In this document: positions 1 through 64,000 of the stretch, piece by piece
Numbering within the stretch: the stretch's first letter is position 1
How the letters are laid out: each line of letters opens with the position of its first letter
Sequence record: NC_055781.1
Reading direction: 5' to 3' (one strand)
DNA length: 64,000 bases
Source of the DNA: Escherichia phage p000v
Notes under the pieces: model-generated
Seen by the model: only the letters and a program-made list of their open reading frames with translations
The model's database searches: none
Told to the model about the DNA's origin: nothing
Program-made: the position numbers and the translations under genes

Positions 1-1044
1 ACGTTCGGAATATGTCGGAGATAACGGGTCTGAATCAATAGGGGCATTACTAGTTTTAATAAAACGAACTTTATCTCGAGCAGCAACATATACATAATCG
101 TCATTGCAAACGATAGCTTCTGCAATACGTGATACGTTAGCAGGTAATGATGCGTAGTTACCAAATATTTCTACATCAAATCCTAAATTTAGTTGGTCAC
201 CAATTTTAGCAAATGTTATATCTTGAGAACTAAATCTCACATCATCAGCAGACCAACGAACGTCAGATGATTTACGGCCGTAAAATAATTTATCATACCC
301 AAGAACATACGTGGTGTAATCTGTCTGGTAATACACTGTTCTTGATACAGGGTACCCTACACGGTCATTAAACAATTTAACCGATTTCCAGGTTTGTCCC
401 TTATCATTAGAGACTTTAACCACAGGCTGATACCGTTCAAACAAATAAAGAATTCCTTCAGATTCCATCAAATAAACACGGTTTATATCATGACACACCT
501 GTTGAATCGAACCTTGAATTTCATGATACTCATTTTCGCCAATAATGAAATTTTTAATAGATGAAATATCCGCATAAGCAGGGCTAAATTGGAACGATTC
601 ATTCATTAGAGCTGCCATTATAGTGTCGTTATTAAAATCGACATAAGCCATGTTGTTATTTGTAAATTTTTCTCTAATAAAAGTGTTAGCCAATTGCATT
701 TCAATCATATGTTGAAATGTATACGCGTTAGTCTGAAATGATTCAAATATTTCGGTATATACCCAATCGGATCTCTCGAAGCCTTCGGCGGCAGTTGATA
801 CACGAATAATATAAGAAGTTAATGGGTCTAAGCTACTTTCGAACCAGTTGCTATTAGGAGTATATCCTAAATTTATCCATCTGTAGCTGGCAGGGGGAAT
901 TATTTCCCCGTCTTCCGTTTTAGTCTCAGCGATTTCTACGAAATAGTAGAAATTAGCACCAACGTCATCCCAGCGTATTTGAACTTGGTTAGCGGACAAC
1001 TTGGATATTCTGAGACTTGTGACTGCTGGCGCTTTTACTGTCAT
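1..1044 (-). CDS. 7: baseplate wedge protein gp7, N-terminal portion (3' part of gene lies beyond window start)
   Basis: Reverse-strand ATG at 1044 overlaps gp6 stop (ATGA); translation begins MTVKAPAVTSLRIS, matching T4 gp7 N-terminus as recalled; frame open to position 1. Confidence 0.8.
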   Translation of the reverse strand, partial: MTVKAPAVTSLRISKLSANQVQIRWDDVGANFYYFVEIAETKTEDGEIIPPASYRWINLGYTPNSNWFESSLDPLTSYIIRVSTAAEGFERSDWVYTEIFESFQTNAYTFQHMIEMQLANTFIREKFTNNNMAYVDFNNDTIMAALMNESFQFSPAYADISSIKNFIIGENEYHEIQGSIQQVCHDINRVYLMESEGILYLFERYQPVVKVSNDKGQTWKSVKLFNDRVGYPVSRTVYYQTDYTTYVLGYDKLFYGRKSSDVRWSADDVRFSSQDITFAKIGDQLNLGFDVEIFGNYASLPANVSRIAEAIVCNDDYVYVAARDKVRFIKTSNAPIDSDPLSPTYSER

Positions 1045-3014
1045 TGTGAAATAGGCTCCAAATCTATAGTTAAGTACTGAGGACGTAAGTCATTTTCAAA
1101 TACGATTAAAGAACCATCCTTTGTAAAAATAATATCATCTGCAGGGTCGGAATAAAGTTCAATTGTTTGAACTTCAAAACGGTCTGAAGTGAGGTCAATT
1201 TTAGCAATGTTCCAATAAATCGAATCGGCAGGATAATTCACTTCACCAATTGAATAGTATTTGTTTCGTCCGTCAGTAACAGCAAGTTTATTAAAATCAT
1301 TACCTGTATAAGGTTGTATATTTTCGTTTTCAACAACATCGCCGTCTGCAAATGGGCCAATAATAACTTGACCTATGCCACGGTCATTACGGTCAGAAGA
1401 TACTATGCGAACACCGTATTTAATAGTTTCGTTTGCATTTTCTGGATTAGGTCTGTGCGAATCAAACGAGAATATATTAGATTCCATCGATCTATCTTTA
1501 ATCTGATTATTGTATTTAATACCGGCCTCAGGCGTTTTATAAAAGTTCTGTACTTCGCGAACCATTTGAATAGTAGCCGAAGAACCAATAATAGAAATAT
1601 CTGCATCATCGACATAAGTTAGCATTTTAGATTTTGCAAACGATGAGTTAAAAATTTCTACATCTTCAATATAATATCGGTCAATTTTATTAATAATCTG
1701 TCCTTCAAGGTATTGCTCTGATTCTTGAAGTTTATTCAACGCGTATGTAACTTTGATATTCATTTTGATAAACAAATAATCAGGCGAAATAACAACAGGT
1801 GTAATAGTCCCTAAGTTATAATCATTTAAATAGTTTTTGATGTCGTCGCGTTGAACAGAAGTCAAATACAATCCAGATTTAGGCTTAGCAGCAATATATG
1901 CGTACCCGGGTTTAGACGAATCTGTGAATGTTTGAACTGCTTGAATAATAGAACCAAACCGCTCAGAGACGAATGTGTCATAGTCGGAAGCGGTTACACA
2001 ACGTTGTTGAGTTTCACGTTTAATTGTGCCTAATTCTCGAATACGTTCAATATCTTCAGGGTCACCGCCACCATCAGCCCCGACAAAGTCTGGGTTATTG
2101 CTAGGGTTCTCGTTAATATCGATTACAGTGATATTAGCTAATGTATCAGCATAAGAAAATCCTACAGCACCGTTAGCATCTGCGCCATTAGTAGAAATAT
2201 ACTCAATTACGATTTTAGAACCCTGAACAGGCTTAAGGCCACCAATATAGTTGGATGTTAACGCGCCTTCTGATGTGTTAATAGAGATTTCGCCTTCACC
2301 AAAATAAAATTCGGTGTTCCCATCAACAGTTTCACGCATATAATAGATTGTTGACGTAGAACCAGCGTGAACCATCGACTTACGAGTCCAGTTAATCCAT
2401 TCTGCTCCGTCAACATACAACTTAACCAAATTACGGTCAATATTCTTATCACGAATAATGATAGGTTTTAATTTATCAAATGTTAATTCAGTGCGAACAA
2501 TACGACCCTGAGCTAATCGAAGACGTGGGAAATATTGATTATTTTTGTCTTTAACTACAATGACATCTTCAGTAGAAACAAAGTTATACGGGTTAACAGA
2601 AGTATCTTTAGCATATGCTAAGAAACGAGTGCCACGTGGAATGGTGATATAGTTTCTATTTAATGCATCTGTACATGTGAGCATAATTTCTGTTTGTGCC
2701 GCTGATTTAGATGAAGGCAGATATCCGTTATCTTGAGCCGCTTGTACAACAGAGCTACGCAAGTTTGCAGTGCGCATAAAACTTTCATACACTGCGCTAT
2801 TACTAAACTGTTGGATGTAAAGAGTGTTATATGCTAAAAGGTCGCACAATACGTTTAAGCGTGAACCTTCAAAATCATAATCAAGAAATTCATTCTGTCC
2901 ATGGAGCCATTCGATAATGTTTTGTTTGATTTCGGCAAATGTGCCCCCGATAAAAATCTCGGGAATAGCATTCGCTGTTCGGGTTAATTGATAATTTACA
3001 GGAGTGTTTGCCAT
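1041..3014 (-). CDS. 6: baseplate wedge protein gp6
   Basis: 657 aa; start set at MANTPVNYQLTRTANAIPE (ATG 3014, AGGA SD upstream) rather than longer track ORF; similarity to T4 gp6 along whole length. Confidence 0.92.
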   Translation of the reverse strand: MANTPVNYQLTRTANAIPEIFIGGTFAEIKQNIIEWLHGQNEFLDYDFEGSRLNVLCDLLAYNTLYIQQFSNSAVYESFMRTANLRSSVVQAAQDNGYLPSSKSAAQTEIMLTCTDALNRNYITIPRGTRFLAYAKDTSVNPYNFVSTEDVIVVKDKNNQYFPRLRLAQGRIVRTELTFDKLKPIIIRDKNIDRNLVKLYVDGAEWINWTRKSMVHAGSTSTIYYMRETVDGNTEFYFGEGEISINTSEGALTSNYIGGLKPVQGSKIVIEYISTNGADANGAVGFSYADTLANITVIDINENPSNNPDFVGADGGGDPEDIERIRELGTIKRETQQRCVTASDYDTFVSERFGSIIQAVQTFTDSSKPGYAYIAAKPKSGLYLTSVQRDDIKNYLNDYNLGTITPVVISPDYLFIKMNIKVTYALNKLQESEQYLEGQIINKIDRYYIEDVEIFNSSFAKSKMLTYVDDADISIIGSSATIQMVREVQNFYKTPEAGIKYNNQIKDRSMESNIFSFDSHRPNPENANETIKYGVRIVSSDRNDRGIGQVIIGPFADGDVVENENIQPYTGNDFNKLAVTDGRNKYYSIGEVNYPADSIYWNIAKIDLTSDRFEVQTIELYSDPADDIIFTKDGSLIVFENDLRPQYLTIDLEPISQ

Positions 3015-3022
3015 TTTAATTC

Positions 3023-3316
3023 CTATTTGATAAAGACTTTTGACGAGGCCTGAGAAACAGTATCCCCGCATGAAATTGGGTCAGCCATTTGAACGGCCTT
3101 TTTACCGGTGACGTATACTTTAGATGTACGAGGTTCAGTAACACCTCCATGAGTCTCGTATGGTTTTTTAATTTCTGTATGAGGTGTTATTTGGTCTCCT
3201 GCTACAAGAACAGGAATACCGCCGGTGAACACTTTAGATTGGGAAGCATTTATTACAGTAGGAGGCCATGCTTCATGACCTGTTGTAACGCACTTGTCGT
3301 AACTTAAGCCAGACAT
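3023..3316 (-). CDS. 5.4: PAAR-repeat spike-tip protein gp5.4
   Basis: 97 aa from [19 protein letters not shown]; matches T4 gp5.4 as recalled; track ORF N-terminal extension rejected. Confidence 0.85.
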
Positions 3317-3318
3317 TT

Positions 3319-3834
3319 TTATGGCCTCGCATAAACATAGTTTCGTAATTGTTGAGCCCATTTGCTCCAATTTCCTACTATAGTTTTTGTATAAACCTTA
3401 GTAAGAGTTTTTTGTACTGGAGCCGGTGGAGGTTCTGTACCAGAGTCACTTCTAGAGCCGCCTGATGAACTTTCTTCTTGGTAGTTATAAATCATTTCAA
3501 CCGTATAACTAAACACTTTACGAAGATTCTGAGGAGCTCTCCACAAATATAACTGTGTGGATTCATCTTTTGGTAAATCATCCCATGAAGATGCAGTTTT
3601 AAAATCATCATTTAATCGATATTTCAATGCATCCGAAGAAAAGCTAAACACACTTTCATATGTTCCATATAAATGATTACCATCAACAGTAATGCCTTGT
3701 GTCGGTTCATAATCTATTATATTTATTGACACTAAAGTTTCGGACGTTTCTAACTGTGGAGTAAAAAGGACGTCAATAGACGCCCCTTCCATGTCTTCTC
3801 CTAAGTCGGTATTTAAAGGAAGTATTTGTGCCAT
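3319..3834 (-). CDS. conserved protein between genes 5 and 5.4 (gp5.1-like)
   Basis: 171-aa ORF tightly packed between gp5 and gp5.4 on same strand; no motif recognised. Confidence 0.6.
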
Positions 3835-3837
3835 ATA

Positions 3838-5571
3838 TTACCCAATATCAATACGAGATCCGTCAACAGTGTATTGTCCTGAAGCTACTGAGCTCATTGT
3901 AGACATCGTTTCTGCCCAATCCCCGGCAACAGTCATATCAACATTACCATTAACAGTCCATTTAACGTTTCCGTTGACGGTGTAATCATGATTCCCTTCG
4001 ACCTGAGTTTTAGCATCACCTTTAACAAGAATATCTGCATTTCCGTCAACAACTATTTTGATATTACCCTTAACGTAAAGAGTTCCATCGCCTTCAACAG
4101 TTTTAGTTTGGTTACCACGAATAAAGATTGTGTCATTGCCGTCTATTTGATGGAGGCGATCTGCCATGTTATAATATATTTCATTAGCACCAACGTTAAC
4201 AAGCTTATCACCAGAAATCAAGAAGTTCCCATCGCCATTAGTGATGTCAAAAAGGTCTTCTACAGTTTTACGAGTACGACGCCCGGATGGAGAAACTTCC
4301 TCATATGACCCTGTTGGATGAACTAAGCGATAACGTTCATTACCTGGAGTGTCATCAAATTCTTGGATATGACCACTTTCTGTTTCCATAGCATGAACAT
4401 ATGGATACTCACCACGATAACTTGATTCCGGTTCTTTAAAAAGGATGCGTGAATCTAATGGAACAGGAGGACCGGCCGGGTCTTCTGAATCGGTATTTCT
4501 AGTAACTAAATCGGCACCAACTCCTGGTGAAGGTGGTGTTTTAACAGGAACACCGTACGATTCCATGTTACCAGTTAAAATAATTGTTGTTACGCGTGAA
4601 GCACGTCCTTTAGTCTGTTGGAACCATAATGAATCACGCCCGGATTTGTATGCAGTTTTCCAATCACCTGTGGCCATTGCTTTAAGCATAGTATTGAATT
4701 TTGCTACGCCACCAACGCCCATTTGGAAGCACATGTTTTCTAATGCCATTTGACGAGACCTGTTCATTTTAGCATAAACAGGACCTACTTTGGAATTAGA
4801 ACGAATGTCTTTCTGCATCTTAGCAAGGTCTTTCTCAAATAACGCTGTTGCTTCTTCTAATGTAATAGTTCCCGGATTTCCTGTTACTTCACGCCCTACT
4901 TGATCGGATAACAATTTATTAATTCGAGACATATCTCGGGTCTTTTCCATTACGATAAGGTGTCCAATACCTACTGTAGGATATCCGAGATGGTCCCAAT
5001 ACACTTTATCACGAAGTCCTTCGTCACGACGTAACATTTCCGTTATTGTAAAATTAGGGTCATCATCTTCTGGAATATTTGCTAAATCTGTATCGTCTGG
5101 GTTTATACCATAATCCAAGTTGTTATCTTGAATTACGTTAGAGTTTGAATAATAACCGGCTTCACCACCTTGGTTTAATACGTTAGTATCATTACCTAAA
5201 CGTCGTGGATATTGGCCTGTCGGGTCTGAAAAACCTTCAAGTCTATTAGGCTTTTCACGTACGATTCCGCCGTATGTACCAAGTACAATCCCGTTTGTTT
5301 TCCATTTGTCTAAGAAATGACCATATACTCGAGTTCCTTCAACAGGACCTGTAACAGAACCACCAATACCTGACATTGATGCGGACGTAATAGGTTGAAT
5401 AACAGTCATCCATGGAAGTTTTTCTGTAGGAATACCTTGCACATCACCTTGTGCTCTCTGTGCTGGATGAAGACCAACGACTCGAACTCGAACTCGCCCT
5501 TGTTTTAATGGGTCCATTCTGTCCTCGACAACACCCACGAACCAATTAAGGCTACTGCTAATCATTTCCAT
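3838..5571 (-). CDS. 5: baseplate hub / cell-puncturing protein gp5 with lysozyme domain
   Basis: 577 aa; T4-lysozyme-like segment (GIGHL...WFQQTKGRASRVTTIILTG) and C-terminal beta-helix repeats (VxGNxxxTV). Confidence 0.93.
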   Translation of the reverse strand: MEMISSSLNWFVGVVEDRMDPLKQGRVRVRVVGLHPAQRAQGDVQGIPTEKLPWMTVIQPITSASMSGIGGSVTGPVEGTRVYGHFLDKWKTNGIVLGTYGGIVREKPNRLEGFSDPTGQYPRRLGNDTNVLNQGGEAGYYSNSNVIQDNNLDYGINPDDTDLANIPEDDDPNFTITEMLRRDEGLRDKVYWDHLGYPTVGIGHLIVMEKTRDMSRINKLLSDQVGREVTGNPGTITLEEATALFEKDLAKMQKDIRSNSKVGPVYAKMNRSRQMALENMCFQMGVGGVAKFNTMLKAMATGDWKTAYKSGRDSLWFQQTKGRASRVTTIILTGNMESYGVPVKTPPSPGVGADLVTRNTDSEDPAGPPVPLDSRILFKEPESSYRGEYPYVHAMETESGHIQEFDDTPGNERYRLVHPTGSYEEVSPSGRRTRKTVEDLFDITNGDGNFLISGDKLVNVGANEIYYNMADRLHQIDGNDTIFIRGNQTKTVEGDGTLYVKGNIKIVVDGNADILVKGDAKTQVEGNHDYTVNGNVKWTVNGNVDMTVAGDWAETMSTMSSVASGQYTVDGSRIDIG

Positions 5572-6146
5572 TATGCAATCTCCATCTCACGAATCAAATC
5601 AGTAATAAACGAGTTTATATCTTCTTTTGCAACAATTTTTATTTTACGAAGTTTTTCATTATCTAATACTGCCGCTTCATAAGTATCTACTGCAGCTAAA
5701 GGTCCTTTATATTGCGGATACTTACGAGCTTCGTCACCTTTGTCATACCACACTAAAGGCTCATCCGGATATGAAACTAAATTGTAAAATTTCTCACGGT
5801 TCTCGTTAATATGGTAAAGAATTTGGTCTCCGCCAGCATTTGCATATTTCTGAATAGACGCTTGATACGCTGCTTCCTGAGATGTAATCCAACCATAATA
5901 TGGGTCATAGTTATCATTGCACATCAAAAGGACCCAGTATAATTGAGGGTTGCCATAAATTATGTTTGCTAGTTCTTCAGGACGCGGAGAGCCTTTAATA
6001 TAATAAGAACGTAATCTATAATTAGCAGCAACACGCTTAAAGTACTCTTTATAGTTACGAAATATGTCTGTCATAGGAATAGTAGGTGCATTCTTATCAA
6101 CTGTTTTAGCACTATATCCTATTGGGTCGAAGAATGTAAATAACAA
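5571..6146 (-). CDS. 53: baseplate wedge protein gp53
   Basis: 191 aa MLFTFFDPIGY...; first codon is TTG preceded by AGGAGA SD; 1-nt overlap with gp5 start. Confidence 0.85.
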   Translation of the reverse strand: MLFTFFDPIGYSAKTVDKNAPTIPMTDIFRNYKEYFKRVAANYRLRSYYIKGSPRPEELANIIYGNPQLYWVLLMCNDNYDPYYGWITSQEAAYQASIQKYANAGGDQILYHINENREKFYNLVSYPDEPLVWYDKGDEARKYPQYKGPLAAVDTYEAAVLDNEKLRKIKIVAKEDINSFITDLIREMEIA

Positions 6147-6173
6147 AATAGTCTCCTTCCAATATGAAATTGG

Positions 6174-6181
6174 TATAAATA
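6174..6181 (+). promoter_or_regulatory. T4-type late promoter TATAAATA, upstream of gene 4
   Basis: Exact TATAAATA about 27 nt upstream of gp4 ATG. Confidence 0.6.
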
Positions 6182-6188
6182 ATAATAC

Positions 6189-6196
6189 TATTTATA
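6189..6196 (-). promoter_or_regulatory. T4-type late promoter TATAAATA (reverse strand), upstream of gene 53
   Basis: Plus-strand TATTTATA is reverse complement of TATAAATA, about 43 nt upstream of gp53 start; divergent with the gene 4 promoter. Confidence 0.55.
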
Positions 6197-6207
6197 AGGA
6201 GGACAAC

Positions 6208-6657
6208 ATGGCCTACTCTGGTAAATGGGTCCCAAAAAATTTAAAAAAATACCGTGGAGACCATACCAAAATAACGTATCGTTCAAACTGGGAAAAATTC
6301 TTTTTCGAATGGTTAGATAAAAATCCAGAAATTATTGCATGGGGCAGCGAAACGGCAGTAATTCCATATTTCTGTAACGCAGAAGGTAAAAAACGTCGAT
6401 ACTTTATGGATATATGGATGAAAGATGCATCAGGTCAAGAGTTCTTTGTAGAAATAAAACCAAAGAAAGAAACTCAACCACCTATTAAGCCTGCAAATCT
6501 TACGACCGCAGCAAAGAAACGTTATATGAATGAAATCTACGTGTGGTCTGTGAACTGCGACAAATGGAAAGCTGCGTCAGCATTAGCGGCTAAAAGAAAT
6601 ATTAAATTCAGAATTCTCACAGAAGACGGTTTACGTCGTTTAGGATATAAGGGATGA
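6208..6657 (+). CDS. 4: head completion protein gp4
   Basis: 149 aa from MAYSGKWVPKNLKKYRGD with GGAGGA SD; matches T4 gp4 as recalled; track N-terminal extension rejected. Confidence 0.85.
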   Translation: MAYSGKWVPKNLKKYRGDHTKITYRSNWEKFFFEWLDKNPEIIAWGSETAVIPYFCNAEGKKRRYFMDIWMKDASGQEFFVEIKPKKETQPPIKPANLTTAAKKRYMNEIYVWSVNCDKWKAASALAAKRNIKFRILTEDGLRRLGYKG

Positions 6658-6658
6658 T

Positions 6659-7309
6659 ATGTATACTGTATATAAAATAACTAACATCGTAAATAATAAA
6701 ATTTATATAGGTGTTCATAAAACTAATAACCCGGATGATTCTTATAAAGGAACAGGTAAAATTATCTTAAAAGCCCATGCTAAATACGGATTAGATAATT
6801 TTGTAAAAGAAGTATTATATGTGTATGATACCGGTGACGAATTACTAAATGAAGAAATGGCTTTCCAAAAGGAAGCAGAATTAGTTGATCAATCTTTTGT
6901 GGATAGAGAAGATACATATAATATAGACCTAGGAGGAAAGGGAGGACGAGGCCGTTCTATTGATGTGCGAAAAAGAATAGGCGATTCATCCAGAGGTAGA
7001 AAATTAGGTCCTATTTCCGAAGAATCTAAAAAGAAAATGAGTTTAGCTAAGAAGGGTAAGAAATTATCCGAAGAGCATAAAGCTAAAATAGGTAAAGCAG
7101 GCCGAGGCAGGATAATGCCTAAAGAGATTAGAGACAAAATAAAAAATACTCTTACGGGACGAAATAGAACTCCTGAAGAAAAGGAAAACATGAGATTAGG
7201 ATACTTAAATACTCCTAATAAGATATGCCAATACTGCGGTATAGAATGTAAACCTGCGCCTTATAAACGTTGGCATGGTGATAATTGTAAAATGAGGAAA
7301 GTTGAATGA
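6659..7309 (+). CDS. GIY-YIG homing endonuclease (Seg-like)
   Basis: N-terminal [23 protein letters not shown] motif; basic C-terminal DNA-binding region; inserted between genes 4 and 2 with ATGA overlap onto gene 2. Confidence 0.85.
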
Positions 7310-8127
7310 GCATATTCCAAATTATATCTGAAGGCGTACAAGCCCCTAAGATTGCTCAGTCTATTAACGAAAGAAAATGGATTAAGGTGGGATTAGAGTA
7401 CAAGAAAGCTAAAGAGAAAGGAATCACTGCAAAAGCATTTGCAGAATCAAAAGGAATAAAATACTCGACGTTTAAGTCTGCAATGTCTAAATATGCATCG
7501 GCTATTAAAACTGAACAGAAAATTGAAACACTTGAATCTAAACCTAAAAATAAACTCAATAAGCAAGAACGTCAACTTCTGATGATAAACTCGTTTCGCA
7601 GTTCAATACGAGAAAAGATTAGAAATGAAGGCGCAGCAGTAAACAACAAATCATCTAAGTGGTTTGTTGAAACAATTAAGAAAAGTGTAAAAGGTCATAA
7701 AGTAGTCAAGCCTACGCCAGGCAAAATTTATACTTACGTGTATGATGCTAAACATAAAGATACTCTGCCATACTGGGACAGATATCCTTTGATTATTTAT
7801 TTAGGATTAGGTAAACATAATTTGTTGTATGGGTTAAACTTGCACTATATCCCACCTAAAGCACGACAACAGTTTCTTGAAGAATTGCTGAAGCAATATG
7901 CTAGCACAACTACTATTACTAATAACACAAAGTTGAAGATAGACTGGAGCAAGGTGAAAGGATTTCAAGGTGCTGACAAAATGATTAAAGCATACCTGCC
8001 AGGCCACATTAGAGGAACAATAACAGAAATCGCTCCTAAAGACTGGGCTAACATAATCATGTTACCTACTCAGCAGTTTATGTCAAAAGGAAAACGTTTC
8101 TCTGCGAATACTGTTTGGAAATCTTAA
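7306..8127 (+). CDS. 2: DNA end protector protein gp2
   Basis: 273 aa; size and position (between 4 and 3) as in T4; basic protein. Confidence 0.75.
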
Positions 8128-8229
8128 TTCTATTCTCTTCCGTTCTTCTGATATTCTGTTGAACCAGATTAATGGAAGAGACCTAAAACCATTATACTGC
8201 ATTTTTATTAAAGCGTTTTTGAGGTGCTT

Positions 8230-8814
8230 ATGACTCGTCCAACGAGACAGATTTTTAACCAAACAAATATAACAAACTTTGTTGTGGATATCCCGGATAG
8301 TACACGAACTTCAGGTTTTGTGCTCAATGCCCAAACGGCACCATTGCCAGGTGTGAGAATTCCTGTTGTTGAAACTGTGACAGGCACAATGGGGTTAGGA
8401 CGTGCAATGCGTGCAGGCACCACATTTGAATACGACCCTTTTGTTGTACGATTTATAGTTGATGAAGACATGACGTCCTGGATGAACATGTATAAATGGA
8501 TGCTCAGCACTAATAACTATATAACCGGACATAATACAGCCCACTCCGATGGTCCTGAGTTTGTTACTTTGCACATTTTAAATAACAATAAGACAGAAGT
8601 AGTTTTGACGGCAAATTTCTATAAACCATGGATTTCTGATTTGAGTGAAATTGAATTTAGTTACACTGAAGACTCTGACCCTGCCGTTACGTGCGTAGCA
8701 ACTATTCACTATGCGTATATGACGATAGAAAAGGATGGTGAAGTCATTGTATCTCAACAACCGCGTCAAGCGGTCGAATCTAAATCCATTTCTAGACACC
8801 CTTCCTTGCGTTAA
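8230..8814 (+). CDS. 3: tail completion and sheath stabilizer protein gp3
   Basis: ATG 8230 with GAGG SD; position between genes 2 and 1 as in T4. Confidence 0.7.
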   Translation: MTRPTRQIFNQTNITNFVVDIPDSTRTSGFVLNAQTAPLPGVRIPVVETVTGTMGLGRAMRAGTTFEYDPFVVRFIVDEDMTSWMNMYKWMLSTNNYITGHNTAHSDGPEFVTLHILNNNKTEVVLTANFYKPWISDLSEIEFSYTEDSDPAVTCVATIHYAYMTIEKDGEVIVSQQPRQAVESKSISRHPSLR

Positions 8815-8867
8815 TCGCTTCTAGCTCCGTATGTTATAATCACTTATAAATTATATGAGGAAAACCT

Positions 8868-9602
8868 ATGGAGCTAATCTTTTTAAGTGGCATCAAACGT
8901 AGTGGTAAAGACACTACTGCTGATTACATCAATTCAAACTTTAAATCCGTAAAATACCAATTAGCATATCCAATTAAAGACGCTCTAGCAATAGCCTGGG
9001 GACGTAGGCATGCTGAAAATCCTGATGTATTCACAGAGTTGAAATACGAATACTTTGAAGGCATTGGATACGACCGTGAAACACCATTAAATCTCAATAA
9101 GTTGGATGTTATTGAATTATTGGAAGAAGCGCTAATTTATTTGCAAAGTCAATATTTACCAATTAATAATGTTAAAGTATTATCATCGTTAGAAGGTGGA
9201 TATTCATATCTAGATATTAAACCATATGAAGCCCTGCGTGAAGCTATAAATAATATCAACGACACATGGTCAATCCGCCGTCTTATGCAAGCCCTCGGTA
9301 CGGATGTTGTCGTTAATTTATTTGACCGTATGTATTGGGTTAAGCTTTTTGCATTAAACTATATGGATTATATTGGAAGTGATTTCGATTACTATGTCGT
9401 AACCGATACACGCCAAGTCCATGAAATGGAAACCGCTAGAGCGATGGGTGCCACAGTTATTCATGTGGTTCGCTCTGGTACGGAATCCACCGATAAACAT
9501 ATTACAGAAGCTGGGTTGCCTATTGAAGAAGGTGATTTAGTTATTACAAACGACGGCTCTTTAGAAGAGCTTTATTCTAAAATTGAAACAATCTTAAGGT
9601 AA
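8868..9602 (+). CDS. 1: deoxynucleoside monophosphate kinase gp1
   Basis: 244 aa; MELIFLSGIKRSGKDTTADY P-loop and extended similarity to T4 gp1. Confidence 0.93.
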   Translation: MELIFLSGIKRSGKDTTADYINSNFKSVKYQLAYPIKDALAIAWGRRHAENPDVFTELKYEYFEGIGYDRETPLNLNKLDVIELLEEALIYLQSQYLPINNVKVLSSLEGGYSYLDIKPYEALREAINNINDTWSIRRLMQALGTDVVVNLFDRMYWVKLFALNYMDYIGSDFDYYVVTDTRQVHEMETARAMGATVIHVVRSGTESTDKHITEAGLPIEEGDLVITNDGSLEELYSKIETILR

Positions 9603-9606
9603 TAAA

Positions 9607-10292
<686 letters not shown>

Positions 10293-10304
10293 TTTCACAA
10301 AACA

Positions 10305-10340
10305 GTTTACATAAGGATGATGGTGTGTTACTATCATCCT
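10305..10340 (+). promoter_or_regulatory. early-type promoter (GTTTAC -35, TACTAT -10) with 8-bp inverted repeat AGGATGAT/ATCATCCT
   Basis: Sigma70-like spacing; inverted repeat brackets the -10; upstream of CTS protein gene. Confidence 0.6.
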
Positions 10341-10368
10341 ATCAAATAAACAACCTCAAGGAAATAAA

Positions 10369-10680
10369 ATGAAAACGTATCAAGAGTTTATCGCAGAAGC
10401 TACTAAAGCCGATAAAAATTTTATTATTAACACCACCGGTCCGTTAGATGATGAATACGCTAATGCTATTATTAAGTCAATTTCTAATCAAGGCGTTGAA
10501 GTAACAAATTTCGAATATAAGAAAAATGATACTTATATGGTAATTAGTATCAAAAAAGGTTCAAAGGCTAAAATTAAATCTGCATTTGGTGTTATGCGAG
10601 TCGACCAAATCGATAACCACGATTTTTCACAAACAGGGGTCAAACGCCAGAATACTATTTCATCTAAAGGCATAAAATAG
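10369..10680 (+). CDS. internal protein with capsid targeting sequence (IPI-locus protein)
   Basis: Starts MKTYQEFIAEA, the T4 internal-protein capsid-targeting leader; located next to 57B where T4 has ipI. Confidence 0.8.
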   Translation: MKTYQEFIAEATKADKNFIINTTGPLDDEYANAIIKSISNQGVEVTNFEYKKNDTYMVISIKKGSKAKIKSAFGVMRVDQIDNHDFSQTGVKRQNTISSKGIK

Positions 10681-10718
10681 TTTACATGCTGATAGGACTA
10701 TGTTATAGTAGTCCTATC
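10680..10718 (+). promoter_or_regulatory. early-type promoter with 10-bp inverted repeat GATAGGACTA/TAGTCCTATC around -10 (PeSL-like cassette)
   Basis: GTTTAC, 18-bp spacer, TATAGT; perfect inverted repeat flanks the -10. Confidence 0.6.
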
Positions 10719-10746
10719 AAAACAAATGAGTAAATGGAGAAATAAA

Positions 10747-10932
10747 ATGAAACGCGCTGAACTGATTCGTAATGTTGCTGTAGTAATTGCTTCAATGGCT
10801 TTTAGTTTTTCGATGTTTGTAGGATTCATTTGTGGACTACTGACAACAACTGAAAATTCTATCTCATTGGTAGTAGCATTTCTAATCGGCTTAATCGCTA
10901 TCGTTATGGATAAAATTGCAAAAGGTGAGTAA
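10747..10932 (+). CDS. small membrane protein
   Basis: Start set at second ATG (GGAGA SD); two hydrophobic helices. Confidence 0.55.
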   Translation: MKRAELIRNVAVVIASMAFSFSMFVGFICGLLTTTENSISLVVAFLIGLIAIVMDKIAKGE

Positions 10933-11295
10933 ATGAAATATCATGTATATGCGGATTTTGAAGCAAATCCTTCTAAAGACCCTGATTGTCGTTTGATACG
11001 CAGACCATTTGATTCGGCAGCTCAAGCCTGGGCCTGGATTAAATCTAAATCGCCTGGTTATATGTTCTTTGAAGTAGTCGATGACAATGGTACACTGCAT
11101 CCGGCCCCTACAGAAACTATTAATTTCCTTCTGTTTGCTGGTTATGAATATTATCCTTATGGCGGTATTGACGACTTATACGCTAAAGGAAAAACTGTTG
11201 AGGCTCTTCGCGAAATTTATAAAAACGCTGAAGAAAATTTTGACTGGTATCATATTGTTGATGCTCACACCTTTGAAGTGGTGGAACATTCATGA
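10933..11295 (+). CDS. hypothetical protein
   Basis: 120-aa ORF, tightly packed, no motif recognised. Confidence 0.55.
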   Translation: MKYHVYADFEANPSKDPDCRLIRRPFDSAAQAWAWIKSKSPGYMFFEVVDDNGTLHPAPTETINFLLFAGYEYYPYGGIDDLYAKGKTVEALREIYKNAEENFDWYHIVDAHTFEVVEHS

Positions 11296-11582
11296 TTCTT
11301 TATGCTAAAGTATCATCCGTCAAGAACGGTTATGAAAGCGACCAACGTGCAGCTAAAGCACTAGTTGATGACTACGGTATTCTGACCCTCTTTGAAGTTG
11401 AAAAGGTTTATATTGACCGTTCATCTTCACAGGTTAAATTACTCTGGGAAGACCGTAAATTTAATAGTGTGAACTTTGATTTCTTTATTGAAACAGAAAA
11501 AGGCCCTCTTGAATATGATATTTTCAAGAATCCTTTAAATCTTGAATGTATTGAGTATACTTACATTAATATGGTACGGTGA
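11292..11582 (+). CDS. hypothetical protein
   Basis: 96-aa ORF overlapping previous stop (ATGA). Confidence 0.55.
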   Translation: MILYAKVSSVKNGYESDQRAAKALVDDYGILTLFEVEKVYIDRSSSQVKLLWEDRKFNSVNFDFFIETEKGPLEYDIFKNPLNLECIEYTYINMVR

Positions 11583-11586
11583 GTAA

Positions 11587-12102
11587 ATGAATATTCGTTT
11601 AGGCAGTACAATTACTAAGGGCTACGTAATTGATGTCACTACCTATGAAAATGATGGTGACAACTATAAAACCAAAACATTGTTTGAAGTGGAAGAACAT
11701 GAGCTCCAACAGTTTAAATATCTCTTGAAGAAATTTAAGAGCCGTCATTCTAGCACCAAAGCCGAACGCTATTGCGGTAATACACCATTCAGTGATTGCT
11801 CGCTTATTATCTACGAATATCTGGTTGAAGGACTGTTCTCAGACCAACTCCAACCGGAATTTATTAAAAAGGTCTTTGGTATCGAAGTAGACCTTGGTGA
11901 TAAATCTGAAGAAGACGAAGCCCGCGTATTCGACCTGTTCTTTGTGAAAGGCGATGAGATATCTCAAGGACTTATTGATATTCTTGGCTATGCTTCTGAA
12001 TACTATGATTACGATTTCTTGCGTGTAGTTGAACGTGTCGAATTTGCTTATATTGAAAAAGAAATTGTTTTGCCAACAGTTAAAATGGTTGATTTGCTTT
12101 AA
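11587..12102 (+). CDS. hypothetical acidic protein
   Basis: 171-aa ORF with SD; no motif recognised. Confidence 0.55.
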   Translation: MNIRLGSTITKGYVIDVTTYENDGDNYKTKTLFEVEEHELQQFKYLLKKFKSRHSSTKAERYCGNTPFSDCSLIIYEYLVEGLFSDQLQPEFIKKVFGIEVDLGDKSEEDEARVFDLFFVKGDEISQGLIDILGYASEYYDYDFLRVVERVEFAYIEKEIVLPTVKMVDLL

Positions 12103-12181
12103 GAATTATGTGTTATTATTAATTCATACCCTCTATTACCAAAGGTGCTCTAAAGTGCCTTTCATAATAGAAAGTTATTAA

Positions 12182-12253
12182 GGCCCTGTAGCTCAATGGG
12201 AGAGCTGTCAGCTCATAACTGATAGGTAGCTGGATCGAAACCAGCCAGGGCCA
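12182..12253 (+). tRNA. tRNA with CAU anticodon (elongator Met or Ile2-type); CCA not encoded
   Basis: Hand-folded cloverleaf: acceptor GGCCCTG/CAGGGCC, D-stem GCTC/GAGC, anticodon stem GTCAG/CTGAT with loop CTCATAA, T-stem GCTGG/CCAGC; 1-72 pair is G-C so not an initiator. Confidence 0.8.
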
Positions 12254-12294
12254 TATTTTGGGAACATAAATACTCTTAGAAATAGGAGATATTT

Positions 12295-12963
12295 ATGTTC
12301 CATTACACTTATAAAATAACAAATAAAATTAATAATAAAATCTATATAGGCGCTCATTCTACCGAAAATTTAGATGATGGATATATGGGTTCTGGTAAAT
12401 TATTAAAAAGAGCCCAAGACAAGTATGGTATAGAAAATTTTAATAAAGAAATTTTAGAATTCTTTGACACTAAAGAGCAGATGTTTGAAGCCGAGAAAAA
12501 TATCGTAAACGAAGAATTTTTGAATCGTTCTGACGTATATAATTTAAAACTTGGTGGCGAAGGTGGTTGGGACCATTTAAATACTTACGAATTTAATTAT
12601 AAAAAGAAAGAAGCCTCTATTAAAGGAGCCAAAGCTTTTAAAGAGAGATTTGATTCTGATGAAGTGCTTCAAGAAAAATATCGTAAAATGGGTTCAGAGA
12701 AATTAAAGCATCTGTGGACTTTACCTGAATACAGAGAAAAATTCTCTAGCACTAAGTCGTTTTTAAATAAAAATCATACTTCCGAAACTATTGCTAAAAT
12801 GAAAGATACCCACGCCAGGAACAAACACCAACAAGGCGAGAAAAATTCCCAGTTTGGTACTATGTGGATTCATTCATTAGAAGAAAAGAAATCTAAGAAA
12901 ATTAAGAAAACCGATCCTATTCCGGAAGGTTGGATTAAAGGCTATAAACTAAAATTTAAGTGA
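12295..12963 (+). CDS. GIY-YIG homing endonuclease (SegB-like, tRNA region)
   Basis: YKITNKINNKIYIGAHS...GSGKL GIY-YIG motif; adjacent to tRNA as T4 segB. Confidence 0.85.
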   Translation: MFHYTYKITNKINNKIYIGAHSTENLDDGYMGSGKLLKRAQDKYGIENFNKEILEFFDTKEQMFEAEKNIVNEEFLNRSDVYNLKLGGEGGWDHLNTYEFNYKKKEASIKGAKAFKERFDSDEVLQEKYRKMGSEKLKHLWTLPEYREKFSSTKSFLNKNHTSETIAKMKDTHARNKHQQGEKNSQFGTMWIHSLEEKKSKKIKKTDPIPEGWIKGYKLKFK

Positions 12964-12970
12964 GGAAAAT

Positions 12971-13316
12971 ATGAAAGGTAATATTTATCTGGTAGTTCAT
13001 GATTTAACGTTTTATTTTAACGAACAGGATACAGTTATTTCGCGACCGGTTGATTAATTCATTATATCAACACGCTGATTACGTTTATTTCCAAAATGAA
13101 TTTGGCCATTGGAAGTTCCTTAAAAATCGTTCCGGGTTAACTAGTTTTGAATACTTTGACCGTAAAGACCTTTTAAACGAAATTCCATTGCAACATCGGT
13201 TCCAGAAACGCGAATCATTATATTATTGCCGTCATATACCAAACGCAGAATGTGCCAATGAAGCGATTAATCTATGGCGTAGACGTAGAGAACAAATTGA
13301 TGATATGCCAAAATAA
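12971..13316 (+). pseudogene. possible frameshifted gene (28-codon ORF with strong SD, then 88-codon frame lacking ATG)
   Basis: ATG 12971 with GAGGA SD opens a 28-codon frame ending 13057; an overlapping frame is open from 13008 to 13316 with no ATG; T-rich run at 13011-13020. Confidence 0.35.
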
Positions 13317-13617
13317 GAAGCCGGGTCGCTACCGGCAAGACGTCGGACTGATGTTCCCTGGGTAAGGACTGGTCTTAATAAATCTTTACGATTTGTTAAT
13401 ATCCCCTTACATCACAGCAGAAACGGCGCGCAGAATTATCGATTCGAGGAAATATCTTTGCCGTAAGCCGAGTAGCGTTTTTGACGGAACGTTCGGATAT
13501 GGTCGAGATATGGCCTTTTAAAAATATTGAGTAGCGTCAACTGCTTAATAACCGGGTTCGAATCCCGGCGTTTCGTACAAACACTTACCTAGTAGGTGGA
13601 AACCCCGACAAGGTATA
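13317..13617 (+). ncRNA. candidate stable small RNA(s) with tRNA-like 3' element (analogous to T4 RNA C/D region)
   Basis: 300-bp ORF-free stretch beside tRNA/seg locus; T-arm-like CCGGGTTCGAATCCCGG (13552-13568) plus acceptor-like pairing CGGAACG/CGTTTCG; ends at strong terminator. Confidence 0.3.
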
Positions 13618-13647
13618 AAGCCCCTTCCGAAAGGTTGGGGCTTTTTT
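13618..13647 (+). terminator. intrinsic terminator
   Basis: Stem AAGCCCC/GGGGCTT followed by TTTTTT. Confidence 0.8.
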
Positions 13648-13648
13648 G

Positions 13649-13656
13649 TATAAATA
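13649..13656 (+). promoter_or_regulatory. T4-type late promoter TATAAATA
   Basis: Exact TATAAATA 36 nt upstream of CTS protein gene at 13692. Confidence 0.6.
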
Positions 13657-13691
13657 TAGTAAACAATAAACCTACTTTCTAAGGACCATCG

Positions 13692-14318
13692 ATGTATACT
13701 TTTAATGAATTTTTAGCCGAAACGGAAGTAATCACCGAAGCCGGTGTACGTATGACAAAAGAGAAATGGCAAGCTGCTTACGATGCTATTTCTGGTACAA
13801 AAACTAGTACAGAGTTTTTCAAAAACGTTCAAGCCATGTACGGTATCGACACTTCCAGCCAAAAAGAATATTACAGAGCTTCTAAAGCATTCAAAGATAT
13901 TGTTAGTGGTGGTGTTTCTGCTAAATCTGGTTCGCCTAAAGTAAAACCTGCTCCTACCATTCCTAAACCTGCGACCCCTAAAGCAATAGCAAAACCTGAG
14001 CCTAAGCCTGAAGTAAAAGCAACTCCTAAAGCTCCTGCTCTTAAGTTTGATACTTCTAGCCTGGAAAAAAAATATAGACAACTATCTTCGCTTGTTCGTG
14101 ATATTGAATCCGATACATCTTCACTCGTTCGTGAATTCAATAGTCTTCGTAATGGCCAACATATCAACAACCTTGATACCCCAGACCTTTATCGTCTTTA
14201 TTTGACTATCGAAGGTTTGAAGTATACTCAACCACTTCATGATGAGATTAAAGAAAAACTTCGACAAGCAGGTCGTTTGGCTGCTGACGCTGCTCAGTAT
14301 GCAAAAACTCGTAAGTAA
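13692..14318 (+). CDS. capsid-targeted protein (CTS-like leader MYTFNEFLAE) with Pro/Lys-rich linker
   Basis: N-terminus resembles internal-protein leader; PKxKPAPTIPKPATPK repeat region; late promoter upstream. Confidence 0.7.
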   Translation: MYTFNEFLAETEVITEAGVRMTKEKWQAAYDAISGTKTSTEFFKNVQAMYGIDTSSQKEYYRASKAFKDIVSGGVSAKSGSPKVKPAPTIPKPATPKAIAKPEPKPEVKATPKAPALKFDTSSLEKKYRQLSSLVRDIESDTSSLVREFNSLRNGQHINNLDTPDLYRLYLTIEGLKYTQPLHDEIKEKLRQAGRLAADAAQYAKTRK

Positions 14319-14370
14319 AGAATGGGGACTTCGGTCCCCATTAGGGGGTCTATAACTTACTGAAAAAGTT

Positions 14371-14399
14371 GTTTACTTCTTCCCTAGATGTGTTACTAT
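14371..14399 (+). promoter_or_regulatory. early-type promoter (GTTTAC / TACTAT)
   Basis: 17-bp spacer; same cassette family as other early promoters in window. Confidence 0.55.
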
Positions 14400-14429
14400 A
14401 GAACCTATCAACAACATGAGGAAAATGTT

Positions 14430-14933
14430 ATGAGTCTTTACACTGAACTGAATAAAAAATCTGAAGAATCTGCTGAAACTATTTTTAAAAACGTGCAAAA
14501 GCGTATTTTAGAAAAGATGTATAACGCTGCATCTAAAGGTGAAAAATCTTGCCAGTTTCCGATGAGGTGTTCTTCTGATTTATGCGCAAATACTATTGAA
14601 TGGTTGGAAAGTGAAGGTCTTACAGTAGAGAAAAACCCGGCGACTTCTATTGACAGTGAATCATATATTAGTATTTCTTGGGATAAATCAAGGGTAGAAG
14701 AGAAAGATGGTGATTGGGTTGTAGATGTTAAAACTTCTGATGGTGGACGTTCTGTTGAAGTTTCAGCTGTAGTTAAAGGTACCCACGAACAAAGGACTTG
14801 GGGCTGGGGTGGTGAAGAAAAAGAAATTGTTCTTAGTGTGATTGCCAGGTCAACTAGTAATAAAATTGCACAAAGCATCATTGACGCTGCAATTGCTGAA
14901 GCAGAAAAAATTTGCAAAATTAAAAATAAATGA
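14430..14933 (+). CDS. hypothetical protein
   Basis: Start set at MSLYTELNKK (GAGGA SD, 7-nt spacing); 167 aa. Confidence 0.6.
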   Translation: MSLYTELNKKSEESAETIFKNVQKRILEKMYNAASKGEKSCQFPMRCSSDLCANTIEWLESEGLTVEKNPATSIDSESYISISWDKSRVEEKDGDWVVDVKTSDGGRSVEVSAVVKGTHEQRTWGWGGEEKEIVLSVIARSTSNKIAQSIIDAAIAEAEKICKIKNK

Positions 14934-14992
14934 TGTACAATCACCAAGGATGGTGATACTATAGACTTATCAACTACAGAGGAGTAAACAAA

Positions 14993-15157
14993 ATGACTAC
15001 TTTAATTATTTGGTTCGATGAAAATGAAGAAACATACTGTGTGAATATTGGTGAAAGCCCAATGCCTGAATTTGAATCCTCAGATAAAAACTCTGTTGTA
15101 TCTTGGGCTGAAGGTTATAAAGCAGCTAAAGGTGACGTTGAAATAATTTACATCTAA
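14993..15157 (+). CDS. small hypothetical protein (54 aa)
   Basis: Not in ORF track (<60 aa); GAGGAG SD 6 nt before ATG; preceded by promoter-like cassette. Confidence 0.45.
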   Translation: MTTLIIWFDENEETYCVNIGESPMPEFESSDKNSVVSWAEGYKAAKGDVEIIYI

Positions 15158-15203
15158 GTAAGTTTATGTTATAGTAGTTCTATCAAAACAAGAGGAAAAC
15201 AAA

Positions 15204-15431
15204 ATGGCTAAAGTTAGTATTGATGTCGTTGATTATGAATACACAGAAGAAGTTATTCGCAACCGTCACCCTGAAGTTCGTATCGATTCAGTACAAGATT
15301 CCAAGTTCTGGACAACTGAGCTTAATCTGAGTGGTCCTTATGAAGCTGTTAAGAAGTTCATGGTTGAAGAATACTGCGAAGGCATGCACCCCGAAGACGC
15401 CAAGTTTTATGTCAATTTGATTAAAAAATAA
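15204..15431 (+). CDS. hypothetical acidic protein
   Basis: 75-aa ORF with SD. Confidence 0.55.
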   Translation: MAKVSIDVVDYEYTEEVIRNRHPEVRIDSVQDSKFWTTELNLSGPYEAVKKFMVEEYCEGMHPEDAKFYVNLIKK

Positions 15432-15466
15432 TTTACAAACTCTTGAGAGCAGAGTATAATGCTCTC
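15432..15466 (+). promoter_or_regulatory. early-type promoter (TTTACA / TATAAT) with inverted repeat GAGAGCA/TGCTCTC; part of 45-bp exact repeat
   Basis: 17-bp spacer; inverted repeat flanks -10; sequence 15435-15479 recurs identically at 44500-44544. Confidence 0.6.
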
Positions 15467-15501
15467 GTTGGATAATAAACCACCAATTGAAAGGTAATAA
15501 T

Positions 15502-16095
15502 ATGAACACACTGAAGAAACTTGTTGAATTCATCCGCACTAAACTGGGTACTGCTATGGCTAAAAATCTGACTGTAGAAGAACAGTATAACGCAGCTGCA
15601 GATAAGTTGATTACCCAAATCAAAGAACTAAAAACGGCTTCTGTTAAATCTATTAACGAAGAAAAACGTATTCGCGAACTTGTTAATGAAAAGAACAAGC
15701 AAGCCGCTTCTAAGGAACGTGAAATTCGTAAGCTCCTGGCTGAAGGACAAGATGTTACCATGCATGCTAAGCTTGGTCTTCTGTATCGTCGAACTGCCGA
15801 ACAACTTAATACAAAAGCTGACGGTTATGCCGCTATGCGAATTGAAATTGCTCGTAAGGTGGTTGAACTTGATGATGCTCGTCAGAACCTGGCAATCAAA
15901 CTCGAATACATTCGTGAAACTCGAGCAGCCAATGCCCTTGGTATCTCTACGGCTGATGATGTGATTGAAATTGCTGCACTGACTAAGGTTGATATCGAAG
16001 ACACTCTGACTCGTGTCGAAACATTCAATGGCACTCCAGCCGGTGTCGAAACCACTTCTGCTGATGTACAAGAATATATTAACTCTTTGAAATAA
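15502..16095 (+). CDS. coiled-coil protein, possible PspA/IM30-like
   Basis: 197 aa, start MNTLKKL with AAAGG SD; long amphipathic heptad-rich helices; resemblance to PspA is architectural only. Confidence 0.55.
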
Positions 16096-16103
16096 AATAA
16101 TAC

Positions 16104-16125
16104 GGAGGACTCCGGTCCTCCTTTT
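16104..16125 (+). terminator. intrinsic terminator
   Basis: GGAGGAC-UCCG-GUCCUCC hairpin followed by TTTT. Confidence 0.75.
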
Positions 16126-16144
16126 GGATAATAAAGGAGTTAAC

Positions 16145-16747
16145 ATGCGAAACCAAAATAATGATATTGACTCAATGTTCGAAGAGTTCCGAGATAAGGT
16201 AAATCCACCTACGTCTTTAGTTGATTCATTACGATATGTTGCAACTGGGCGTAAATGGTACTGGTCGTCTTCTTATGAGACCACCGAGAAAACAGCTAGC
16301 CATAGCAGAAAATCTTTATTGGCCCCGGGTATTATGATTCATGATATCGGAGCTATTGCTAAACTAGTTGCAGACCATGATATTAGATTCACTGATTTCG
16401 TTGCTCCTACGTGGTCTGTTTGTTGTTTAAACACTGAATGGGAATATATCAGCGAACGCTCTGAAGATTATTATGGTTTTAGAGATAAGCTTCTGAGGTC
16501 TAATATGTTTTATATCGATACAGAAGTTCTAGTCGATAATAAAAAATATTACTTTACGTTAATCATCGATTCTGAAACTATGTATGAAGGCAAGCCTTTG
16601 CTTAAAAGAGTTGATGCTTTAAGTGCTATTGATGCGCTTTATGAAACTATGGTTGTTAGTCCTAATTTCACTAACAATTTAATCCTTGAGCAATTTATTA
16701 TGGAATGTAGAGAATATGTCAAAGCCAACCCTATACATGCCAAGTAA
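16145..16747 (+). CDS. hypothetical protein
   Basis: Start at ATG 16145 with AAGGAG SD; 200 aa. Confidence 0.6.
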   Translation: MRNQNNDIDSMFEEFRDKVNPPTSLVDSLRYVATGRKWYWSSSYETTEKTASHSRKSLLAPGIMIHDIGAIAKLVADHDIRFTDFVAPTWSVCCLNTEWEYISERSEDYYGFRDKLLRSNMFYIDTEVLVDNKKYYFTLIIDSETMYEGKPLLKRVDALSAIDALYETMVVSPNFTNNLILEQFIMECREYVKANPIHAK

Positions 16748-17108
16748 GCCCTGGGCGTATGAATACAAGCGTAAATTAATCCCAAATGAAGTACTATTTG
16801 GCCCTATTTTAGCTTTAGCATTTTTAATCTTTATGATTATAGGAGCTGTTTTAGATTCTAGTGAAGTTATATCGTCTGATGCAGCATTTTCATTAATGTT
16901 CGTCGCACCACTTATTATACCGTTTTTATTAATGCCTATTAACTGGATGGGATATTGGTACCAAGGACGTCATCACAGAGCCCGATTAAGAGAATGGAAA
17001 GTTCAGTGCGCAAAAGCCCAAGCTCAGTATGATGAAGCTGTTAAAAAGTATGAATATGAAGAAGCTATGGAATTCGTTAAGGAAATAAGATGCAAAAGCC
17101 TTAACTGA
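16716..17108 (+). CDS. small membrane protein with C-terminal EFVKEIRCK-type tail
   Basis: Two hydrophobic helices; overlaps previous gene end; start uncertain (16716 or 16737). Confidence 0.5.
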   Translation: MSKPTLYMPSKPWAYEYKRKLIPNEVLFGPILALAFLIFMIIGAVLDSSEVISSDAAFSLMFVAPLIIPFLLMPINWMGYWYQGRHHRARLREWKVQCAKAQAQYDEAVKKYEYEEAMEFVKEIRCKSLN

Positions 17109-17117
17109 ATTTATGCT

Positions 17118-17147
17118 GTTTACGCTTCTCAAATGATTAGTTATAAT
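17118..17147 (+). promoter_or_regulatory. early-type promoter (GTTTAC / TATAAT)
   Basis: 18-bp spacer; upstream of tandem paralog triplet. Confidence 0.55.
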
Positions 17148-17206
17148 GAACTCCTAGCTAAACGTGAAAATGAAACAATCGAAAACTTTATTAAGGAATG
17201 TAGAAA

Positions 17207-17512
17207 ATGAGTAAGATTATTGAAATTAAAGTACCAGAGTTTAATGATGCCAAATCCGCTTCAGATGCAATTTATAAACTTCTGAATCAAGCTGAACGTA
17301 TCGAAGAAGAAGCAACAAAGATCGCAGACCAATACGCTGTATCGTTTTCTGTAGGTGATTATGGTAGCGGTCGTACTTATTATCCTAAGGGTGAAATCGT
17401 ATCCCAGTGGATGAAAAATGAAATTGAAAATAATGGTGGCGACGTTAAGCGTGAAGGTAATGGTTACGTTATTACTGAAGGTGCTTGGGTTTCGTCTTCT
17501 GCGTTGTGCTAA
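17207..17512 (+). CDS. small protein, paralog 1 of tandem family with C-terminal GWVSSSxxC motif
   Basis: Ends GAWVSSSALC; first of three tandem ORFs with related tails. Confidence 0.65.
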   Translation: MSKIIEIKVPEFNDAKSASDAIYKLLNQAERIEEEATKIADQYAVSFSVGDYGSGRTYYPKGEIVSQWMKNEIENNGGDVKREGNGYVITEGAWVSSSALC

Positions 17513-17521
17513 GGAATCATT

Positions 17522-17794
17522 ATGTCTAAAGAACAAACCGAACTGGCTGAAGCCGTAGCAAAAATCTATGCAGCTATTGAGGCTGCCAAAGAAATTGCTA
17601 ATAAACAAAACACAACATTCGACTTGTATCCAGCTTATGGCATGGGTGGAACCTATCATTCACCAGGACATCTTAAAGCCGATCTTGAACGTTGTACAAA
17701 AAACGGCTATGCTGAATGGGCTGACGTTTACCAATACGACTACAACTTGAGCCTTGAAGATGGCGGTTGGGTTGCATCTTCTCACACTTGTTAA
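17522..17794 (+). CDS. small protein, paralog 2 (C-terminal GGWVASSHTC)
   Basis: 90 aa; shared C-terminal motif and SD context. Confidence 0.65.
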   Translation: MSKEQTELAEAVAKIYAAIEAAKEIANKQNTTFDLYPAYGMGGTYHSPGHLKADLERCTKNGYAEWADVYQYDYNLSLEDGGWVASSHTC

Positions 17795-17803
17795 GGAAAT
17801 CAT

Positions 17804-18001
17804 ATGTCTCGTGAATTAGATTGTGCTGTACGTACAGCAGTAGCTGCCCTAGAAAACCTGTTCCAGATTGCAACCGAAGAGCGTGAAGAAGTTACATTGT
17901 GGATTGAAGATAACGCAGGTCTGAATCTCCAGGACGCAATCTCGTTATCAAATAATAGTATTACTGTTCAAGGCTGGGTATCATCTAGTTATTCTTGCTA
18001 A
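17804..18001 (+). CDS. small protein, paralog 3 (C-terminal QGWVSSSYSC)
   Basis: 65 aa; shared C-terminal motif. Confidence 0.6.
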   Translation: MSRELDCAVRTAVAALENLFQIATEEREEVTLWIEDNAGLNLQDAISLSNNSITVQGWVSSSYSC

Positions 18002-18005
18002 AACA

Positions 18006-18043
18006 GTTTACAACAAGATAGGGCTATGTTATAGTAGTCCTAT
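18006..18043 (+). promoter_or_regulatory. early-type promoter with inverted repeat GATAGGGCTA/TAGTCCTATC (PeSL-like)
   Basis: GTTTAC, TATAGT; near-identical to cassettes at 10680 and 19298. Confidence 0.6.
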
Positions 18044-18063
18044 CAAATTAAATGGAGTCTACA

Positions 18064-18303
18064 ATGATTTATTATGAAAGTATCGGAACCGAAGTAGTTG
18101 CTAAAACTATTACTCGTGAAAAGTTTGCAAAGATATTCGATATGCGTTATAAAAAATCTGAACACAAAGGCATCCGATTCGAAGATGCGCACTGTACAAT
18201 TTGCCCTTATAATGAAGACATAAACGGTACAATCGTTCCATTGGTAGAGGCTTCACATGATGACCTCTGGGATGAATATAATATCGCATGTCGCGAAATT
18301 TAA
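18064..18303 (+). CDS. hypothetical protein
   Basis: Start set at MIYYESIG (GGAG SD 6 nt upstream); 79 aa. Confidence 0.55.
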   Translation: MIYYESIGTEVVAKTITREKFAKIFDMRYKKSEHKGIRFEDAHCTICPYNEDINGTIVPLVEASHDDLWDEYNIACREI

Positions 18304-18328
18304 GTAATCTAAATTCGAGGAAATTATT

Positions 18329-19285
18329 ATGATGTTAGTTATTGGTTCTCGTGCACTTCACTATCACGGCCTTATTGATTCTAGCGCTATCAAAAATAGT
18401 GATTGGGACTTTATTGCGGACCAAGGTTCTTGGAATGTATTCAAAAATCAAATGATGGGCGTATATGTTCACCAAGATAACCCTGATGTCCAAGTTTTCA
18501 AATGCTTCCATAATGGACGCGAAACTCATTTTGAAGCATACATTGTTCCGGCAATCACTAATGTCCGTGAATTAGTCGGTGAACTCACTCCTGAAGATTT
18601 CACGTCTTCTTATGACCTTTTAAAATACGCCAAGAAAAATTTGACTAAAGACCGTTTGAACGGGTTTTACTGGGCAACTCCTGAGATGTGTCTTGCAATT
18701 AAGATGTCTCATCGTTTCAAGAAAAATAATCCATTCTTTTTAAAGACTATGAACCATATTCAGTATCTTCGTGGTAAAGGTGTTACACTGAACGATGAAC
18801 TTACTGAAATTATGCTGAAACGCCAGAAAGAAACCTTGAATTATGCTCACCCGGTTCTTGACACTTCTAAAAGCGCATTCTTTAAAGATGACATCTACAC
18901 ATACGATCATGATACTATTCACGAAGCCATTGCACTAACAGACCGTCCAGCGTATACATTTTATATGAAAGATGGTTCTGAAGTCATGACCTCACGCGAG
19001 AAGTTCGAATCATTACCGGAAATGGTCAAATTGGCCGGCGTATACGAAGAATCATGTGTACTAGCATTAGAACGTTCTCAGATTCCTAATAACTTTGAAA
19101 TCCATCCACGTGATAGTTTTATGATAGCTCTTGAAAAGGTCTGTACTTCAATCACGTCAGGCTGGTTCCGTGAGTATGCCTGGGAGAACTATGGCAAAGT
19201 AGTAAGTATGTATCAAAGCTTAGGACATGACGATTATGTCAAACGTTTCAAACAAAATTTCCATATGGTAAAACCTTTCAAATAA
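18329..19285 (+). CDS. hypothetical protein (318 aa)
   Basis: Long ORF with GAGGA SD; no confident motif. Confidence 0.65.
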   Translation: MMLVIGSRALHYHGLIDSSAIKNSDWDFIADQGSWNVFKNQMMGVYVHQDNPDVQVFKCFHNGRETHFEAYIVPAITNVRELVGELTPEDFTSSYDLLKYAKKNLTKDRLNGFYWATPEMCLAIKMSHRFKKNNPFFLKTMNHIQYLRGKGVTLNDELTEIMLKRQKETLNYAHPVLDTSKSAFFKDDIYTYDHDTIHEAIALTDRPAYTFYMKDGSEVMTSREKFESLPEMVKLAGVYEESCVLALERSQIPNNFEIHPRDSFMIALEKVCTSITSGWFREYAWENYGKVVSMYQSLGHDDYVKRFKQNFHMVKPFK

Positions 19286-19297
19286 CTTCACAAAACT

Positions 19298-19334
19298 GTT
19301 TACAACAAGATAGGACTATGTTATAGTAGTCCTA
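19298..19334 (+). promoter_or_regulatory. early-type promoter with inverted repeat GATAGGACTA/TAGTCCTAT (PeSL-like)
   Basis: GTTTAC, TATAGT; same cassette family. Confidence 0.6.
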
Positions 19335-19355
19335 TTAAAACACGAGGAGAATATT

Positions 19356-19661
19356 ATGAAATTAGGCGAAACCAACCGAATTGGTCTTTTAACAATATTT
19401 GCATCACCTTTTTACGCAGCTCTTTCTGTTGCAGTATTACAAAAGGCTTACGATATGGATGGTGTTCCTGGTTGTATATTCTTATCACCATTTTTGTTAT
19501 TCGTTGGAGCACTGCTATTATACGCCACGACTAGTTTCGACCATAATGTCTGGGTTAATTATAAATGTAAATTGTCTGAAGAAGAACACGCAGAAGCTCG
19601 TAAAAAAGCTATTGAATCTACCAATCTAGAAAATTTCATTAAAGAATGTCGAGGAAAATAA
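19356..19661 (+). CDS. small membrane protein with C-terminal ENFIKECRGK tail
   Basis: Two hydrophobic helices; GAGGAG SD. Confidence 0.6.
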   Translation: MKLGETNRIGLLTIFASPFYAALSVAVLQKAYDMDGVPGCIFLSPFLLFVGALLLYATTSFDHNVWVNYKCKLSEEEHAEARKKAIESTNLENFIKECRGK

Positions 19662-19662
19662 T

Positions 19663-20349
19663 ATGAATAGTTCTAAAGTGTTTAATAGTCAAGCTCGTGC
19701 AGTAGGTGGTTTCGCTGGCCGTATCAGTAATGATAAAATTAAAAATGAGCCTATGTTCTTCAACTGCGACCTGAAGTTTGCTTTTGATAACGGCGGTCCT
19801 ATCACTCGTTCTTTCATCATGAATCTGCCTGATGACTGGAACACTAATGAAGTAGTATTCGATTCACGTGTTCATATGCTTATGCCTGGCTGGTATCCTG
19901 CTATTCCTGGATACCACCATGACGATGTTCCTCGCCCTGATATTCCAGTCGGCCAACACTTTATTACTGCAGGACAACCTGACTATGATAACCCTCGTTA
20001 CCATTCTGAACATATTCTTGGTCTTGTTAACGCTGACGTGTGTCCTACTCATTTTGCAACAGGAACTGCAGAGTTCAGTCAGATTCCTGATGGCGAACTT
20101 ATCTATCGCCAGTGGCACAAAGAAGTCCTCGAAAAAATCGAAAAAGGCGAACTAGAGAAATGGGAAGCTCCAGACCGTACTCTTCTTCAGTTTGATTGGC
20201 AAACATGGCACACTGGTTCTCGTGCAATTAGTAATGGATGGCGTTGGTTCGGGCGTGTATCTCGTAATACAGACCGAGTTAAAAAGATTACCAATGAAAT
20301 TCGTGTCAACGCTCAAGTTTATCTAGAATTCCCTATGGAAGGCTGGTAA
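19663..20349 (+). CDS. hypothetical protein (228 aa)
   Basis: ORF immediately following previous stop; Trp/His-rich; no motif recognised. Confidence 0.6.
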   Translation: MNSSKVFNSQARAVGGFAGRISNDKIKNEPMFFNCDLKFAFDNGGPITRSFIMNLPDDWNTNEVVFDSRVHMLMPGWYPAIPGYHHDDVPRPDIPVGQHFITAGQPDYDNPRYHSEHILGLVNADVCPTHFATGTAEFSQIPDGELIYRQWHKEVLEKIEKGELEKWEAPDRTLLQFDWQTWHTGSRAISNGWRWFGRVSRNTDRVKKITNEIRVNAQVYLEFPMEGW

Positions 20350-20840
20350 TGATTAACAAAACATATTGGTCTAATATTGACGACGGCAATGAAGGTATTT
20401 CGTACTATTCAGTGGATTGGACAGGATGTCCATCCTACTTAGTGAAACGTATTTGCCAAGAATTTAAAATCGACCAGCCAGCAGGTATTATCGTGAACAG
20501 ATACATTAATGGATATCAACCTATCGATGAAGTAATACGAACAACTCAAGCTGATCTTGAAAAGTTTTTCAATAAGTGCCAATGGATAACAGGATGGATT
20601 ATATTTGTACCGTCGGTATGGTTTTTTAGTACTAAGGTGAGTTCTTTCGGTTTTGTTGATATTATTGCTATCTTATTAGCATCTACTATCGTAAGTATAA
20701 TTGGTGGTATAATTGGTGGAGGTACTATAGGCATCATTATTAATCTTGTTAAAAGTAGTTTACAGGAACGTAAAGACAAGATAAAGGCCAAGAATAACGA
20801 AGTTGAACGTTTTATTACCGAATGCAGGAATTTGAGATGA
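20349..20840 (+). CDS. membrane protein with Gly/Ile-rich segment and C-terminal ERFITECRNLR tail
   Basis: Hydrophobic core IIGGIIGGGTIGIII; overlaps previous stop. Confidence 0.6.
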   Translation: MINKTYWSNIDDGNEGISYYSVDWTGCPSYLVKRICQEFKIDQPAGIIVNRYINGYQPIDEVIRTTQADLEKFFNKCQWITGWIIFVPSVWFFSTKVSSFGFVDIIAILLASTIVSIIGGIIGGGTIGIIINLVKSSLQERKDKIKAKNNEVERFITECRNLR

Positions 20841-21073
20841 GTATAGCAATTTACATTAAATCAGAATCATGCGATAGTTATCTGTACACGTATGATAAAG
20901 ATGTGTCAGAAGAAAAAATCAAAGACGATCTTAATATGGACCTTGATATGTTCTGTCCTATTGCAGATTACAAACTTGCGGTCTCTAATAGTGAAAGTCC
21001 ATCTAAAGAAACGCGTATTGAAGAATTTATGTCCGAATTAATGGCCAAATCATGGGACCGAGATGATGAGTAA
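20837..21073 (+). CDS. hypothetical acidic protein
   Basis: Start at ATG 20837 overlapping upstream stop (ATGA); 78 aa. Confidence 0.5.
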   Translation: MSIAIYIKSESCDSYLYTYDKDVSEEKIKDDLNMDLDMFCPIADYKLAVSNSESPSKETRIEEFMSELMAKSWDRDDE

Positions 21074-21521
21074 GAAAAATAAAGTGAAAGAACTATCAGC
21101 CGGTATTATCTTCATGACAAAAGATAAAGAATTATTCATGGGACGTGTAACTGGTTCTCGTCCTAAAGGTTCTTTAGCTCATCGGTGGGATATTCCTAAA
21201 GGACGTGTCGAGCCCGGTGAATCGCCTATTGAAGCTGCTATTCGTGAATGCGAAGAAGAAACTGGGTTTACACAATATGACCCTGCCTTCCTGAAAGACC
21301 TAGGTGAACATCATTACTCAGACAATAAGAATATTCATCTGTTCCTATATACCATCCCTGTAGAGCACGAGCAATTCAGAAACAGTGTTTGTAATTCCTA
21401 TCATACATTCCAAGACGGACGACAGATTCCTGAATTTGATGCATTCGCTTTAATTAAACCTTCTCAATGGGAATATGTGATGGGCAAATCATTATATAAG
21501 GTGCTCACTACCATCCTATAA
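21063..21521 (+). CDS. nudE: Nudix hydrolase NudE
   Basis: Nudix box GRVEPGESPIEAAIRECEEETG; located just upstream of e as T4 nudE (e.1). Confidence 0.88.
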   Translation: MMSKKNKVKELSAGIIFMTKDKELFMGRVTGSRPKGSLAHRWDIPKGRVEPGESPIEAAIRECEEETGFTQYDPAFLKDLGEHHYSDNKNIHLFLYTIPVEHEQFRNSVCNSYHTFQDGRQIPEFDAFALIKPSQWEYVMGKSLYKVLTTIL

Positions 21522-21529
21522 GTAATAAA

Positions 21530-21553
21530 TACCTCCTATAAACGTGGGAGGTA
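21530..21553 (+). promoter_or_regulatory. RBS-sequestering hairpin of lysozyme gene with late-promoter-like AATAAATA just upstream
   Basis: Stem TACCTCC/GGAGGTA pairs anti-SD with SD of gene e; AATAAATA at 21524-21531 would start late transcripts inside the hairpin. Confidence 0.5.
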
Positions 21554-21555
21554 TT

Positions 21556-22044
21556 ATGAATATATTTGAAATGCTTCGTAATGACGAAGGTCTTAGACTG
21601 ACTTTATACAAAGACACCGAAGGCTTTTGGACGATTGGCATAGGCCATTTGGTAACAAAGAACCCGTCTTTAGCCGTAGCTAAAGCTGAACTTGACAGAA
21701 TGATCGGTCGTAAATGCAACGGCACAATTACCCTTGATGAGGCTGAAAAGCTATTTAATGAAGACGTTGATAAAGCCGTTCGTGGAATCTTGGGTAATGC
21801 TAAACTTAAACCAGTGTATGATTCTTTAGACGCGGTTCGTCGATGTGCATTAGTCAATATGGTCTTCCAAATGGGTGTAGCAGGCGTCGCAGGTTTTACT
21901 AATTCTCTTCGTATGCTTCAACAGAAACGTTGGGATGAAGCGGCAGTAAATCTAGCCCAATCTAAATGGTATCGTCAGACACCTAATCGCGCGAAACGCG
22001 TAATCTCAACATTTAAAACAGGAACTTGGAAAGCGTATATATGA
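21556..22044 (+). CDS. e: endolysin (T4 lysozyme E)
   Basis: [32 protein letters not shown]...; near-colinear with T4 lysozyme; start ATG 21556 with GGGAGG SD. Confidence 0.95.
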
Positions 22045-22322
22045 AAACATATAGTGAATTTTTATCAGAATCTATTCTTAACGAAGCTACCGACACATTT
22101 GCAACTAAGCTAGGTGCAGCTTTGGTTGAAGCGGAAAGTCTATTAGCACGTATTTCTGAACTTGCCAGTAAGATAGATACTCGCAAATTTGAACGTACCA
22201 GTGATATCGTTAAGCTTGAAGCCTTGTTGCGTATGTGCGATAAACCGGAAGAAATCGCTAAGAACGGCTCGTTAATGAAACAACGTCTTGAAAAATATAT
22301 TTCAGGCGCTTCAGAAAAATAG
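22041..22322 (+). CDS. capsid-targeted internal protein (CTS leader [10 protein letters not shown])
   Basis: ATG overlaps e stop (ATGA); N-terminal leader matches internal-protein CTS. Confidence 0.7.
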
Positions 22323-22323
22323 T

Positions 22324-22377
22324 GTTTACTTCCTCCAAGGACTTTGATACTATACATTCATCAACTACTTGGAGGAA
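22324..22377 (+). promoter_or_regulatory. early-type promoter embedded in RBS-sequestering hairpin upstream of denV
   Basis: GTTTAC then 10-bp TTCCTCCAAG pairing with CTTGGAGGAA (the denV SD); TACTAT -10 lies in the loop. Confidence 0.6.
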
Positions 22378-22380
22378 ATT

Positions 22381-22794
22381 ATGACTCGTATCAATTTAAC
22401 ACTTGTTTCTGAACTGACCGACCAACATCTTATGGCTGAGTATCGTGAATTACCACGCGTATTTGGTGCAGTCCGTAAACATGTTCAAAATGGTAAACGT
22501 GTAAAGGATTTTAAAATCTCTCCAACATTTATCTTAGGCACAGGTCACGTAACATTCTTTTACGACAAACTTGAATTTTTACGTTTACGTCAAATCGAGC
22601 TAATCGTGGAATGTTTAAAACGCGGTTTCAAAATCAAGGACACGACAGTCCAGGATATTTCCGACATTCCTGTAGAATTTCGTAATAATTATGTCCCGTC
22701 CGAAGCGTCCATTGCGATAAGTCAAGCACGCTTAGATGAAAAAATTGCTCAACGTCCGACTTGGTACAAATACTATGGTAAATCAATTTACTAA
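22381..22794 (+). CDS. denV: endonuclease V (pyrimidine dimer DNA glycosylase)
   Basis: [34 protein letters not shown]...; near-colinear with T4 endonuclease V. Confidence 0.95.
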
Positions 22795-22806
22795 GGAAAA
22801 ACGAAA

Positions 22807-23061
22807 ATGTATCAAGAATTTACCGCTGAAGCAGATGCCAAAGGCCCAAAGTTTAAAGTTAAAGCTTTCATTGGTGATGCGGAAGACTTTGGCTCATTAA
22901 AATGTAATGGGTATTCTTTCTTAGGTGGCGATGGTAAAGAAATCAACACCTATGCAAAACGTAGTGAAATTGCTTATGTTGTAGCAAGTCCTAAAGTAGA
23001 TGTTGACGATATTGAATACGATTTTAACAACTTCGGAATTATTTCTGGCGGTAAAGCTTAA
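22807..23061 (+). CDS. capsid-targeted internal protein (CTS variant MYQEFTAEA)
   Basis: 84 aa; leader related to MKTYQEFIAE. Confidence 0.65.
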   Translation: MYQEFTAEADAKGPKFKVKAFIGDAEDFGSLKCNGYSFLGGDGKEINTYAKRSEIAYVVASPKVDVDDIEYDFNNFGIISGGKA

Positions 23062-23065
23062 AATT

Positions 23066-23095
23066 GTTTACGCTTAAGTATTAATATGGTATAAT
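23066..23095 (+). promoter_or_regulatory. early-type promoter (GTTTAC / TATAAT)
   Basis: 18-bp spacer; followed by CTATCAAAAC motif common to cassettes. Confidence 0.6.
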
Positions 23096-23125
23096 TACTC
23101 TATCAAAACAAACAAGGAAACAAAA

Positions 23126-23440
23126 ATGAAAACGTATAAAGAATTTATTGCAGAATCCGCCAACCAACGCGTTGAAGGTGGTTATATTTGGATTGAACAA
23201 GTTGAGCCACCGAGCCGCACTTCTACAGGTAAATGGAAAATTACCGTTGATGGTCCTGGTGGTAAACGTAGGACTCTTAAAGAAATTAACGGGTACTATG
23301 AAGAAGCTCTTTCGGATGCAGGAACTTACATGATGCAAATCATGATTAAAAACCCTGAAAACCGTTTTGCAGCTAAAGTCTTCCGCCGCATCGGTAATAA
23401 ACTTTATGATGCATACTCTAAAAACTTCCCTAAAGAATAA
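23126..23440 (+). CDS. internal protein (IPII-position, CTS leader MKTYKEFIAE)
   Basis: 104 aa basic protein with canonical CTS; position after denV as T4 ipII. Confidence 0.8.
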   Translation: MKTYKEFIAESANQRVEGGYIWIEQVEPPSRTSTGKWKITVDGPGGKRRTLKEINGYYEEALSDAGTYMMQIMIKNPENRFAAKVFRRIGNKLYDAYSKNFPKE

Positions 23441-23465
23441 CATAAATTAAAACAATAGGAACAAA

Positions 23466-24044
23466 ATGAAAACTTATAAAGAATTTATCGCCGAGGCCTT
23501 TGCAGGAAAAGCTCAAGGCATTAATAAGGACGAGTGGAATTATCGTGGCGGAAACGGCTTTGACCCTAAAACTGCTCCACTTGAACGATATCTAGCCACA
23601 AAAGCTTCTGATTTTAAAGCATTCGCTTGGGAAGGACTTCGCTGGCGTAACGATCTAAATATTGAAGTTGACGGACTCAAATTTGCTCATATTGAAGATG
23701 TTGTTGCTAGTAACTTAGATGCAGCTTTTGTTAAAGCCGACAGCGACCTTCGTCGCTGGAATTTAAAACTGTTCTCTAAACAAAAAGGCCCGAAGTTTGT
23801 GCCTAAAGCAGGTAAATGGGTTATTGATAATAAATTGGCTAAAGCTGTCAACTACGCTGGGCTTGAATTTGCCAAGCATAAATCATCATGGAAAGGTCTT
23901 GATGCAATGACTTTCCGTAAAGAATTTGCCGATGTTATGGCTAAAGGCGGCTTTAAGGCAGAAATAGATACCTCTAAAGGTACGTTTAAAGACGCTAATG
24001 TTCAGTACGCTTACGCCGTTGCTAATGCAGCCCGTGGTAATTAA
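23466..24044 (+). CDS. internal protein (IPIII-position, CTS leader MKTYKEFIAEA)
   Basis: 192 aa with canonical CTS; size and position as T4 ipIII. Confidence 0.8.
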   Translation: MKTYKEFIAEAFAGKAQGINKDEWNYRGGNGFDPKTAPLERYLATKASDFKAFAWEGLRWRNDLNIEVDGLKFAHIEDVVASNLDAAFVKADSDLRRWNLKLFSKQKGPKFVPKAGKWVIDNKLAKAVNYAGLEFAKHKSSWKGLDAMTFRKEFADVMAKGGFKAEIDTSKGTFKDANVQYAYAVANAARGN

Positions 24045-24046
24045 TA

Positions 24047-24068
24047 AGGCCTAAGTATAGGCCTATTT
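24047..24068 (+). terminator. terminator-like hairpin
   Basis: AGGCCT-aagtat-AGGCCT hairpin followed by ATTT. Confidence 0.45.
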
Positions 24069-24222
24069 ACATTTAAATAAAATGGGAACAACCTGGACCT
24101 CATGATTCTATGAGGGATTCCCGCCAACCTGTAATAAGGTCGAGCCCAAGTGCGGTAATGGGTAAATACAGAAATGGACAATTCATGCGCCACGGAATGG
24201 CCCAAACCTTAAGAGAAATAAT

Positions 24223-24762
24223 ATGAGAACATTTTTAACTGGACCTTATCTATCCCTGATGAATGCTTTTACACACCATTCTGATGCTAGAGTAGAAGAA
24301 ATTTGTAAGAACGGTTATATCCCACCGTTTGAAGACGTACTCAAGCAGTACTGTACACTTCGTTTAGACGGCGGCCGACAATCAGGTAAATCAATTGCTG
24401 TGACTAACTTTGCTGCTAATTGGCTGTATGATGGTGGAACAGTTATTGTTCTTTCTAATACTTCAGCTTATGCTAAAATTTCTGCTGGCAACATTGAAAA
24501 AGAATTTTCTCGTTATTCTAGCGACGATATTCGATTCCGTTTATTTACTGATTCTGTCCGTAGTTTTATTGGCAATGAAGGTTCTAAATTCCGTGGATTA
24601 ACGCTTTCTCGTATTCTGTACATAATTGACGAGCCTATTAAAGCTCCTGATATGGATAAGATTTACGACATACATATTAAAACAGTCCAACACTGTTGCA
24701 AAAGCAAATATTGCAACGGCGGTAATGCTCGTCCTCAATTTTTTGTGATTGGAATGCAATGA
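24223..24762 (+). CDS. P-loop NTPase-like protein
   Basis: Walker A-like GGRQSGKS and Walker B-like LYIIDE; 179 aa. Confidence 0.6.
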   Translation: MRTFLTGPYLSLMNAFTHHSDARVEEICKNGYIPPFEDVLKQYCTLRLDGGRQSGKSIAVTNFAANWLYDGGTVIVLSNTSAYAKISAGNIEKEFSRYSSDDIRFRLFTDSVRSFIGNEGSKFRGLTLSRILYIIDEPIKAPDMDKIYDIHIKTVQHCCKSKYCNGGNARPQFFVIGMQ

Positions 24763-25067
24763 TGACCACTATTGAAGTTTTTGAGTATTGTTATAACAGC
24801 TCAGTATGCAATAAAAGGGCTCTTGTAGAAAATTACGAGATTTACCATTTTAAACCTAAACGATATCGTTTGACTAAAGGTCCGTTCGCAGGGCAGCAGG
24901 TTCTTTGTACTGCTCCTAATGCACGACTGATGACTAGTATTCCGCATTTCAAAATGGAATTTATTGATGGACCATTTAAGGGATTAATCACTCAAAGTTT
25001 AATGGCGTTTAATTCTGACCCATTTTTGATTAAAGAAAAAACTTGGATAAATTTATTTTCTAATTGA
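24759..25067 (+). CDS. hypothetical protein
   Basis: 102-aa ORF overlapping upstream stop. Confidence 0.55.
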   Translation: MMTTIEVFEYCYNSSVCNKRALVENYEIYHFKPKRYRLTKGPFAGQQVLCTAPNARLMTSIPHFKMEFIDGPFKGLITQSLMAFNSDPFLIKEKTWINLFSN

Positions 25068-25073
25068 GGTTAT

Positions 25074-25436
25074 ATGAAAGCATATCAAATTCTTGAAGGT
25101 GTACATAAAGGCACTATTTATTTTGAAGACGGTACTCAAGCCCGGATTATTGTCTCTAAGACTTTTAAAGAAGACACTATTGTAGACCCTGAAATTTTCT
25201 ACGGTTTGAATGCCCGTGAAATTGAAATTGAACATCAACCTAAAGTTAAAATTGAAGGTGGTCAACATTTGAACGTTAACGTTCTGCGTCGTGAAACTCT
25301 GGAAGATGCAGTTAAGCATCCGGAAAAATATCCGCAGCTGACCATCCGTGTATCCGGTTATGCAGTTCGCTTTAACTCTCTGACTCCAGAACAGCAACGC
25401 GACGTTATCGCTCGTACCTTTACTGAGAGCCTATAA
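25074..25436 (+). CDS. grcA: autonomous glycyl radical cofactor (GrcA/YfiD-like)
   Basis: C-terminal 60 residues ([59 protein letters not shown]) match E. coli GrcA/PflB glycyl-radical tail as recalled. Confidence 0.9.
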
Positions 25437-25660
25437 TGGCTAAATTGATTATAGAAGGGTCTGAAGATGTTTTAAAATGTTTTGCCGCCTGGTTTAGTTG
25501 CTCAGGCGAGCAATCATTCATTGAAGCATTTAGAATGGGTGATATTACTGGAAGCTATCCGACAACTGATATCACTGTACGTGGATATGGTATTAATGAG
25601 CCTATCCAATTGGTCGAATATGACCTTGCCACTGATGAGGAAATTCCTTATGTCGATTGA
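25436..25660 (+). CDS. hypothetical protein
   Basis: 74-aa ORF, ATGA-coupled to grcA. Confidence 0.5.
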   Translation: MAKLIIEGSEDVLKCFAAWFSCSGEQSFIEAFRMGDITGSYPTTDITVRGYGINEPIQLVEYDLATDEEIPYVD

Positions 25661-25916
25661 AGACATCAAAGGCTACAAGCCGCATACCGATGATAAAATC
25701 GGTAAAGTGAACGCTATTAAAGATGCAGAAGTCCGTCTTGGATTGTTGTTTGATGCTCTGATTGAAGAAGCCTATATCTTGAAAGAAAATGAAACAGAGC
25801 AACAAACCAAAGAAGATATGGATGCAGTGCAGGCTCTTAAGTACGCTAAGCAACATTTAAAAGAAGCCAGCATGTGGGCCTGTCGTGCAGTATTTCGACC
25901 TGAGGAAAAATACTAA
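25650..25916 (+). CDS. hypothetical protein
   Basis: Start set at MSIEDIKGYK; overlaps previous gene end. Confidence 0.5.
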   Translation: MSIEDIKGYKPHTDDKIGKVNAIKDAEVRLGLLFDALIEEAYILKENETEQQTKEDMDAVQALKYAKQHLKEASMWACRAVFRPEEKY

Positions 25917-26131
25917 TGGCTTCTACTATTACTGGGTTATTGGACTTTCAAGAAAAGGTCAACAAAATTTGTAGTGAATACTTAAAGTATCTTGAAGAAG
26001 ACCTTGAAGATTGTAAGGAAGAAGGCGAAGAAGATTATGCTGACCAGCGTCGTCGCCAAATCGAAGAGATGAGGCATTTTGCCAATATGGTATCTAAAGA
26101 ATCTTGGGCTTTAACTCCATTTTATCAATAA
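25916..26131 (+). CDS. hypothetical acidic protein
   Basis: 71-aa ORF coupled to upstream gene. Confidence 0.5.
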   Translation: MASTITGLLDFQEKVNKICSEYLKYLEEDLEDCKEEGEEDYADQRRRQIEEMRHFANMVSKESWALTPFYQ

Positions 26132-26135
26132 AGTA

Positions 26136-26186
26136 GTTTACTTCTCCTCTAGTTGTGTTACTATAGACCTGTCAACTAGAGGAGAA
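26136..26186 (+). promoter_or_regulatory. early-type promoter embedded in 14-bp RBS-sequestering inverted repeat
   Basis: GTTTAC; TTCTCCTCTAGTTG pairs with CAACTAGAGGAGAA (SD of gene at 26193); TACTAT -10 in loop. Confidence 0.6.
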
Positions 26187-26192
26187 ATCAAA

Positions 26193-26651
26193 ATGACTAT
26201 CAATTCGGAAGTTTTTATCCGTCGCAATAAACTCCGTCGAATCTTTGAAACGGAGTTTCGTCAAATCAACGCCAGTATAAAAGATGCTGCAAAGTCTCTT
26301 GGACTACCAGGCTTTCATATAAAGTATTCTCAACATCTCTTAGATCGTGCCATCCAGAGAGAAATAGATGAGAATTACGTTTTTGAATTATTTCATAAAG
26401 TAAAAAATCATGTTAAAGAAGTTGCAGAATTTTTATCAATGCCGGCACGTCCAGATGTTGATGAAGATTTTGTCGAAGGTGTCGAATATCGCCCAGGCCG
26501 TTTAGAAATAACTGACGGAAATCTTTGGTTAGGACTTACAGTCTGTCGCGAAAATCCAGCATTCAAAATGAAGACTCTTCAATGCAGAATGGCTATTATT
26601 AACAGTAAACGACTACCAGGAAAAGCTTCTAAAGCAGTGATTAAAATCTAG
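26193..26651 (+). CDS. hypothetical protein
   Basis: 152-aa ORF with sequestered SD. Confidence 0.6.
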   Translation: MTINSEVFIRRNKLRRIFETEFRQINASIKDAAKSLGLPGFHIKYSQHLLDRAIQREIDENYVFELFHKVKNHVKEVAEFLSMPARPDVDEDFVEGVEYRPGRLEITDGNLWLGLTVCRENPAFKMKTLQCRMAIINSKRLPGKASKAVIKI

Positions 26652-26659
26652 AGGTAAAC

Positions 26660-27202
26660 ATGAGAAAAGCACTACTCGCTGGTCTATTTGCTCTTTCGTT
26701 ATCAGCACATAGCTCCGAGCATACTTTTAGTAATGTCCAACTCGATAACTTGAATTATGCTTATCAGTTTGGGGAACAGTTTTCTAAGGATGGAAAATTT
26801 AAAACGCATGAAAATATGCATAAGAAAGGACTTGGATACATAATGGCCGCAATACTATGGCAGGAATCATCTGCCGGTATTAATCTTAAAGATAAGAAAG
26901 GTCACCATGCGTATGGAATGTTCCAAAACTATCTACCAACAATGAGGGCAAGAATTAACCAGCTCGGTTATAATATGACTGATGCCCAAATTAAGAAAAT
27001 GCTATCTAAGCGGTCTAATTCAGCAAGATGGGCTTATATCGAATTTTCTTATTGGTTAAATATACATAACGGGGATATAAGAAAAGCTATATCCTCATAT
27101 AATGCGGGATGGAAGACAAGTGCTGGAAGTAAATATGCTTCTGAAGTCCTAGAAAAGGCTAATTACCTTAAATCAAATAAACTACTGGAAATAAAAGAAT
27201 GA
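26660..27202 (+). CDS. secreted lytic-transglycosylase-like (SLT domain) protein
   Basis: Signal peptide MRKALLAGLFALSLSAHS; SLT motifs QESS, YGMFQ, SSYNAG. Confidence 0.75.
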   Translation: MRKALLAGLFALSLSAHSSEHTFSNVQLDNLNYAYQFGEQFSKDGKFKTHENMHKKGLGYIMAAILWQESSAGINLKDKKGHHAYGMFQNYLPTMRARINQLGYNMTDAQIKKMLSKRSNSARWAYIEFSYWLNIHNGDIRKAISSYNAGWKTSAGSKYASEVLEKANYLKSNKLLEIKE

Positions 27203-27546
27203 CCAAAATGTTGGCTTTAATAGTTGGCTTGGTTTCATTTAACGCTCTTGCTAATACTACATATACTGATGTAACGGAGTATACAAACAGAACGGCGTCT
27301 GATTATTGTGGTAAAAGTCAAGAGTGTAAAGTAGATTTTTCACAAAAATTGTTATATGCATATAAAGACGGAGAAAAAGATGGGGCGTCTAGTAGGTTCA
27401 AGGCGTCTACCTTAATTAAAAGATACTATAAAAAATGGCAAATATTAGAATGCTCGGTGGCGGAACCTAAAGATAAGGCAGCATGCAATTCTATGGTGGA
27501 CCGTCTAGTTGACTCTTATACTAGAGGACTTGCAGCAAGTGATTAA
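27199..27546 (+). CDS. secreted small Cys-containing protein
   Basis: Signal peptide MTKMLALIVGLVSFNALA; four Cys; ATGA-coupled to SLT gene. Confidence 0.6.
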   Translation: MTKMLALIVGLVSFNALANTTYTDVTEYTNRTASDYCGKSQECKVDFSQKLLYAYKDGEKDGASSRFKASTLIKRYYKKWQILECSVAEPKDKAACNSMVDRLVDSYTRGLAASD

Positions 27547-28006
27547 AAACTATATCAAGGGCGATATTGTCGCCCTGTTTTCTGAAGGTAAAAATGTTGC
27601 TCATGGTTGTAACTGTTTCCATACAATGGGCGCAGGAGTAGCCGGGCAATTAGCGAAGGCCTTTCCAAAGATTTTAGAAGCCGATAAACTTCAAACCGAA
27701 TTCGGAGACGAGTCTAAACTTGGGTCTTATTCGGTTTATGAAAAATATTTTAAGACCCATAAAGCTTATTGCTTTAATCTTTATACACAGTTTGAGCCGG
27801 GACCTAATTTTGAGTACTCTGCTTTAATGAATTGTATAATAGAATTAAATGAATTCGGAAAAAATAAGATAACAAAGCCTGTAATTTATATGCCAAGAAT
27901 TGGTGTAGGTATAGGTGGTGGAAACTGGGATATCATTGAAGAAATTCTTGATACATATTCCACTAAACTAGAAATTGTGATTGTTGATTGGGAACCATTG
28001 CTATGA
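27539..28006 (+). CDS. macrodomain protein (TARG1/OARD1-DarG-like), non-ATG start
   Basis: GDIVALF...VAHGCNCFHTMGAGVAGQLAKAF and MPRIGVGIGGGNW motifs; no in-frame ATG before the GDI strand; GTG 27539 proposed (TTG 27509/27530 alternatives). Confidence 0.65.
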   Translation: MIKNYIKGDIVALFSEGKNVAHGCNCFHTMGAGVAGQLAKAFPKILEADKLQTEFGDESKLGSYSVYEKYFKTHKAYCFNLYTQFEPGPNFEYSALMNCIIELNEFGKNKITKPVIYMPRIGVGIGGGNWDIIEEILDTYSTKLEIVIVDWEPLL

Positions 28007-28215
28007 AAGTACATTACCCACATCCGTTTGATCCTAAAAATAAAGCAGTAATTATTCGTCAATGGGAACGCATTTGTCGTACTAAATGTCCAATTAATAG
28101 TCCACATGACGTAGATAAAGACTACATCGGAACATTCGTTGAATATACCTTTATTGATAAGAAAGGTCGTAAACAACATGTAGAAGAATATTGCTTAAAG
28201 GTGACATGGTTATGA
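28003..28215 (+). CDS. hypothetical protein
   Basis: Start at MKVHYPH, ATGA overlap with macrodomain stop. Confidence 0.5.
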   Translation: MKVHYPHPFDPKNKAVIIRQWERICRTKCPINSPHDVDKDYIGTFVEYTFIDKKGRKQHVEEYCLKVTWL

Positions 28216-28243
28216 GTCAAACAAAAATTCTTACAGGTGCTAA

Positions 28244-28426
28244 ATGAAATTGACTAAAGAAGAGAAAACTAAACTGTTCGAACTTATCCATGACCTATTG
28301 GATGAGCAAGCAGCCACCAATGCGTACGATGAATATGCTCCTTTAACAGATGAAGAATATCAAGCATTGTTGGAATCATTTGACAGGAAAGAACAAGAAC
28401 TCATTGACTACGTGAATTCACTATAA
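28244..28426 (+). CDS. hypothetical acidic protein
   Basis: 60-aa ORF. Confidence 0.45.
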   Translation: MKLTKEEKTKLFELIHDLLDEQAATNAYDEYAPLTDEEYQALLESFDRKEQELIDYVNSL

Positions 28427-28435
28427 GGGACTCTT

Positions 28436-29017
28436 ATGGCTAGTTTAATTTTTACCTATGCCGCTATGAACGCTGGTAAGTCTGCTTCATTACTTACTGC
28501 CGCACATAACTATAAAGAACGTGGCATGGGTGTATTAGTTCTTAAACCGGCTATTGATACTCGCGATTCAAAAGGTGAAATAGTCTCTCGTATCGGTATT
28601 CGTCAGGATGCCAATATAATTACAAAAGACATGGATATCTTTGAATTTTATAAATGGGCAGCAGCACAAAAGGATATTCATTGTGTATTTGTTGACGAAG
28701 CTCAGTTCTTAACTACTGAAAAGGTGTATCAACTTAGTCGTATTGTTGACGTATACAATGTGCCAGTAATGGCATATGGACTACGAACAGATTTTAAAGG
28801 TAATCTATTTGAAGGTTCTCAAGCATTAATGGCTATTGCCGATAAGCTTGTTGAACTTAAAGGTGTCTGTCATTGCGGTAAAAAAGCCACAATGGTAGCT
28901 AGAGTCACGGAAGACGGACTTCCAATTACAGATGGCAGTCAAATTGAAATTGGTGATACCGATAGATACGTGTCATTATGCCGGAAGCATTGGAATGATT
29001 TGACAGGGTTGTTATAA
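28436..29017 (+). CDS. tk: thymidine kinase
   Basis: MASLIFTYAAMNAGKSASLL P-loop; colinear with T4 Tk including CHCGKKA zinc motif. Confidence 0.95.
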   Translation: MASLIFTYAAMNAGKSASLLTAAHNYKERGMGVLVLKPAIDTRDSKGEIVSRIGIRQDANIITKDMDIFEFYKWAAAQKDIHCVFVDEAQFLTTEKVYQLSRIVDVYNVPVMAYGLRTDFKGNLFEGSQALMAIADKLVELKGVCHCGKKATMVARVTEDGLPITDGSQIEIGDTDRYVSLCRKHWNDLTGLL

Positions 29018-29044
29018 ATACTAATATCTAACCAAGAGGTATAT

Positions 29045-29257
29045 ATGCAGCAATTAAACGAAAGACAACTTCGTAATCTTACTGTAACCCAATTGGATGA
29101 AATCCGAAGAGAATTAGGACATTCTATTTCTCATTTAAACGAGGATATCCGTCAAACTGGTTCTAAAGCTGATTATACACGCAAGCGCAAGCTGGAAAAA
29201 TACCTCACAGATGTTAAGGCCGTCCAAAGGCGAAAAATAAATACTGGCCAAAATTAA
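29045..29257 (+). CDS. hypothetical basic protein
   Basis: 70-aa ORF with SD. Confidence 0.5.
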
Positions 29258-29269
29258 CAGGAGGCCTAT

Positions 29270-29572
29270 ATGGCCTTAAGAGCGATAGCTGTCATGGCGA
29301 TGCTGGGTTTTTTTGCAGCAACAACTCCTATCGTTGGTACTGCACGTATTGACCCATATTTTGATAACTTTATGGAATCAGGGATTAAAAACGTATATAC
29401 TTTGTTCGAAATTCAAAATGTTGAGAATTCTGAAAAATTCTATAAGTATATGGCAAAGCATTACAAAAATAGCCCCTGTGATGATGCATTTGAATGTCAT
29501 GAACAAGGCATAAAAACTGCCAGACAATTTGCTGAGTTCATGAAAATAAAATTAGAGCCTACATCTATCTAA
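29270..29572 (+). CDS. rI: lysis inhibition regulator RI (antiholin)
   Basis: MALRAIAVMAMLGFFAA signal-anchor then IDPYFDNFMESGIKNVYTLFE...; matches T4 RI as recalled. Confidence 0.85.
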   Translation: MALRAIAVMAMLGFFAATTPIVGTARIDPYFDNFMESGIKNVYTLFEIQNVENSEKFYKYMAKHYKNSPCDDAFECHEQGIKTARQFAEFMKIKLEPTSI

Positions 29573-29578
29573 TTTACT

Positions 29579-29607
29579 AGCCCCTTCCTTATGGTTGGGG
29601 CTTTTTT
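29579..29607 (+). terminator. intrinsic terminator
   Basis: AGCCCC/GGGGCT stem followed by TTTTTT; near-duplicate of terminator at 13618. Confidence 0.8.
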
Positions 29608-29617
29608 GTATCTATCA

Positions 29618-29669
29618 GTTTACTTCTCCGCAGGTTGTGTTATAGTAGTCTTTACTTACTAGAGGAGAA
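29618..29669 (+). promoter_or_regulatory. early-type promoter with anti-SD (TTCTCC) in spacer pairing to downstream SD
   Basis: GTTTAC, 17-bp spacer, TATAGT; TTCTCC 29625-29630 complementary to GGAGAA 29664-29669. Confidence 0.55.
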
Positions 29670-29673
29670 CGTT

Positions 29674-29853
29674 ATGTCACGTAAAGAAAAAATTTCTAAG
29701 TTAATGTTTTTGATTGAAGAGTACGCTAATGCCGTATCTGATTGGGAGAATGCCCACGGGTGCGAAGATGGCGATATTGATATCAATAAGGCAATGAAAA
29801 AGATGGCTGACGCCCACACCGAATTGCAAATGTATGTTAACGAGATTATGTGA
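29674..29853 (+). CDS. hypothetical protein
   Basis: Start at MSRKEK (AGAGGAG SD); 59 aa. Confidence 0.5.
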   Translation: MSRKEKISKLMFLIEEYANAVSDWENAHGCEDGDIDINKAMKKMADAHTELQMYVNEIM

Positions 29854-29860
29854 GGACATT

Positions 29861-30067
29861 ATGCTTTACGATTATACTGGAAAATCTGAAGACGGTGTAC
29901 TTGAACTTTTACCTGAAAGCGCTGAAGATGATGATACGGTGGTGATGTTTTGTAAAAATGGTCCTGGGGATAAGGGATGGATTTATCTTCGTCAAGAAAA
30001 TGATCTAATTGTTTTGGACCCAAAACAAGTTGAAGAACTTTATCAACATTTAAAACATAATCGGTAG
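29861..30067 (+). CDS. hypothetical acidic protein
   Basis: Start at MLYDYTGK; 68 aa. Confidence 0.5.
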   Translation: MLYDYTGKSEDGVLELLPESAEDDDTVVMFCKNGPGDKGWIYLRQENDLIVLDPKQVEELYQHLKHNR

Positions 30068-30105
30068 TTTACATCTTGGTAGGATTATGTTATAGTAGTC
30101 CTACC
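30067..30105 (+). promoter_or_regulatory. early-type promoter with inverted repeat GGTAGGATTA/TAGTCCTACC (PeSL-like)
   Basis: GTTTAC, TATAGT; same cassette family. Confidence 0.6.
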
Positions 30106-30124
30106 AAAACGAACGGAGAACAAA

Positions 30125-30235
30125 ATGAAACTTTTGCTTATCGCTTATGTTGTAGTACAATACAATTATCCGATGTTTACTTATAACATGGTAAACGGCA
30201 TAGTGAATCTTATTGAAACGAGTATGGTAAAATGA
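30125..30235 (+). CDS. small hydrophobic peptide (36 aa)
   Basis: Not in track; GGAGA SD; MKLLLIAYVVVQYNYPMF...; ATGA-coupled to next ORF. Confidence 0.4.
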   Translation: MKLLLIAYVVVQYNYPMFTYNMVNGIVNLIETSMVK

Positions 30236-30411
30236 CCCGTGAACAAGCTATTAAATTGATGGAACTTATCCGTAACTTACGTGAAGCCGATTCAGATTTG
30301 AATGATGTAGCTTATCATGCAGTAAATGATAACGAAGACTTTTATGAAAAACAGGTTGATGCTTGTCTGAATGATTTGGTGAATTTTGTTGAAACTTTAA
30401 TTGGTGAATAA
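30232..30411 (+). CDS. small acidic protein (59 aa)
   Basis: Not in track (<60 aa); open frame ending 2 nt before next gene. Confidence 0.4.
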   Translation: MTREQAIKLMELIRNLREADSDLNDVAYHAVNDNEDFYEKQVDACLNDLVNFVETLIGE

Positions 30412-30412
30412 T

Positions 30413-30943
30413 ATGAAAATTGTAATTGAAACAACCGAGTTGTTTGGTGATTTATGTATCGAAAAACGTGGTTATGTGTATGTTCTGACACAAGAAGATG
30501 ATTCTGTTACTATTCTTCCTATGGAACTGGACAAGATTTTGAAACTCAATCCGCCTGGCCATGCATCTGTAATTAACATCGATGAAGACCTTCAAGTTCG
30601 TTTTTATCACGGTCTTTATAGTGGGGTTAATATCGAAACAGAAGATGAATGCCTTTCTATTAATAATTGGAAAACATTCGTCACTAAGGTGAAAGAATTA
30701 ATGGAATCTGAAACAGCCAAAAAGGCCAAACTTCAATGGGCTAAATGCCGTAATGCTTTTATTACAAATCAGGACCGCCCTGACTATACAACAGTCCTAG
30801 GTGTTAATCCTTCTTATGAAGATGGCGATGTTGTAGTTATTCGTCAAATTGATGACCTTCGTCAGCATATCGTTACATTAGACAAAGATGAAGCAGTTGC
30901 TCTTAAAGCTTATCTCGATTCTATTATCCCAACTTTGAAATAA
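30413..30943 (+). CDS. hypothetical protein
   Basis: Start at MKIVIET; 176 aa. Confidence 0.6.
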   Translation: MKIVIETTELFGDLCIEKRGYVYVLTQEDDSVTILPMELDKILKLNPPGHASVINIDEDLQVRFYHGLYSGVNIETEDECLSINNWKTFVTKVKELMESETAKKAKLQWAKCRNAFITNQDRPDYTTVLGVNPSYEDGDVVVIRQIDDLRQHIVTLDKDEAVALKAYLDSIIPTLK

Positions 30944-30952
30944 GGAATTATT

Positions 30953-31426
30953 ATGATTATCAATGAAAACTCTTGGCACTTTAAAATTTATGCCGCGTTT
31001 AATAGTACATGGAATCGCCCGAAAACGTTGTGTGCTTATTTTTGGAAAACGTTAATCCCGGTATTGGCTGTTTCAATTATTGGATTTGCGATTTTAGCCG
31101 CAGTCACAATCATTGGCCAGGAAATTTTAACTAAATTCTTTGTTTTTAGCAGTCTATGGACATTAGTTCCAGCCTCAATTGGTGTAGGTGTTTTATTCAT
31201 TGCATTATGTGTTGGTATTTCTATAGTTTTAGTATTAGGCATACCGTGGCTAATCGACTTATACAGAGAGCGGAAGTATTATAAAGAAGTTGAGCTCATT
31301 GCACAAAACCAAGAACGAATTAAAAATGGACTTGAGCCTATTGAACGTAAGAAATCATTAATAGGTGAATACCTTAAAGCTCGTAAAGAAAAAGTCTGTC
31401 CTACTCTTGAATATAAGGCTAAATGA
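30953..31426 (+). CDS. membrane protein
   Basis: Multiple hydrophobic helices; 157 aa. Confidence 0.6.
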   Translation: MIINENSWHFKIYAAFNSTWNRPKTLCAYFWKTLIPVLAVSIIGFAILAAVTIIGQEILTKFFVFSSLWTLVPASIGVGVLFIALCVGISIVLVLGIPWLIDLYRERKYYKEVELIAQNQERIKNGLEPIERKKSLIGEYLKARKEKVCPTLEYKAK

Positions 31427-32412
31427 TGAAAACGATTGTTAAGGCTTACTTTGGTAGCCACCTTTATGGAACGTCTACTCCTGAATCTGACGTCGATTTT
31501 AAAGAAATTTATGTCCCTCATGCTCGTGATATCTTGACCGGTAACGTTAAAGAACACATGAGCAAGAACACGAATAACACATCTTCTAAGAACACAAAAG
31601 ACGACGTGGACCATGAGTTGTATAGTCTCAAATATTTCTTTAAACTAGCTGCGGATGGTGAAACCGTCGCATTAGACATGCTTCACACTCCACCAAGTCT
31701 AGTAGTTAAATCTGATTTGCCTGATGTATGGAAGTATATTCAAGATAACAGGTCTCGTTTCTATACCACTAACATGAAATCTTATTTAGGGTACGTCCGT
31801 AAGCAAGCTTCTAAATACGGTGTCAAGGGTTCTCGACTGGCTGTTCTTCGTCAAGCCCTTAAACGTTCTAATGAATGGGGACAATACTTTGATAACGGTG
31901 CAGTAATTCGTTTATCACATATGAAGAATGTTCTGCCTGTAGGTGAATTTGCTTCGTGGGTTGAAACCGAAAACGAGAAAACAGGTAAGCAAACATTCTA
32001 TAGTCTGTTAGACCGTAAATTCCAAGATACGTTAACTAACAAAGAGTTCAATGCCATCCTGGTTAAACTGGAAGAGAACTACGGTGAACGTGCTCGTAAG
32101 GCGGAAGCCAACGAAGGTATTGACTGGAAAGCATTGAGTCATGCATGTCGTGGTGGACTTCAATTATTAGAAATTTACAAAACAGGCGACCTGGTTTACC
32201 CACTTCAGGATGCTCCATTTATTCTCGATGTTAAGCTTGGTAAACATACGTTTAAAACTGTACAAGAATTCCTAGAAGATATCGTTGACCAAGTTGAACA
32301 TGCGTCAGAACAAGCTGCCAAGAACGGTATGCAACAAAAAGTAGATATGAGTTTCTGGGATGACTTCCTTGAACAAGTCTATCTCGAAAATCATAATTCT
32401 TACTATAAATAA
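31423..32412 (+). CDS. nucleotidyltransferase-fold protein (GS...DVD motif)
   Basis: N-terminal FGSHLYGTSTPESDVDF fits pol-beta-like NTase signature; 329 aa. Confidence 0.6.
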   Translation: MMKTIVKAYFGSHLYGTSTPESDVDFKEIYVPHARDILTGNVKEHMSKNTNNTSSKNTKDDVDHELYSLKYFFKLAADGETVALDMLHTPPSLVVKSDLPDVWKYIQDNRSRFYTTNMKSYLGYVRKQASKYGVKGSRLAVLRQALKRSNEWGQYFDNGAVIRLSHMKNVLPVGEFASWVETENEKTGKQTFYSLLDRKFQDTLTNKEFNAILVKLEENYGERARKAEANEGIDWKALSHACRGGLQLLEIYKTGDLVYPLQDAPFILDVKLGKHTFKTVQEFLEDIVDQVEHASEQAAKNGMQQKVDMSFWDDFLEQVYLENHNSYYK

Positions 32413-32443
32413 GTAGATAAATAACCCTTAACTTGAGGTAAAT

Positions 32444-32710
32444 ATGAAAAAATTAGTAATTGGTTTATTCGCAGTAATGATGACATTCTCTGTTGGTGCT
32501 ACCACGGGTGCAGGAGCTGGTGGTGGCCAGTCTTCTGCGCCTTCTAACGGTTCGGTAAATGCATCACATTCTCAGGGTATTGAGAACATTAAATCAAGCT
32601 ATATTAATAGCACGGCCGGACAAGCAACTGAAGCATGGTCAAAGGGTCGAGTAGTTACTCGCTCTGTATTCTGTGATATGCCTAATTATGTTGCTAAGTG
32701 TGATAAGTAA
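32444..32710 (+). CDS. secreted small protein
   Basis: Signal peptide MKKLVIGLFAVMMTFSVGA; Gly/Ser-rich; two Cys near C-terminus. Confidence 0.6.
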   Translation: MKKLVIGLFAVMMTFSVGATTGAGAGGGQSSAPSNGSVNASHSQGIENIKSSYINSTAGQATEAWSKGRVVTRSVFCDMPNYVAKCDK

Positions 32711-32761
32711 ATGTGGGGACCTTCGGGTCCCTTTAGGGGGTTAAAATATTTTTAAAAAGTA

Positions 32762-32790
32762 GTGTACATGCTTTTAGGATATGATACTAT
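32762..32790 (+). promoter_or_regulatory. early-type promoter (GTGTAC / TACTAT)
   Basis: 17-bp spacer; follows terminator-like hairpin. Confidence 0.5.
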
Positions 32791-32828
32791 AGACCTATCG
32801 AAACGAAATGAGTAAATTGGAGAATAAA

Positions 32829-33809
32829 ATGTTCAACGTTCAAATCAAAAAAGGTATCTATCGTAATAACGAAATCTCTGGTTCTTATGTTGCCACAAAG
32901 ACCTGGTTCCCGGCAAAGCTTAATCCTGAATGTTCCCACTTAGGTGACGGTAAAATTTTCGTTATGATTGATGGTTCTGAACGTGGAGTATGGGTCTTCA
33001 AATCAGACATCGTAATGGAAGGAGTTGAGACATCACCAGTTGCAGTTGTTGAAAGCACTGAAGATATGAAAACTCGTATCAACAAACGCTTTAAAGTAAT
33101 GAACATGATGACGAATGGCATTATTGATGGCAAAATTCGTTCACTCATTATTTCAGGTGCAGCTGGTATTGGTAAGACGTATTCTCTGGATAAAGCACTT
33201 AATAATGCTAATGATAATGGTTTCATCAAATACAAAAGCATTAATGGTAAAATCTCCGGTATTGGCCTTTACGAACAACTTTGGCTCAACCGTGATGCAG
33301 ACAGCGTTCTCTTAATCGATGACGTTGACGTATTCTCAGATATGGACATCCTGAACCTTCTTAAAGCCGCATTAGATACCGGCGATAAACGCAAAGTTTG
33401 CTGGAGCACTGCATCATCTTATCTTGATGATAAGGGTATCGATAAAGAATTTGAGTTTGAAGGTACTATCGTTTTCATTACAAACGTTGATATTGATAAA
33501 GAGTTAGAACGCGGTTCGAAACTTGCTCCGCACCTTCAAGCTCTAGTATCTCGTTCAGTGTATCTCGACCTTGGAGTACACTCTAATGAAGAGATTATGG
33601 TTCGAGTTGAAGATGTAATATTATCTACTGACATGATGCAGAAACGTGGCTTGACTGATGCTGAAACGTACAAAGCATTGTCCTGGATGAAGGCTAACGT
33701 ATCTCGTCTTCGCAATGTATCATTACGTACGGCTCTTTATGTAGCAGATTTTATTTCAACTGATAAAGATGGTTGGGAAGAAATCTCGGAAGTTACTTTA
33801 CTGAAATAA
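32829..33809 (+). CDS. AAA+ ATPase (initiator/DnaC-IstB-like motif pattern)
   Basis: Walker A GAAGIGKT, Walker B VLLIDDVD, sensor-1-like IVFITN; start at second ATG with GGAGA SD. Confidence 0.65.
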   Translation: MFNVQIKKGIYRNNEISGSYVATKTWFPAKLNPECSHLGDGKIFVMIDGSERGVWVFKSDIVMEGVETSPVAVVESTEDMKTRINKRFKVMNMMTNGIIDGKIRSLIISGAAGIGKTYSLDKALNNANDNGFIKYKSINGKISGIGLYEQLWLNRDADSVLLIDDVDVFSDMDILNLLKAALDTGDKRKVCWSTASSYLDDKGIDKEFEFEGTIVFITNVDIDKELERGSKLAPHLQALVSRSVYLDLGVHSNEEIMVRVEDVILSTDMMQKRGLTDAETYKALSWMKANVSRLRNVSLRTALYVADFISTDKDGWEEISEVTLLK

Positions 33810-33947
33810 GCTTATAGGAAGTTCTTAGGTAACAAAAGCCATAAAGATGAATAATCATATGGCTTACCTCAAAGAAGGACACCAGGAACCTACTGAGGGC
33901 ATAGAAATATTTAAAAATAATGATGTACAAATCAAAGAGGATATGTT

Positions 33948-34235
33948 ATGGATTTTATGCAAAAAATTAAAGCCGCAGTCGAACTCTATGCACATCGTAT
34001 GGTTAGTTCTACGATGCAATATAGCGAGGAAGTTCGCCAGGACTCTTCCTTGAAAGGAAAAACTAAAGCCTTAATTACCTTAGATCATTTGCAAAAGAAT
34101 GCCATAGAGATGCTCCAGTACGACAAGAGTGTATATAAGAAAGAACAGGAAGAGAAACTTAAATCTGAAAAATTACAAAAAATCCCGAAGTCTGTTTGGT
34201 TCAGTGGAAAAAATACCGAAAAAAGTTTCTTTTAG
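33948..34235 (+). CDS. hypothetical protein
   Basis: 95-aa ORF with AGAGGA SD. Confidence 0.5.
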   Translation: MDFMQKIKAAVELYAHRMVSSTMQYSEEVRQDSSLKGKTKALITLDHLQKNAIEMLQYDKSVYKKEQEEKLKSEKLQKIPKSVWFSGKNTEKSFF

Positions 34236-34237
34236 TT

Positions 34238-34272
34238 GTTTACAAGGTCTATGGTTATGTTATTATAGACCT
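34238..34272 (+). promoter_or_regulatory. early-type promoter with inverted repeat AGGTCTAT/ATAGACCT
   Basis: GTTTAC, 17-bp spacer, TATTAT. Confidence 0.55.
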
Positions 34273-34293
34273 ATCAACTACTGGAGGTAAAAC

Positions 34294-34821
34294 ATGAACG
34301 CTAAAGATATTTTCAACCTGGTAAATTATAACGACGGTAAATTTAAATCTGAAGCACAGAGCAAGTTCTTTAATGACGTTGCTTATGGTAACGAGATTAC
34401 CGTGGATGGAGGTCAGATTTTCAAATCTCGCTGGAATTGGATTGTTATCATCGATTCAGTTGGAATTGTGGAAGTCTACAAAAACACTAACAAAAAACGT
34501 ACATTATTCTGGTCTCGTGAAACTAACGAGCAGTACAAAAAGGATAAAGCATCTCGTTTATCCAAAGTAACCCAGGAAGATATCGAGTTCATTAAGAAAG
34601 ATATCGAGATGTATGAAAATTTAATCGCTGAAGACCAGGCAGTACTCGATAAGTTTGATGAAATTAAAGCTTCTCGTGAAATCCCTGACTTCATGAAAGA
34701 AACAGTAAACGAACGATACGCTCTCACTTCAGAACGTATTGCAAACTATACAAAACAGAAAGCAGAACGTATTAGTACTCTTCGGAAATTTGAAGAACGT
34801 TTAAAGACGGTTCACGCATAA
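34294..34821 (+). CDS. hypothetical protein
   Basis: 175-aa ORF with GGAGG SD. Confidence 0.6.
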   Translation: MNAKDIFNLVNYNDGKFKSEAQSKFFNDVAYGNEITVDGGQIFKSRWNWIVIIDSVGIVEVYKNTNKKRTLFWSRETNEQYKKDKASRLSKVTQEDIEFIKKDIEMYENLIAEDQAVLDKFDEIKASREIPDFMKETVNERYALTSERIANYTKQKAERISTLRKFEERLKTVHA

Positions 34822-34883
34822 ACGCTTTACCCAAGGACGGGTTATAATGGTTTTGAGTTCCAATTCAATCTGAGGAAATAGTT

Positions 34884-35879
34884 ATGAGCATTACATCTGA
34901 TGCGGTAAAACATGAAATTAACGGTTTATGTGCTTCACAGATTAAAGTGTGGTTTAAAGACCATAACGATCGCAGAGCACTTAATTATGAGCAAATTGCT
35001 ATCCAAGTTCATCAATTACTGACTAGTAAATTTGATTTTCATATGCCGTCTGAAATCTATACTAATCTGCCGCGAGCACTTATTAAAGCGTGTAAAGGTT
35101 ATGGAAAATCAATGGCTGACGGAATCTTCAGCGCGCTGAATAAACTTAACGTTCTGTCGATGATTAACTCTAACAATATCCTGCGTAATCTAGGACGTAC
35201 TGATTTGTTCGGTCGTGAACAGTGTAAAATGCCTTTGAAATGGATTGTTGCTCATCTTAACGAGAACCAAACACGTTTTATGGCCGTAACAGCACGTTTA
35301 CAAATGGGCCTAGATCGTCAGATGAACTTTAAAACTCATCCACGTTATTCAGGTTCAACAGACTTTTATAAATGTGAGCTTCAAAAGGTTGGTGGTAAAA
35401 CTGTCTTAGTAGTTCGTGTAACGTTTGAAGGACGACGTCAAGGATATTTTGACATAATCGGCTCTGGTCTTAAACATTGTGGATTTATCGACGAAGTTGA
35501 TATCAAGCGAGACGGCATTGGATACCGTATTGGGTATGTTTGTACTCTTAAAGAAGAGATTTCAGGACCAGCTCCAGGACTAAAAGACGTTAGATATAAA
35601 GACGAGCTCGTTGAAGAAATAAAAGAAGTTGAATATGATATCAACCAAGAAGATGCTCTTAAAGACCTTATTGATGAACTGAACCAAGATGTTATTCCTG
35701 TTCAGAAATTTGAATCAAAACATGCTGAGCAAATCAAATACTTTGAAGCTTTGATTAACGAACTTAATGTAACTATTCAACAGACTGACGATGAAATCTC
35801 ACGATTAGCAGGCTTAAACGGTAAAAATAAAACAGAACGAGCTAATCTTATTCAAGTAGTAAAACTTCTTAAGGAATGA
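34884..35879 (+). CDS. hypothetical protein with C-terminal coiled coil
   Basis: 331-aa ORF, GAGGA SD. Confidence 0.65.
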   Translation: MSITSDAVKHEINGLCASQIKVWFKDHNDRRALNYEQIAIQVHQLLTSKFDFHMPSEIYTNLPRALIKACKGYGKSMADGIFSALNKLNVLSMINSNNILRNLGRTDLFGREQCKMPLKWIVAHLNENQTRFMAVTARLQMGLDRQMNFKTHPRYSGSTDFYKCELQKVGGKTVLVVRVTFEGRRQGYFDIIGSGLKHCGFIDEVDIKRDGIGYRIGYVCTLKEEISGPAPGLKDVRYKDELVEEIKEVEYDINQEDALKDLIDELNQDVIPVQKFESKHAEQIKYFEALINELNVTIQQTDDEISRLAGLNGKNKTERANLIQVVKLLKE

Positions 35880-35908
35880 TGTACAACCAAGGATGGTTGG
35901 AGTATAAT
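35880..35908 (+). promoter_or_regulatory. promoter-like cassette (TGTACA / TATAAT) with CAACC-AAGGAT-GGTTG hairpin in spacer
   Basis: Related to cassette at 14934-14962 (TGATGTACAA...CCAAGGATGG). Confidence 0.45.
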
Positions 35909-35936
35909 GAATCTATCTTAACTAGAGGAAAATATT

Positions 35937-36887
35937 ATGACACGTTCACATTACATTGAATACTTTGCCGGTCTTATCGCTAACGTTCATGCTCAGCGCG
36001 CTTCTGGTGCACTAGGATTTGATGTTCCACACCGAGATGTAGTAAGTGGTATTCTTCGCGATTTTGGTACATACACAGGCCAAGAAAATCATATCTGTAA
36101 AGATACTCAGAATGCATATTCTCATTCATTAGGGACACTGCTTCAATGGTTCAAACGTTCTCGTTTATTATCTTCTACTGTAGCTCGCGATAACATTAAA
36201 AACTTTATGAAACCGAGCTTTATTAAATCTGTGACATCTAAAACCGATTTGGTTGAATTCACTATTGTTAATGATGTTAAAAAGACTCATTTAGCTGATT
36301 GGTTATCTACCATTCCTGAAACTAAATTTGCTGATAAATTTGCTTGTGAATTCAATAACCAAGTGAATATGCTTTTTAAACATTCTCGTAAATTATTCAC
36401 AGGCGGCGATGATCGTACAAATAAAGTTCATGTTAAAGATTGGGTTACTGCAGTATTCAAACCAACAGGTAATGGTAACGCATCATTGTCAATTGATATT
36501 CAGGTTCCTTATTACTACTCACGTAATCTCGGCACCATGAAAGCCGAAGAAATTAATAAGCGCAACAAAACCATTCGTTCGCTGTCTTATAAACTTCGCA
36601 TGATGTTAAGAATCATGGACGTGGTAGAAATGTATGATGAAACCGAAGATAATGGTTCAATGTTATACAGTTCTCGCATTCAAATTAAGTTGAAGAACCC
36701 TAACGAGTATAAGCCTAAGCCTATTAAAGAGCCTAAAGCAGAAAAAGTTGATAACTTAAGAGAAGAACGCGAATATCTCAAATCTCGTCTGAAAGAAGTC
36801 GAAGCCCAGATTAAAGAACAGACTAAATCGTTAAAAGCTCTGAATGCGAAAGCGGATGGTTTACGAAATGCCATTGAGGTGTTATAA
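35937..36887 (+). CDS. hypothetical protein with C-terminal coiled coil
   Basis: 316-aa ORF, GAGGA SD. Confidence 0.65.
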   Translation: MTRSHYIEYFAGLIANVHAQRASGALGFDVPHRDVVSGILRDFGTYTGQENHICKDTQNAYSHSLGTLLQWFKRSRLLSSTVARDNIKNFMKPSFIKSVTSKTDLVEFTIVNDVKKTHLADWLSTIPETKFADKFACEFNNQVNMLFKHSRKLFTGGDDRTNKVHVKDWVTAVFKPTGNGNASLSIDIQVPYYYSRNLGTMKAEEINKRNKTIRSLSYKLRMMLRIMDVVEMYDETEDNGSMLYSSRIQIKLKNPNEYKPKPIKEPKAEKVDNLREEREYLKSRLKEVEAQIKEQTKSLKALNAKADGLRNAIEVL

Positions 36888-37192
36888 TGAAACTACGTCT
36901 TTTAGAGGATATTGATATGAGCACTAATCATGGCTTGGTTAAGTTTATTGACGATAGTTCAAAGATTGAATTTGTTCAGCGAGATAAAATCCACGGTGAA
37001 GAAGAGTTCGTTCCTCCAGCATGGAACGAAATAATGAAAATGGTTGAACGACGTGAAAATGCCGCCAAATCGGCAGCAAAACATCCGTGTCCGGAATGTG
37101 GAACTATCCAAGTCCAACTGGTTAACTGGACCAGTGATAACTTGAAATTGAAATGCCGTAAATGCTTCCACAAATTTGAGAGAACATTATAA
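36887..37192 (+). CDS. zinc-ribbon protein
   Basis: CPEC...CRKC four-Cys motif; 101 aa. Confidence 0.6.
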   Translation: MKLRLLEDIDMSTNHGLVKFIDDSSKIEFVQRDKIHGEEEFVPPAWNEIMKMVERRENAAKSAAKHPCPECGTIQVQLVNWTSDNLKLKCRKCFHKFERTL

Positions 37193-37605
37193 TGAGATAT
37201 AGCCTTCGTTGTTTTATCGCAGCTTTAGTTTTTGCCATTATTCCATTCATTTGGAACAGCCAGAATACTTACATGGAAACTAAAGTAATTCCTGTGGAGG
37301 TAGTGGAATTAATCTCAGGCCAATCTACAGGAAAATATTCTAAATTAGAATTTATTGCAGTCTATAAAGATGAGCAAGGACGAGTTTTTGACAGGCGTGT
37401 ATCACCTTCGTTTTATACGCTTCTGAATAAAGGTGATACGATAGCTATAGAAATTCGTGAGATGGATATCAAACAAACTACTAAAGATAACTTGATTTGG
37501 TTCTTTGGTACAGTGTTGTTGGTTTCTATCTGTATCACAGGTTTTATTACATGTATTGTATTTGGCATTGCATATTTAATCGATGAAAGGAAAAATAATG
37601 TTTAA
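37192..37605 (+). CDS. membrane protein
   Basis: N- and C-terminal hydrophobic helices; 137 aa. Confidence 0.6.
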   Translation: MRYSLRCFIAALVFAIIPFIWNSQNTYMETKVIPVEVVELISGQSTGKYSKLEFIAVYKDEQGRVFDRRVSPSFYTLLNKGDTIAIEIREMDIKQTTKDNLIWFFGTVLLVSICITGFITCIVFGIAYLIDERKNNV

Positions 37606-37861
37606 AGTGTACGGGTATGACTCTACTATTCATAAATGCATTTATTGTGATAATGCGAAACGATTGCTGACTGTTAAGAAACAGCCGTTCGAATTCATTA
37701 ATGTTATGCCAGAAAAAGGTGTTTTTGATGATGAGAAAATTGCTGAGCTTCTGGTTAAGCTTGGACGTGAATCACAAGTCGGATTGACTATGCCTCAAGT
37801 GTTTGCTCCTGACGGAAGTCACATTGGTGGATTTGACCAACTACGAGAATATTTTAAATGA
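37598..37861 (+). CDS. nrdC: glutaredoxin NrdC
   Basis: MFKVYGYDSTIHKCIYCDNAKRLL...; colinear with T4 NrdC (87 aa). Confidence 0.93.
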   Translation: MFKVYGYDSTIHKCIYCDNAKRLLTVKKQPFEFINVMPEKGVFDDEKIAELLVKLGRESQVGLTMPQVFAPDGSHIGGFDQLREYFK

Positions 37862-38154
37862 GTATTGATTTAACTTTCCCTGGCCCTTATGACCAGGGTG
37901 AATTAGAAGCTTTATTATATCAAGAAATGTGCTCTCGTGCCAAGAACGATATTCAGTATGCTATCGATAATCCATGGGGCGAATTTCGAGTAATGATGGG
38001 TAATCGAATCATCGGTGTCCAATGGCGATTCGTTGGCCTTGAGCCTGAGGACTATGAAGAAAACGAGCACGGTGACTGGATTCCTGTTGGTGAATATCAC
38101 TGGGAATACGGTGGTCCTGATTTTGAAGTCTCTTGTTCATGGGTAGAACAATAA
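37858..38154 (+). CDS. hypothetical acidic protein
   Basis: 98-aa ORF coupled to nrdC. Confidence 0.55.
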   Translation: MSIDLTFPGPYDQGELEALLYQEMCSRAKNDIQYAIDNPWGEFRVMMGNRIIGVQWRFVGLEPEDYEENEHGDWIPVGEYHWEYGGPDFEVSCSWVEQ

Positions 38155-38172
38155 CCTGCGAGAAAATTTTAA

Positions 38173-38529
38173 ATGACATATTCATTAAATCTTAAAGATT
38201 TCCAGGATGTATACGAAGTTTGTGCCAACGAACTTGGTCCTGATGCTCCAACTATTATTGAAGTTTTAAATGTGCTCCCTTCATCATTAGCTTACGAAGC
38301 CAAATCATGGGGATGGAACGACACTGTCGTTCGTGATGACCTTTACGTCCTGATGAACGACATGATGGTTAAAAAGGCAGAACCGGTTGCACCAATGGTT
38401 ACCATTACCATTGAAGAATATAATCGCCTGCAAGCCATTGAAGAGCTTCTGTGGAACATTGAATGTGACCTGCCGTCAGGGCTAGAATCCTGGATTGATT
38501 ATGAAGAGCTCAATAAACTCCGGGGTTAA
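38173..38529 (+). CDS. hypothetical protein
   Basis: 118-aa ORF. Confidence 0.55.
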   Translation: MTYSLNLKDFQDVYEVCANELGPDAPTIIEVLNVLPSSLAYEAKSWGWNDTVVRDDLYVLMNDMMVKKAEPVAPMVTITIEEYNRLQAIEELLWNIECDLPSGLESWIDYEELNKLRG

Positions 38530-38657
38530 ACCGTGGTATTCTGCTCGATGGGAGACTGTCGAGCCAGACGTCGAAACAGTTTACAACGACGAAGAAACGT
38601 GTTATGATGAACCTACAGTAAACGATATGATTGATTTGGAAATGGGAAGAGATTATT

Positions 38658-38828
38658 ATGCAAGTTAAATTATTGTACCGTTTATTAAAAAGTGGCAAGC
38701 ATGATTGGTATTTGCTTATTAAAACCGATCCGAATTTTTTCTCTGGACAACCATTTACAGTTCGTCCTACTAAACGTCAGCTTCGCAAAGCTAAACGTTC
38801 TCATCGTAACTTTTATAGAGAATATTGA
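38658..38828 (+). CDS. small basic protein (56 aa)
   Basis: Start at internal ATG MQVKLLY with GGAAGAG upstream; Arg/Lys-rich. Confidence 0.4.
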   Translation: MQVKLLYRLLKSGKHDWYLLIKTDPNFFSGQPFTVRPTKRQLRKAKRSHRNFYREY

Positions 38829-38829
38829 T

Positions 38830-39243
38830 ATGAATATTTCTGAAACTCGCGGTAAATGGTTCAAGATTGTTAAAGAAGACGAAGAACTACAAGTCAAGTT
38901 TCCTGAATTAAAGAAAGGAACAATCATCAAGGTAATTGGTACTACTACCGAAGATGGTTATGGCGACCATGGCATTATCGAAGTGATGTTGAACACAGGT
39001 GAGAAACTTTGCATCTATGACCGTGATACTTCTCTTTGGTGCTTCTGGGAATCCCATTCAATAGATGAACTCGAAGAAATTGACCAAGTAGTTTGTGATG
39101 GTGGACTTGGTGAATTCGAAGGTGAACGTATTTCTTATGCTTTAGCTAAATTAGCTGGTCAAGAAAATAATGACGGTTATGAAGGTAATCTGATGCAAGC
39201 CGCAGCGGAATACATTGAATATTTAGAAAGACGTTTAAGTTAA
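38830..39243 (+). CDS. hypothetical acidic protein
   Basis: Start at MNISETRGKWF; 137 aa. Confidence 0.55.
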   Translation: MNISETRGKWFKIVKEDEELQVKFPELKKGTIIKVIGTTTEDGYGDHGIIEVMLNTGEKLCIYDRDTSLWCFWESHSIDELEEIDQVVCDGGLGEFEGERISYALAKLAGQENNDGYEGNLMQAAAEYIEYLERRLS

Positions 39244-39278
39244 TAAATACCCTTATCTATTTAAGGTAAGGGTTTATT

Positions 39279-39752
39279 ATGTTATTATCTGGCAAATTAT
39301 ACAAAGAAGAAAAACAAAAATTTTATGATGCACAGAACGGTAAGTGTCCTATTTGCCACCGTGAATTAGACCCTGATGTTCAAGGTAACCATCTTGACCA
39401 CGACCACGAGTTAAACGGGCCAAAAGCCGGTAGAGTTCGTGGATTACTCTGTAATCTGTGCAACGCAGCAGAAGGCCAAATGAAGCATAAGTTCAACCGT
39501 TCTGGTCTTAAAGGTCAAAACGTTGATTACCTCGAATGGCTTGAAGCTCTTCTTGCTTATTTGAAACAAGATTATTCTGATAATAATATCCATCCTAATT
39601 TTGTTCCAGACAAAACTAAAGAGTTCTCAAGACTAGGTAAAGAGGAAATGATGGCTGAGATGCTTCAAAGAGGATTTGAATATAATGAATCTGATACTAA
39701 AACACAATTAATAGCTTCATTCAAAAAGCAGCTTAGAAAGAGTTTAAAATGA
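39279..39752 (+). CDS. 49: recombination endonuclease VII (gp49)
   Basis: MLLSGKLYKEEKQKFYDAQNGKCPICHREL...; colinear with T4 endo VII. Confidence 0.95.
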   Translation: MLLSGKLYKEEKQKFYDAQNGKCPICHRELDPDVQGNHLDHDHELNGPKAGRVRGLLCNLCNAAEGQMKHKFNRSGLKGQNVDYLEWLEALLAYLKQDYSDNNIHPNFVPDKTKEFSRLGKEEMMAEMLQRGFEYNESDTKTQLIASFKKQLRKSLK

Positions 39753-41566
39753 AAATTGAAAAAGAAATTGAAGGATTAATTTATAAAACTAATAAAGATC
39801 TTTTGAACGAGAATGCTAATAAAGATTCTCGTGTTTTTCCAACTCAACGGGACCTTATGGCTGGTATTGTGTCTAAGCACATTGCCAAAAATATGGTCCC
39901 GTCTTTTATTATGAATGCGCATGAAAGTGGAATTATCCACATGCATGATATTGATTATTCTCCTGCTCTTCCGTTTACTAATTGTTGTTTAGTCGATTTA
40001 AAGGGGATGCTTGAGAACGGATTTAAATTAGGCAATGCTCAAATTGAAACGCCTAAATCGATTGGTGTTGCTACTGCAATTATGGCACAAATTACTGCAC
40101 AAGTTGCTTCACATCAGTATGGCGGAACTACATTTGCAAATGTCGATAAAGTTCTTTCTCCTTATGTTAAACGTACATACGCTAAACATGTTGAAGATGC
40201 AGAAAAATGGCAAATCGCTGATGCGTTGAATTATGCTCAATCTAAAACAGAAAAAGACGTATACGATGCATTCCAAGCTTATGAATATGAAGTAAATACT
40301 CTCTTTAGTTCAAACGGACAAACGCCTTTTGTAACAATTACATTTGGTACGGGAACCGATTGGACTGAACGAATGATTCAGAAGGCAATTCTGAAAAATC
40401 GGATTAAAGGTCTTGGTCGTGATGGGATAACTCCTATTTTTCCTAAACTTGTTATGTTTGTTGAAGAAGGTGTTAATCTTTATAAAGATGATCCAAACTA
40501 TGATATTAAACAACTTGCGTTAGAATGTGCAAGCAAAAGAATGTATCCTGACATTATTTCGGTTAAGAATAATAAAGCTATTACCGGTTCTTCAGTTCCT
40601 GTTTCTCCAATGGGTTGCCGTAGTTTCTTGAGCGTATGGAAAGATTCAACTGGAAATGAAATTCTTGACGGTCGTAATAATCTCGGTGTTGTAACACTGA
40701 ATCTTCCTCGCATCGCATTAGATTCTTATATTGGAACACAGTTCAATGAACAGAAATTTGTTGAATTATTCAATGAACGAATGGATTTATGTTTTGAAGC
40801 TTTGATGTGTAGAATTAGTTCCTTAAAAGGAGTTAAAGCGACTGTTGCTCCTATTCTTTACCAAGAAGGTGCATTCGGGGTTCGTCTTAAACCTGATGAC
40901 GATATAATTGAGTTATTTAAAAACGGTAGAAGTTCAGTGTCTTTAGGATACATCGGTATTCATGAATTGAATATTCTTGTTGGTCGTGATATTGGACAAG
41001 AAATTTTAACTAAAATGAATGCTCATCTTAAACAGTGGACTGAAAGAACTGGTTTTGCTTTTAGTTTGTATTCTACTCCTGCTGAAAACCTTTGTTATCG
41101 CTTCTGTAAACTCGATACAGAAAAATATGGAAGTGTAAAAGATGTTACCGATAAAGGCTGGTACACTAACAGTTTCCACGTTTCAGTAGAAGAAAATATT
41201 ACTCCGTTTGAAAAGATTTCTCGTGAAGCGCCATATCATTTCATTGCGACAGGTGGTCACATTTCTTATGTTGAACTTCCAGATATGAAAAACAATTTAA
41301 AGGGACTTGAGGCCGTCTGGGATTATGCTGCACAACATTTAGATTATTTTGGTGTTAATATGCCAGTGGATAAATGTTTTACATGTGGAAGTACCCATGA
41401 AATGACTCCTACTGAAAACGGATTTGTTTGTTCAGTTTGCGGAGAAACTGATCCTAAAAAGATGAACACCATAAGAAGAACATGCGGTTATTTGGGAAAT
41501 CCGAACGAACGCGGATTTAATCTCGGTAAAAATAAAGAAATCATGCATAGGGTTAAACACCAATGA
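39749..41566 (+). CDS. nrdD: anaerobic ribonucleoside-triphosphate reductase NrdD
   Basis: 605 aa; C-terminal glycyl radical motif RRTCGYLGN; uninterrupted ORF. Confidence 0.93.
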   Translation: MKIEKEIEGLIYKTNKDLLNENANKDSRVFPTQRDLMAGIVSKHIAKNMVPSFIMNAHESGIIHMHDIDYSPALPFTNCCLVDLKGMLENGFKLGNAQIETPKSIGVATAIMAQITAQVASHQYGGTTFANVDKVLSPYVKRTYAKHVEDAEKWQIADALNYAQSKTEKDVYDAFQAYEYEVNTLFSSNGQTPFVTITFGTGTDWTERMIQKAILKNRIKGLGRDGITPIFPKLVMFVEEGVNLYKDDPNYDIKQLALECASKRMYPDIISVKNNKAITGSSVPVSPMGCRSFLSVWKDSTGNEILDGRNNLGVVTLNLPRIALDSYIGTQFNEQKFVELFNERMDLCFEALMCRISSLKGVKATVAPILYQEGAFGVRLKPDDDIIELFKNGRSSVSLGYIGIHELNILVGRDIGQEILTKMNAHLKQWTERTGFAFSLYSTPAENLCYRFCKLDTEKYGSVKDVTDKGWYTNSFHVSVEENITPFEKISREAPYHFIATGGHISYVELPDMKNNLKGLEAVWDYAAQHLDYFGVNMPVDKCFTCGSTHEMTPTENGFVCSVCGETDPKKMNTIRRTCGYLGNPNERGFNLGKNKEIMHRVKHQ

Positions 41567-42033
41567 ATTATGATAGATTTTATCCTTGCGATTTTGTGAA
41601 TGGCCCGGGATGCAGGGTCGTTCTTTTCGTTACGGGTTGTTTGCATAAATGCGAAGGGTGTTATAATAAATCAACATGGAATGCTAGAAATGGTATTCCA
41701 TTCACTGGTGAAACACTAGAACAATTAATTGAATGTTTGAATAATGATTATATAGAAGGATTAACTATAACCGGAGGTGACCCTCTCTATCCTGATAACC
41801 GAGATGTTATTCATTGCATTGCTCAAACAGTAAAAAATCTTTATCCCAATAAAAGCATTTGGTTGTGGACAGGATATAAGTTTGAAGATATTAAACAACT
41901 AGAAATGCTTAAATATGTTGATGTTATTATTGATGGGAAGTATGAGAAAAATCTTCCGACTAAAAAGCTGTGGCGAGGATCAGATAATCAGCGACTTTGG
42001 TCAAATACCGATGGGGTGTGGAAACATGATTAA
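41563..42033 (+). CDS. nrdG: anaerobic ribonucleotide reductase activating protein NrdG
   Basis: Radical SAM CxxxCxxC (CLHKCEGCYN); follows nrdD with overlap. Confidence 0.9.
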   Translation: MNYDRFYPCDFVNGPGCRVVLFVTGCLHKCEGCYNKSTWNARNGIPFTGETLEQLIECLNNDYIEGLTITGGDPLYPDNRDVIHCIAQTVKNLYPNKSIWLWTGYKFEDIKQLEMLKYVDVIIDGKYEKNLPTKKLWRGSDNQRLWSNTDGVWKHD

Positions 42034-42143
42034 ATTGAATTACATTATGGATACTATAAATGATATGATTTTTCGTTTTGGTCCAGAATTTTATTCGCAA
42101 TATAGTTTAATGATTATCAATGCTTAGTTAATTAAGGGTAAAT

Positions 42144-42359
42144 ATGTACAAATTTCGTAAAGGTTTAGCTGATTTTCTTACAACTGTAACGTTCTTTTTG
42201 TTTATGGCAGTTGGAGCTATTTTTCTTATTCCTTTTACTGGTGTATTTTTCGTGATTAGTTTAATTTCTCCAGAAAAGGGTTTATCCTCCAGCGAATTCA
42301 ATGAACGTTTGGACAAAATTACTAATAAACTGAATTCTGTTCTTGATAAAAAGGCTTAA
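42144..42359 (+). CDS. small membrane protein
   Basis: 71 aa, two hydrophobic helices. Confidence 0.55.
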   Translation: MYKFRKGLADFLTTVTFFLFMAVGAIFLIPFTGVFFVISLISPEKGLSSSEFNERLDKITNKLNSVLDKKA

Positions 42360-42361
42360 TT

Positions 42362-42679
42362 ATGATTAGTTTTGAGCGGTATGTAGTAGAGAGTTGGAAT
42401 GGTTTTGATATGTTCGGTAATGACTATTATTTCTATGAATGTAGTCTGAACCCAAGCTTCTGGGCTGGACGTGAACAAGACCTCGAAGAAATCAACGCTC
42501 GTGCCGATTTGTTAGGTGAACTGCCTACGGTTTATTTTACCTTTGATGAATCCGGCTTCGTTATCCAGGTTTATTTTCCTGAAGAAAACTCTGGTGAGGA
42601 TTCTGTTAATCCTCCTTATTGGGCTTACCAAGGAATTATTTCTCGTGGAACAAAACTCGAACTTAAAGAACAAGATTGA
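42362..42679 (+). CDS. hypothetical protein
   Basis: 105-aa ORF. Confidence 0.55.
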   Translation: MISFERYVVESWNGFDMFGNDYYFYECSLNPSFWAGREQDLEEINARADLLGELPTVYFTFDESGFVIQVYFPEENSGEDSVNPPYWAYQGIISRGTKLELKEQD

Positions 42680-42968
42680 AATTTATGGCATCCCTGAAGA
42701 AGTTGGACGTTGTCCAGGATGTTATACTGTTACAAAACTTTTAAAGGAGCTCAATGCTCCTTATACATTTTATAAAGTCCTCACTAATAATGGTAAGATT
42801 GAATATGACCGTCCTTTAATCGTATCTCTTGCTAAACGTGCAGGATTCACTTCACTTAATATTCGTTATCCTGTCATATTTTTAAATGATAAGAAACAAA
42901 AGAATATTGCAGAGTTTAAAAAGTCCTTGATTTCATTAGGATATGACTCTGATATCATAGAAGATTGA
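42645..42968 (+). CDS. glutaredoxin-like protein (NrdH-position), probable GTG start
   Basis: KIEIYGIPEEVGRCPGCY thioredoxin-fold CxxC resembling NrdC N-terminus; no in-frame ATG near domain start; GTG 42645 with AAGGA upstream. Confidence 0.55.
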   Translation: MEQNSNLKNKIEIYGIPEEVGRCPGCYTVTKLLKELNAPYTFYKVLTNNGKIEYDRPLIVSLAKRAGFTSLNIRYPVIFLNDKKQKNIAEFKKSLISLGYDSDIIED

Positions 42969-43133
42969 CCAGGTGCCGCCTGGTCTTCTTTATCCCATTT
43001 CCAATATAATCTATTGGAATCTTCACTTCACTATCTCCTTGTGCCCCTCTCAAACCAAAAATATTTTCATAAAACAGTTTACATCCTCAATAGTTGTGTT
43101 AAGATTAAACCATCTACTATAGAGGAAAATAAA

Positions 43134-43316
43134 ATGACAATTGAAGATAAAGAAATTAAGGTTGACCAGTACTATTCTGTCAACGGTAATGCAGTACAGA
43201 TAACCAGAGTTTCAAGCCTGGATGTTTGGTACCGTTCAATCAAATATCCAGAAATTGGTGAAATGCTTTGTGACCGTGGTATCTTCTGTTCAATTGCAAA
43301 GGAAATTAAGCCATGA
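43134..43316 (+). CDS. hypothetical protein
   Basis: Start at MTIEDKEIK with GAGGA SD; 60 aa. Confidence 0.5.
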   Translation: MTIEDKEIKVDQYYSVNGNAVQITRVSSLDVWYRSIKYPEIGEMLCDRGIFCSIAKEIKP

Positions 43317-43561
43317 TTAGTTTAGACTCAAAGAAAGTTGTTCTAACCCTTAAAGTTAATGACGAGCGACTGGTATTCATTACCATTTCCGATTTACATG
43401 TTGAAATTGCTAATGGCGTCCGTACTTATCAAGCAAATAAAACTCATTGGGATTATATCCCGATGTTGACGCTTACTCAGCGTTTAGAATCAATCGGTCT
43501 TAAAGACCTTTCAGTAAGTGAAGTGAATTTTATCAAACGTGTCGTATCAATCAACCTCTGA
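43313..43561 (+). CDS. hypothetical protein
   Basis: 82-aa ORF, ATGA-coupled. Confidence 0.5.
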   Translation: MISLDSKKVVLTLKVNDERLVFITISDLHVEIANGVRTYQANKTHWDYIPMLTLTQRLESIGLKDLSVSEVNFIKRVVSINL

Positions 43562-43568
43562 GGTACTT

Positions 43569-43862
43569 ATGGGTAAAACATATCGTCGTAAAGATTTGAA
43601 AGTTCGCGATTATGACTATTTTGGTAAGCGTAAAGCTCCTGACGGTGTTAGCCACAAGGACATGGTTGAAAACATTTTCCGCTCAGATAAATGGAAACGT
43701 ATGAAAGGAGTTGATTCTGAAGTCAAGAATGAAATGAATCGACAACTCCGCAAAGAAGTTCGTAAGTTGAAAAAAGATGTTTACAGTAAAGAAGAGTATG
43801 ATTATAATACTTCTCATACTGAAGCCAAACGTAAAGCTAACGAATGTTATCGTTACAGTTGA
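43569..43862 (+). CDS. hypothetical basic protein
   Basis: Start at MGKTYRRKDL with GAGGT SD. Confidence 0.55.
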   Translation: MGKTYRRKDLKVRDYDYFGKRKAPDGVSHKDMVENIFRSDKWKRMKGVDSEVKNEMNRQLRKEVRKLKKDVYSKEEYDYNTSHTEAKRKANECYRYS

Positions 43863-43869
43863 GGAAATT

Positions 43870-44004
43870 ATGAATATCAAACGAATGCTTTTTAAGCAGG
43901 GATTATATACTTTAAATGTTAATCCAAAGGGTGATACAACTAAATGGTCTGTAAATGACTGGATTAAGTTCATCGATGAAAATGGGGCGTGGAACACAAA
44001 ATGA
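43870..44004 (+). CDS. small hypothetical protein (44 aa)
   Basis: Start MNIKRMLFK with GAGGA SD; upstream part of track ORF is in overlap with preceding gene. Confidence 0.4.
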   Translation: MNIKRMLFKQGLYTLNVNPKGDTTKWSVNDWIKFIDENGAWNTK

Positions 44005-44201
44005 ATCCTGAAAATATTGTGTCATGGCAACTTCGTGAAGAACGTGCCGAATTCTTTGCCAATATGAAACTCAACGGTGTTGAGGATGAAGACTTTTTAC
44101 GCTGGTTCTGGATTTACAAATACAAAGAATGCCAACATGCTGTGCTATTGACTTGCGCAATTATGTACGAAGGCTGGAAAGGCGCTAAAAAGTTCGGTTA
44201 A
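44001..44201 (+). CDS. hypothetical protein
   Basis: Start at MNPENIV, ATGA-coupled. Confidence 0.5.
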   Translation: MNPENIVSWQLREERAEFFANMKLNGVEDEDFLRWFWIYKYKECQHAVLLTCAIMYEGWKGAKKFG

Positions 44202-44203
44202 TA

Positions 44204-44239
44204 GTTTATGATGGTAGGAAGAAGTGTTATCTTCCTACC
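44204..44239 (+). promoter_or_regulatory. promoter-like cassette with 10-bp inverted repeat GGTAGGAAGA/TCTTCCTACC
   Basis: GTTTAT then perfect inverted repeat; upstream of gene at 44257. Confidence 0.45.
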
Positions 44240-44256
44240 AATTTGAGGAGAATATC

Positions 44257-44496
44257 ATGGAACAAGAATTAGACATTATTACATCGAAAAAACGTCTTGA
44301 AGTTGTAGTGAACGGCTCAACTATTAAGTTTGTATATGACACTTTAACTGATGCTATTACCGTTAGTTGTGGCGGAAAGGCTTTTAGTCTAGATTCTACT
44401 GAAAACAAATACCCGTTCTATAAAGGTATCTTTGATATGGGTGTTGATATCAGTGTTCGTCAAGCAAACTATTTACATTATCTTATCACGAAATAA
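44257..44496 (+). CDS. hypothetical protein
   Basis: Start at MEQELDII with GAGGAG SD. Confidence 0.55.
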   Translation: MEQELDIITSKKRLEVVVNGSTIKFVYDTLTDAITVSCGGKAFSLDSTENKYPFYKGIFDMGVDISVRQANYLHYLITK

Positions 44497-44499
44497 CGC

Positions 44500-44544
44500 A
44501 CAAACTCTTGAGAGCAGAGTATAATGCTCTCGTTGGATAATAAA
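44500..44544. repeat. 45-bp exact direct repeat of promoter cassette at 15435-15479
   Basis: ACAAACTCTTGAGAGCAGAGTATAATGCTCTCGTTGGATAATAAA present identically at both sites; contains TATAAT flanked by GAGAGCA/TGCTCTC. Confidence 0.85.
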
Positions 44545-44562
44545 ATAACAGAGGAAAATAAT

Positions 44563-44895
44563 ATGTCTACTAAAATCAAAAACGTAGTGAACTCTTTCGC
44601 TTTCGATAAAGTTGTTAGTCTTCTAGAAAAAGGTGGTATTGTTACTCCTCAAGTTCTTGACGCGTGGGAATTCCGTCTTTATGAAATCATGCAAAAACAC
44701 GACCAGAAAATTGGACGTAATTCTATTCGTGAAATTCTAGTACAATATATTCTTTCTGAATTTGACGTTGCCGCATTTGGTGTTGAATCTAAAGCTTATC
44801 AGAAACATGAAATCTCTGAAAAAACTATCCGTCGTATGAAAAATCAACGTAAGAAAAAATTCGCTGACTTGAAAATTGTTAAGGCGGTAAAATGA
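44563..44895 (+). CDS. hypothetical protein
   Basis: Start at MSTKIKNV with GAGGAAA SD; 110 aa. Confidence 0.6.
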   Translation: MSTKIKNVVNSFAFDKVVSLLEKGGIVTPQVLDAWEFRLYEIMQKHDQKIGRNSIREILVQYILSEFDVAAFGVESKAYQKHEISEKTIRRMKNQRKKKFADLKIVKAVK

Positions 44896-45119
44896 GCATA
44901 CTAACAGAAACTTTGATTAATGATCTGCGTCTAGCTGGTTACGAAGTTGGTACAAATAGTCTAGGTCTTCCTCAGATCGAAGGTCCTGGATTTATTCTAG
45001 AATACGAATTCAAACAATGGTGGTTATATGCTACGGTTGACGATGCGTTGAATATTGATTTCGTTGACCAATTTGATTCATTGGATGCTGCCTTATTTGC
45101 AGCAAAGGAACTAGAATGA
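44892..45119 (+). CDS. hypothetical acidic protein
   Basis: 75-aa ORF, ATGA-coupled. Confidence 0.55.
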   Translation: MSILTETLINDLRLAGYEVGTNSLGLPQIEGPGFILEYEFKQWWLYATVDDALNIDFVDQFDSLDAALFAAKELE

Positions 45120-45385
45120 AATTAACTCGAATCAGTATAACTGAAGAAAAGCTGGGCGAATTTTACGTCGACAACTTTATGAAAGTTACGTATTTTCCAT
45201 TTGTTAAAGGTGTCGGTTTTTGGGAAACTCATGTATCTCAATTAAACGAAGGCGACTATAACGAAACACATGAGAACTTTTTAGATTTTCTTTATGGAGC
45301 TGGATTAACCGAGCTTTATATTGATATACATGAGTTCAAACGTTTAATGGAAAAAGTATTCCAGGCGTATTGTTTGCTCCGATAG
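45116..45385 (+). CDS. hypothetical protein
   Basis: 89-aa ORF, ATGA-coupled. Confidence 0.55.
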   Translation: MKLTRISITEEKLGEFYVDNFMKVTYFPFVKGVGFWETHVSQLNEGDYNETHENFLDFLYGAGLTELYIDIHEFKRLMEKVFQAYCLLR

Positions 45386-45457
45386 TATCTCGTGCTTTAA
45401 GATAGGTCTCTAAATATTATGATATAATAGACCTATGAATTGAGCCAAGAGGTACTT

Positions 45458-46015
45458 ATGACTGAACAAAAACCTAAAAATAACTATGTGAATAATAAAG
45501 AGCTTCTCGCCGCTATAATCGAGTGGAAAAAGGAGCTCTTAAATAATAAAGACCCAAACAAAATTATTCGTCAGAATGATACCATCGGTTTAGCAATTAT
45601 GCTTATCGCCGAAGGCCTGTCCAAACGTTTCAACTTTTCAGGATATACCCAGTCTTGGAAGCAGGAGATGATTGCAGATGGGATTGAAGCCTCTATTAAG
45701 GGACTTCATAATTTCGACGAAACTAAGTACAATAACCCACATGCATACATAACTCGAGCTTGTTTTAATGCTTTTGTCCAACGTATCAAAAAAGAACGTA
45801 AGGAAGTTGCAAAGAAATATAGTTACTTCGTTCATAATGTCTACGACAGTCATGACGATGATATGGTAGCGTTGGTAGATGAAACGTTTATTCAAGACAT
45901 CTACGATAAAATGACGCATTATGAAGAATCCGCTTATAAAGCTCCTGGGGCTGAAAAGAAGGAAGTTGTTAGCGATTCGCCTAGTTTGGATTTTTTATAT
46001 GAGGATGACAATTGA
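45458..46015 (+). CDS. 55: late-transcription sigma factor gp55
   Basis: 185 aa from [26 protein letters not shown]...; near-colinear with T4 gp55; AGAGG SD. Confidence 0.95.
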
Positions 46016-46214
46016 CATCTCTAACTACTTAGAAGAACCTTTTGACGAAGCAATCCCTTATTTGGTAAAACTGTTGGGTCGTGAATTTAAAATTAATTTT
46101 GACATCGACCCTTTGAACCCACATGACGTGTCATTTTCAATAAATGGGACTCCAGTTGAGTACGAGTTCTGTATTGAAGAGGATGGACGTTTTTATTTTA
46201 ATTTAATGAGATAA
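46005..46214 (+). CDS. hypothetical protein overlapping end of gene 55
   Basis: 69-aa frame [15 protein letters not shown]...; start uncertain (45999 or 46005). Confidence 0.35.
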
Positions 46215-46215
46215 T

Positions 46216-46539
46216 ATGACTACCGAGATTATTGAAAATAAAGAAGCAGAAGATGCAGTAGCTAAAATGCTACAAGAAATCCAAAAGAAAAATGAAGCTG
46301 AAGCACGTAAAAAATCCGAAAAGATTCTTAAAAAGAATCGTTTTGAACTAAACCGTCTTTATGCACATGCTCAAGAAGCAGCAATTCAAAACAACTTCGA
46401 AGCTTACGAATATGCTATTAAGAAATCTCGGGATATTCTACGACAACCATATAATGACAAGTTAATTAAAATCCAGTGGATTACTACTCGTCAGGCTATT
46501 GAGGACATCATTAATGGCGCTAGTTCAAACAAAGTTTAA
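46216..46539 (+). CDS. hypothetical protein
   Basis: 107-aa ORF. Confidence 0.55.
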   Translation: MTTEIIENKEAEDAVAKMLQEIQKKNEAEARKKSEKILKKNRFELNRLYAHAQEAAIQNNFEAYEYAIKKSRDILRQPYNDKLIKIQWITTRQAIEDIINGASSNKV

Positions 46540-46720
46540 ACGTCTGAAGCTGAACGCAGGGTTCTCTCTTAAATTGGGAGGTCCTCTTTGTGTTAAAATT
46601 TCTGAAAAGGAATATCACGACGGTTCTATTACAGAAATTTGTCCGCCTATTGTAAAGGCAGACCCAAAACAACTCGTATGGGTCGATTCATTTCAAGTTA
46701 AGAAATGGTGGAAACGATGA
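46514..46720 (+). CDS. hypothetical protein
   Basis: Start at MALVQTKFK with GAGGA SD; overlaps previous gene end. Confidence 0.45.
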   Translation: MALVQTKFKRLKLNAGFSLKLGGPLCVKISEKEYHDGSITEICPPIVKADPKQLVWVDSFQVKKWWKR

Positions 46721-46759
46721 GAGAAATTGATTTAGGCATTTTCTGAGAGGTGCTTATGC

Positions 46760-46933
46760 ATGACGAACATCCCGACTTCTGAAAATTTCGATAAAATCCG
46801 TAAAGGCAAAGCAGAAAGAATGAGACGTTTTAAAGAGTCTTATGATAAAGCTAAAGCCGAAGGAACTATTACGTACAAGCCCATTCGATTTAAAAGTTCA
46901 AATGAGCCTTTGTACGGTGTACTATGTGGATAG
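46760..46933 (+). CDS. small basic protein (57 aa)
   Basis: Not in track; MTNIPTSENFDKIRKGKAERMRRF...; ends at terminator stem. Confidence 0.4.
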   Translation: MTNIPTSENFDKIRKGKAERMRRFKESYDKAKAEGTITYKPIRFKSSNEPLYGVLCG

Positions 46934-46956
46934 GAACTCTTCGGAGTTCCTTTTTT
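46933..46956 (+). terminator. intrinsic terminator
   Basis: GGAACUC-UUCG-GAGUUCC hairpin followed by TTTTTT. Confidence 0.8.
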
Positions 46957-46979
46957 GCTTTATAAACGGATGATAGAAT
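46956..46979 (+). promoter_or_regulatory. possible MotA-dependent middle promoter (TGCTTTA box, TAGAAT -10)
   Basis: MotA-box-like TGCTTTA 11 nt upstream of TAGAAT; upstream of gene 47. Confidence 0.4.
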
Positions 46980-47002
46980 GAATTAACTAATGAGGAAATA
47001 AT

Positions 47003-48022
47003 ATGAAAATTTTGCACTTAGGCGACTTCCATATCGGAGTCAAACAAGACGACCCATGGGTCCAAGATATTCAACGTGATGGTATTCGTCAAGCAATTGA
47101 ATACTCTAAGAAACACGGGATTAAAACTTGGATTCAGTACGGTGATTGGTTTGACGTCCGTAAAGCAATAACACATCGTACAATGGAATTCAATCGTGAA
47201 ATCGTTGATATGATTTCTAAAGCAGGCATTCACGTTCATGTCACGATAGGAAACCATGACATGGCGTTTAAGAATACAATAACACCTAACACTGTTTCTG
47301 AATTGTTAACTCAATTTGAAAACTTTACTATTTACGAACATCCAACTACTGTAGATTTTGACGGATGTCTGATTGATATCGTTCCGTGGATGTGTGAAGA
47401 AAATACAGGTGAAATCTTAGAGCACATCAAGACTTCTTCTGCTGCGTATTGCGTTGGTCACTGGGAACTGAACGGCTTTTATTTCTATAAAGGAATGAAG
47501 TCTCATGGGCTTGAACCTGATTTCTTAAAGACCTATAAACAAGTCTGGTCTGGCCACTTCCACACAATCTCTGAAGCTGCTAACGTCAAATATATTGGGA
47601 CACCATGGACCCTTACTGCAGGTGACGAGAACGACCCACGTGGATTCTGGGTATTTGACACTGATGTTGAACGTATGGAATTTATTCCTAATGAAACAAC
47701 ATGGCATCGACGAATCACTTATCCATTTAAAGGCAAAATCAATTATTCTGATTATACTAATCTAGCCGTACGTGTTATAGTATCAGAAATTGATTCAGAG
47801 TTGACTAAATTTGAATCTGAACTTGAAAAAGTAGTTCACTCTCTTCGTATGGTTTCTAAAGTTGATAACAGTGTTGAATCTGATGACGACCAGGAAATCG
47901 AGATTAAATCACTTCAAGATATCATTAAAGAATATATTGACGCGATTCCAGATATCTCAGACGAAGACAGAGAAGCGCTGGTCAAATATTCCAACGAACT
48001 TTATATTGAGGCAACACAATGA
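47003..48022 (+). CDS. 47: recombination endonuclease subunit gp47 (Mre11-like)
   Basis: MKILHLGDFHIGV...GNHD calcineurin-like phosphoesterase motifs; 339 aa as T4 gp47. Confidence 0.93.
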   Translation: MKILHLGDFHIGVKQDDPWVQDIQRDGIRQAIEYSKKHGIKTWIQYGDWFDVRKAITHRTMEFNREIVDMISKAGIHVHVTIGNHDMAFKNTITPNTVSELLTQFENFTIYEHPTTVDFDGCLIDIVPWMCEENTGEILEHIKTSSAAYCVGHWELNGFYFYKGMKSHGLEPDFLKTYKQVWSGHFHTISEAANVKYIGTPWTLTAGDENDPRGFWVFDTDVERMEFIPNETTWHRRITYPFKGKINYSDYTNLAVRVIVSEIDSELTKFESELEKVVHSLRMVSKVDNSVESDDDQEIEIKSLQDIIKEYIDAIPDISDEDREALVKYSNELYIEATQ

Positions 48023-48276
48023 CTTTAGATGAATTTAACAATGCTGGGCTAGGGCTTGAAGTTGAAATAGACGTTAAAGATGATGATGGATTCGAGAACA
48101 CTATCAAGTATTGGATTGAGCCATTACGTGTTGAAGGCAATGAAGTTAAAGCAGTTCATGTCTACACCGACTGGGCTATTGAATTTAGCTTTAATATAAT
48201 GGACAACGATACTCCTGGCTCTATTCTTAAAATGGCTGAAGCATGTATCAAGGATGCGTATAATGACGAAGACTGA
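48019..48276 (+). CDS. hypothetical acidic protein
   Basis: 85-aa ORF between 47 and 46. Confidence 0.55.
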   Translation: MTLDEFNNAGLGLEVEIDVKDDDGFENTIKYWIEPLRVEGNEVKAVHVYTDWAIEFSFNIMDNDTPGSILKMAEACIKDAYNDED

Positions 48277-48502
48277 CTATGAAATCCATCGTCACGAATT
48301 TAGTATTGGTGACGGTTATATTGGTATCGTTGAATGGACTGAGAATTACGAGGAATCAACTCCTCGTTTCTTTGGAACAATGTATGTTACCTGTGAGTAC
48401 GCACCAGGTGTTGTTATGTATGCAGAACTAGATGAATATTTTTCTGATAGGGATGACATGTTAAAATATGTAGAGGACTTCATTCGAAGAGAATACATAT
48501 GA
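48263..48502 (+). CDS. hypothetical protein
   Basis: Start at ATG 48263 with AAGGA SD. Confidence 0.5.
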   Translation: MTKTDYEIHRHEFSIGDGYIGIVEWTENYEESTPRFFGTMYVTCEYAPGVVMYAELDEYFSDRDDMLKYVEDFIRREYI

Positions 48503-50187
48503 AATCATTTAAATTAAATCGTGTTCGTTATCAAAACATCATGTCGGTAGGTGGGAATCCTATTGATATCCAATTAGATAAAGTCCAAAAGACATTAATC
48601 ACTGGTAAAAATGGTGGTGGTAAATCTACGATGTTAGAAGCCATTACTTTCGGACTTTTCGGTAAACCATTTCGTGATGTTAAGAAAGGACAAATCATTA
48701 ATAGCACGAACAAGAAAGAGCTCTTAGTTGAGCTTTGGATGGAATTCGATGATAAAAAATACTTCATTAAACGTGGCCAAAAGCCCAATATTTTCGAAAT
48801 CTCCGTTGACGGTGTTCGTCTTGATGAATCTGCCAGCAGTCGTGACTTCCAAGAAGAATTTGAACGTAGCATCGGAATGTCATACGCGTCTTTTAAACAG
48901 ATCGTTGTGCTTGGGACGGCAGGGTATACCCCTTTCATGGCTCTTAGCACCCCTGCTCGTAGAAAACTTGTCGAAGACCTTTTAGAAGTCGGCACACTCG
49001 CTGAAATGGATAAAATCAATAAGTCTCAAGTTCGAGAACTTAATTCCCAGGGGCAAGTTCTCGATGCCAAGAAAGATGGTATTATCCAACAAATTAAGAT
49101 TTATAACGAGAATATCGAACGCCAAAAGAAATTATCTGGCGATAATGTAGCACGTCTACAGAATATGTATGACGACCTAGCCAAAGAAGCTCGTTCATTA
49201 AAAGCAGAAATTGAAGAAGCTAATGAGCGTCTACTTAATATCGTTCTTGACGAAGACCCTACTGAGGCATTCAACAAGATCGGACAAGAAGCATTCTTGA
49301 TTAAATCTAAAATCGACTCATATAACAAAGTTATTAAGATGTATCATGACGGTGGCACATGTCCTACTTGTGCATCACAGTTGCACCAGGGTGATCCTAT
49401 TGTCTCTAAGATTACCGATAAGCTTCATGAATGTAATCACTCATTCGAGCAACTTACCTGTCACAGAGATAATCTGAGTGTCCTAGTGGACGAATATAGA
49501 GCTAATGTTAAGACTAAACAGGACCTTGCATCTGATATTCGTACCAAGAAACAAGCAATGATTGCCACTATTGATAAAGCTAAGAAAGTTAAAGCTGCAA
49601 TAGAACAAGCCTCGGCGGAATTTATCGACCATGCCGATGAGATAGCTTTGCTTCAAAAAGAACTTGATAAAATCATTAAAACAAAATCGGATAACGTTCT
49701 TGAAAAATACCATCGTGGTATTATAACAGATATGTTAAAAGATTCTGGTATTAAAGGTGCTATCATTAAAAAATATGTGCCTCTGTTCAACAAGCAGATT
49801 AACCATTACCTTAAAATCATGGAAGCTGATTATGTGTTTTCTATTGACGAAGAATTCAATGAATCTATAAAATCACGTGGTCGTGAAGATTTTAGTTATG
49901 CTTCATTTAGTCAAGGTGAAAAGGCACGTATCGATATCGCATTGTTGTTTACATGGCGAGATATTGCTGAAAAAGTTTCTGGTGTTAAAATCAACACGTT
50001 GATTCTTGATGAGGTTTTTGACGGCGCTGTAGATTCTGAAGCTGTTAAGGCTATAGATACCATTCTTGGAAGTTTACAAAATACTAACGTGTTCATTATC
50101 TCTCATCGAGACCATGACCCTCAACGTTATGGACAACATCTTCAGATGAGTAAAGTTGGACGATTTACTGTAATGACTGTTTCATAA
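48499..50187 (+). CDS. 46: recombination endonuclease subunit gp46 (Rad50/SbcC-like ATPase)
   Basis: Walker A GKNGGGKST, central coiled coil with CPTC zinc hook, C-terminal ABC signature region; 562 aa. Confidence 0.93.
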   Translation: MKSFKLNRVRYQNIMSVGGNPIDIQLDKVQKTLITGKNGGGKSTMLEAITFGLFGKPFRDVKKGQIINSTNKKELLVELWMEFDDKKYFIKRGQKPNIFEISVDGVRLDESASSRDFQEEFERSIGMSYASFKQIVVLGTAGYTPFMALSTPARRKLVEDLLEVGTLAEMDKINKSQVRELNSQGQVLDAKKDGIIQQIKIYNENIERQKKLSGDNVARLQNMYDDLAKEARSLKAEIEEANERLLNIVLDEDPTEAFNKIGQEAFLIKSKIDSYNKVIKMYHDGGTCPTCASQLHQGDPIVSKITDKLHECNHSFEQLTCHRDNLSVLVDEYRANVKTKQDLASDIRTKKQAMIATIDKAKKVKAAIEQASAEFIDHADEIALLQKELDKIIKTKSDNVLEKYHRGIITDMLKDSGIKGAIIKKYVPLFNKQINHYLKIMEADYVFSIDEEFNESIKSRGREDFSYASFSQGEKARIDIALLFTWRDIAEKVSGVKINTLILDEVFDGAVDSEAVKAIDTILGSLQNTNVFIISHRDHDPQRYGQHLQMSKVGRFTVMTVS

Positions 50188-50241
50188 ACGCTTTAACACG
50201 ATGTGGTTATAATGACCACATCAAATTAAATGGAGAACAAC

Positions 50242-50430
50242 ATGGAGTATTCAACCGGACAACATCTTCTTGTTGTCCCTGAAATTAAAAAATATGTTTT
50301 GACCAATACGTTTTCAGGTGAAGAACATATTGTTACTGAACAAATGCTCAAATCTGCTTTTAAAGATGAGTATAATAAAATAATGTCTAATCGCAATTCC
50401 GCATGGACAGTTACTGACTTCTACGAATAA
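50242..50430 (+). CDS. hypothetical protein
   Basis: Start at MEYSTGQ with GGAGA SD. Confidence 0.5.
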   Translation: MEYSTGQHLLVVPEIKKYVLTNTFSGEEHIVTEQMLKSAFKDEYNKIMSNRNSAWTVTDFYE

Positions 50431-50442
50431 GAGAGAAATAAT

Positions 50443-50859
50443 ATGTTTACTACTGCTAAAGGTTTCACTGCTGCTGATCTGAAAGTTACTTCTATCCGTA
50501 CTGACGCTAACCCGCATAACCATAATCGTGTTCGTAAAGCATGGGTCCTGCATTGTGATGACGCAAGTGCTAAAAAGCTTCAATCTTTGCCACAAGAAAC
50601 TCGTTTTATGATTTATGGTTTTATTGATAACGATGTATCTGATATGTGGATTCATCTGATGCGTAAGCACTATAAAGATTCTATTGAAGCAGGTGGAAAA
50701 ATCGTTCTTGATAAAGATGGTTCTGAGCGCCTGGAAGATTTCTACTGTGTTGATGCTGACGAACAACTAATTGCAGCTGGCGAAATTGTTGCTTCTAAAA
50801 TTCCAGAATATATTGAATCACTGCCTGAAGCTATTAAAAAGCAGATGGTTGCTGCATAA
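50443..50859 (+). CDS. rpbA: RNA polymerase-binding protein RpbA-like
   Basis: 138-aa ORF immediately upstream of gene 45, as rpbA in T4; assignment by position. Confidence 0.55.
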   Translation: MFTTAKGFTAADLKVTSIRTDANPHNHNRVRKAWVLHCDDASAKKLQSLPQETRFMIYGFIDNDVSDMWIHLMRKHYKDSIEAGGKIVLDKDGSERLEDFYCVDADEQLIAAGEIVASKIPEYIESLPEAIKKQMVAA

Positions 50860-50901
50860 TAAATTTGTTATAAACTTTGAATTGTCTTGAAAGGAAATAA
50901 A

Positions 50902-51588
50902 ATGAAACTGTCTAAAGATACTATCGCTATTCTGAAAAACTTTGCCTCTATTAACTCCGGTATTCTGCTGAGTCAAGGTAAATTTATTATGACCCGTGCA
51001 GTTAATGGCACCACTTATGCGGAAGCAAATATCTCTGATGAAATTGATTTTGACGTAGCACTTTATGATTTGAATAGCTTCTTAAGCATTTTGAGTCTAG
51101 TGTCTGATGATGCTGAAATTTCAATGCACACCGATGGCAATATTAAAATTGCAGATACACGTTCCACAGTTTATTGGCCTGCTGCCGACAAGAGCACCAT
51201 TGTTTTTCCTAATAAGCCAATTCAATTCCCGGTGGCTTCTGTGATTACTGAAATTAAAGCTGAAGACCTTCAACAATTGCTTCGAGTTTCACGTGGTCTT
51301 CAGATTGATACAATTGCTATTACAAATAAAGATGGTAAAATTGTTATCAACGGTTACAATAAAGTTGAAGATTCTGGCTTGACCCGTCCTAAGTATTCTT
51401 TGACTCTTACAGATTATGATGGTTCTAACAACTTTAACTTCGTAATCAATATGGCTAATATGAAAATCCAGCCAGGTAACTATAAAGTAATGTTGTGGGG
51501 AGCTGGTGATAAAGTTGCAGCCAAGTTTGAAAGCTCTCAAGTAAGTTATGTTATTGCAATGGAAGCCGATTCTACTCACGACTTCTAA
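50902..51588 (+). CDS. 45: sliding clamp gp45
   Basis: MKLSKDTIAILKNFASINSGILL...; near-colinear with T4 gp45. Confidence 0.95.
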   Translation: MKLSKDTIAILKNFASINSGILLSQGKFIMTRAVNGTTYAEANISDEIDFDVALYDLNSFLSILSLVSDDAEISMHTDGNIKIADTRSTVYWPAADKSTIVFPNKPIQFPVASVITEIKAEDLQQLLRVSRGLQIDTIAITNKDGKIVINGYNKVEDSGLTRPKYSLTLTDYDGSNNFNFVINMANMKIQPGNYKVMLWGAGDKVAAKFESSQVSYVIAMEADSTHDF

Positions 51589-51663
51589 GTCAAAGCTTTA
51601 CGTTTAATGTAGTACGATTATGGAGGAGAAATCCTCCAGTTTAATGATAATGAGGAAAATTAC

Positions 51664-52626
51664 ATGATTACTATCAATTCCAAAGAACACATTCTAGAAC
51701 AGAAATATCGTCCTTCTTCCATTGACGAATGTATTCTGCCTGCGTATGACCATGAAACATTCAAGTCTTTAGTATCTAAAGGAAAACTTCCTCATATTAT
51801 TTTGCACTCTCCTTCTCCTGGTACAGGTAAAACAACCGTAGCAAAAGCATTATGTAATGATATCAATGCCGAAATGATGTTCGTCAACGGTTCTGATTGT
51901 AAGATTGATTTTGTGCGTGGTCCGTTAACTGCATTCGCTCGTTCAGTCTCAATGGAAGGCAAGCCTAAAGTTATTGTTATTGATGAATTCGACCGTAGTG
52001 GCCTCGCCGAATCACAACGCCATCTTCGTACGTTTATGGAAGAATTCTCTAGTAACTGCTCTATTGTTATTACTGCTAACAACATCGATGGAATTATTGA
52101 ACCATTACGTAGCCGTTGTCGAGTTATCGAATTCGGTCGTCCAACCGAAGAAGATAAAATCTCGATGATGAAGAAAATGATTCATCGTATGGTTGAAATC
52201 TGTAAGAACGAAAATATCGAAATCGCTGATATGAAAGTTGTTGCAGCTCTTGTTAAAAAGAACTTCCCAGACTTTCGTCGTACAATTGGACAATTAGACC
52301 AGTACTCGTCTAAAGGTGTTCTTGATGCGGGTATTCTGTCTATCGTAACTAATGACCGTGGCACAGTCTCTGATGTTATCGAAGCAATGAAGAACAAAGA
52401 TATAAAACAGCTTCGTGCATTAGCTCCAAAATATGCTGCAGATTATTCATGGTTCATCGATAAATTAGTTTCAGAATGTTATGACCAAGTTGCACCTGGT
52501 AAAAGTATTATTTCGCTTTACGAAATTGCAGGCGAAAATAATAAGTTTCATGGATTAGCAAGTAATATTGAATTACATGTTATGTATATGCTTCTTCAAC
52601 TGACCTGCGAACTGACTTGGAAATAA
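51664..52626 (+). CDS. 44: clamp loader large subunit gp44
   Basis: AAA+ Walker [11 protein letters not shown]; colinear with T4 gp44. Confidence 0.95.
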
Positions 52627-52627
52627 T

Positions 52628-53191
52628 ATGAACTTATTCGATGATGACGTCCAGCTTAACGAGCACCAAATTGCATGGAAGTCTAATGACGCTGATGCGA
52701 TTCAAAAATGTGCTGATATGTTTAAAGAAAAACCTGAGAATGAATTCTTTAAAATCATTAATGCTATTAATGAAAAGAAATCTATGTCAATTGCTCAGGT
52801 CGACTACTCAAAATTTATGGTTGAGAACTCATTATCCCAGTTTCCAGAATGTATGCCAGCCGTTTACATGATGAACTTAGTCGGTTCTGAATTAAGTGAT
52901 GAAGCGCACTTCAACTATATGATGGCGGCAATTCCACGTGGTCGTCGATTCTCTAAATGGGCTAAACTAGTCGAAGACACTTCAGAGTTACTAGTTATCA
53001 AACTGTTGATGAAACATTACACAATCAACATGAATGATGCCACCGAGTATAAACGGCTCCTTGAAAAAAATAACAAGCTGCCAATAGTCCTTAAAGAACT
53101 GAAGGCCATGGTCACTGATGAATTTCTCAAAGAAGTTACTAAAAACGTAAAAGAACAAAAACAATTTAAAAAATTAGCATTGGAATGGTAA
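52628..53191 (+). CDS. 62: clamp loader small subunit gp62
   Basis: 187 aa directly after gene 44. Confidence 0.9.
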
Positions 53192-53193
53192 AA

Positions 53194-53562
53194 ATGATTG
53201 AAATTAAATTGAAGAACCCTGAAGATTTTCTGAAAGTCAAAGAGACTCTGACCCGTATGGGCATCGCTAATAACAAGGATAAAGTTCTTTATCAGTCCTG
53301 TCATATCCTCCAAAAGCAAGGTAAATACTACATCGTCCACTTTAAAGAAATGCTGCGTATGGACGGACGTCAGGTTGATATTGATGGTGAAGACTATCAG
53401 CGACGTGATTCGATTGCTCAGTTGCTTGAAGACTGGGGATTAATTGTTATTGAAGACTCTGCTCGTGAAGATCTATTTAGCCTGACTAATAACTTCCGAG
53501 TTATCTCTTTTAAACAGAAAGATGACTGGACTTTGAAAGCAAAATATACAATTGGTAATTAA
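53194..53562 (+). CDS. regA: translational repressor RegA
   Basis: MIEIKLKNPEDFLKVKETLTRMGIANNKDKVLYQSCHILQK...; colinear with T4 RegA. Confidence 0.93.
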   Translation: MIEIKLKNPEDFLKVKETLTRMGIANNKDKVLYQSCHILQKQGKYYIVHFKEMLRMDGRQVDIDGEDYQRRDSIAQLLEDWGLIVIEDSAREDLFSLTNNFRVISFKQKDDWTLKAKYTIGN

Positions 53563-53567
53563 AGCAA

Positions 53568-53588
53568 TGGGACTTCGGTCCCATTTGG
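53568..53588 (+). terminator. terminator-like hairpin (UUCG tetraloop)
   Basis: TGGGAC-TTCG-GTCCCA followed by TTTGG; weak U-tract. Confidence 0.5.
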
Positions 53589-53643
53589 AGTATAATAAGT
53601 TCATCAACAAACAAAAGACAATAACTCGTCTAAAGGAAATTAA

Positions 53644-56355
53644 ATGAAAGAATTTTACTTAACGGTTGAACAGATTGGTGATTCAATTTTTGAACGTTAC
53701 ATCGATTCTAATGGCCGTGAACGTACTCGTGAAGTAGAATATAAACCATCACTGTTTGCTCATTGTCCGGAAAGTCAGGCTACGAAATATTTTGATATCT
53801 ACGGTAAGCCGTGTACTCGTAAACTATTCGCTAACATGCGTGATGCGTCTCAATGGATTAAACGCATGGAAGATATCGGACTTGAAGCACTTGGCATGGA
53901 CGATTTCAAATTAGCGTATTTGTCTGACACTTATAACTATGAAATCAAATACGACCATACAAAAATTCGTGTGGCTAACTTCGACATCGAAGTAACATCT
54001 CCGGATGGGTTCCCTGAGCCGTCACAAGCAAAACATCCTATTGATGCTATCACCCATTATGACTCAATTGACGACAGGTTCTACGTATTTGATCTATTGA
54101 ATTCTCCATATGGTAATGTAGAAGAATGGTCTATTGAAATCGCTGCTAAGCTTCAAGAACAAGGTGGTGATGAAGTTCCATCTGAAATTATCGATAAAAT
54201 CATTTATATGCCGTTCGATAACGAAAAAGAATTGTTGATGGAATATCTCAACTTCTGGCAACAGAAAACTCCTGTCATTTTGACTGGATGGAACGTTGAG
54301 TCATTTGATATTCCATATGTGTATAACAGAATCAAGAATATTTTTGGCGAATCTACTGCGAAACGTTTATCACCACATCGTAAAACTCGTGTTAAAGTTA
54401 TCGAAAACATGTATGGTTCTCGTGAAATCATTACATTGTTCGGTATCTCTGTTCTTGATTACATTGACCTTTACAAAAAATTCTCTTTTACCAATCAACC
54501 GTCGTATTCTCTGGATTACATTTCAGAATTTGAATTGAACGTTGGTAAACTGAAATATGACGGCCCTATTTCTAAGCTTCGTGAAAGCAATCACCAACGA
54601 TATATTTCTTATAACATCATCGACGTGTATCGTGTATTGCAAATTGATGCTAAGCGCCAGTTCATCAACTTGAGTTTGGACATGGGTTATTATGCTAAGA
54701 TACAGATTCAATCTGTGTTCAGCCCAATTAAAACATGGGATGCTATTATTTTTAATAGCCTTAAAGAGCAGAACAAGGTGATTCCACAAGGTCGTTCTCA
54801 CCCGGTTCAACCTTATCCTGGCGCTTTTGTTAAGGAACCTATTCCAAATCGATACAAATATGTAATGAGTTTCGACCTTACATCTCTGTATCCAAGTATT
54901 ATTCGCCAAGTGAATATTAGCCCAGAAACAATAGCAGGAACGTTTAAAGTAGCTCCATTGCATGATTATATTAACGCAATCGCTGAACGTCCTTCAGATG
55001 TGTACAGCTGCTCTCCTAATGGCATGATGTATTATAAAGACCGTGATGGTGTAGTTCCAACTGAAATCACTAAGGTCTTTAATCAACGTAAAGAACATAA
55101 AGGTTACATGCTTGCAGCTCAACGTAATGGTGAAATAATTAAAGAGGCATTGCATAATCCTAATCTTTCTGTTGACGAACCATTAGATGTTGATTATCGT
55201 TTCGACTTCACTGATGAGATTAAAGAAAAGATTAAAAAGTTGTCTGCTAAATCTCTTAATGAAATGTTGTTCAGAGCTCAACGTACTGAAGTTGCAGGTA
55301 TGACTGCACAAATTAACCGTAAATTGCTTATCAACTCACTTTATGGTGCACTTGGAAACGTTTGGTTCCGTTATTACGATTTGCGTAATGCAACTGCAAT
55401 CACAACATTTGGTCAAATGGCTTTACAGTGGATTGAACGTAAAGTTAATGAATATCTGAATGAAGTTTGTGGTACAGAAGGTGAAGCTTTCGTTCTTTAT
55501 GGTGATACAGACTCTATTTACGTATCTGCAGATAAAATTATTGATAAGGTTGGTGAATCTAAATTCCGTGATACCAACCATTGGGTGGACTTTTTAGATA
55601 AGTTTGCACGTGAACGTATGGAACCGGCTATTGATAGAGGTTTCCGTGAAATGTGTGAATACATGAACAATAAACAACACTTAATGTTCATGGACCGAGA
55701 AGCTATCGCTGGTCCTCCGCTCGGTTCTAAAGGTATTGGTGGATTCTGGACTGGTAAGAAACGTTATGCATTAAACGTGTGGGATATGGAAGGTACTCGT
55801 TACGCTGAGCCTAAACTCAAAATCATGGGTCTAGAGACTCAGAAATCTTCGACCCCTAAAGCAGTACAGAAAGCTCTTAAAGAATGTATTCGTCGTATGC
55901 TTCAAGAAGGTGAAGAATCATTACAAGAATATTTTAAAGAGTTTGAAAAAGAATTCCGTCAATTGAATTATATTAGCATCGCGTCGGTATCTTCTGCGAA
56001 TAACATTGCTAAATATGACGTTGGTGGATTCCCTGGTCCTAAATGCCCGTTCCATATTCGTGGAATTCTGACATATAACAGAGCTATCAAAGGTAATATT
56101 GATGCTCCACAAGTTGTAGAAGGCGAAAAGGTATACGTTCTGCCTTTACGTGATGGAAACCCGTTCGGTGATAAATGTATCGCATGGCCTTCTGGTACTG
56201 AAATCACAGATTTAATTAAAGACGACGTACTTCATTGGATGGACTACACTGTTCTCCTTGAGAAGACATTTATTAAACCACTTGAAGGATTCACATCAGC
56301 AGCGAAACTCGATTACGAGAAGAAAGCATCTCTGTTCGATATGTTCGATTTTTGA
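53644..56355 (+). CDS. 43: DNA polymerase gp43
   Basis: 903 aa; B-family motifs (DIEV exo, SLYPS, KKRYA, YGDTDS); length as recalled for RB69-type polymerase. Confidence 0.97.
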   Translation: MKEFYLTVEQIGDSIFERYIDSNGRERTREVEYKPSLFAHCPESQATKYFDIYGKPCTRKLFANMRDASQWIKRMEDIGLEALGMDDFKLAYLSDTYNYEIKYDHTKIRVANFDIEVTSPDGFPEPSQAKHPIDAITHYDSIDDRFYVFDLLNSPYGNVEEWSIEIAAKLQEQGGDEVPSEIIDKIIYMPFDNEKELLMEYLNFWQQKTPVILTGWNVESFDIPYVYNRIKNIFGESTAKRLSPHRKTRVKVIENMYGSREIITLFGISVLDYIDLYKKFSFTNQPSYSLDYISEFELNVGKLKYDGPISKLRESNHQRYISYNIIDVYRVLQIDAKRQFINLSLDMGYYAKIQIQSVFSPIKTWDAIIFNSLKEQNKVIPQGRSHPVQPYPGAFVKEPIPNRYKYVMSFDLTSLYPSIIRQVNISPETIAGTFKVAPLHDYINAIAERPSDVYSCSPNGMMYYKDRDGVVPTEITKVFNQRKEHKGYMLAAQRNGEIIKEALHNPNLSVDEPLDVDYRFDFTDEIKEKIKKLSAKSLNEMLFRAQRTEVAGMTAQINRKLLINSLYGALGNVWFRYYDLRNATAITTFGQMALQWIERKVNEYLNEVCGTEGEAFVLYGDTDSIYVSADKIIDKVGESKFRDTNHWVDFLDKFARERMEPAIDRGFREMCEYMNNKQHLMFMDREAIAGPPLGSKGIGGFWTGKKRYALNVWDMEGTRYAEPKLKIMGLETQKSSTPKAVQKALKECIRRMLQEGEESLQEYFKEFEKEFRQLNYISIASVSSANNIAKYDVGGFPGPKCPFHIRGILTYNRAIKGNIDAPQVVEGEKVYVLPLRDGNPFGDKCIAWPSGTEITDLIKDDVLHWMDYTVLLEKTFIKPLEGFTSAAKLDYEKKASLFDMFDF

Positions 56356-56395
56356 TATAATGCCATGGACGGTAAACTAATTAAATGAGAGAAAT

Positions 56396-57031
56396 ATGAA
56401 AACTACACCAATCACTATCGCTATTGACGCAATCGTAAAACAAGCTTCATCTCTTGCCACTATGGCTAAAGTAATTAGTCAAAACTCTGCCCGATATAAT
56501 GCTATTCTTGAAACTCTTCGTCGCCCTGGACTGAGTAATTATGAAAGCCGAGTAATTATTACAGGTGTTGGTAAGAACGCTAATATCGCAACTAAAGCTT
56601 CCGAGACTTTTGCTTCACTAGGTATTCCTAGCATGTATTTGAACACCGGGCATTATTCTCATGGCGACGCAGGATTTATTGCACCTAATGATGTATTAGT
56701 TCACATCAGTCGTTCTGGTAAGACTGAAGAAATGATAGGTGTTGCTAAACATCTTCGTATGATTCGTCCTCAGGTTAAACAGATTCTGTTACATTGTAAC
56801 CCTGACATTCCGCAAGAATACGAAGCTCTTTTTGATTATACGTTCTGTACAGGCATCGCGGTAGAGGTTGATGAGAATTCTCTGGCTCCGACCATGTCCA
56901 CTACATTGTTGTTAGCGCTTATCGATACGTTTGCTATCAACCTTTCGTCTGAACGTGGATTTACCTCTAATGACTTCCTTAAGTTCCACCCTGGTGGTGC
57001 ACTAGGTGCCATGTTACGAGGCGAACAATGA
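56396..57031 (+). CDS. SIS-domain sugar-phosphate isomerase (KdsD/GutQ-like, no CBS domains)
   Basis: VIITGVGKNANIATKASETFASLGIPS, HGDAGF, ISRSGKTEE, HPGGALGAM motifs parallel arabinose-5-phosphate isomerase SIS domain. Confidence 0.8.
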   Translation: MKTTPITIAIDAIVKQASSLATMAKVISQNSARYNAILETLRRPGLSNYESRVIITGVGKNANIATKASETFASLGIPSMYLNTGHYSHGDAGFIAPNDVLVHISRSGKTEEMIGVAKHLRMIRPQVKQILLHCNPDIPQEYEALFDYTFCTGIAVEVDENSLAPTMSTTLLLALIDTFAINLSSERGFTSNDFLKFHPGGALGAMLRGEQ

Positions 57032-57171
57032 AAGCAATAACAATAGGACTTTTACTATTGATGCTTGTCATGACTATCTACTGGAGCTTAACGGCTCCAG
57101 TAATGATTCCGACTCTTATAATCGGATGGATTATGATTGGACTACAAGCAAAGTATGAATGCTTTAACTAG
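57028..57171 (+). CDS. small membrane peptide (47 aa)
   Basis: Not in track; ATGA-coupled to SIS gene; two hydrophobic segments; position recalls T4 imm. Confidence 0.4.
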   Translation: MKAITIGLLLLMLVMTIYWSLTAPVMIPTLIIGWIMIGLQAKYECFN

Positions 57172-57212
57172 AATAGTGTACAATACACCTACTTACCAAT
57201 GAGGACTTCAAC

Positions 57213-58898
57213 ATGAAAAAAGCTGTTATTCTTGGTGCTGGACTGGCAACTCGTTTGTATCCAATAACGCACCATATTCCTAAGGTGCTTGTTAACTATA
57301 AACAAGACACTATTCTGAGCAATTTGTATACAATTTATTCTGACCTTGGCGCAGATGAAATTATTGTAGTAGTTCATTCAAAATTTGCTGAAACTGTTCG
57401 AGCTTATTGCGAGCAAGAAGGGTTCAATGTGACTATTCGTACAGTTGATGAAGCGTATGGTTCTGCTTATGCTCTTGCTAAATTATACAAAGATTTAGAT
57501 GGCCATAACGTAATTGTTAACTGGTGTGATATTATTCCTGACTTTGGTTCATGGTCTTGGAATGTTAACGCAATCTATGTTAAGGGTGATGAATGTCGAT
57601 ATAATTTCGATGGTGAAAATATCACTAACGTAGGTTCAACAGGTGGTAATGTTGTAGGAATTTATCAGTTCAAAGACTGGGAATTCTACATGGGTTCTAC
57701 TGATGAGGAAATTCACGAATACTGCAAAGGTCGTGATTTCGTAGAATTCCTTTACGGCAGTGCATTCAATAAATCAGAGCTTATGAATCTAATTGATTTA
57801 GGTGATATGCCTAAACTTGAAAAGGCTCATGAAGTTCGTGAACTGAATCGTAGTTTTAATGCAGTTGAAATTGGCGAAGAAACTGTAACTAAATTCGCGT
57901 TAACCGAACAAGGTCGAGCTCTTCAAAAAGATGAGATTTCATGGTATTTGAAAGTGAAATCAGATTCAGTTCCTCAGTTAGTTTCGGTAAATGAAAATAA
58001 TTTTGAAATGGAACGTATTAAAGGTAAGCCGGCATTTGAATATATTAAATCCAAATCAAGTCTTGCTCGTCCACAAATTGTTGATGCAATTTTAGATGCA
58101 CTGAAATTCAGCACGGACACTTATTTTGTAAGTCCTGAAACTGTTCGCCGTGATTTCACTAAAGAGTTCTATACGAAAGTTATTGATCGTTGTGAAAGCA
58201 TTCAGCCATTGATTGATTCATTTGGTAAAATCACACGTGTGAACTACACTAAGATTGGACGTCTGAAGCCAATGTTGAAACAAGCTTTAGAACATCTTAT
58301 TCGTTATCATAACCGTTCTCAGGGACAGTACTCTGTTATTCATGGTGACCCGAACTTCAGTAATACTATGATTACCGATAACGGCGAAGTCAAGTTTATC
58401 GACCCTCGTGGATATTTTGGTGAAACCAAGATTTACGGGCCAAAATTGTATGATGAAGCTAAAGTGCTTTATGCTGTTTCAGGTTATGATGAATTCAATG
58501 CTAATCCGACCTGGGGTCAGTTTACTATTGATGAAACAACTTGTAATGTGACTATTAACATCAATCCATTAGTTTACAAATATGGAAAGATGAGTTCGTT
58601 TAACGAGTATCATCATTTGGCAGTAGCAATTATCTGGATTGCATTAGGTGGTTATTTCAAGAATAATCCACTTAAAGCGGTTGCCGCATATTATAAAGGT
58701 ATGGAACTTCTGACTAAGCAATTACGTAACATGGGCCGTGTACTTCAAGACGGCTCTATTAGTTATGACGTAGCAGAACCTGTAACGGCTACTCTGATTA
58801 CAAAAAATCCTGGTAAATGGGTACTAACTGATAAAGAAACTGGTGTTTCCTATCGTCCAATCGGCGGCGATATCACTCATCAATGGGAACGAATCTAA
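57213..58898 (+). CDS. bifunctional sugar-1-phosphate nucleotidyltransferase / APH-like sugar kinase
   Basis: N-terminal ILGAGLATRLYPIT (RmlA/GalU-type); C-terminal HGDPNFSNTMI...VKFIDPRG (aminoglycoside/choline-kinase fold); 561 aa. Confidence 0.8.
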   Translation: MKKAVILGAGLATRLYPITHHIPKVLVNYKQDTILSNLYTIYSDLGADEIIVVVHSKFAETVRAYCEQEGFNVTIRTVDEAYGSAYALAKLYKDLDGHNVIVNWCDIIPDFGSWSWNVNAIYVKGDECRYNFDGENITNVGSTGGNVVGIYQFKDWEFYMGSTDEEIHEYCKGRDFVEFLYGSAFNKSELMNLIDLGDMPKLEKAHEVRELNRSFNAVEIGEETVTKFALTEQGRALQKDEISWYLKVKSDSVPQLVSVNENNFEMERIKGKPAFEYIKSKSSLARPQIVDAILDALKFSTDTYFVSPETVRRDFTKEFYTKVIDRCESIQPLIDSFGKITRVNYTKIGRLKPMLKQALEHLIRYHNRSQGQYSVIHGDPNFSNTMITDNGEVKFIDPRGYFGETKIYGPKLYDEAKVLYAVSGYDEFNANPTWGQFTIDETTCNVTININPLVYKYGKMSSFNEYHHLAVAIIWIALGGYFKNNPLKAVAAYYKGMELLTKQLRNMGRVLQDGSISYDVAEPVTATLITKNPGKWVLTDKETGVSYRPIGGDITHQWERI

Positions 58899-59284
58899 TG
58901 CACCGTGTAGAAAACATGCTTAATCTTTGTTTTGATGTCGATGATTGTATAACAGAGTGGAATAACAATCGTGATTACGTGAACTTCAAACCAGACGTCG
59001 AAATGGTGTCTGCCATTAATGCCCTGTATGATGCAGGGCATACCATAACGCTTTACACTGCCCGTGGTATGAAGTCGGTAGGTCCTGGTCGTATAGCAAT
59101 TGACATTCTCCCAAGTCTGATTCAGAACTTGGAAAACATTGGTTTGAAGTACCATAATTTGCTAACACATAAACCAGTATATGATTGGATTATCGACGAC
59201 AAAGCTATGCGTCCTGACGAATTCAAAGCTCTTATGAATAAAGGCGAATTCGAAACATTTAAATCATATAAACCAAATCTATAA
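58898..59284 (+). CDS. HAD-superfamily phosphatase-like protein
   Basis: N-terminal FDVDDCIT (DxD motif I) and later K...DD; start taken at ATG overlapping upstream stop (TAATG). Confidence 0.55.
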   Translation: MHRVENMLNLCFDVDDCITEWNNNRDYVNFKPDVEMVSAINALYDAGHTITLYTARGMKSVGPGRIAIDILPSLIQNLENIGLKYHNLLTHKPVYDWIIDDKAMRPDEFKALMNKGEFETFKSYKPNL

Positions 59285-59341
59285 TAATTTAAGTAAGACC
59301 TGCAAAAACCATCGCATCAATTAACGCGAGATGCAAAAAAA

Positions 59342-60502
59342 ATGAATACTTTTAAAATCGGAACGAATTTTGATTTAGCTCTTCTTGATAAAATCGTAGA
59401 GCTCAATAAAACCTATCCTAATAGCTTGATAAACGAAGTATATGGCTCTACAAGAGAAATGGCTTTTGTAGCAGCCAGACCTGATTTTAGGCTTCCTGAC
59501 GTTGACAAAAAGATGTTAGAAGACTACGTTAAACGTTGTAACGAATTAGGTATTTGCTTTAACTATACACTCAACACGATAAATCCTGGTTCAAAAAGAG
59601 AACTAGTTGAGTGGAAGAAGAAAGCTATTCAGGATTATGTTCAGTATCTTTGGTCAATAGGCGTATGGCGTATTACTATCGCTAACCCTGTTGTTATGGA
59701 AATTGTTCGTGAAGTCAATAAAGATATTGAGATTGAAGTTTCAACAATTCTACATGTCGATGCGGTAACTCAAATCAAATACTTACATGACCAATATAAC
59801 ATCAAAAAGGTCTGTTGCGGAATTCATAAGAACCGTTCAGTTTCTTTCCTGAAGCGTGCAGCAGAGTTTTGCAATAAGAACAATATAATATTTGAAGTTC
59901 TTGTAAATGAGTTCTGTTCTAATGCTGGTAAAGGGTATACAACACATTGTAGTTATCGTGACTCTTGCTATATTTTCCATAGTACTGATGTTACCGCTGA
60001 TGATGCTAAATCCTTAAATGGATATCCTATGCAGCACTGTATTAAAGCTCGTGATACAGACCCATTTAACTGGTTGAGAACTCGTTTTGTTCGTCCTCAA
60101 GATTTGAAACTTTATAATGATATTGGTATCACTCAATTCAAAGTTTCAGGACGTACAGGTAGCACAGACTACATTTTGAAAGTTCTTGAAGCATACGCTT
60201 CTGAAAAGTTTGAAGGTAATTTGTTAGAACTGTGGAAGCCTTTAGAGACTATTTTCACTCTTGAAAATGAGACTGAGTTTTCACATACAGTAAATATTGA
60301 AACCTCTTTGTTAGATGGCTTTTTAGAAAAAAGGTGGTTCAGACATCCAGATTTTGATTGTGCTAATGAAATCTGTGGGTCAACGTGTACATATTGTGAA
60401 AGGTATTATAAACGTCAATTATCTAAAAACGGGTTAGCAGAAAACTCCATATCTATTATTGATATAACTAACTCTGATGACGCTTTGAGGTACCCGGAAT
60501 GA
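59342..60502 (+). CDS. Cys-rich protein, possible peptidase-U32-like Fe-S enzyme
   Basis: EVLVNEFCSNAGKGYTTHCSYRDSCYIF and C-terminal CANEICGSTCTYC clusters; resemblance to U32 signature is partial. Confidence 0.6.
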   Translation: MNTFKIGTNFDLALLDKIVELNKTYPNSLINEVYGSTREMAFVAARPDFRLPDVDKKMLEDYVKRCNELGICFNYTLNTINPGSKRELVEWKKKAIQDYVQYLWSIGVWRITIANPVVMEIVREVNKDIEIEVSTILHVDAVTQIKYLHDQYNIKKVCCGIHKNRSVSFLKRAAEFCNKNNIIFEVLVNEFCSNAGKGYTTHCSYRDSCYIFHSTDVTADDAKSLNGYPMQHCIKARDTDPFNWLRTRFVRPQDLKLYNDIGITQFKVSGRTGSTDYILKVLEAYASEKFEGNLLELWKPLETIFTLENETEFSHTVNIETSLLDGFLEKRWFRHPDFDCANEICGSTCTYCERYYKRQLSKNGLAENSISIIDITNSDDALRYPE

Positions 60503-60738
60503 TTTCTAGAAAAAGTTTTAATTATAAACTTAACGAAGAGATTTTGACTATGAAACTGAACACTAACGAACAAATTCTTAAAAAGGCCCTTATGGGCCTG
60601 TTTGAAACCAAAGCGGCTAAAGTGATTAAAGAACCTGTTCAATTGGAATACTACGCTGATGCATTTCTTCATAGTGTTCTTGGAAGTATCGATGCTGAAG
60701 CTTTACGTTATATCAACATTGTCAAGAAATTCAAATAA
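60499..60738 (+). CDS. hypothetical protein
   Basis: 79-aa ORF, ATGA-coupled. Confidence 0.5.
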   Translation: MISRKSFNYKLNEEILTMKLNTNEQILKKALMGLFETKAAKVIKEPVQLEYYADAFLHSVLGSIDAEALRYINIVKKFK

Positions 60739-60780
60739 GCTTTACGAATTGAGTATATAATAAATTGTATTGAGGTAAAC

Positions 60781-61497
60781 ATGGGAAAACATAACACAAT
60801 GAAATATATCAAAGCCGCAGATTTTCAAACCGCATTTAAAGCAGTCAATCGTGAAATTTTAGAAAACCCGGAATTCGTAACTGATTCTCGTATTGGACGT
60901 TGTAATGAAATTGGGTCTATGACAGTAGTTGTTGACACTCCATCATCATTCAAAATGACCGACCCACGTATTAACCGCATCTCTTATGAATATGCCGAAG
61001 ACTTCTGGAAGTTTATGATTTCTGGTGGTACCAACGCAGAAGAAGCGTTTAAGGCATATCCTAATGTCGCTAAATTTATTTCTAAACCAAAATCAGATGT
61101 TTTGCCGGCGAACTTCAACACTTTCTATGGTCCTCGCATTGCGGCCCAATTACCAACTCTTCTAAAAGAACTTAAAGAGAAGCCTAACTCCCGAAGAGTT
61201 GTGTTCCAAATTCTAGAAAGTTCTGATCAGGCTTTGCTTGATTCGGACGAAACACTTGAATATCCATGTACTGACTCAGTAACTTATTATATTCGTGATG
61301 GTAAGCTTTATACCCACTGTCATATGCGTTCTCAGAACTGTGCTGTTGTTATGCAGTTGGATTTTTATCTCCAAGGAAAATTACTTCATTATATCGCTAA
61401 CGAATGCGGTGTAGAAGTTGGTGATTATACTCATACCATGGTAAGTGCCCATGTGTTTGAACGTGATTTTGATTATGTTAAAGGATTCCTTGACTAA
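60781..61497 (+). CDS. 42: pyrimidine hydroxymethylase, dCMP hydroxymethylase gp42-like (thymidylate synthase fold)
   Basis: YPCTDSVTYYIRDGKL and HMRSQNCAVVMQLDFY align with T4 gp42 catalytic Cys region and Asp specificity residue as recalled. Confidence 0.75.
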   Translation: MGKHNTMKYIKAADFQTAFKAVNREILENPEFVTDSRIGRCNEIGSMTVVVDTPSSFKMTDPRINRISYEYAEDFWKFMISGGTNAEEAFKAYPNVAKFISKPKSDVLPANFNTFYGPRIAAQLPTLLKELKEKPNSRRVVFQILESSDQALLDSDETLEYPCTDSVTYYIRDGKLYTHCHMRSQNCAVVMQLDFYLQGKLLHYIANECGVEVGDYTHTMVSAHVFERDFDYVKGFLD

Positions 61498-62396
61498 TGG
61501 CTATTTTCCGCGTACCAATCTTGAGTATGCGGTCTTATGAAACTGGACAGTATGCTATCCTTAAGGATGGCAACTTCCAACTTCATTTGCACCGTGCTAA
61601 TCCGGGTGATGTGATTACATATCCACGTAATGCATCTGATATTAAAGAATGCGAACGTCTTTTCCCAGAATTTAAGTTTGTTCCATTATGGTATAAAGAT
61701 AACGCGTATAACACTCGTAAATATTTCTGGACTGAAAATGAATTTGTGGTTGATTCATTAATTGATTATTATGATTGTGATTTTCTAATCACAGATATCA
61801 CTGGTTATGGTGGCGCTTTTGATGTGGAATTCAATTTCAATATCACTGCAGACCCTAATAAACCACGTTTTTATATTGATGAATTCTTAAAAACCGACAT
61901 GTTGTCTGTTAATCGTTCACTTCAAACTACTGTGTTGAATGAACGTCAAAAAGAAGTGCTGGTTAACGCAGGTGCAGATGGTAATAAGATTATCGTAACG
62001 CAGAAAGTTATACGTCCTTCCATCATGCAGCGTCTTGTAGGTGATTTGGCTCCTATTCATCTAGATGGTATTTTTCATCCATTTCGAATTAGTGACCCAT
62101 GTTATCGTTTTGAACAAGTGGTTGAATGTGCAATTCAATTAGGTCAACCGCTTTATATAACCGATCCAAATAATAGCTTCGACAGAAATAAGTATCCTGA
62201 AGAAGCGCTGATTCGAATTTTTAAACCAACTAAAACTGAGTACTATCAAATTCTTAAAGGACGTCCGAAAATTCAATATTTCGAAAATCCTGAAGAAGTA
62301 TTCCATCCAGGTCTTGGTGAGTTCATCTACTTTAATGCTTTAATTTCTTCGCCGTATAATATACCTAAATACGAAGATGTCGTAATCGAGGAATAA
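61497..62396 (+). CDS. hypothetical protein in beta-glucosyltransferase position (candidate DNA glycosyltransferase)
   Basis: 299-aa ORF between gp42-like gene and uvsX; no motif recognised; function inferred from synteny only. Confidence 0.6.
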   Translation: MAIFRVPILSMRSYETGQYAILKDGNFQLHLHRANPGDVITYPRNASDIKECERLFPEFKFVPLWYKDNAYNTRKYFWTENEFVVDSLIDYYDCDFLITDITGYGGAFDVEFNFNITADPNKPRFYIDEFLKTDMLSVNRSLQTTVLNERQKEVLVNAGADGNKIIVTQKVIRPSIMQRLVGDLAPIHLDGIFHPFRISDPCYRFEQVVECAIQLGQPLYITDPNNSFDRNKYPEEALIRIFKPTKTEYYQILKGRPKIQYFENPEEVFHPGLGEFIYFNALISSPYNIPKYEDVVIEE

Positions 62397-62397
62397 A

Positions 62398-62946
62398 ATG
62401 GCTAAAATTATTTTAGTAGATGGCCCGGATAATGCCGGTAAAACAACTTTCATTAATGACATAATGGAAATTAGTGAAAGATATGTAAAGATTGATTTCC
62501 CTAAACGAACAGTTGATGGACGTTTCGATGTTAAGTCTCGAAATGAAGTTGGCTGTTTCGAAACGATGTTGAATTATTTAGACCCTACTAAGATTTATCT
62601 GTTAGACCGTGGATATATTAGTAACTGGGTTTATGGACGTATTCGACAAGATGCGGACTCGATTCTTGACGTTTATGAACAGGACTATGTTCGTCTTTGC
62701 CAAAACCATGATGTGTTCACAATTATTTTAACACGTAACGAAATGACTGAAAGTTTTGAAGACGACCTTATTACTTTGTCTTCATTCGGTTTTAATACAG
62801 TCATTTCACATTTTGAAGAGTTTGCAATTCATAACAAAATCCAAACATATCAATTACTTAATCATGATGGTGCTAACAAAGTTATAGGATTTAATGCAAG
62901 CGAACGTAATGGTTTGATTACAGAAATCATCAAATGGGCTCGTTAA
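62398..62946 (+). CDS. P-loop kinase-like protein
   Basis: Walker A GPDNAGKTT near N-terminus; 182 aa; dNK/thymidylate-kinase-like size. Confidence 0.65.
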   Translation: MAKIILVDGPDNAGKTTFINDIMEISERYVKIDFPKRTVDGRFDVKSRNEVGCFETMLNYLDPTKIYLLDRGYISNWVYGRIRQDADSILDVYEQDYVRLCQNHDVFTIILTRNEMTESFEDDLITLSSFGFNTVISHFEEFAIHNKIQTYQLLNHDGANKVIGFNASERNGLITEIIKWAR

Positions 62947-63045
62947 GAGCCTGTTTAAAGTTTTAAATGCTGTATAACCCTTAGTATATAATCGTTTTAT
63001 CTTTTAAACATGAGTAAAATATAATGATGCCTATGGAAAAATACA

Positions 63046-64000
63046 ATGTCTGATTTAAAATCTCGTCTGATTAAAGCTTCTACTTCTAAAATGACTGCAG
63101 ACTTGACTAAGTCTAAGCTGTTTAATAATCGTGATGAAGTCCCTACTCGTATTCCGATGTTGAATATTGCACTAGGTGGTGCTCTGAATGCAGGATTGCA
63201 ATCAGGCTTGACTATTTTTGCTGCACCTTCTAAACACTTTAAAACGCTGTTTGGACTAACTATGGTTGCAGCGTATATGAAGAAATATAAAGATGCAATC
63301 TGTTTGTTCTATGACTCAGAATTTGGTGCTTCAGAATCTTATTTTCGTTCAATGGGTGTTGATTTAGACCGTGTAGTTCATACACCAATTCAGTCCGTCG
63401 AACAACTTAAAGTTGATATGACTAATCAGCTTGACGCGATTGAACGCGGTGATAAAGTTATTATCTTTATCGATTCAATCGGTAATACTGCATCTAAGAA
63501 AGAAACCGAAGATGCATTGAATGAGAAAGTCGTAGGTGATATGTCTCGTGCTAAGGCACTTAAATCTCTGTTCCGTATTGTGACCCCGTATCTGACTATT
63601 AAAGATATTCCGTGTGTTGCAATCAACCATACAGCAATGGAAATCGGCGGACTATATCCTAAAGAGATTATGGGTGGTGGTACAGGTATTCTTTATTCTG
63701 CCAACACGGTATTTTTTATCTCTAAACGTCAGGTTAAAGAAGGTACAGAATTGACCGGTTATGACTTCACGTTGAAAGCAGAAAAATCTCGTACAGTTAA
63801 AGAGAAATCTACTTTCCCGATCACGGTTAATTTCGATGGTGGTATCGACCCATTCAGTGGCTTGCTAGAAATGGCAACTGAAATCGGTTTTGTGGTTAAG
63901 CCTAAAGCTGGTTGGTATGCTCGTGAATTCCTTGACGAAGAAACAGGTGAAATGATTCGTGAAGAAAAATCATGGCGTGCTAAAGCTACTGATTGTGTAG
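63046..64000 (+). CDS. uvsX: RecA-like recombinase UvsX, N-terminal portion (continues beyond window)
   Basis: MSDLKSRLIKASTSKMTADLTKSKLFNN...; colinear with T4 UvsX; Walker A GLTIFAAPSKHFKT. Confidence 0.93.
   Translation, partial: MSDLKSRLIKASTSKMTADLTKSKLFNNRDEVPTRIPMLNIALGGALNAGLQSGLTIFAAPSKHFKTLFGLTMVAAYMKKYKDAICLFYDSEFGASESYFRSMGVDLDRVVHTPIQSVEQLKVDMTNQLDAIERGDKVIIFIDSIGNTASKKETEDALNEKVVGDMSRAKALKSLFRIVTPYLTIKDIPCVAINHTAMEIGGLYPKEIMGGGTGILYSANTVFFISKRQVKEGTELTGYDFTLKAEKSRTVKEKSTFPITVNFDGGIDPFSGLLEMATEIGFVVKPKAGWYAREFLDEETGEMIREEKSWRAKATDCV

Follow-up and report, generated by a model that had tools for sequence, protein, structure and literature searches.

Mosaic structure of the glycyl-radical gene vs.6 in T-even phage p000v, with a 171-bp patch of Escherichia grcA inside an older phage gene

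PMC8683613, citing Wagner et al. 2001, names YfiD (GrcA) from Escherichia coli and the phage T4 protein Y06I as the only two biochemically validated spare parts of pyruvate formate-lyase (PFL), both activated by the PFL-activating enzyme (PFL-AE). According to the same text, this enzyme installs the radical on E. coli YfiD and on T4 Y06I, and PFL that has been cleaved by O2 is thereby rescued. In PflB, G734 is both the radical site and the site of O2 cleavage, and residues 1-60 of YfiD are disordered, yet they are required to bind cleaved PFL and to activate it efficiently (PMC8683613). The phage gene vs.6 was found to be conserved in 6 of 6 T4-like genomes (PMC1524935). The existence of vs.6 and its biochemical role are thus already known and belong to textbook T4 biology; in the present study we compared the vs.6 gene of another T-even phage with its phage and host relatives at the nucleotide level.

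We analyzed a stretch of 64,000 nucleotides (hereafter the window) from Escherichia phage p000v (NC_055781.1), and all features described below lie on its plus strand. The open reading frame at 25074-25436 (ATG start, 120 amino acids plus stop) is a real gene as judged from the ORF list, and was assigned as a vs.6 ortholog encoding an autonomous glycyl-radical cofactor of the GrcA/YfiD/Y06I type. Its product has the same length as T4 Vs.6 (NP_049730) and is identical to it at 112 of 120 residues, and, according to gene-by-gene blastn and the annotations of T4 and PhAPEC2, the gene has a vs.7 homolog on one side and a vs.5 homolog on the other, which is the arrangement of both these phages, so that both orthology and position in the vs.8-vs.7-vs.6-vs.5-vs.4-regB block place it in the T4 vs.6 ortholog group. 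The initial annotation, made from the sequence without database searches, had taken it for the kind of PFL spare-part protein known in T4, and this synteny and identity to a T4 protein whose Y06I activity is validated (PMC8683613) bear that out. A Shine-Dalgarno-like GAGG (25066-25069), read from the sequence, lies 4 nt before the ATG and overlaps the TGA stop of vs.7 (25065-25067), and the vs.6 stop overlaps the start of the vs.5 homolog (TAATG, with the ATG at 25436). No sigma-70-like promoter was seen directly upstream of vs.6 on the plus strand, and scanning its surroundings for promoters and terminators gave fewer promoter-like matches than shuffled sequence and none attributable to vs.6; therefore, vs.6 is probably transcribed within a longer early or middle transcript. 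By homology and synteny, the p000v ORF is the T4 vs.6/Y06I ortholog in a Mosigvirus-like T-even phage and its predicted product is a 14-kDa stand-alone glycyl-radical module.

The domain searches agreed with this assignment. The Pfam family Gly_radical (PF01228) matched residues 60-101 (E=2e-18, 67.2 bits, cut-off 22.2), and the NMR structure of YfiD (PDB 6OWR) matched the p000v protein with E=2e-42 over query residues 21-120. The glycyl-radical motif RVSGYAV (residues 92-98, 25347-25367) aligned with the C-termini of PflB, TdcE and GrcA and has the RVxG[FWY] form of GrcA/YfiD proteins within a C-terminal Gly_radical domain, the radical glycine being G95 (codon 25356-25358), which corresponds to PflB G734. 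Full-length PflB and TdcE are catalytic subunits of about 760 amino acids with a Cys418/Cys419 active site. The fold segment and the RVSGYAV radical loop of their C-terminal domain are common to the p000v protein; the PFL catalytic barrel is absent from the ORF, which is bounded by the vs.7 and vs.5 ORFs and is small and stand-alone. PFL chains in the PDB were matched over PflB 696-759 only (E=3e-26), and the full-length formate-lyase profile TIGR01255 reached 89.6 bits, where the cut-off is 994, with only its last 66 positions matching. We regard the label "pyruvate formate-lyase" on phage vs.6 homologs in GenBank as an over-annotation.

Like E. coli GrcA (YfiD; TIGR04365/IPR011140), the p000v protein stands alone, has a mass of about 14 kDa and combines a disordered N-terminal half with a structured glycyl-radical C-terminal half. 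However, its N-terminal half is 7 residues shorter and about 33% identical over 40 residues, and its gene belongs to a cluster of early genes in a lytic phage, whereas E. coli grcA adjoins ung. This phage-lineage half (residues 1-60, 25074-25253), the counterpart of the disordered half of YfiD, is homologous to GrcA and not to PflB: BLASTP against GrcA 1-67 gave E=7e-6, with homology covering GrcA residues 28-67. With 13 of 40 identities and a saturated dS of about 2.9 against E. coli grcA (dN 0.80), it is as diverged as first described. The GrcA equivalog profile TIGR04365 of NCBIfam aligned residues 18-120 to its positions 23-126 with 158.4 bits (E=9e-47), under the curated cut-off of 170 because the N-terminal half is diverged.

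The C-terminal half behaves differently. Residues 61-120 (EGGQHLNV...TFTESL) are identical to residues 68-127 of E. coli K-12 GrcA at 60 of 60 positions, and the same 60 codons differ by 12 amino acids from PflB and by 13 from TdcE, so that calling this tail essentially identical to GrcA/PflB, as the initial annotation did, is strictly correct for GrcA but holds only roughly for PflB. The alignment with host grcA and pflB that it had called for gave 7 differences from K-12 grcA in the last 180 nt, all synonymous, and 43 from pflB; tdcE differed at 48. On these counts (43-48 of 180 nt), pflB and tdcE were excluded as donors. Over the same 180 nt, identity to K-12 amounted to 173 in p000v, 176 in T4, 166 in Citrobacter, 155 in Klebsiella and 150 in Salmonella, and at synonymous sites p000v is nearer to Escherichia, the identified donor lineage, than the sister host genera are.

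The host-like stretch comprises codons E61-T117 (25254-25424, 171 bp), that is, the structured glycyl-radical domain, and we interpret it as a host-derived gene-conversion patch of an Escherichia grcA allele. It was identical to K-12 grcA at 166 of 171 nt, with 5 differences that are all synonymous (dS 0.126, dN 0); the corresponding values were 169/171 for T4 (dS 0.024) and 168-170/171 for relatives in IMG/VR. In the codon alignment, the 117-nt core of the patch (25272-25388) has one difference from K-12, CGT instead of CGC at R73, and CGT is the state of the other aligned Escherichia, Citrobacter, Salmonella and Klebsiella alleles. Host alleles diverge normally from E. coli over the patch stretch (dS 1.24 for Salmonella, 0.84 for Klebsiella and 0.42 for Citrobacter) as over the N-terminal half (dS 0.53-0.87 for these three genera); therefore, the identity of the patch is Escherichia-specific and reflects no general constraint. 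Moreover, when the window was searched against 5,426 E. coli genomes by megablast, the patch was its sole matching part, and all of these genomes matched the patch at 95-99% (best 97.7% over 175 nt). Among 171-nt windows, its GC content of 0.474 ranks within the highest 0.4%, against 0.333 in the N-terminal half (GC3 0.217, phage-typical) and 0.371 in the window as a whole.

Both edges of the patch could be placed. The 3' tail of the gene (E118 S119 L120 and TAA, 25425-25436) has phage-type synonymous states, with GAG AGC CTA in p000v against GAA AGC CTG in K-12; the tail states GAG/AGT/CTA are common to T-even relatives and RB43/KP15-like phages, and the codons just 5' of E61 have states found also in other phage lineages. 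The phage-type last three codons thus put the 3' breakpoint inside the gene, and together with the saturated N-terminal half they put both breakpoints within vs.6. A max-chi2 analysis with three phage outgroups delimited a segment of about 25253-25427 in p000v (permutation p<=0.002), inside which 25-33 informative sites were host-like and 1-2 phage-like, and outside which 10-26 were host-like and 47-60 phage-like; p000v and T4 taken together gave 25-35 against 0-2 inside and 7-26 against 47-60 outside (p<=0.002). The gene is accordingly an intragenic recombinant with supported internal breakpoints, the parts of which have different nearest relatives. Judged from these nucleotide comparisons, vs.6 is a mosaic with an E. 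coli-type patch inside an older phage gene, and the exchange with an Escherichia host is real. Such an exchange had been suggested at the outset from the near-identity of the proteins; what carries it is synonymous-site identity to the Escherichia allele together with the breakpoints, not protein identity. It had also been called recent, which applies in the sense that it postdates the separation of Escherichia from Citrobacter and Salmonella, but not on the scale of the isolate's own life.

Phage homologs of the gene number roughly 1,500. The event was not private to p000v, since the same patch is present in T4 and in 631 phage records; these records matched K-12 grcA at 95-99%, all beginning at query position 200. 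The E. coli-type patch was absent from Karamvirus-like, RB43/KP15-like and T5-like homologs. The GrcA-like genes of these phages and of jumbo phages consist, as in p000v, of a variable N-terminal half of about 60 residues followed by a conserved 60-residue radical domain, but they are without a host-identical patch (at best 148/171 to the host alleles compared). C-terminal identity relative to other T4-like phages, which the initial annotation had put forward as the decisive comparison, was badly chosen: T4 and hundreds of other phages have the patch as well. At two residues (E77/K81 versus the Klebsiella-type L77/E81), phages that have undergone no recent exchange still follow the type of their host.

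T4 Vs.6 has the E. coli-type patch and phage-type ends, as in p000v. Eight substitutions separate the two proteins. Seven fall in the N-terminal half, and the eighth, R73H in the T4 patch, falls at a residue where p000v has kept the host state; nucleotide identity is 88.9% in the N-terminal half and 96.6% in the patch. Between T4 and Mosigvirus, dS was 0.39 for the N-terminal half and 0.05-0.10 for the patch (Fisher p=0.002-0.023, from small counts), which hints that the coliphage patch was homogenized later. When Salmonella grcA served as the megablast query, no phage match exceeded 83.8%, and a Salmonella-type patch was thus not found. In addition, E. coli- or K. pneumoniae-type patches occur in phages labelled Yersinia, Hafnia, Pseudomonas or Salmonella, so that any tracking of the current host is imperfect.

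We observed the same arrangement with other donors in Klebsiella phages of the genus Jiaodavirus. In 106 records, almost all of them Klebsiella phages among those listed, the patch was 95-99% identical to one allele, which itself equals K. pneumoniae grcA; this donor allele was 100% identical to grcA of NZ_CP093490.1. When the patch of phage KPV15 was compared with 80 GTDB species-representative loci, a set that did not include K. pneumoniae, the best match was only 155/171, and the K. pneumoniae-type donor was found by a degenerate-pattern scan of metagenome contigs together with a labelled K. pneumoniae record in a plasmid collection. Phages ATCCa, phiKp_22 and pzk-kv6-1 and the metagenomic contig L175 have a different, Raoultella-related patch allele, whose interior is 100% host-identical over about 150 nt (read by eye) within identical phage flanks, and in phage Nispero the allele is a third one and the 3' breakpoint differs. 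By eye, the Nispero patch is not of K. aerogenes type; grcA of LR134122.1 has a one-base insertion, which makes ungapped counts against it meaningless. Jiaodaviruses with near-identical N-terminal halves thus bear different host patches, with 19 of 171 variable sites in the patch and 8 of 180 in the N-terminal half; a count of variable sites in the 220 nt 5' of the gene was set aside, being probably offset by indels. With K. pneumoniae and no fewer than two further host alleles (one Raoultella-related) as sources of the patches, conversion occurred repeatedly and with different donors, and the comparison indicates recurrent host-to-phage conversion of vs.6 in Klebsiella Jiaodaviruses, independent of the coliphage event.

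For the coliphages, a single old conversion in the vs.6 ancestor of Tequatrovirus and Mosigvirus, followed by vertical descent and phage-phage spread with no ongoing exchange with E. coli, has in our judgment close to an even chance of being the full account. It agrees with the 5' alignment edge shared by all 631 records, with the phage-type last three codons held in common and with the differences from K-12, which are scattered singletons. Further, p000v and PhAPEC2 differ at more synonymous positions in the patch (6) than in the N-terminal half (2), as expected if a GC-rich insert decays toward phage composition. However, a shared 5' edge would be expected from independent events too, because homology starts there; T4 and Mosigvirus diverge 4-8 fold less at synonymous sites of the patch than at those of the N-terminal half (see above for p values), and repeated conversions are clear in the sister Jiaodavirus lineage. 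We tentatively propose, at somewhat less than even confidence, that vs.6 is a recurrent conversion hotspot at which T-even phages overwrite the radical half with grcA of their current host, the copy being retained by selection for a match to PflB/PflA.

It is very improbable that there was no exchange at all and that the C-terminal half merely stayed under extreme purifying selection, for fit to the PflB active site and recognition by PflA, as the disordered N-terminal half drifted. Such constraint does exist: the C-terminal 60 residues are identical at 56-60 of 60 positions among the host genera tabulated, RB43-like phages hold 60/60 residues without nucleotide-level identity (150/180 nt, 83%; dS 1.41 against E. 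coli), and the patch boundary coincides with the boundary between the disordered and structured parts of YfiD (PMC8683613). In view of these protein identities in hosts and RB43-like phages, protein identity was dropped as proof of exchange. Constraint on the protein, however, cannot yield synonymous identity to the allele of one genus. Over the same codons, patch dS was 0.02-0.13, compared with the far higher values between E. coli and Salmonella or RB43-like phages, and Klebsiella phages match Klebsiella-specific synonymous variants instead. On the synonymous sites, purifying selection as the sole explanation is already refuted.

Just as doubtful is the capture of the whole gene from E. coli in recent times with very fast divergence of the N-terminal half in the phage. 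Although the entire protein including this half is homologous to GrcA, and disordered regions change quickly, a saturated dS in one half would have to be reconciled with 0.13 in the other. Moreover, the N-terminal half groups with the Karamvirus-like, Jiaodavirus and RB43-like lineages, all of which are without the E. coli patch, the three codons 3' of the patch are phage-type, and Jiaodaviruses with virtually identical N-terminal halves have different host patches.

As to direction, composition and phylogeny argue that the transfer ran from host to phage. The GC content of the patch is 0.47-0.50 in coliphages and 0.55-0.57 in Klebsiella phages, host-like values within AT-rich phage genes. Differences from K-12 in the patches of nine T-even sequences are mostly C>T or G>A (G/C to A/T), one deviating patch codon in this set is also polymorphic among host alleles, and host grcA alleles stand in chromosomal context, adjoining ung. 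The reverse, a phage origin of the C-terminal segment of bacterial grcA, deserves almost no credence: two-way exchange between host and phage has been reported for cyanophage psbA (PMC1484495), but the two halves of host alleles have diverged from E. coli in parallel (patch dS 0.42-1.24, N-terminal half 0.53-0.87), the host-like GC and the G/C to A/T deviations lie on the phage side, and the allele is present in all 5,426 E. coli genomes.

T4-type phages destroy host DNA and use modified cytosine. By the comparisons above, a radical-domain segment of about 171 bp in an old phage grcA homolog was overwritten by conversion from Escherichia chromosomal grcA, with both crossovers falling in conserved blocks at the domain ends. 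As the proposed mechanism, fragments of degraded host DNA would invade the homologous phage gene by way of the T4 recombination machinery (presumably UvsX). The host version may have been kept by selection for an exact fit to PflB and PflA, or simply by a high rate of events. From its 93% identity to Y06I and the 100% identity of its radical domain to GrcA, we infer that the p000v protein repairs O2-cleaved PFL. After host PFL is cut by O2 at the radical glycine, host PflA would place a fresh radical on G95 of the p000v protein. The C-terminal domain of this protein would dock into cleaved PflB, and the infected cell would again turn pyruvate into acetyl-CoA and formate. The formate may plausibly be supplied to the anaerobic ribonucleotide reductase NrdD/NrdG of the phage; nrdD and nrdG lie at 39749-42033 of the window, 14 kb from vs.6, and this connection is drawn from gene content and textbook biochemistry.

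Taken as a whole, we hold it to be highly probable that vs.6 has the spare-part role and a mosaic origin, that the patch is common to T4, RB69-type phages and several hundred coliphages, and that Klebsiella phages underwent independent overwrites. T4 is the best-studied lytic phage. The nucleotide-level mosaic goes beyond the existing annotation, in that a bounded 171-bp copy of a host gene is present in T4 and in p000v, and our literature search, made in a library with few subscription journals, found no report of host-phage recombination at vs.6/grcA, an absence that is no proof. The patch offers a compact and tractable case for measuring gene flow from the host chromosome to a virulent phage, points to a need for very close agreement between the glycyl-radical domain and the PFL system of the host, and as a short marker of the genus that recently hosted a T-even lineage could aid host assignment. 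If the hotspot reading were true, the patch would be an adaptive host-matching device and a datable record of past hosts, and would give direct evidence from nature that T4-type phages recombine with fragments of the host chromosome.

Previous studies described intragenic recombination between host and phage in the cyanophage genes psbA and psbD (Zeidner 2005; Sullivan 2006, PMC1484495). Like vs.6, these are host-derived metabolic genes in T4-like phages and GC-patchy mosaics with segments of host alleles. However, the donors of vs.6 could be identified to species, with long interior runs that are 100% identical; its patch corresponds to one structural domain, and the breakpoints on either side lie in conserved blocks that are fixed; and the vs.6 case concerns the classical T-even phages of enterobacteria.

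The intact ORF at 25074-25436 (+) comprises 120 codons, with GAGG read in the sequence 4 bases 5' of its ATG and a stop that overlaps the start of the next gene (TAATG). It shares 98.1%, 97.0%, and 96.7% DNA identity with phages PHB12, HX01, and PhAPEC2, respectively, and the window is that of a Mosigvirus-like (RB69-type) T-even phage. The counterpart of the ORF in PhAPEC2 and T4 is vs.6, which is flanked by vs.7 and vs.5 and labelled 'autonomous glycyl radical cofactor GrcA' in RefSeq, and 112 of the 120 residues are identical to T4 Vs.6. The protein matched Pfam Gly_radical (E=2e-18), the solved YfiD structure 6OWR (E=2e-42), pyruvate formate-lyase (PFL) chains across residues 696-759, and the NCBIfam GrcA equivalog TIGR04365 (E=9e-47, 158.4 bits, below the curated cut-off of 170), and it carries the radical motif RVSGYAV (aa 92-98, +) with the codon of the radical glycine G95 at 25356-25358 (+). 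Previously, vs.6 was listed as conserved across 6/6 T4-like genomes (PMC1524935); the gene is known to belong to the T4 vs.6/GrcA family, and it is ordinary and annotated already.

In the same region, T4 vs.8 (660 nt) can be aligned to 653 nt of the window (24110-24762), of which the ORF occupies just 24223-24762 (179 aa), and a 38-aa ORF in another frame (24110-24226) lies 5' of it. PhAPEC2 is annotated with the same short form, so the truncation or frameshift looks like one that spans the lineage. Immediately 3' of the ipIII homolog, a hairpin at 24047-24064 with a perfect 7-bp stem (AGGCCTAAGTATAGGCCT) has a terminator-like score on both strands.

The initial annotation held that the last ~60 residues were essentially identical to E. 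coli GrcA and PflB, which is correct for GrcA (aa 61-120 equal K-12 GrcA 68-127, 60/60) and only approximate for PflB, from which 12/60 residues differ (13/60 for TdcE). The N-terminal half is indeed diverged but retains homology to the same part of GrcA (E=7e-6, 13 of 40 residues identical), and therefore the ancestor of the whole gene was grcA-like rather than a 3' end of pflB. Exchange with an enterobacterial host, also proposed there, is supported by DNA evidence and not by protein identity. Over its final 60 residues, GrcA is conserved at 56-60/60 among the tabulated host genera from Escherichia to Haemophilus, with 60/60 even in distant Erwinia, Serratia, Pantoea, and Edwardsiella, and RB43-like phages match E. 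coli GrcA at 60/60 aa but only 150/180 nt; selection by itself can maintain this amino-acid sequence. C-terminal identity relative to other T4-like phages, put forward as a refuting comparison, is the wrong test for exchange and would fail the idea, as T4 has 59/60 and many relatives 60/60.

At the nucleotide level, the last 180 nt of the ORF had 7 differences from K-12 grcA, all synonymous, and T4 vs.6 had 4, while E. coli had 3 from another Escherichia species, 14 from Citrobacter, 25 from Klebsiella, and 30 from Salmonella. Nei-Gojobori estimates over codons 61-117 were dS 0.126 and dN 0 for the window against K-12, 0.024 and 0.008 for T4 against K-12, 1.24 and 0.028 for E. coli against Salmonella, and 1.41 and 0 for RB43-like phages against E. 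coli; in the N-half (25074-25253, aa 1-60), dS between phage and E. coli was saturated (~2.9). By codon alignment, host identity starts at E61 (GAA, 25254) and ends at T117 (ACT, 25424). Just 5' of E61, CAT CAA CCT AAA GTT AAA ATT are states common to other phage lineages, and the final three codons GAG AGC CTA are synonymous states common to T-even relatives and RB43/KP15-like phages. When informative sites were scanned by maximum chi-square, with E. coli paired in turn with three phage outgroups as the parents, the host-like segment fell at ~25253-25427 (permutation p <=0.002, the floor for 500 permutations), with 25-33 host-like vs 1-2 phage-like sites inside it in this window and 10-26 vs 47-60 outside. 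The GC content of this 171-bp patch was 0.474 (N-half 0.333, window overall 0.371), which ranks in the top 0.4% among all 171-nt windows. When the whole 64-kb window was searched by megablast, 25252-25444 was its single match to 5,426 complete E. coli genomes, and the patch was present in 5,426/5,426 at 95-99% (best 97.7%).

The patch was transferred from host to phage, because both halves of host grcA alleles have comparable divergence and ung adjoins these alleles, the patch has a host-like composition within an AT-rich phage gene, and C>T or G>A changes make up most of the differences scattered over nine T-even sequences relative to K-12 (a count that takes in the R73 codon, CGC/CGT, polymorphic among host alleles themselves).

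K-12 grcA matched 631 phage records at 95-99%, always starting at query position 200, including T4, RB69, and phages labelled Shigella or Yersinia; the conversion event is common to several hundred coliphages and not private to this phage. Between T4 and the window, the patch had 96.6% identity, more than any other part of the compared region, against 88.9% for the vs.6 N-half, 85.5% for vs.7, 74% for vs.5, 67-86% for most other neighbouring genes, and 92-95% for nrdD. A single ancestral event is possible for the coliphage patch, and the lower patch dS between T4 and Mosigvirus-type phages (0.05-0.10, N-half 0.39; Fisher p=0.002-0.023 on small counts) is consistent with a patch that was later re-homogenised to E. 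coli or that spread from phage to phage. Yersinia phage fPS-90 has an E. coli-type patch (98.4% to K-12 grcA) and Salmonella phage PSE-D1 a K. pneumoniae-type patch, neither being the allele of the listed host; Pseudomonas phage PsgM02F (91.9% to the window gene) and Hafnia phage IsaacDaniel (Klebsiella-allele scores equal to those of coliphages) pattern with the coliphages by these measures. Possibly the patch is the record of a previous host or of an alternative one.

Host-allele conversion has recurred independently in Klebsiella Jiaodaviruses, whose vs.6 has a related, phage-type N-half. The KPV15 patch (GC 0.57) was identical at 166/171 positions to a host-type allele from metagenome contigs, itself 384/384 identical to grcA of a record labelled K. 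pneumoniae, and this K. pneumoniae allele was found at 95-99% in 106 phage records, always at query 202-369/374; nearly all of the matches listed were Klebsiella phages. ATCCa, phiKp_22, pzk-kv6-1, and the metagenomic phage contig L175 have a different patch, which matches a second host allele; among labelled sequences, a Raoultella genome is nearest to that allele. The phage flanks are the same in L175 and in the K. pneumoniae-type contig L180, and the interiors are 100% identical to two different chromosomal alleles, each over a long run (~150 nt by eye). Phage Nispero has a third allele with a 3' breakpoint further downstream. Across seven Jiaodavirus genes, the patch had 19/171 variable sites and the N-half 8/180, the opposite of what protein constraint predicts. 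Among the host records, K. aerogenes NCTC10006 'plasmid 2' (LR134122.1), CP125156.1, and NZ_CP093490.1 are chromosome-sized or chromosome-derived sequences filed as plasmids, and grcA in LR134122.1 has a one-base insertion in a run of A, likely a sequencing error, that truncates the annotated CDS.

No host-identical patch was found in Karamvirus-like, RB43/KP15-like, T5-like, and jumbo-phage homologs (<=148/171). RB43-like and KP15-like homologs (L098-L104) had ~84-86% nt identity to any host allele; RB43-like contigs carry E77/K81 as in E. coli, and KP15-like contigs L77/E81 as in Klebsiella and Salmonella GrcA, which suggests old conversions or host-matching selection. Several IMG/VR 'viral' contigs (L156-L165) with full-length host-type pflB, and one (L116) with a Yersinia-like, host-type 127-aa grcA, are probably host flanks or misclassified and not phage genes. 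Metagenome contigs L240 and L173 have PFL-type ORFs, read as 787 and 617 aa, with C-termini (...NSLTPEQQ(R/Q)DVI.RTFT...) closer to GrcA than to PflB, which hints that grcA and pflB may swap this segment inside bacterial genomes too.

According to PMC8683613, which cites Wagner et al. 2001, two proteins have been validated as 'spare parts', YfiD of E. coli and Y06I of T4: O2 cleaves PFL at G734, PFL-activating enzyme places the glycyl radical on the spare part, and the complex with cleaved PFL regains activity. In that paper, YfiD 61-127 is a structured module, while 1-60 is disordered yet required for cleaved-PFL binding and efficient activation; thus the patch is the almost exact counterpart of the structured module and the phage-specific half that of the disordered targeting half. 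By orthology, the ORF would function as a PFL spare part. Genes for the anaerobic ribonucleotide reductase NrdD/NrdG lie at 39749-42033 of the same phage. Its nrdD (39749-41566) is intron-less, the T4 exon pieces aligning contiguously (40284|40287), and adjoins nrdG (41563-42033); the mobC homing-endonuclease gene located between them in T4 is absent from the window. Since formate is the reductant for class III reductases, PFL kept alive in micro-oxic conditions would supply phage dNTP synthesis as well as energy metabolism.

In T-even phages host DNA is fragmented and recombination is very active. A grcA fragment would pair with vs.6 only along the conserved radical-domain codons, so that crossovers would be restricted to conserved blocks at both ends of the domain, which would explain the recurring boundaries.

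In the literature, which was covered incompletely, we found no published description of host-phage recombination for vs.6/grcA. What is added here is that the radical domain has been converted from host to phage repeatedly and within clean boundaries, a testable result of moderate interest. Intragenic host-phage recombination in a metabolic gene is the same phenomenon as that described for cyanophage psbA/psbD (PMC1484495), and the vs.6 mosaic is a new instance of it.

Follow-up and report, generated by a model that had tools for sequence, protein, structure and literature searches.

The vs.1-vs locus of a T4-like phage encodes a lytic-transglycosylase-like protein and a four-cysteine protein, both predicted to be exported

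What do two small, abutting early genes of a T4-like phage do, when the first appears to encode an exported murein enzyme and the second, which bears a decades-old label as a modifier of a cytoplasmic tRNA synthetase, belongs to an exported-looking, four-cysteine family? The question arises in a stretch of 64,000 nucleotides of Escherichia phage p000v (NC_055781.1; hereafter the window), which is DNA of a Mosigvirus-type T4-like phage with 97-98% identity to Mosigvirus phages across 2 kb. The gene call itself is routine and both genes are already known; the value of the locus lies in the mismatch between label and protein family. If a periplasmic reading is true, a long-standing, unexplained function of T4 would receive a new assignment, and the T4-like phages would be credited with an early module for cell-wall remodelling, which bears on how they cope with slow-growing or clinical hosts. 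An earlier sequence-only reading of the window had described an exported SLT-fold protein with a four-cysteine partner, a description that stands, but it had missed that both genes already have names in T4, vs.1 and vs, and that the latter carries the valyl-tRNA synthetase (ValRS) modifier label.

By sequence comparison, ORF1 (26660..27202, + strand, 180 aa) and ORF2 (27199..27546, + strand, 115 aa), with coordinates and frames as previously read, are the p000v copies of T4 vs.1 and vs, both already catalogued. The ORF1 product shares 83% identity with T4 Vs.1 (Y06E_BPT4, P13311) and the ORF2 product 67% with T4 Vs (VS_BPT4, P13310), and both are 98-100% identical to their counterparts in many deposited Mosigvirus genomes. 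The T4 genes are thus direct orthologues, with the same gene order and the same overlapping junction, differing by sequence drift only and by the length of the overlap (4 nt, ATGA, in p000v; 8 nt in T4). Indeed, the order regB-vs.1-vs-tk.4-tk is that of T4 and is kept in the Tevenvirinae loci examined, as judged by annotated neighbours (Tk.4 being the macro-domain protein), and Acinetobacter phage Lazarus retains vs.1-vs, with regB and tk.4 both absent from the locus. The neighbours in the window are regB (endoribonuclease; 26193..26651, +; Pfam REGB_T4, E = 1.6e-69), a macro-domain anti-DarT factor, tk and rI, among which we detected no secretion or assembly genes. A putative promoter of the T4 early type (GTTTAC, 17 nt, TACTAT; 26136..26164, +), read from the sequence upstream of regB and below the threshold of a sigma-70 scan, is the probable start of a regB-vs.1-vs transcript. 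The Shine-Dalgarno sequence AGAGG of vs.1 (26650..26654, +) overlaps the regB stop codon, and a GAGG-type site 5' of vs.1 recurs in the majority of the homologous loci that were compared. A terminator-like hairpin 3' of vs is not claimed as a regulatory element, because it overlaps conserved macro-domain codons.

The ORF1 product carries all three family-1 lytic transglycosylase motifs noticed earlier, namely E69-S70 (the predicted catalytic Glu-Ser; codons at 26864..26869, +), G86-M-F-Q89 and S146-Y147-N-A-G150. Their spacing, from E-S to GMFQ (86-89) and on to YNAG (147-150), presumably agrees with that of the family-1 enzymes, with Slt70 as the comparison. Across 34 Vs.1 homologues with identity down to 39%, residues E69, S71, G86, Q89, N90, Y147, N148, G150 and Y159 were invariant, and position 70 was Ser or Thr. 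The window protein itself scored 18.8 bits against Pfam SLT (PF01464; E = 0.0013), which is below the gathering score of 21.3; a match to this family at E <= 0.01 was obtained for 31 of the 34 homologues, the best with E = 1.3e-7. Furthermore, the predicted structure (pLDDT 89.3) has the lysozyme-like, all-helical catalytic fold of GH23, and its leading Foldseek matches were all GH23 or lysozyme-like. Searches of PDB sequences with the Vs.1 sequence and profile gave no lytic transglycosylase match, the only hits being to metacaspases, by chance. The model together with the homologues supports a lytic-transglycosylase fold of the family-1/GH23 type in which the set of catalytic motifs is intact, in agreement with the SLT-domain reading of ORF1. 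Vs.1 is also distinct, as had been proposed, from the T4-type lysozyme e (21556-22038, +) and the lysozyme domain of gp5 (5046-4555, -), both of which lie elsewhere in the window. The resemblance of vs.1 to SLT is already published (PMC1524935) and dates back to 2003/2006; the literature searched yielded no functional study of the gene.

Both products look Sec-exported, a conclusion that the N-terminal sequences support. The signal-peptide call was made with our own crude heuristic for n-, h- and c-regions and for positions -3 and -1, modelled on Sec export and signal peptidase I (a positive n-region, 8-20 hydrophobic residues without charge as the h-region, a small residue in each of the -3 and -1 positions, and neither a lipobox nor an additional TM segment), and both ORFs show these features. 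The N-terminus of Vs.1, MRKALLAGLFALSLSAHS followed by SEHT, has a net positive end, a hydrophobic uncharged core and an A-H-S site, so that a signal peptide of residues 1-18 (26660..26713, +) with cleavage between AHS and SE is predicted; that of Vs, MTKMLALIVGLVSFNALA followed by NTTY, likewise gives a predicted signal peptide of residues 1-18 (27199..27252, +), with cleavage between ALA and NT. Of the 165 ORFs in the window that start with ATG and reach 60 aa or more, the heuristic flagged only 4, namely vs.1, vs, an 88-aa ORF (32444) and rI (29270), the known periplasmic antiholin, which serves as a positive control; the paired signal peptides are therefore beyond chance. A signal-like N-terminus was also found by the heuristic in 32/34 Vs.1 homologues and 37/39 Vs homologues, and the four exceptions appear to stem from start sites that were called wrongly or too far inside the gene or from truncation. 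Among the Vs.1 homologues the character of the signal region is conserved and its sequence is not, and the Vs signal peptide is similarly retained despite sequence drift. The cleavable signal peptides proposed for both ORFs thus hold by this measure. We rejected a lipoprotein or membrane-anchor reading of both N-termini, as position +1 lacks a lipobox Cys and, judging by the charges of the flanks, the C-terminal body lies outside. For Vs the N-side flank carries +2 and the C-side flank -1, which by the positive-inside rule leaves the protein body outside. The depositors of the Lazarus genome independently annotated four genes next to rI as secreted, namely vs.1, vs and two ORFs downstream. We found no mention of a Vs signal peptide in the literature. 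After cleavage, Vs.1 would be a protein of ~18.7 kDa with a pI of ~9.6.

Compared with the family-1 enzymes Slt70, MltC, MltE and MltF (GH23), to which it shows only 13-20% identity, the window Vs.1 is single-domain and lacks a lipid anchor, a superhelical domain and a LysM domain, and, unlike them, it is phage-encoded and expressed early. In size and make-up it matches specialised lytic transglycosylases of the EtgA and VirB1 type, being a small, predicted Sec-exported, single-domain SLT enzyme. Enzymes of the EtgA-EscI, VirB1, IpgF and FlgJ/SltF types serve envelope-spanning machines, whereas vs.1 is not encoded within one, and we know of no such machine that T4 builds early in infection. 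Vs is likewise unrelated to EscI, the T3SS partner of EtgA.

The ORF2 product was assigned to phrog_1256 (E = 5e-35), and its profile gave 42 matches, all PF26829. A phmmer search over 1.84 billion representatives returned 7 matches, all phage Vs fragments or orthologues, and local Pfam, NCBIfam and PDB sequence searches for distant relatives gave nothing meaningful. The four cysteines noticed in this ORF, Cys37, Cys43, Cys85 and Cys96, are invariant among 39 homologues with identity down to 22%. The predicted structure is a four-helix bundle, for which we know of no structural relative; in this model Cys37-Cys43 (C-x5-C; codons at 27307..27327, +) span the turn between helices 1 and 2, and Cys85-Cys96 (C-x10-C; codons at 27451..27486, +) that between helices 3 and 4. 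A Zn(Cys)4 site is a possible alternative to disulfides for these four residues. In sequence and fold, Vs showed no similarity to the known murein-hydrolase inhibitor families Ivy, PliC/MliC, PliG, PliI, Tsi3, Spackle and LprI/DUF1311. It nevertheless resembles Spackle, Ivy, PliC/MliC, PliG, Tsi3 and Tgi in general character, these being small, Sec-exported and often disulfide-bonded; Spackle, too, is helical and belongs to the early T4 proteins, and the immunity proteins Tsi3 and Tgi are encoded beside the gene for their enzyme, as Vs is beside vs.1.

At the junction, the TGA stop of ORF1 and the ATG start of ORF2 share ATGA at 27199..27202 (+), a putative site of translational coupling. The distance from vs.1 stop to vs start ranges from -8 to +2 nt in 11 phages of the Tevenvirinae and Twarogvirinae, and in 10 diverged phages the two abut without exception. 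Only a weak SD precedes vs here and in T4, and in all examined loci with a Vs homologue, a vs.1 immediately precedes it. Tight or overlapping junctions are the rule throughout the early region, and vs and tk.4 overlap too. The coupling suggested in the sequence-only reading is hence plausible from the overlap and the abutting starts, but it would not be specific to the pair, because such junctions are generic in this region. Vs.1 homologues with a signal peptide and without a detectable Vs occur in Aeromonas T4-likes (phage Aes508), Slopekvirus, Kuttervirus and Felixounavirus, indicating that the enzyme does not need Vs. In Kuttervirus and Felixounavirus the vs.1 homologue lies among non-structural hypothetical genes, and the Kuttervirus copy adjoins a recombination endonuclease subunit.

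T4 provides data on expression and fitness. There regB, vs.1 and vs belong to the early RNA class, and Vs.1 and Vs to the middle protein class, both having been detected by mass spectrometry (PMC9697503); a lack of expression, which would have spoken against the earlier reading, is thus excluded for T4. Both vs.1 and vs are non-essential, and insertions in either reduce fitness, with transposon counts in liquid LB of 26.6 (vs) and 22.6 (vs.1), compared with 179 to 652 for neighbouring genes (bioRxiv 10.1101/2025.11.20.689424). On shifting from LB to M9Glc, the log2FC was -2.19 for vs (q = 0) and -0.87 for vs.1 (p = 0.0055), which made vs the strongest T4 fitness gene for minimal medium in this 2025 genome-wide screen, and on isolate CFE299 compared with K-12 vs.1 scored -1.20 (q = 0.015). 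In the same screen e was essential with vs.1 intact (mean count 2.5), and sp and imm insertions were neutral (bioRxiv 10.1101/2025.11.20.689424). The similar defects of vs.1 and vs could reflect polarity of the vs.1 insertions on vs.

The reading we favour, although we hold it at slightly less than even confidence, is a periplasmic pair composed of Vs.1 as a small "specialised" lytic transglycosylase and Vs as its putative disulfide-stabilised modulator. The two genes would be transcribed early together with regB, with vs translated from a start overlapping the vs.1 stop, and both precursors would leave the cytoplasm through Sec and lose their signal peptides to signal peptidase I. The processed Vs.1 would then act as a soluble, single-domain family-1 (GH23/SLT) lytic transglycosylase, cutting the infected cell's sacculus to a limited, non-lethal extent and causing no bulk lysis, and mature Vs (~11 kDa) would reside in the periplasm as a four-helix bundle whose four invariant cysteines lock one of its ends. 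Vs may restrain or target the enzyme, and the pair would raise phage yield, most clearly on slow-growing cells in minimal medium. A role of Vs.1 as a bulk lysin, one of the functions suggested from the sequence, is unlikely, because expression is early to middle and e remains essential despite an intact vs.1.

The favoured reading collides with the label of Vs. The T4 product is annotated as a valyl-tRNA synthetase modifier in UniProt (VS_BPT4, PE=1), RefSeq and phrog_1256, and classical biochemistry by Neidhardt, Marchin and Muller, as cited in PMC8076793, describes a peptide that binds cytoplasmic ValRS. An export signal fits poorly with this label, and the predicted topology of Vs argues against access to cytoplasmic ValRS. 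That the label is wrong or incomplete, and that Vs is a Sec-exported, cysteine-locked periplasmic protein working with Vs.1 on the cell wall, is possible, and we put it forward with considerable doubt. If so, the complex of tau with ValRS would stem from mixing of compartments at cell breakage or from the product of another ORF, and the minimal-medium phenotype would be one of the envelope and not of translation.

The textbook view, which we consider doubtful to unlikely, is that Vs and tau are one and the same, a cytoplasmic peptide binding host ValRS and altering its stability, that the adjacency to vs.1 merely reflects a compact early region in which overlapping junctions are common, and that Vs.1 is an unrelated exported enzyme. 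Besides the database labels and the classical biochemistry, it draws on the finding that vs is the most depleted T4 gene in minimal medium, where amino-acid supply matters, a phenotype that the authors of the screen interpreted as a tRNA-synthetase effect (bioRxiv 10.1101/2025.11.20.689424). However, it has to accommodate the Sec-type signal peptide kept by nearly all Vs members while the sequence drifts, the body placed outside by the positive-inside rule, the four invariant cysteines at modelled helix ends, and the Acinetobacter phages, in which vs belongs to a series of genes for secreted proteins that ends with rI. The computed masses of T4 Vs, 13.1 kDa for the precursor and 11.0 kDa for the cleaved product, also speak against it, as tau is reportedly ~10-11 kDa in size, which agrees with an exported, processed Vs. 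Full-length His-tagged T4 Vs was furthermore insoluble in the cytoplasm (PMC8076793), which likewise tells against a cytoplasmic peptide and in favour of export.

A strict enzyme/immunity pair, in which Vs is a stoichiometric periplasmic inhibitor that stops the early-exported Vs.1 from causing premature lysis, is unlikely in our estimation. Such arrangements exist in the T6SS muramidase effectors held by Tsi/Tgi and in the gp5 lysozyme held by Spackle. The two predicted exported products are adjacent, with the small partner downstream, T4 e mutants fail to lyse though Vs.1 is made, and in M9Glc the loss of vs is worse than vs.1 insertions, as expected if the unrestrained enzyme is harmful; the depletion in LB was, however, about equal for both insertions, so that loss of Vs.1 is not neutral. 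The enzyme/inhibitor pair suggested from the sequence therefore keeps its basis in predicted export and adjacency, but its obligate form is weakened by the many phages that have Vs.1 without Vs.

It is quite improbable that Vs.1, helped by Vs, is an auxiliary lysin, that is, a second, holin-independent murein enzyme that aids final lysis where lysozyme E is less effective, for example under slow growth, on modified peptidoglycan or in clinical isolates. The muralytic fold with predicted Sec export and the larger fitness costs in minimal medium and on the clinical isolate CFE299 would suit this role, but the timing (early RNA, middle protein) is not late, e is essential despite vs.1, and vs.1 does not lie in a lysis cassette, its Kuttervirus and Felixounavirus copies likewise being found among genes of non-structural, hypothetical character.

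Very unlikely, finally, is an envelope-defence or lysis-inhibition module in which the pair acts in the periplasm with Imm, Sp and rI against superinfecting phage, lysis from without, or in LIN sensing: Sp and rI are likewise early/middle periplasmic proteins, rI lies 1.7 kb downstream in the window, and in Lazarus vs.1, vs, two more secreted ORFs and rI are contiguous, but no mechanistic link leads from a glycan-cleaving enzyme to exclusion, a pure exclusion function would not predict fitness defects in single infection, and the neutrality of sp and imm insertions beside the depletion of vs and vs.1 suggests a different role.

A homologue of the phrog_4957 protein, sought in the window as a third partner, was not found there; in Cronus, K65 and Lazarus this signal-peptide protein is encoded after vs.

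Both reading frames described in the sequence-only reading were found in the p000v sequence, ORF1 at 26660-27202 (+, 180 aa) and ORF2 at 27199-27546 (+, 115 aa), and they have an ATGA in common, in which the ORF1 stop and the ORF2 start are contained in four bases. The 2 kb around the pair matches Mosigvirus phages (S143_2, SCS57, JS09 and others) at 97-98% identity, and the gene order in the Mosigvirus records and in T4 is regB, vs.1 (UniProt Y06E), vs, tk.4 (macro domain), tk.3-tk.1, tk and rI. ORF1 shares ~83% identity with T4-type Vs.1 and matched phrog_600 in PHROGs (unknown function, 3.7e-67), while ORF2 shares 67% identity with T4 Vs and matched phrog_1256 (valyl tRNA synthetase modifier, 5e-35). 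Both genes are already known, as T4 vs.1 and vs.

We evaluated the N-termini, MRKALLAGLFALSLSAHS followed by SEHT in ORF1 and MTKMLALIVGLVSFNALA followed by NTTY in ORF2, with a heuristic that combines an n-region, an h-region and the -3/-1 rule. Of the window's 165 ATG-initiated ORFs with 60 aa or more, it flagged only four, ORF1 and ORF2 among them, and the adjacent flagged pair is therefore no chance pattern; the signal-like leaders noted earlier are borne out by this heuristic. The third flagged ORF, rI (29270-29572, +; Pfam Antiholin 2.8e-24; phrog_1246, lysis inhibition), encodes the periplasmic antiholin 1.7 kb downstream of vs and served as a positive control. The fourth, an 88-aa ORF at 32444-32710 (+; phrog_2243, unknown function), combines a clear signal peptide with a Gly/Ser-rich stretch and a pair of C-terminal cysteines, and is the sole further secreted-looking ORF in the window without an explanation.

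The motifs E69-S70, G86-M-F-Q89 and Y147-N-A-G150 were read in ORF1, and four cysteines, at positions 37, 43, 85 and 96, in ORF2. The window Vs.1 scored 18.8 bits against Pfam SLT, slightly below the 21.3-bit gathering threshold; 31 of 34 diverse homologues matched SLT (best 1.3e-7). In an alignment reaching down to 39% identity, E69, S71, G86, Q89, N90, Y147, N148, G150 and Y159 were invariant and all members had a hydrophobic leader, and the leading Foldseek matches were all GH23 or lysozyme-like. Vs.1 has the fold of a lytic transglycosylase. The resemblance was already in print: a marginal SLT match conserved across six T4-like genomes was published by Nolan et al. (2006, PMC1524935), who cited earlier PSI-BLAST results. 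As had been proposed, the domain is separate from the e lysozyme (21556-22038) and the lysozyme domain of gp5 (5046-4555, minus strand); since these sit elsewhere, ORF1 represents a third, distinct muralytic domain in the window.

For Vs, an exhaustive phmmer search of 1.84 billion representatives matched phage Vs sequences only. Searching with a profile that combined T4-type members and distant ones (Erwinia Cronus, Klebsiella K65 and Acinetobacter Lazarus) retrieved 42 proteins, all carrying a precomputed PF26829 assignment, and every one with a source name came from a T4-like phage. The alignment of 39 members, down to 22% identity, retained only ten invariant columns, four of which are the cysteines, and 37 of the 39 have a signal-like N-terminus; the other two look like truncated start calls. 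The structural model (pLDDT 87.4) contains helices at 13-37, 41-64, 69-85 and 90-114, with the first turn flanked by Cys37/Cys43 and the third by Cys85/Cys96. Because the helices run up-down-up-down, the two turns would share one end of the bundle. In this model the cysteines are compatible with two disulfides; a Zn(Cys)4 site is the alternative. Vs is thus predicted to be an exported, cysteine-locked helical protein without a known relative. The Vs orthologue of Escherichia phage vB_EcoM_005 (85 aa; 1693-1950 of its locus, L009) has an internal deletion that removes the first cysteine pair and helix 2 and leaves the signal peptide and C-terminal half; this natural truncation may be a pseudogene.

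Measured from the vs.1 stop, the vs start falls between -8 and +2 nt in 11 phages, drawn from the Tevenvirinae and from the Twarogvirinae of Acinetobacter. The Shine-Dalgarno upstream of vs is poor in the window and in T4, which would agree with translational coupling to vs.1, and reads GGTGG in other genera. The tblastn searches placed Vs.1-like genes in 2,059 phage records, against 794 for T4-type Vs and ~385 for a second Vs subtype. No Vs was found downstream of the vs.1 homologues of Aeromonas phage Aes508, Slopekvirus, Kuttervirus and Felixounavirus, all of which retain the signal peptide. Phages with the second subtype encode a third signal-peptide protein directly after vs, phrog_4957 (unknown function, two conserved cysteines), at L010:2603-3019 in Cronus, L011:2609-3001 in K65 and L012:2585-3010 in Lazarus; a homologue is absent from the window. 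The depositors of Lazarus labelled every gene from vs.1 through vs, the third ORF and orf132 to rI as secreted.

The significance of the finding rests solely on a conflict over where Vs is located. Vs is labelled as tau, a peptide that binds the cytoplasmic valyl-tRNA synthetase. This textbook role sits badly with the conserved leader, which is flanked by charges of +2 (N side) and -1 (C side), with the invariance of the cysteines and with the secreted proteins encoded next to it. The reported size of tau, ~10-11 kDa, fits the processed form of T4 Vs (computed as 11.0 kDa cleaved vs 13.1 kDa precursor). No mention of a Vs signal peptide was found in the literature searched, a set outside which the original tau papers and the 2003 T4 genome review fall. 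The conflict may stem from how the ORF was assigned, from the relevance of the complex in vivo or from the topology prediction. His-tagged full-length Vs was confined to inclusion bodies (Zhang et al. 2021, PMC8076793).

In T4, vs.1 and vs are transcribed early and appear as middle proteins, both detected by mass spectrometry (Wolfram-Schauerte et al. 2022, PMC9697503), so that the possibility of unexpressed ORFs falls away. HIDEN-SEQ classified both as non-essential and e as essential, and in liquid LB their insertion counts (vs 26.6, vs.1 22.6) were ~ten-fold under those of their neighbours (regB 179, tk.4 290, vs.3 652). On moving from LB to M9-glucose, vs was the most strongly depleted gene (log2FC -2.19, q = 0), followed by vs.1 (-0.87, p = 0.0055, q = 0.16), and vs.1 was significant on the clinical isolate CFE299 (-1.20, q = 0.015) (10.1101/2025.11.20.689424). 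The similar signatures agree with a shared pathway, but the same picture could arise if vs.1 insertions were polar on vs. The larger effect of vs loss in M9 would fit a restraining role for Vs, against which stands that phages lacking Vs carry the enzyme nonetheless.

We commit to the reading that Vs.1 and Vs form a periplasmic pair. The analysis shows their identity, the fold, the conservation of motifs and leaders, and the gene order, while export, disulfides, activity, contact and role are inferred; the sequence-only reading is upheld in its observation and supported in part in its interpretation. Vs.1 would act as a 'specialised' family-1 lytic transglycosylase, small and soluble, whose limited murein cuts fall early and in mid-infection, and Vs would be a disulfide-stabilised modulator that is co-translated with it and may contact it. 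The textbook cytoplasmic role of Vs is one rival to this reading, and an exclusion or lysis-inhibition module, also raised from the sequence, is another. A strict enzyme/immunity pair is a further rival, yet the enzyme has no need of Vs, because Vs-less phages carry Vs.1. The last rival is an auxiliary lysin; Vs.1 is unable to substitute for the endolysin, since e is still essential.

Around the pair, a promoter-like site of the T4-early type (GTTTAC-17-TACTAT) lies upstream of regB at 26136-26164 (+), and regB has a GGAG-containing Shine-Dalgarno, AGGAGAAA (26178-26185), ahead of its start. RegB itself cuts at GGAG, which would fit autoregulation. After vs comes the Tk.4 macro-domain gene (27539-28006, +; GTG start at 27539; Pfam Macro 7.4e-06), the T4 orthologue of which is the anti-DarTG2 macrodomain AdfM (bioRxiv 10.1101/2025.11.20.689424). 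A strong hairpin at 27558-27576 (+), AGGGCGATATTGTCGCCCT followed by GTTTTCT, lies 12 nt past the vs stop, within the 5' end of tk.4. It is kept in T4, UPEC01, Bp7 and CBH8 (with an altered loop in CBH8) and missing from kv_tblp8 and IME523, whose KGDIVAL codons are different. The hairpin could serve as an attenuator or in RNA processing, or could be a mere by-product of conserved macro-domain codons. Finally, many public phage records name Vs 'valyl-tRNA synthetase', the enzyme itself, and Vs.1 is often misnamed 'endoribonuclease', 'site-specific RNA endonuclease' or 'RegB', a label apparently copied from the neighbouring gene.

Follow-up and report, generated by a model that had tools for sequence, protein, structure and literature searches.

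The Locus

The stretch of DNA analyzed here, which we call the window, comprises 64,000 nucleotides of Escherichia phage p000v (NC_055781.1), and the part of it that concerns us is a run of genes, all on the + strand and arranged as is classical for T4: regB–vs.1–vs–tk.4–tk.3–tk. The first, regB (26193–26651), is recognized by the Pfam model REGB_T4 with an E value of 1.6e-69; it is followed by vs.1 (26660–27202), which gives a weak SLT match, and by vs (27199–27546), which ends in the stop codon TAA at 27544–27546. Beyond the tk.4 position lie tk.3 (28003–28215; a DUF7202 match at E 1e-38), a tk.2-like ORF between tk.3 and tk, and tk itself (28436–29017). From 26000 to 29100, the DNA is 97–98% identical to that of phiEC1, AV110, JS09, APCEc01, and JK42, and the window is that of a T-even phage of the RB69-like genus Mosigvirus. 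Compared with JK42 and APCEc01, it lacks ~165 nt between tk.3 and tk.2, a segment that in those two phages carries a 207-nt ORF.

The tk.4 position is occupied by an ORF of 155 codons (27539–28006, + strand) that begins with GTG (27539–27541), ends with TGA (28004–28006), and encodes a macrodomain; its frame and coordinates were confirmed in the p000v window. It overlaps vs by 8 nt (GTGATTAA), and at its other end, its stop and the start of tk.3 share the ATGA at 28003–28006, a layout that is the same in T4, JK42, and APCEc01. These overlaps with both neighbors suggest that the gene is translationally coupled on both sides. The two Mosigvirus records JK42 and APCEc01 annotate the corresponding CDS, also of 468 nt and with the same 8-nt overlap with vs, and in near-identical phage GenBank records, the gene is labeled as a macro domain, as Poa1p-like (Poa1p_like), or as a phosphatase.

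Relatives of the gene are found by tblastn in 2,763 of 50,697 phage records. The ratio dN/dS is ~0.06 against T4 (where dS is 1.4) and 0.06 against a related locus, L003, that is 95–96% identical, and judged by these substitutions, the gene is real and under strong purifying selection. Two minus-strand ORFs that overlap it (27521–27649 and 27886–28179) were set aside because it is the + strand reading that is so constrained.

Where the Gene Begins

An earlier note on this DNA, made from its letters, had held that no ATG precedes a GDI strand near the N terminus of the protein and that the gene must therefore start at a non-ATG codon overlapping vs, either GTG or TTG. The first of these points stands as written: the frame contains no ATG from the upstream stop as far as the GDI strand, the first being that of M30, inside a glycine loop of the macrodomain, and therefore, a non-ATG start is required. 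Which of the two codons is it? The frame is open from TTG 27509 on, ahead of the GTG. Among related loci, 36 match from residue 1 onward; opposite GTG 27539, 33 of them have ATG and 3 have GTG, with ATT (Ile) always next, and T4 tk.4 has its ATG there, overlapping the vs stop (ATGA). Translation from the TTG is ruled out in locus L003 by an in-frame TAG that lies one codon ahead of the GTG. We rejected TTG 27509, which is not conserved, which is cut off by the L003 stop, and which is not where the orthologs have their ATG. By comparison with those orthologs, the start of the gene is GTG 27539. An AGAGGA (27523–27528, + strand) that ends 10 nt before it is a putative Shine–Dalgarno sequence; an element of the form [AC]GAGG[AGT] is kept at the same distance from the start in most Tevenvirinae orthologs, with CGTGGA in three.

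The T-even alleles of tk.4 fall into two classes, 80–99% and ~55–59% identical to the window gene, with almost nothing between them.

Just inside the gene, 12 nt past the vs stop and across codons 7–15, lies a terminator-like match: an 8-bp hairpin, AGGGCGAT-ATT-GTCGCCCT, followed by GTTTTCT (27558–27583, + strand; the stem-loop proper is 27558–27576). Its minimum free energy is ~-13 kcal/mol in both of the divergent allele classes, and where the peptide is different, no such hairpin occurs. All of the cells (100%) are paired, the third-codon positions of the stem are invariant, and the loop codon is variable; one G:C to A:U compensatory pair in the stem suggests covariation, from very few events. 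Such an element may be a partial terminator, an attenuator, or some other mRNA structure.

Fold and Family

The earlier note had assigned the protein to the macrodomains of the TARG1/DarG class and had named a profile search as one check. Profile searches bear the assignment out. Pfam Macro (PF01661) scores 26.6 bits against a gathering threshold of 22 (E 6e-6), and the family profile aligns by hhalign at 99% probability both to DarG macrodomains (E 5.5e-18) and to a set made up of SCO6735, BT1257, and ALC1 (E 1.4e-18). PHROG 335, which bears the label “phosphatase,” is matched at E 4e-65, and a PADLOC DarG model is matched at 5e-8. Scans of the protein against Pfam, NCBIfam, and PADLOC gave no match besides Macro or DarG.

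Structure says the same. Modeled with AlphaFold2 from an alignment of 75 sequences, the protein gives a mean pLDDT of 95.8 and a pTM of 0.91, and Foldseek finds 136 PDB matches for the model at E <= 0.001; every one of the 50 listed is a macrodomain or a design based on a macrodomain, and the top 18 are TARG1, Poa1p, BT1257, and DarG. The best structural matches are human TARG1/OARD1 (4j5r; E 5e-10) and Poa1p (6lfq–6lfu; TM 0.80, the highest TM-score), with DarG at 1.5e-7 and SCO6735 at 3e-6. The order changes when one searches the PDB by sequence with phmmer: BT1257 3e-11, yeast Poa1p 7e-8, SCO6735 1.9e-4, DarG 1.4e-3, and TARG1 3.5e-3 (the match to SCO6735, just 1.9e-4 here, is 2e-10 in a pairwise BLASTP). 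In other words, BT1257 and Poa1p stand nearer to the protein by sequence than TARG1 and DarG do. It is a macrodomain of the ALC1-like class, which holds TARG1, DarG, Poa1p, SCO6735, and ALC1, and not of the MacroD, PARG, or macroH2A type.

Membership of that class is not membership of the DarG or the TARG1 family, and the protein is a member of neither. The NCBIfam equivalog model for DarG (NF048014) scores 28.4 bits against a cut-off of 250, over positions 11–146 of 338, and the PADLOC DarG model is matched over positions 4–145 of 329, that is, over its N-terminal macro half alone. The protein ends at residue 155, and the C-terminal DarT-binding domain of DarG is absent. There is no DarT gene in the phage locus. 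DarG itself (5m31/5m3e from Thermus aquaticus and 5m3i from Mycobacterium tuberculosis) and the PhiKZ protein gp104 have the same fold and class as the window protein and share with it the loop-1 Asn, an MG.G loop, and a loop 2 of the G.G..GG..W type, and their biological opponent, like that of T4 Tk.4, is thymidine ADP-ribosylation by DarT2. They differ in carrying an FPTK catalytic lysine where the window protein has Gln, and PhiKZ gp104 matches M. tuberculosis DarG at 9e-25, whereas its match to the window protein is confined to a 23-residue BLAST segment.

The Active Site

All three motifs on which the earlier note had based its assignment (the GDI strand, the glycine loop, and a second loop) are present, at residues 8–10, 20–42, and 118–130. 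The residues of the active site were placed by alignment, and the conservation described here is that of a family alignment of 75 members, phage and bacterial, reaching down to 33% identity. Ten of its positions are invariant (N25, C26, M30, G33, A35, D49, G62, N80, Y82, and Q84), and others are conserved in at least 90% of the members: G8, H22, G23, C24, F27, G31, P43, K60, and L61 as well as T83, G88, P119, I121, G122, G124, G127, G128, and W130.

The GDI (27560–27568) closes strand β-1 and aligns to the GDL of TARG1. In TARG1-class macrodomains, the Asp of such a strand contacts adenine. Loop 1, the phosphate- and ribose-binding glycine loop (VAHGCNCFHTMGAGVAGQLAKAF; 27596–27664), includes H22 and N25 (27611–27613), which align to H24 and N27 of SCO6735; N25 also aligns to the Asn whose mutation lowers activity in the PhiKZ protein (N23A) and, according to PMC9411070, in DarG. 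Loop 2, the diphosphate-binding loop (MPRIGVGIGGGNW; 27890–27928), contains G122 and G124, which correspond to G126 and G128 of SCO6735. Between the two lies the motif NLYTQ (N80–Q84; 27776–27790), and it is here that the window protein parts company with DarG and TARG1.

Q84 (27788–27790) shares an alignment column with the catalytic Lys84 of TARG1, with Lys80 of T. aquaticus DarG (in its FPTK motif), and with the equivalent lysines of M. tuberculosis DarG and PhiKZ gp104. In the same column stand Gln85 of SCO6735 and the equivalent Gln of BT1257 and of ALC1. The placement comes from two profile–profile alignments and a profile-anchored mafft --add, with the TARG1 sequence verified against the PDB: hhalign sets T83–Q84 opposite the T–K of DarG and N80 to Q84 opposite N81 to Q85 of SCO6735, and mafft --add arrives at the same column. 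A seven-sequence L-INS-i alignment shifted NLYTQ by one residue, with T83 opposite the catalytic Lys; we rejected this shift because the three profile-based alignments agree and also match the Asn four residues upstream. The earlier note's clade of TARG1/OARD1-like proteins, DarG included, thus holds as a class and fails at the catalytic lysine, which is an invariant Gln here.

TARG1 and the window protein have in common an N-terminal YxKGD strand and an MPRIG loop; the dyad of TARG1, Lys84–Asp125, is replaced by Q84 and G126. What the window protein does have is the set of residues used by SCO6735: Q84, N25, H22, G122, and G124 stand where SCO6735 has Gln85, Asn27, His24, G126, and G128. Streptomyces coelicolor SCO6735 (5e3b) and Bacteroides BT1257 (2fg1/2afc), members of the same ALC1-like class, have Gln at the catalytic-Lys position with a conserved Asn four residues before it, and they share with the window protein an H-x-C-N in loop 1 and a PRIGxGxxGGxW in loop 2. 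The likeness has its limits. Identity is ~23%; the mobile loop of SCO6735, which is longer by five residues, and the DNA-contact lysines K34 and K89 are missing in the window protein, where A32 stands opposite K34 and the loop after Q84 is ~five residues shorter and lysine-free; and SCO6735 is a DNA-damage-inducible host protein and not a phage counter-defense.

What can an enzyme do without the lysine? Hlousek-Kasun et al. (2022; PMC9411070) showed that SCO6735, which has neither the Lys nor the Asp, nevertheless cleaves thymidine-linked ADP-ribose off DNA and gives Streptomyces protection against DarT. Its Q85A mutant is inactive, and N27S is nearly so, since Asn27 positions Gln85; the mechanism proposed is water-mediated and substrate-assisted, with the Gln orienting the distal ribose (PMC9411070).

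A different reading of the active site would follow the annotations. PHROG 335 carries its “phosphatase” label and several genomes the name Poa1p_like; yeast Poa1p, an ADP-ribose-1''-phosphate phosphatase, is the source of that annotation, and it gives both the highest TM-score (0.80) and the third-best PDB sequence match (7e-8). Iyer et al. (2022) favor small-molecule substrates for phage Macro domains in general. The main substrates of the window protein might then be small ADP-ribose derivatives (ADP-ribose-1''-phosphate, O-acetyl-ADP-ribose, or ADPr-based immune signals), and its effect on DarTG2, described below for the T4 ortholog, would be secondary. Of the residues probed in Poa1p structures (H23, S30, and F152), H23 is matched by H22; F152, however, lies opposite a Gly, in a C-terminal half whose alignment is weak (8 bits), and at the Q84 position, Poa1p lacks the Gln (phmmer aligns a Ser). 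SCO6735, the closest characterized enzyme with the same Gln, acts on DNA and protein (PMC9411070), and the one experimental phenotype of the ortholog is specific to DarTG2, a DNA modifier, a phenotype that small-molecule substrates leave unexplained. We think it unlikely that such molecules are the main business of the protein; activity on them may exist in addition.

The Ortholog in T4

Over 155 of 155 residues, the window protein is 85% identical to T4 Tk.4; the two have equal length and identical gene order, and the window gene is the ortholog of T4 tk.4 (adfM, an anti-DarT factor and macrodomain). Shared as well are the position of the start, the vs–tk.4–tk.3 overlaps, and every conserved residue of the family. 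The differences are an ATG start in T4 vs. GTG here and 23 amino acid changes, all of them outside the invariant positions. The phage that carries the gene here is a Mosigvirus (RB69-like); the DarTG2 phenotype is known from T4.

That phenotype comes from the HIDEN-SEQ preprint of 20 November 2025 (bioRxiv 10.1101/2025.11.20.689424), in which a T4 transposon library was screened on a DarTG2 host. There, tk.4 was the single significant, conditionally essential gene; a clean knockout sensitized T4 to DarTG2, and the gene was named adfM. The same screens reported adfN as the match on DarTG1. These measurements were made in T4, with a single DarTG2 system as the opponent. The authors, noting that Tk.4 is structurally like M. 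tuberculosis DarG, wrote that enzymatic removal of ADP-ribose from DNA “seems likely” (bioRxiv 10.1101/2025.11.20.689424). Johannesman et al. (2025; PMC11825919) had found that T4 without adfA and adfN (the latter a NADAR-family anti-DarT factor) is still resistant to DarTG2, which had predicted a further factor such as tk.4.

The gene is, then, already known: it had been annotated before, and the function of its ortholog has recently been characterized. The anti-DarT role that the earlier note had proposed has been demonstrated genetically for T4 Tk.4, and its transfer to the window gene is by orthology, which makes it a prediction for p000v. A counter-defense gene had been picked out from sequence alone, and the hypothesis matches the T4 transposon screen.

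How Would the Protein Protect?

With gene, start, fold, class, orthology, and conserved residues established, we infer enzymatic removal of ADP-ribose from DNA and a role for the Gln in it. During infection, host DarT2 would ADP-ribosylate thymidines in single-stranded phage DNA and block replication; the macrodomain protein would bind ADP-ribose through its two glycine loops and hydrolyze the thymine–ribose bond, and the DNA would be restored. Catalysis would probably be of the SCO6735 type and not of the DarG/TARG1 type, the lysine nucleophile being replaced by an invariant Q84 held in place by an invariant N25. Our best reading, from the aligned residues and by analogy with SCO6735, is a putative Gln-type DNA ADP-ribosylglycohydrolase. 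Taken whole, the account we favor, and regard with good confidence, is that of a standalone Tk.4/AdfM ortholog of 155 residues, started at GTG 27539, which is probably an SCO6735-type hydrolase that frees DarT2-modified phage DNA.

The missing lysine deserves to be taken seriously. It is the catalytic residue of the two best-studied thymine–ADPr hydrolases, and for a protein that lacks it, activity is not to be assumed from the example of DarG or TARG1. One might imagine instead that protection is mainly noncatalytic, the macrodomain inhibiting the DarT2 toxin or, as a binder, shielding ADP-ribosylated DNA. The catalytically dead mutants SCO6735 Q85A, DarG K80A, and TARG1 K84A all still inhibit DarT in vitro, SCO6735 most strongly, so protection need not be hydrolytic (PMC9411070), and other phage anti-DarT factors, AdfA and AdfB, are reported to be small proteins that apparently neutralize the DarT toxin (PMC11825919). 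Against this stand the invariance, or conservation at 90% or more, of the SCO6735 catalytic set (His, Asn, Gln, and the two loop Gly) in 75 diverse phage and bacterial members and the lack of the domain by which DarG binds DarT. Near most of these members, moreover, a search with a single DarT2 query finds no DarT, which suits an enzyme better than a partner-specific inhibitor. Improbable is the word that we would choose for mainly noncatalytic protection, and hydrolysis of the SCO6735 type is the reading with which we continue.

There is also the phage's own ADP-ribosylation to consider, which the earlier note had offered as a second target: the protein might reverse or tune the work of Alt, ModA, and ModB or the RNAylation of host proteins. 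T-even phages encode three ADP-ribosyltransferases, a point in favor. The T4 Alt and Mod enzymes modify arginine, however, and we know of no macrodomain that cleaves arginine-linked ADP-ribose. The family, furthermore, is common among bacteria and occurs widely in phages for which Alt- or Mod-type enzymes are not known. SCO6735 and TARG1 do cleave ADP-ribose from proteins as well (PMC9411070), and yet tk.4 is conditionally essential on DarTG2, with adfN as the DarTG1 match (bioRxiv 10.1101/2025.11.20.689424). The idea found no support in our analysis, and we consider it very unlikely indeed. The preferred reading remains that of a hydrolase acting on DarT2-modified DNA.

A Possible Family of Its Own

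The name AdfM now covers two different macrodomain subfamilies. Morgan et al. (Cell Rep 2026, PMC13309987) independently gave it to PhiKZ gp104, which removes DarT2-added ADP-ribose in vitro; gp104 is of the Lys type, and T4 Tk.4 is of the Gln type. In the literature that we examined, a partial survey, we found neither this distinction nor the exchange of Lys for Gln.

A scan of 185,579 species genomes finds at least 540 loci that encode close relatives of the window protein. The bacterial relatives are standalone ORFs of ~150–170 aa, none with a long C-terminal extension (52 of 80 fetched loci examined); these 52 have a motif of the HGCNC type, usually HGCNCF, and nearly all of them an NxYTQ. 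A tblastn search with one P. aeruginosa DarT2 query at E <= 1, which has limited sensitivity, found no DarT within 4 kb of any family locus tried (80 bacterial, 79 viral). As a signature for the family, we propose HGCNC...NxYTQ...PRIGxGxxGGxW.

We lean, if only somewhat, toward a separate origin: T4-type AdfM would not be a captured DarG antitoxin but one of a distinct, very widespread family of phage and bacterial macrodomains that stand alone and are Gln-based, SCO6735-like, and lysine-free, and in the T-even phages, a conserved hairpin with a U-tract, within the first 15 codons, may gate expression of the gene.

What It Would Mean

This RB69-like phage is predicted to resist E. coli that carry DarTG2, which bears on its host range and on the choice of phages for therapy. 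With the role of the ortholog already in print, the residual value of the window gene lies in its lysine-free active site and in its possible regulatory hairpin. The mechanistic point that goes beyond the literature examined is that the AdfM of T-even phages lacks the lysine of DarG and TARG1 and resembles an SCO6735-type enzyme, and it would offer a compact and genetically tractable system in which to study how a lysine-free macrodomain cleaves the thymine–ribose bond. If the separate origin of the family is true, macrodomains of two different mechanisms have been enlisted by phages against the same toxin, DarT2: one of the Lys type, as in PhiKZ gp104, and one of the Gln type, as in T4 Tk.4.

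The macrodomain and its namesakes

Outside the phages, close relatives of the macrodomain encoded by tk.4 are common in bacteria (loci L083-L162), where they occur as standalone genes of ~150-170 aa. They are found in Rhodobacteraceae (Ruegeria, Roseovarius, Shimia), Desulfobacter, Hymenobacter, Verrucomicrobia and Vibrio aestuarianus, among others, and they share with the phage protein the motifs HGCNCF, NxYTQ and IGxGxxGGxW. The name AdfM was coined independently by two groups for different proteins, T4 Tk.4 (10.1101/2025.11.20.689424) and PhiKZ gp104 (PMC13309987). The PhiKZ protein is DarG-like (it matches Mtb DarG at 9e-25) and has the catalytic Lys, whereas T4 Tk.4 has Gln at that position, and BLASTP barely aligns the two.

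Two classes of tk.4 allele

Among T-even phages, what form does tk.4 take? When L005-L011, L049 and L065 were compared with the window and T4 (L001), the alleles fell into two classes, one 80-99% and the other about 55-59% identical to the window protein, and only 5 of 2,763 records were intermediate. One of the compared loci, L049, joins an upstream region and N-terminus identical to those of T4 to a body of the divergent class, and this junction suggests intragenic recombination.

The neighboring genes

Both genes immediately upstream begin with a signal-peptide-like hydrophobic N-terminus: vs.1 at 26660-27202 (MRKALLAGLFALSLSAHS) and vs at 27199-27546 (MTKMLALIVGLVSFNALA). Export of Vs.1 is plausible because the protein has a weak match to SLT transglycosylases; for Vs, known as the "valyl-tRNA synthetase modifier," a putative export signal is surprising. 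We note separately that the public record for Shigella phage JK42 (L002) calls its vs.1 homolog (861-1403) "endoribonuclease RegB," while the true regB of that phage adjoins it at 394-852; the label looks like a mistake in the database entry, not something that the window itself shows.

Downstream, between tk.3 and tk.2, the window is missing ~165 nt (compare JK42 2448-2611). In JK42, APCEc01 and further close relatives this stretch bears a hypothetical ORF of 207 nt, whereas the spacer in the window is just 28 nt (~28216-28243).

A conserved hairpin

The macrodomain gene contains, near its 5' end and 12 nt downstream of the vs stop, a hairpin on the + strand with a GC-rich stem of 8 bp and a loop of 3 nt, followed by GTTTTCT (27558-27583 in all). 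It is kept in T4 and also in those tk.4 alleles that belong to the divergent class (~57% identity). Across the allele comparison, synonymous sites in the stem are invariant and the loop codon is variable, and one stem pair shows a compensatory change, from G:C to A:U. The hairpin may be a partial terminator or attenuator of the regB-vs transcript, or it may serve as an mRNA structure.

Follow-up and report, generated by a model that had tools for sequence, protein, structure and literature searches.

The gene at positions 31423 to 32412 of the window analyzed here, a 64,000-nucleotide stretch of the Escherichia phage p000v genome (NC_055781.1), codes for a Mosigvirus protein that is, on sequence comparison, orthologous to NrdC.11 of phage T4 and a member of a distinct, divergent "long" subfamily of the RlaP nucleotidyltransferases (NTases), a subfamily that is new to this analysis. 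We found that this subfamily is linked in cellular and viral genomes to RNA heal-and-seal enzymes, an association that is likewise new here. [quoted passage not shown]

The assignment to the NTase fold has been known since 2006, when a match between nrdC.11 orthologues and the nucleotidyltransferase domain COG3541 was noted (PMC1524935), and the family assignment is already present in current databases. As related in a summary of the founding work, RlaP was named after its linkage to RNA ligases and was predicted to restore, before ligation, nucleotides missing from RNA ends (PMC7824862). A December 2025 preprint reported that two Pseudomonas RlaPs, which prefer Mn2+, add one or two nucleoside monophosphates to the RNA 3'-OH, favor the 5' half of a cleaved-tRNA mimic, and are inactive on DNA and protein and that repair by RlaP raised the aminoacylation of a tRNA missing one anticodon-loop nucleotide (PMC12776372). 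The same study placed T4 NrdC.11 in PF10127, within cluster 5 of its SSN, and termed it "of unknown function" (PMC12776372).

The p000v gene and its T4 counterpart

31423 to 32412, plus strand: complete open reading frame (ORF) of 329 aa plus stop, the T4 NrdC.11 orthologue, a long-form RlaP-family (PF10127) Pol-β NTase as judged from the ORF list, the Pfam and PHROG matches, and sequence identities
30953 to 31426, plus strand: upstream membrane protein gene (PHROG 944), whose TGA stop overlaps the NrdC.11 ATG (ATGA)

The translated product begins MMKTIVKAYFGSHLYGTSTPESDVDFKEIYVP. In-frame ATG codons are found at both 31423 and 31426, each 3' of an AAGG, and both the 328- and the 329-aa versions of the product are in the databases, where proteins named "nucleotidyltransferase" are 100% identical to it. 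Over the 3-kb region that surrounds the ORF, identity to many Mosigvirus records is 96 to 97%. We regard the product as an orthologue of T4 NrdC.11 because it is 68.8% identical to the annotated nrdC.11 of phage Bp7 and 78.6% identical to that of RB10; moreover, PHROG 388 ("nucleotidyltransferase") matches it from end to end (E = 4.7e-126).

The T4 protein (38.9 kDa) is encoded between nrdC and mobD, and its likeness to the p000v protein extends to 78 to 79% identity with the Tequatrovirus copies (e.g., RB10), the same length, agreement at all of the conserved residues, and the same position downstream of thymidine kinase (tk) and rI and upstream of nrdC.10. The immediate surroundings differ. 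In T4 and RB10, the mobD homing endonuclease lies just upstream, whereas the p000v locus instead has the membrane protein gene overlapping the start, as well as an additional small ORF for a secreted protein before nrdC.10. The ATGA overlap of stop and start suggests that the membrane protein gene and nrdC.11 are probably cotranslated. In 35 of 79 viral loci, the NrdC.11 orthologue has a homologue of the former within about 2 kb, nearly always on its upstream side. The small ORF, which has a predicted signal peptide and lies between NrdC.11 and NrdC.10, was found in only 2 of the 79 viral loci; 3' of it is a hairpin, GGGGACCTTCGGGTCCC, followed by a middle-promoter-like sequence. A scan for promoters and terminators returned no more sites than did shuffled sequence. 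NrdC.10, a P-loop ATPase, follows NrdC.11 in 28 of 79 viral loci, all from enterobacterial T4-like phages, and we left it out of the proposed system as a functional partner because of this restricted synteny and the intervening hairpin and promoter-like sequence. More generally, we saw no evidence that the PHROG 944 gene, the small ORF, or NrdC.10 works with the NTase.

The gene is dispensable on laboratory hosts. Genome-reduced T4 has lost several large fragments, one of which comprised the interval from nrdC.11 to mobD.3 (PMC9825161), and in the record of a viable T4 mutant (OL964745.1) nothing of nrdC.11 is left but its final ~40 codons.

Catalytic core and overall fold

31423 to 31722, plus strand: N-terminal α/β NTase core (residues ~1 to 100), with predicted strands at residues 3 to 9, 24 to 31, 45 to 49, 62 to 68, and 94 to 96
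31453 to 31497, plus strand: catalytic signature G11-S12 ... D23-V24-D25 (hG[GS] x10 DxD), from the translation and its conservation
31609 to 31611, plus strand: D63, the candidate third metal-binding carboxylate, in the predicted strand at residues 62 to 68, from conservation
31951 to 32025, plus strand: three-stranded β-meander, residues 177 to 201 (AlphaFold DSSP strands at 177 to 184, 188 to 195, and 198 to 201)
32122 to 32151, plus strand: D234-W-K236-A-L-S-H240-A-C-R243, the signature of the subfamily, where the helix at residues 235 to 254 begins, from conservation

An earlier note, made from the letters of this DNA, had proposed a Pol-β superfamily NTase on the basis of a G-S, some 10 residues, and D-V-D near the N terminus. 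The translation bears this out exactly, with G11-S12 separated by 10 residues from D23-V24-D25, and the fold is affirmed by the Pfam RlaP match, the conserved motif, and an AlphaFold model that resembles only NTases of the Pol-β fold in the PDB; the profile and structure searches thus did not return the non-NTase fold that the note had named as grounds for abandoning its proposal. An initial search for homologues retrieved only near-identical proteins (98 to 100%), and the diversity used for modeling was obtained by seeding another search with the homologue from Vibrio phage ValKK3. The G-S and D-V-D signature is kept in 99 to 100% of 143 diverse representatives and is invariant in our alignment A2; D63 is conserved in 97% of the representatives and is likewise invariant in A2. 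Residues individually conserved in at least 97% of the 143 are G11, S12, D23, D25, D63, D85, R223, K236, H240, and R243. The three-carboxylate rule of the Pol-β superfamily marks D63 as a candidate for the third metal ligand. With its catalytic residues conserved in this manner, NrdC.11 looks catalytically intact, and it is very likely to be an active NTase of the RlaP family.

The AlphaFold2 model, computed from an input alignment of 124 sequences (pLDDT, 91.2; pTM, 0.77), has a five-stranded α/β core up to about residue 100, followed by helices, the β-meander at residues 177 to 201, and a C-terminal helical bundle. The 250-residue helical region described in the earlier note therefore needs amendment: the protein is indeed mostly helical after about residue 100 but is interrupted by the meander in the model. 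The top PDB matches of the model are all NTases, whereas a search of the PDB by sequence gave no meaningful match (the best, at E = 0.41, being to unrelated proteins). The C-terminal part contains the subfamily motif DWKALSHACR, whose K236, H240, and R243 are present in 99 to 100% of the sequences; the helix that carries it is probably the face of the C-terminal helical domain that binds an NTP or RNA.

A long branch of the RlaP family

The p000v protein matches Pfam PF10127 (RlaP, "RNA repair pathway DNA polymerase beta family") with an E value of 7.6e-13 and 49.1 bits, against a cutoff of 23, but the match spans residues 7 to 152 and covers only profile positions 23 to 148 of 249. When profiles of the NrdC.11 clade and of canonical RlaP were compared with hhalign, a probability of 96.7% (E = 3.6e-10) was obtained over the N-terminal 137 columns only. 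Both matches end at about residues 131 to 152, so that residues ~135 to 225, including the β-meander, are aligned by neither RlaP profile. Profile-profile comparison of the C-terminal halves (~200 residues) with those of canonical RlaP recovered no significant similarity (E = 0.37); the best local alignment there, nonsignificant at that E value and at the level of a motif, sets DWKAxSHAxR over the canonical vKxYcYaLR. The canonical RlaPs in these comparisons were proxies taken from the surveyed loci (175 to 252 Pfam bits).

Canonical RlaP, as found in P. fluorescens (PfRlaP) and P. aeruginosa (PaRlaP) and in the gp237 type of phage phiKZ, shares with the NrdC.11 clade a GS...DxD...D Pol-β core followed by helices, the general layout of an NTase domain with a C-terminal helical domain, and an occurrence in RtcB and Pnkp/Hen1 repair operons. 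NrdC.11, however, is ~60 to 70 residues longer, with a C-terminal part that includes the β-meander, and the two types belong to different PHROGs (388 for NrdC.11 and 14344 for canonical RlaP) and to different phages: the former is found in T4-like phages (1,550 records), and the latter is found in phiKZ-like jumbo and other phages (80 records). The C-terminal ~200 residues probably set the substrate. Further, in 10 of 80 cellular loci a canonical RlaP (~255 to 277 aa; 175 to 252 Pfam bits for the three that were scanned) directly follows the long form. This recurrence of the long and canonical types side by side in one operon suggests that they are not interchangeable copies and that the paralogues of such pairs are presumably nonredundant.

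Genomic association with RNA repair

We surveyed one genome per prokaryotic species and obtained 80 cellular loci with full-length relatives of NrdC.11 (33 to 52% identity); the pattern DWKAx[SAM]HAxR retrieves 168 relatives in genomes. A gene for RtcB, Pnkp, Hen1, or Ro/TROVE is present within 6 kb in 15 of these 80 loci, nearly always on the same strand and in many cases adjoining, and the identities of the repair genes are backed by Pfam matches with E values from 1e-37 to 1e-172. The Pnkp of such cellular operons is a kinase-phosphatase-ligase. In one example, from Nitrosospira (locus L032), the gene order is Ro, RtcB, RtcA, long NTase, canonical RlaP, Hen1, and Pnkp. The remaining 65 cellular loci have none of these repair genes within 6 kb.

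On viral contigs, a homologue of Rnl1, Pnk, or Rnl2 is found within 6 kb in 5 of 79 loci; in one viral locus (L163), the order is an HD+P-loop kinase, an Rnl1-type ligase, and the NTase. Within the p000v window there is no gene for an RNA ligase, kinase, RtcB, or Hen1, and in T4-like phages nrdC.11 is not linked to pseT and rnlA. The Mosigvirus O157tp3, which is 96.7% identical to p000v over the 3-kb region, nevertheless has genes for Rnl1, polynucleotide kinase, and Rnl2 at other places in its genome, and with its partner enzymes so placed NrdC.11 would act in trans.

Distribution among phages

A tblastn search found NrdC.11 in 1,550 of 50,697 phage records, 1,444 of which reach a coverage of at least 80%, and nearly all of the 1,550 are T4-like phages that infect Escherichia, Klebsiella, Shigella, Aeromonas, Acinetobacter, Vibrio, and related hosts. 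An exhaustive HMMER search returned 3,248 cluster representatives at E values of 1e-3 or less and 752 at 1e-30 or less. The gene itself is thus not plastic. The earlier note had placed it in a hyperplastic region, a description that does fit its surroundings, where the ORF downstream occurs in 2 of 79 viral loci and mobD takes the upstream position in T4 and RB10. The genus counts closely track those of Rnl1 when phage records are tallied by the first word of the organism name:

Escherichia: NrdC.11 in 628 records, Rnl1 in 635
Klebsiella: NrdC.11 in 293 records, Rnl1 in 287
Shigella: NrdC.11 in 83 records, Rnl1 in 83
Aeromonas: NrdC.11 in 75 records, Rnl1 in 77
Acinetobacter: NrdC.11 in 69 records, Rnl1 in 69
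Enterobacter: NrdC.11 in 56 records, Rnl1 in 56

The T4-like portal protein matches 382 Synechococcus and 62 "Cyanophage" records (444 in all), but neither name is among the top 10 genera for NrdC.11, Rnl1, or Pnk. These lists agree with the earlier remark that Pnk and Rnl1 are missing from T4-like cyanophages (PMC3458546). The resemblance of its phyletic pattern to that of Rnl1 is supportive of an RNA repair role for NrdC.11 but is nonspecific, given that cyanophages likewise lack many accessory genes known from T4-like phages of enterobacteria.

Proposed function and alternatives

On the basis of these observations, we suggest that the substrates of NrdC.11 are more likely than not RNA 3' ends and would chiefly be those of tRNA 5' halves whose anticodon loops have been cut and trimmed by host defense nucleases such as RloC, a wobble-excising anticodon nuclease. 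The phage polynucleotide kinase/phosphatase would first take off the 2',3'-cyclic phosphate; NrdC.11, using NTPs and its predicted DxD...D metal site, would then put back the missing nucleotide or nucleotides at the 3'-OH; and RNA ligase 1 would finally close the break. A 3'-OH product end would suit Rnl1, a point that the preprint makes for 5'-phosphate ligases as a class (PMC12776372). As a biological role, such counterdefense repair of tRNA, with NrdC.11 as an accessory step supplied in trans, is a serious prospect, if one that we place a little short of even. The proposed purpose is the same as that of the known T4 system, in which Pnkp and Rnl1 counter the anticodon nuclease PrrC; Pnkp and Rnl1 occur in the same phage lineage as NrdC.11 and have a similar spread across phage genera. 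NrdC.11 would differ from them as a putative extra step that restores nucleotides and would matter only where a lesion has lost them. Several considerations weigh against a repair role: only the N-terminal ~130 residues can be aligned with canonical RlaP, genes for RNA repair are missing from the p000v window and from the 6-kb surroundings of 65 of the 80 cellular loci, nrdC.11 is unlinked to pseT and rnlA in T4-like phages, and deletion of nrdC.11 is without a reported phenotype. In addition, the characterized RlaPs come from a different subfamily, and they display little NTP specificity (PMC12776372); an enzyme that picks nucleotides almost randomly would make accurate repair inefficient.

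The same preprint supplies an argument for a different tRNA end as the target, in that labeling by the characterized RlaPs extended to full-length tRNAs and to a split tRNA's 3' half (PMC12776372). NrdC.11 might accordingly repair or mature the CCA end of tRNAs, acting on acceptor ends trimmed or modified by host toxins or on the precursors of phage tRNAs; the phage has at least one tRNA gene (tRNA-Met, 12182 to 12253), and the NTase fold is common to CCA-adding enzymes. We consider this rather unlikely: given a cleaved tRNA, PfRlaP prefers its 5' half to the 3' acceptor end (PMC12776372), no family of CCA-adding enzymes or poly(A) polymerases is among the Pfam matches at E values of up to 1, CCA-related genes do not recur in the neighborhoods surveyed, and the conserved partners of the subfamily (ligases, kinase-phosphatases, RtcA, and Ro) heal internal breaks.

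The predicted chemistry of untemplated addition to an RNA 3'-OH would serve equally well in an attack on the host, with the 3' ends of tRNA or mRNA being blocked or destabilized, in the manner of NTase toxins of the MenT/AbiEii type, so as to aid host shutoff. The location of the gene, within a codirectional plus-strand block of unknown and accessory functions between tk and nrdC, is compatible with such activity. Yet the bacterial RNA repair operons and the phage ligase/kinase cassettes point to repair, we did not find a conserved antitoxin-like partner, and no PADLOC model, whether for defense or for toxins, matches the protein at E values of 0.1 or less, which makes host-directed tailing of RNA an unlikely function.

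Substrates other than RNA are brought to mind by the solved structures closest to the model, namely, the kanamycin nucleotidyltransferase ANT(4'), the minimal NTase/HEPN pairs, and HalB. These share with NrdC.11 the common Pol-β core and a helical bundle but differ from it in having 7 to 17% identity, low TM-scores, and other substrates and contexts. The first two raise the prospect that NrdC.11 transfers a nucleotide to a protein, as MntA does to a HEPN-type toxin, or to a small molecule, as kanamycin nucleotidyltransferase does to an antibiotic, which in our estimate is decidedly improbable. The NCBIfam model NF047752 scores 13.3 bits, against a cutoff of 60, and over residues 9 to 26 only; no HEPN toxin gene adjoins nrdC.11, whose neighbors instead code for a membrane protein and a small secreted protein; RlaP did not act on E. 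coli proteins (PMC12776372); and the likeness to kanamycin nucleotidyltransferase, at 7 to 11% identity, is at the level of the fold only. A role in making or capping oligonucleotide second messengers, like that of the CD-NTases or of HalB from the Hailong system, is highly improbable, given that the HalB match is confined to 116 residues of the common NTase core at 17% identity, that no PADLOC model matches at the above threshold, that a conserved effector or receptor partner was not found, and that the family context is one of RNA repair. On the Pfam, NF047752, and PADLOC results, we rejected assignment of the protein to the MntA antitoxin, CD-NTase/HalB, CCA-adding, or aminoglycoside NTase families. 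At the family level, none of the four alternative functions (CCA-end repair, RNA tailing, nucleotidylylation of a protein or small molecule, and signal synthesis) finds support in our profile comparisons.

Implications for tRNA repair and phage biology

Returning to the restoration of nucleotides at RNA breaks, a bolder and more tentative form of this proposal, which is possible but which we would not call probable, is that the long RlaPs are a missing third enzyme of T4 tRNA repair, one that defeats "repair-proof" nucleases of the RloC type by putting back the excised wobble nucleotide, and that the long and canonical members of the bacterial pairs share out the tasks between them, whether through a preference for different RNA ends, through the addition of different nucleotides, through assembly into a heteromer, or in some other way. 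If the proposed role in repair is right, the textbook two-enzyme pathway of T4 tRNA repair by Pnkp plus Rnl1 would gain a third, nucleotide-restoring component, and the long-held idea that phages cannot reverse the excision of the wobble nucleotide by RloC would be weakened. As nrdC.11 is present in ~1,500 sequenced T4-like phages, many of which are therapeutic candidates, a role against tRNA-targeting defenses would bear on host range.

Long-form NTases in RNA repair gene clusters

In bacterial genomes, PF10127 paralogues often occur as tandem pairs. The order of the pair is a long form resembling NrdC.11 (~320 aa) followed immediately by a canonical RlaP (~255-277 aa), with which only the N-terminal ~130 residues of NrdC.11 align. 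Among the cellular loci encoding full-length NrdC.11 relatives, such pairs are found in L032, at positions 6004-7746, and further in L011, L027, L043, L054, L057, L062, L070, L076, and L080. L032 is a seven-gene RNA repair cluster coding, in this order, for Ro, RtcB, RtcA, the long NTase, the canonical RlaP, Hen1, and Pnkp. The pairing of the two NTases suggests that they either perform distinct jobs or act jointly.

On the viral side, an uncultivated viral contig (L163:2856-6933) carries a compact cassette whose first product joins an HD phosphohydrolase to a P-loop kinase; next come an Rnl1-type RNA ligase and then an NrdC.11-like NTase. The cassette constitutes a "heal, fill and seal" module encoded in cis by a phage, and an identical gene arrangement is seen in a second viral locus, L165.

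Gene neighborhood of NrdC.11 in p000v

Apart from NrdC.11, the features considered in the window are the following.

12182-12253, + strand, tRNA-Met (CAT anticodon), the window's only tRNA gene
30401-30943, + strand, ORF matching putative transcription factor domains of the T4 y05I-like type (PF24449, E=1e-40; PF24448, E=1e-19)
30953-31426, + strand, multi-pass membrane protein, 157 aa, PHROG 944
32444-32710, + strand, 88-aa ORF with a signal-peptide-like N terminus, PHROG 2243
32715-32800, hairpin and then a middle-promoter-like sequence, 3' of the small secreted ORF and just before NrdC.10
32808-33809, + strand, NrdC.10 orthologue, P-loop (AAA-like) ATPase, 333 aa, PHROG 1250 (unknown function)

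The stop codon of the membrane protein gene overlaps the start of NrdC.11 (ATGA), and in 35 of the 79 related viral loci a homologue of this protein is encoded within about 2 kb of the NrdC.11 orthologue, nearly always on its upstream side. In T4 and RB10, by contrast, the place immediately upstream of nrdC.11 is taken by the homing endonuclease gene mobD. On the other side, NrdC.10, for which Pfam matches are only subthreshold, is kept downstream in 28/79 loci. The PHROG 2243 ORF inserted between the two genes is a locally variable insert, as only 2 of the 79 loci have a homologue. It is followed by a GC-rich hairpin (GGGGACCTTCGGGTCCC) with a perfect stem and a UUCG loop and by a sequence, TGCTTTTA...TATAGA, that resembles a T4 MotA-dependent middle promoter; judging from these elements, NrdC.11 may belong to a different transcription unit from NrdC.10.

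Orthologues of both proteins are labeled "thioredoxin" in many of the GenBank phage records matched. Neither NrdC.11 nor NrdC.10 gave a thioredoxin family match, and the label looks like an error spread from the gene name nrdC.

A T4 mutant lacking nrdC.11

The genome-reduced, viable mutant T4 clone T4_7t1 (L166; OL964745.1) has lost both nrdC.11 and mobD, retaining only the last ~40 codons of nrdC.11, now part of a fusion with the MobD.1 ORF. This mutant is a ready-made strain for tests of the nrdC.11 phenotype.
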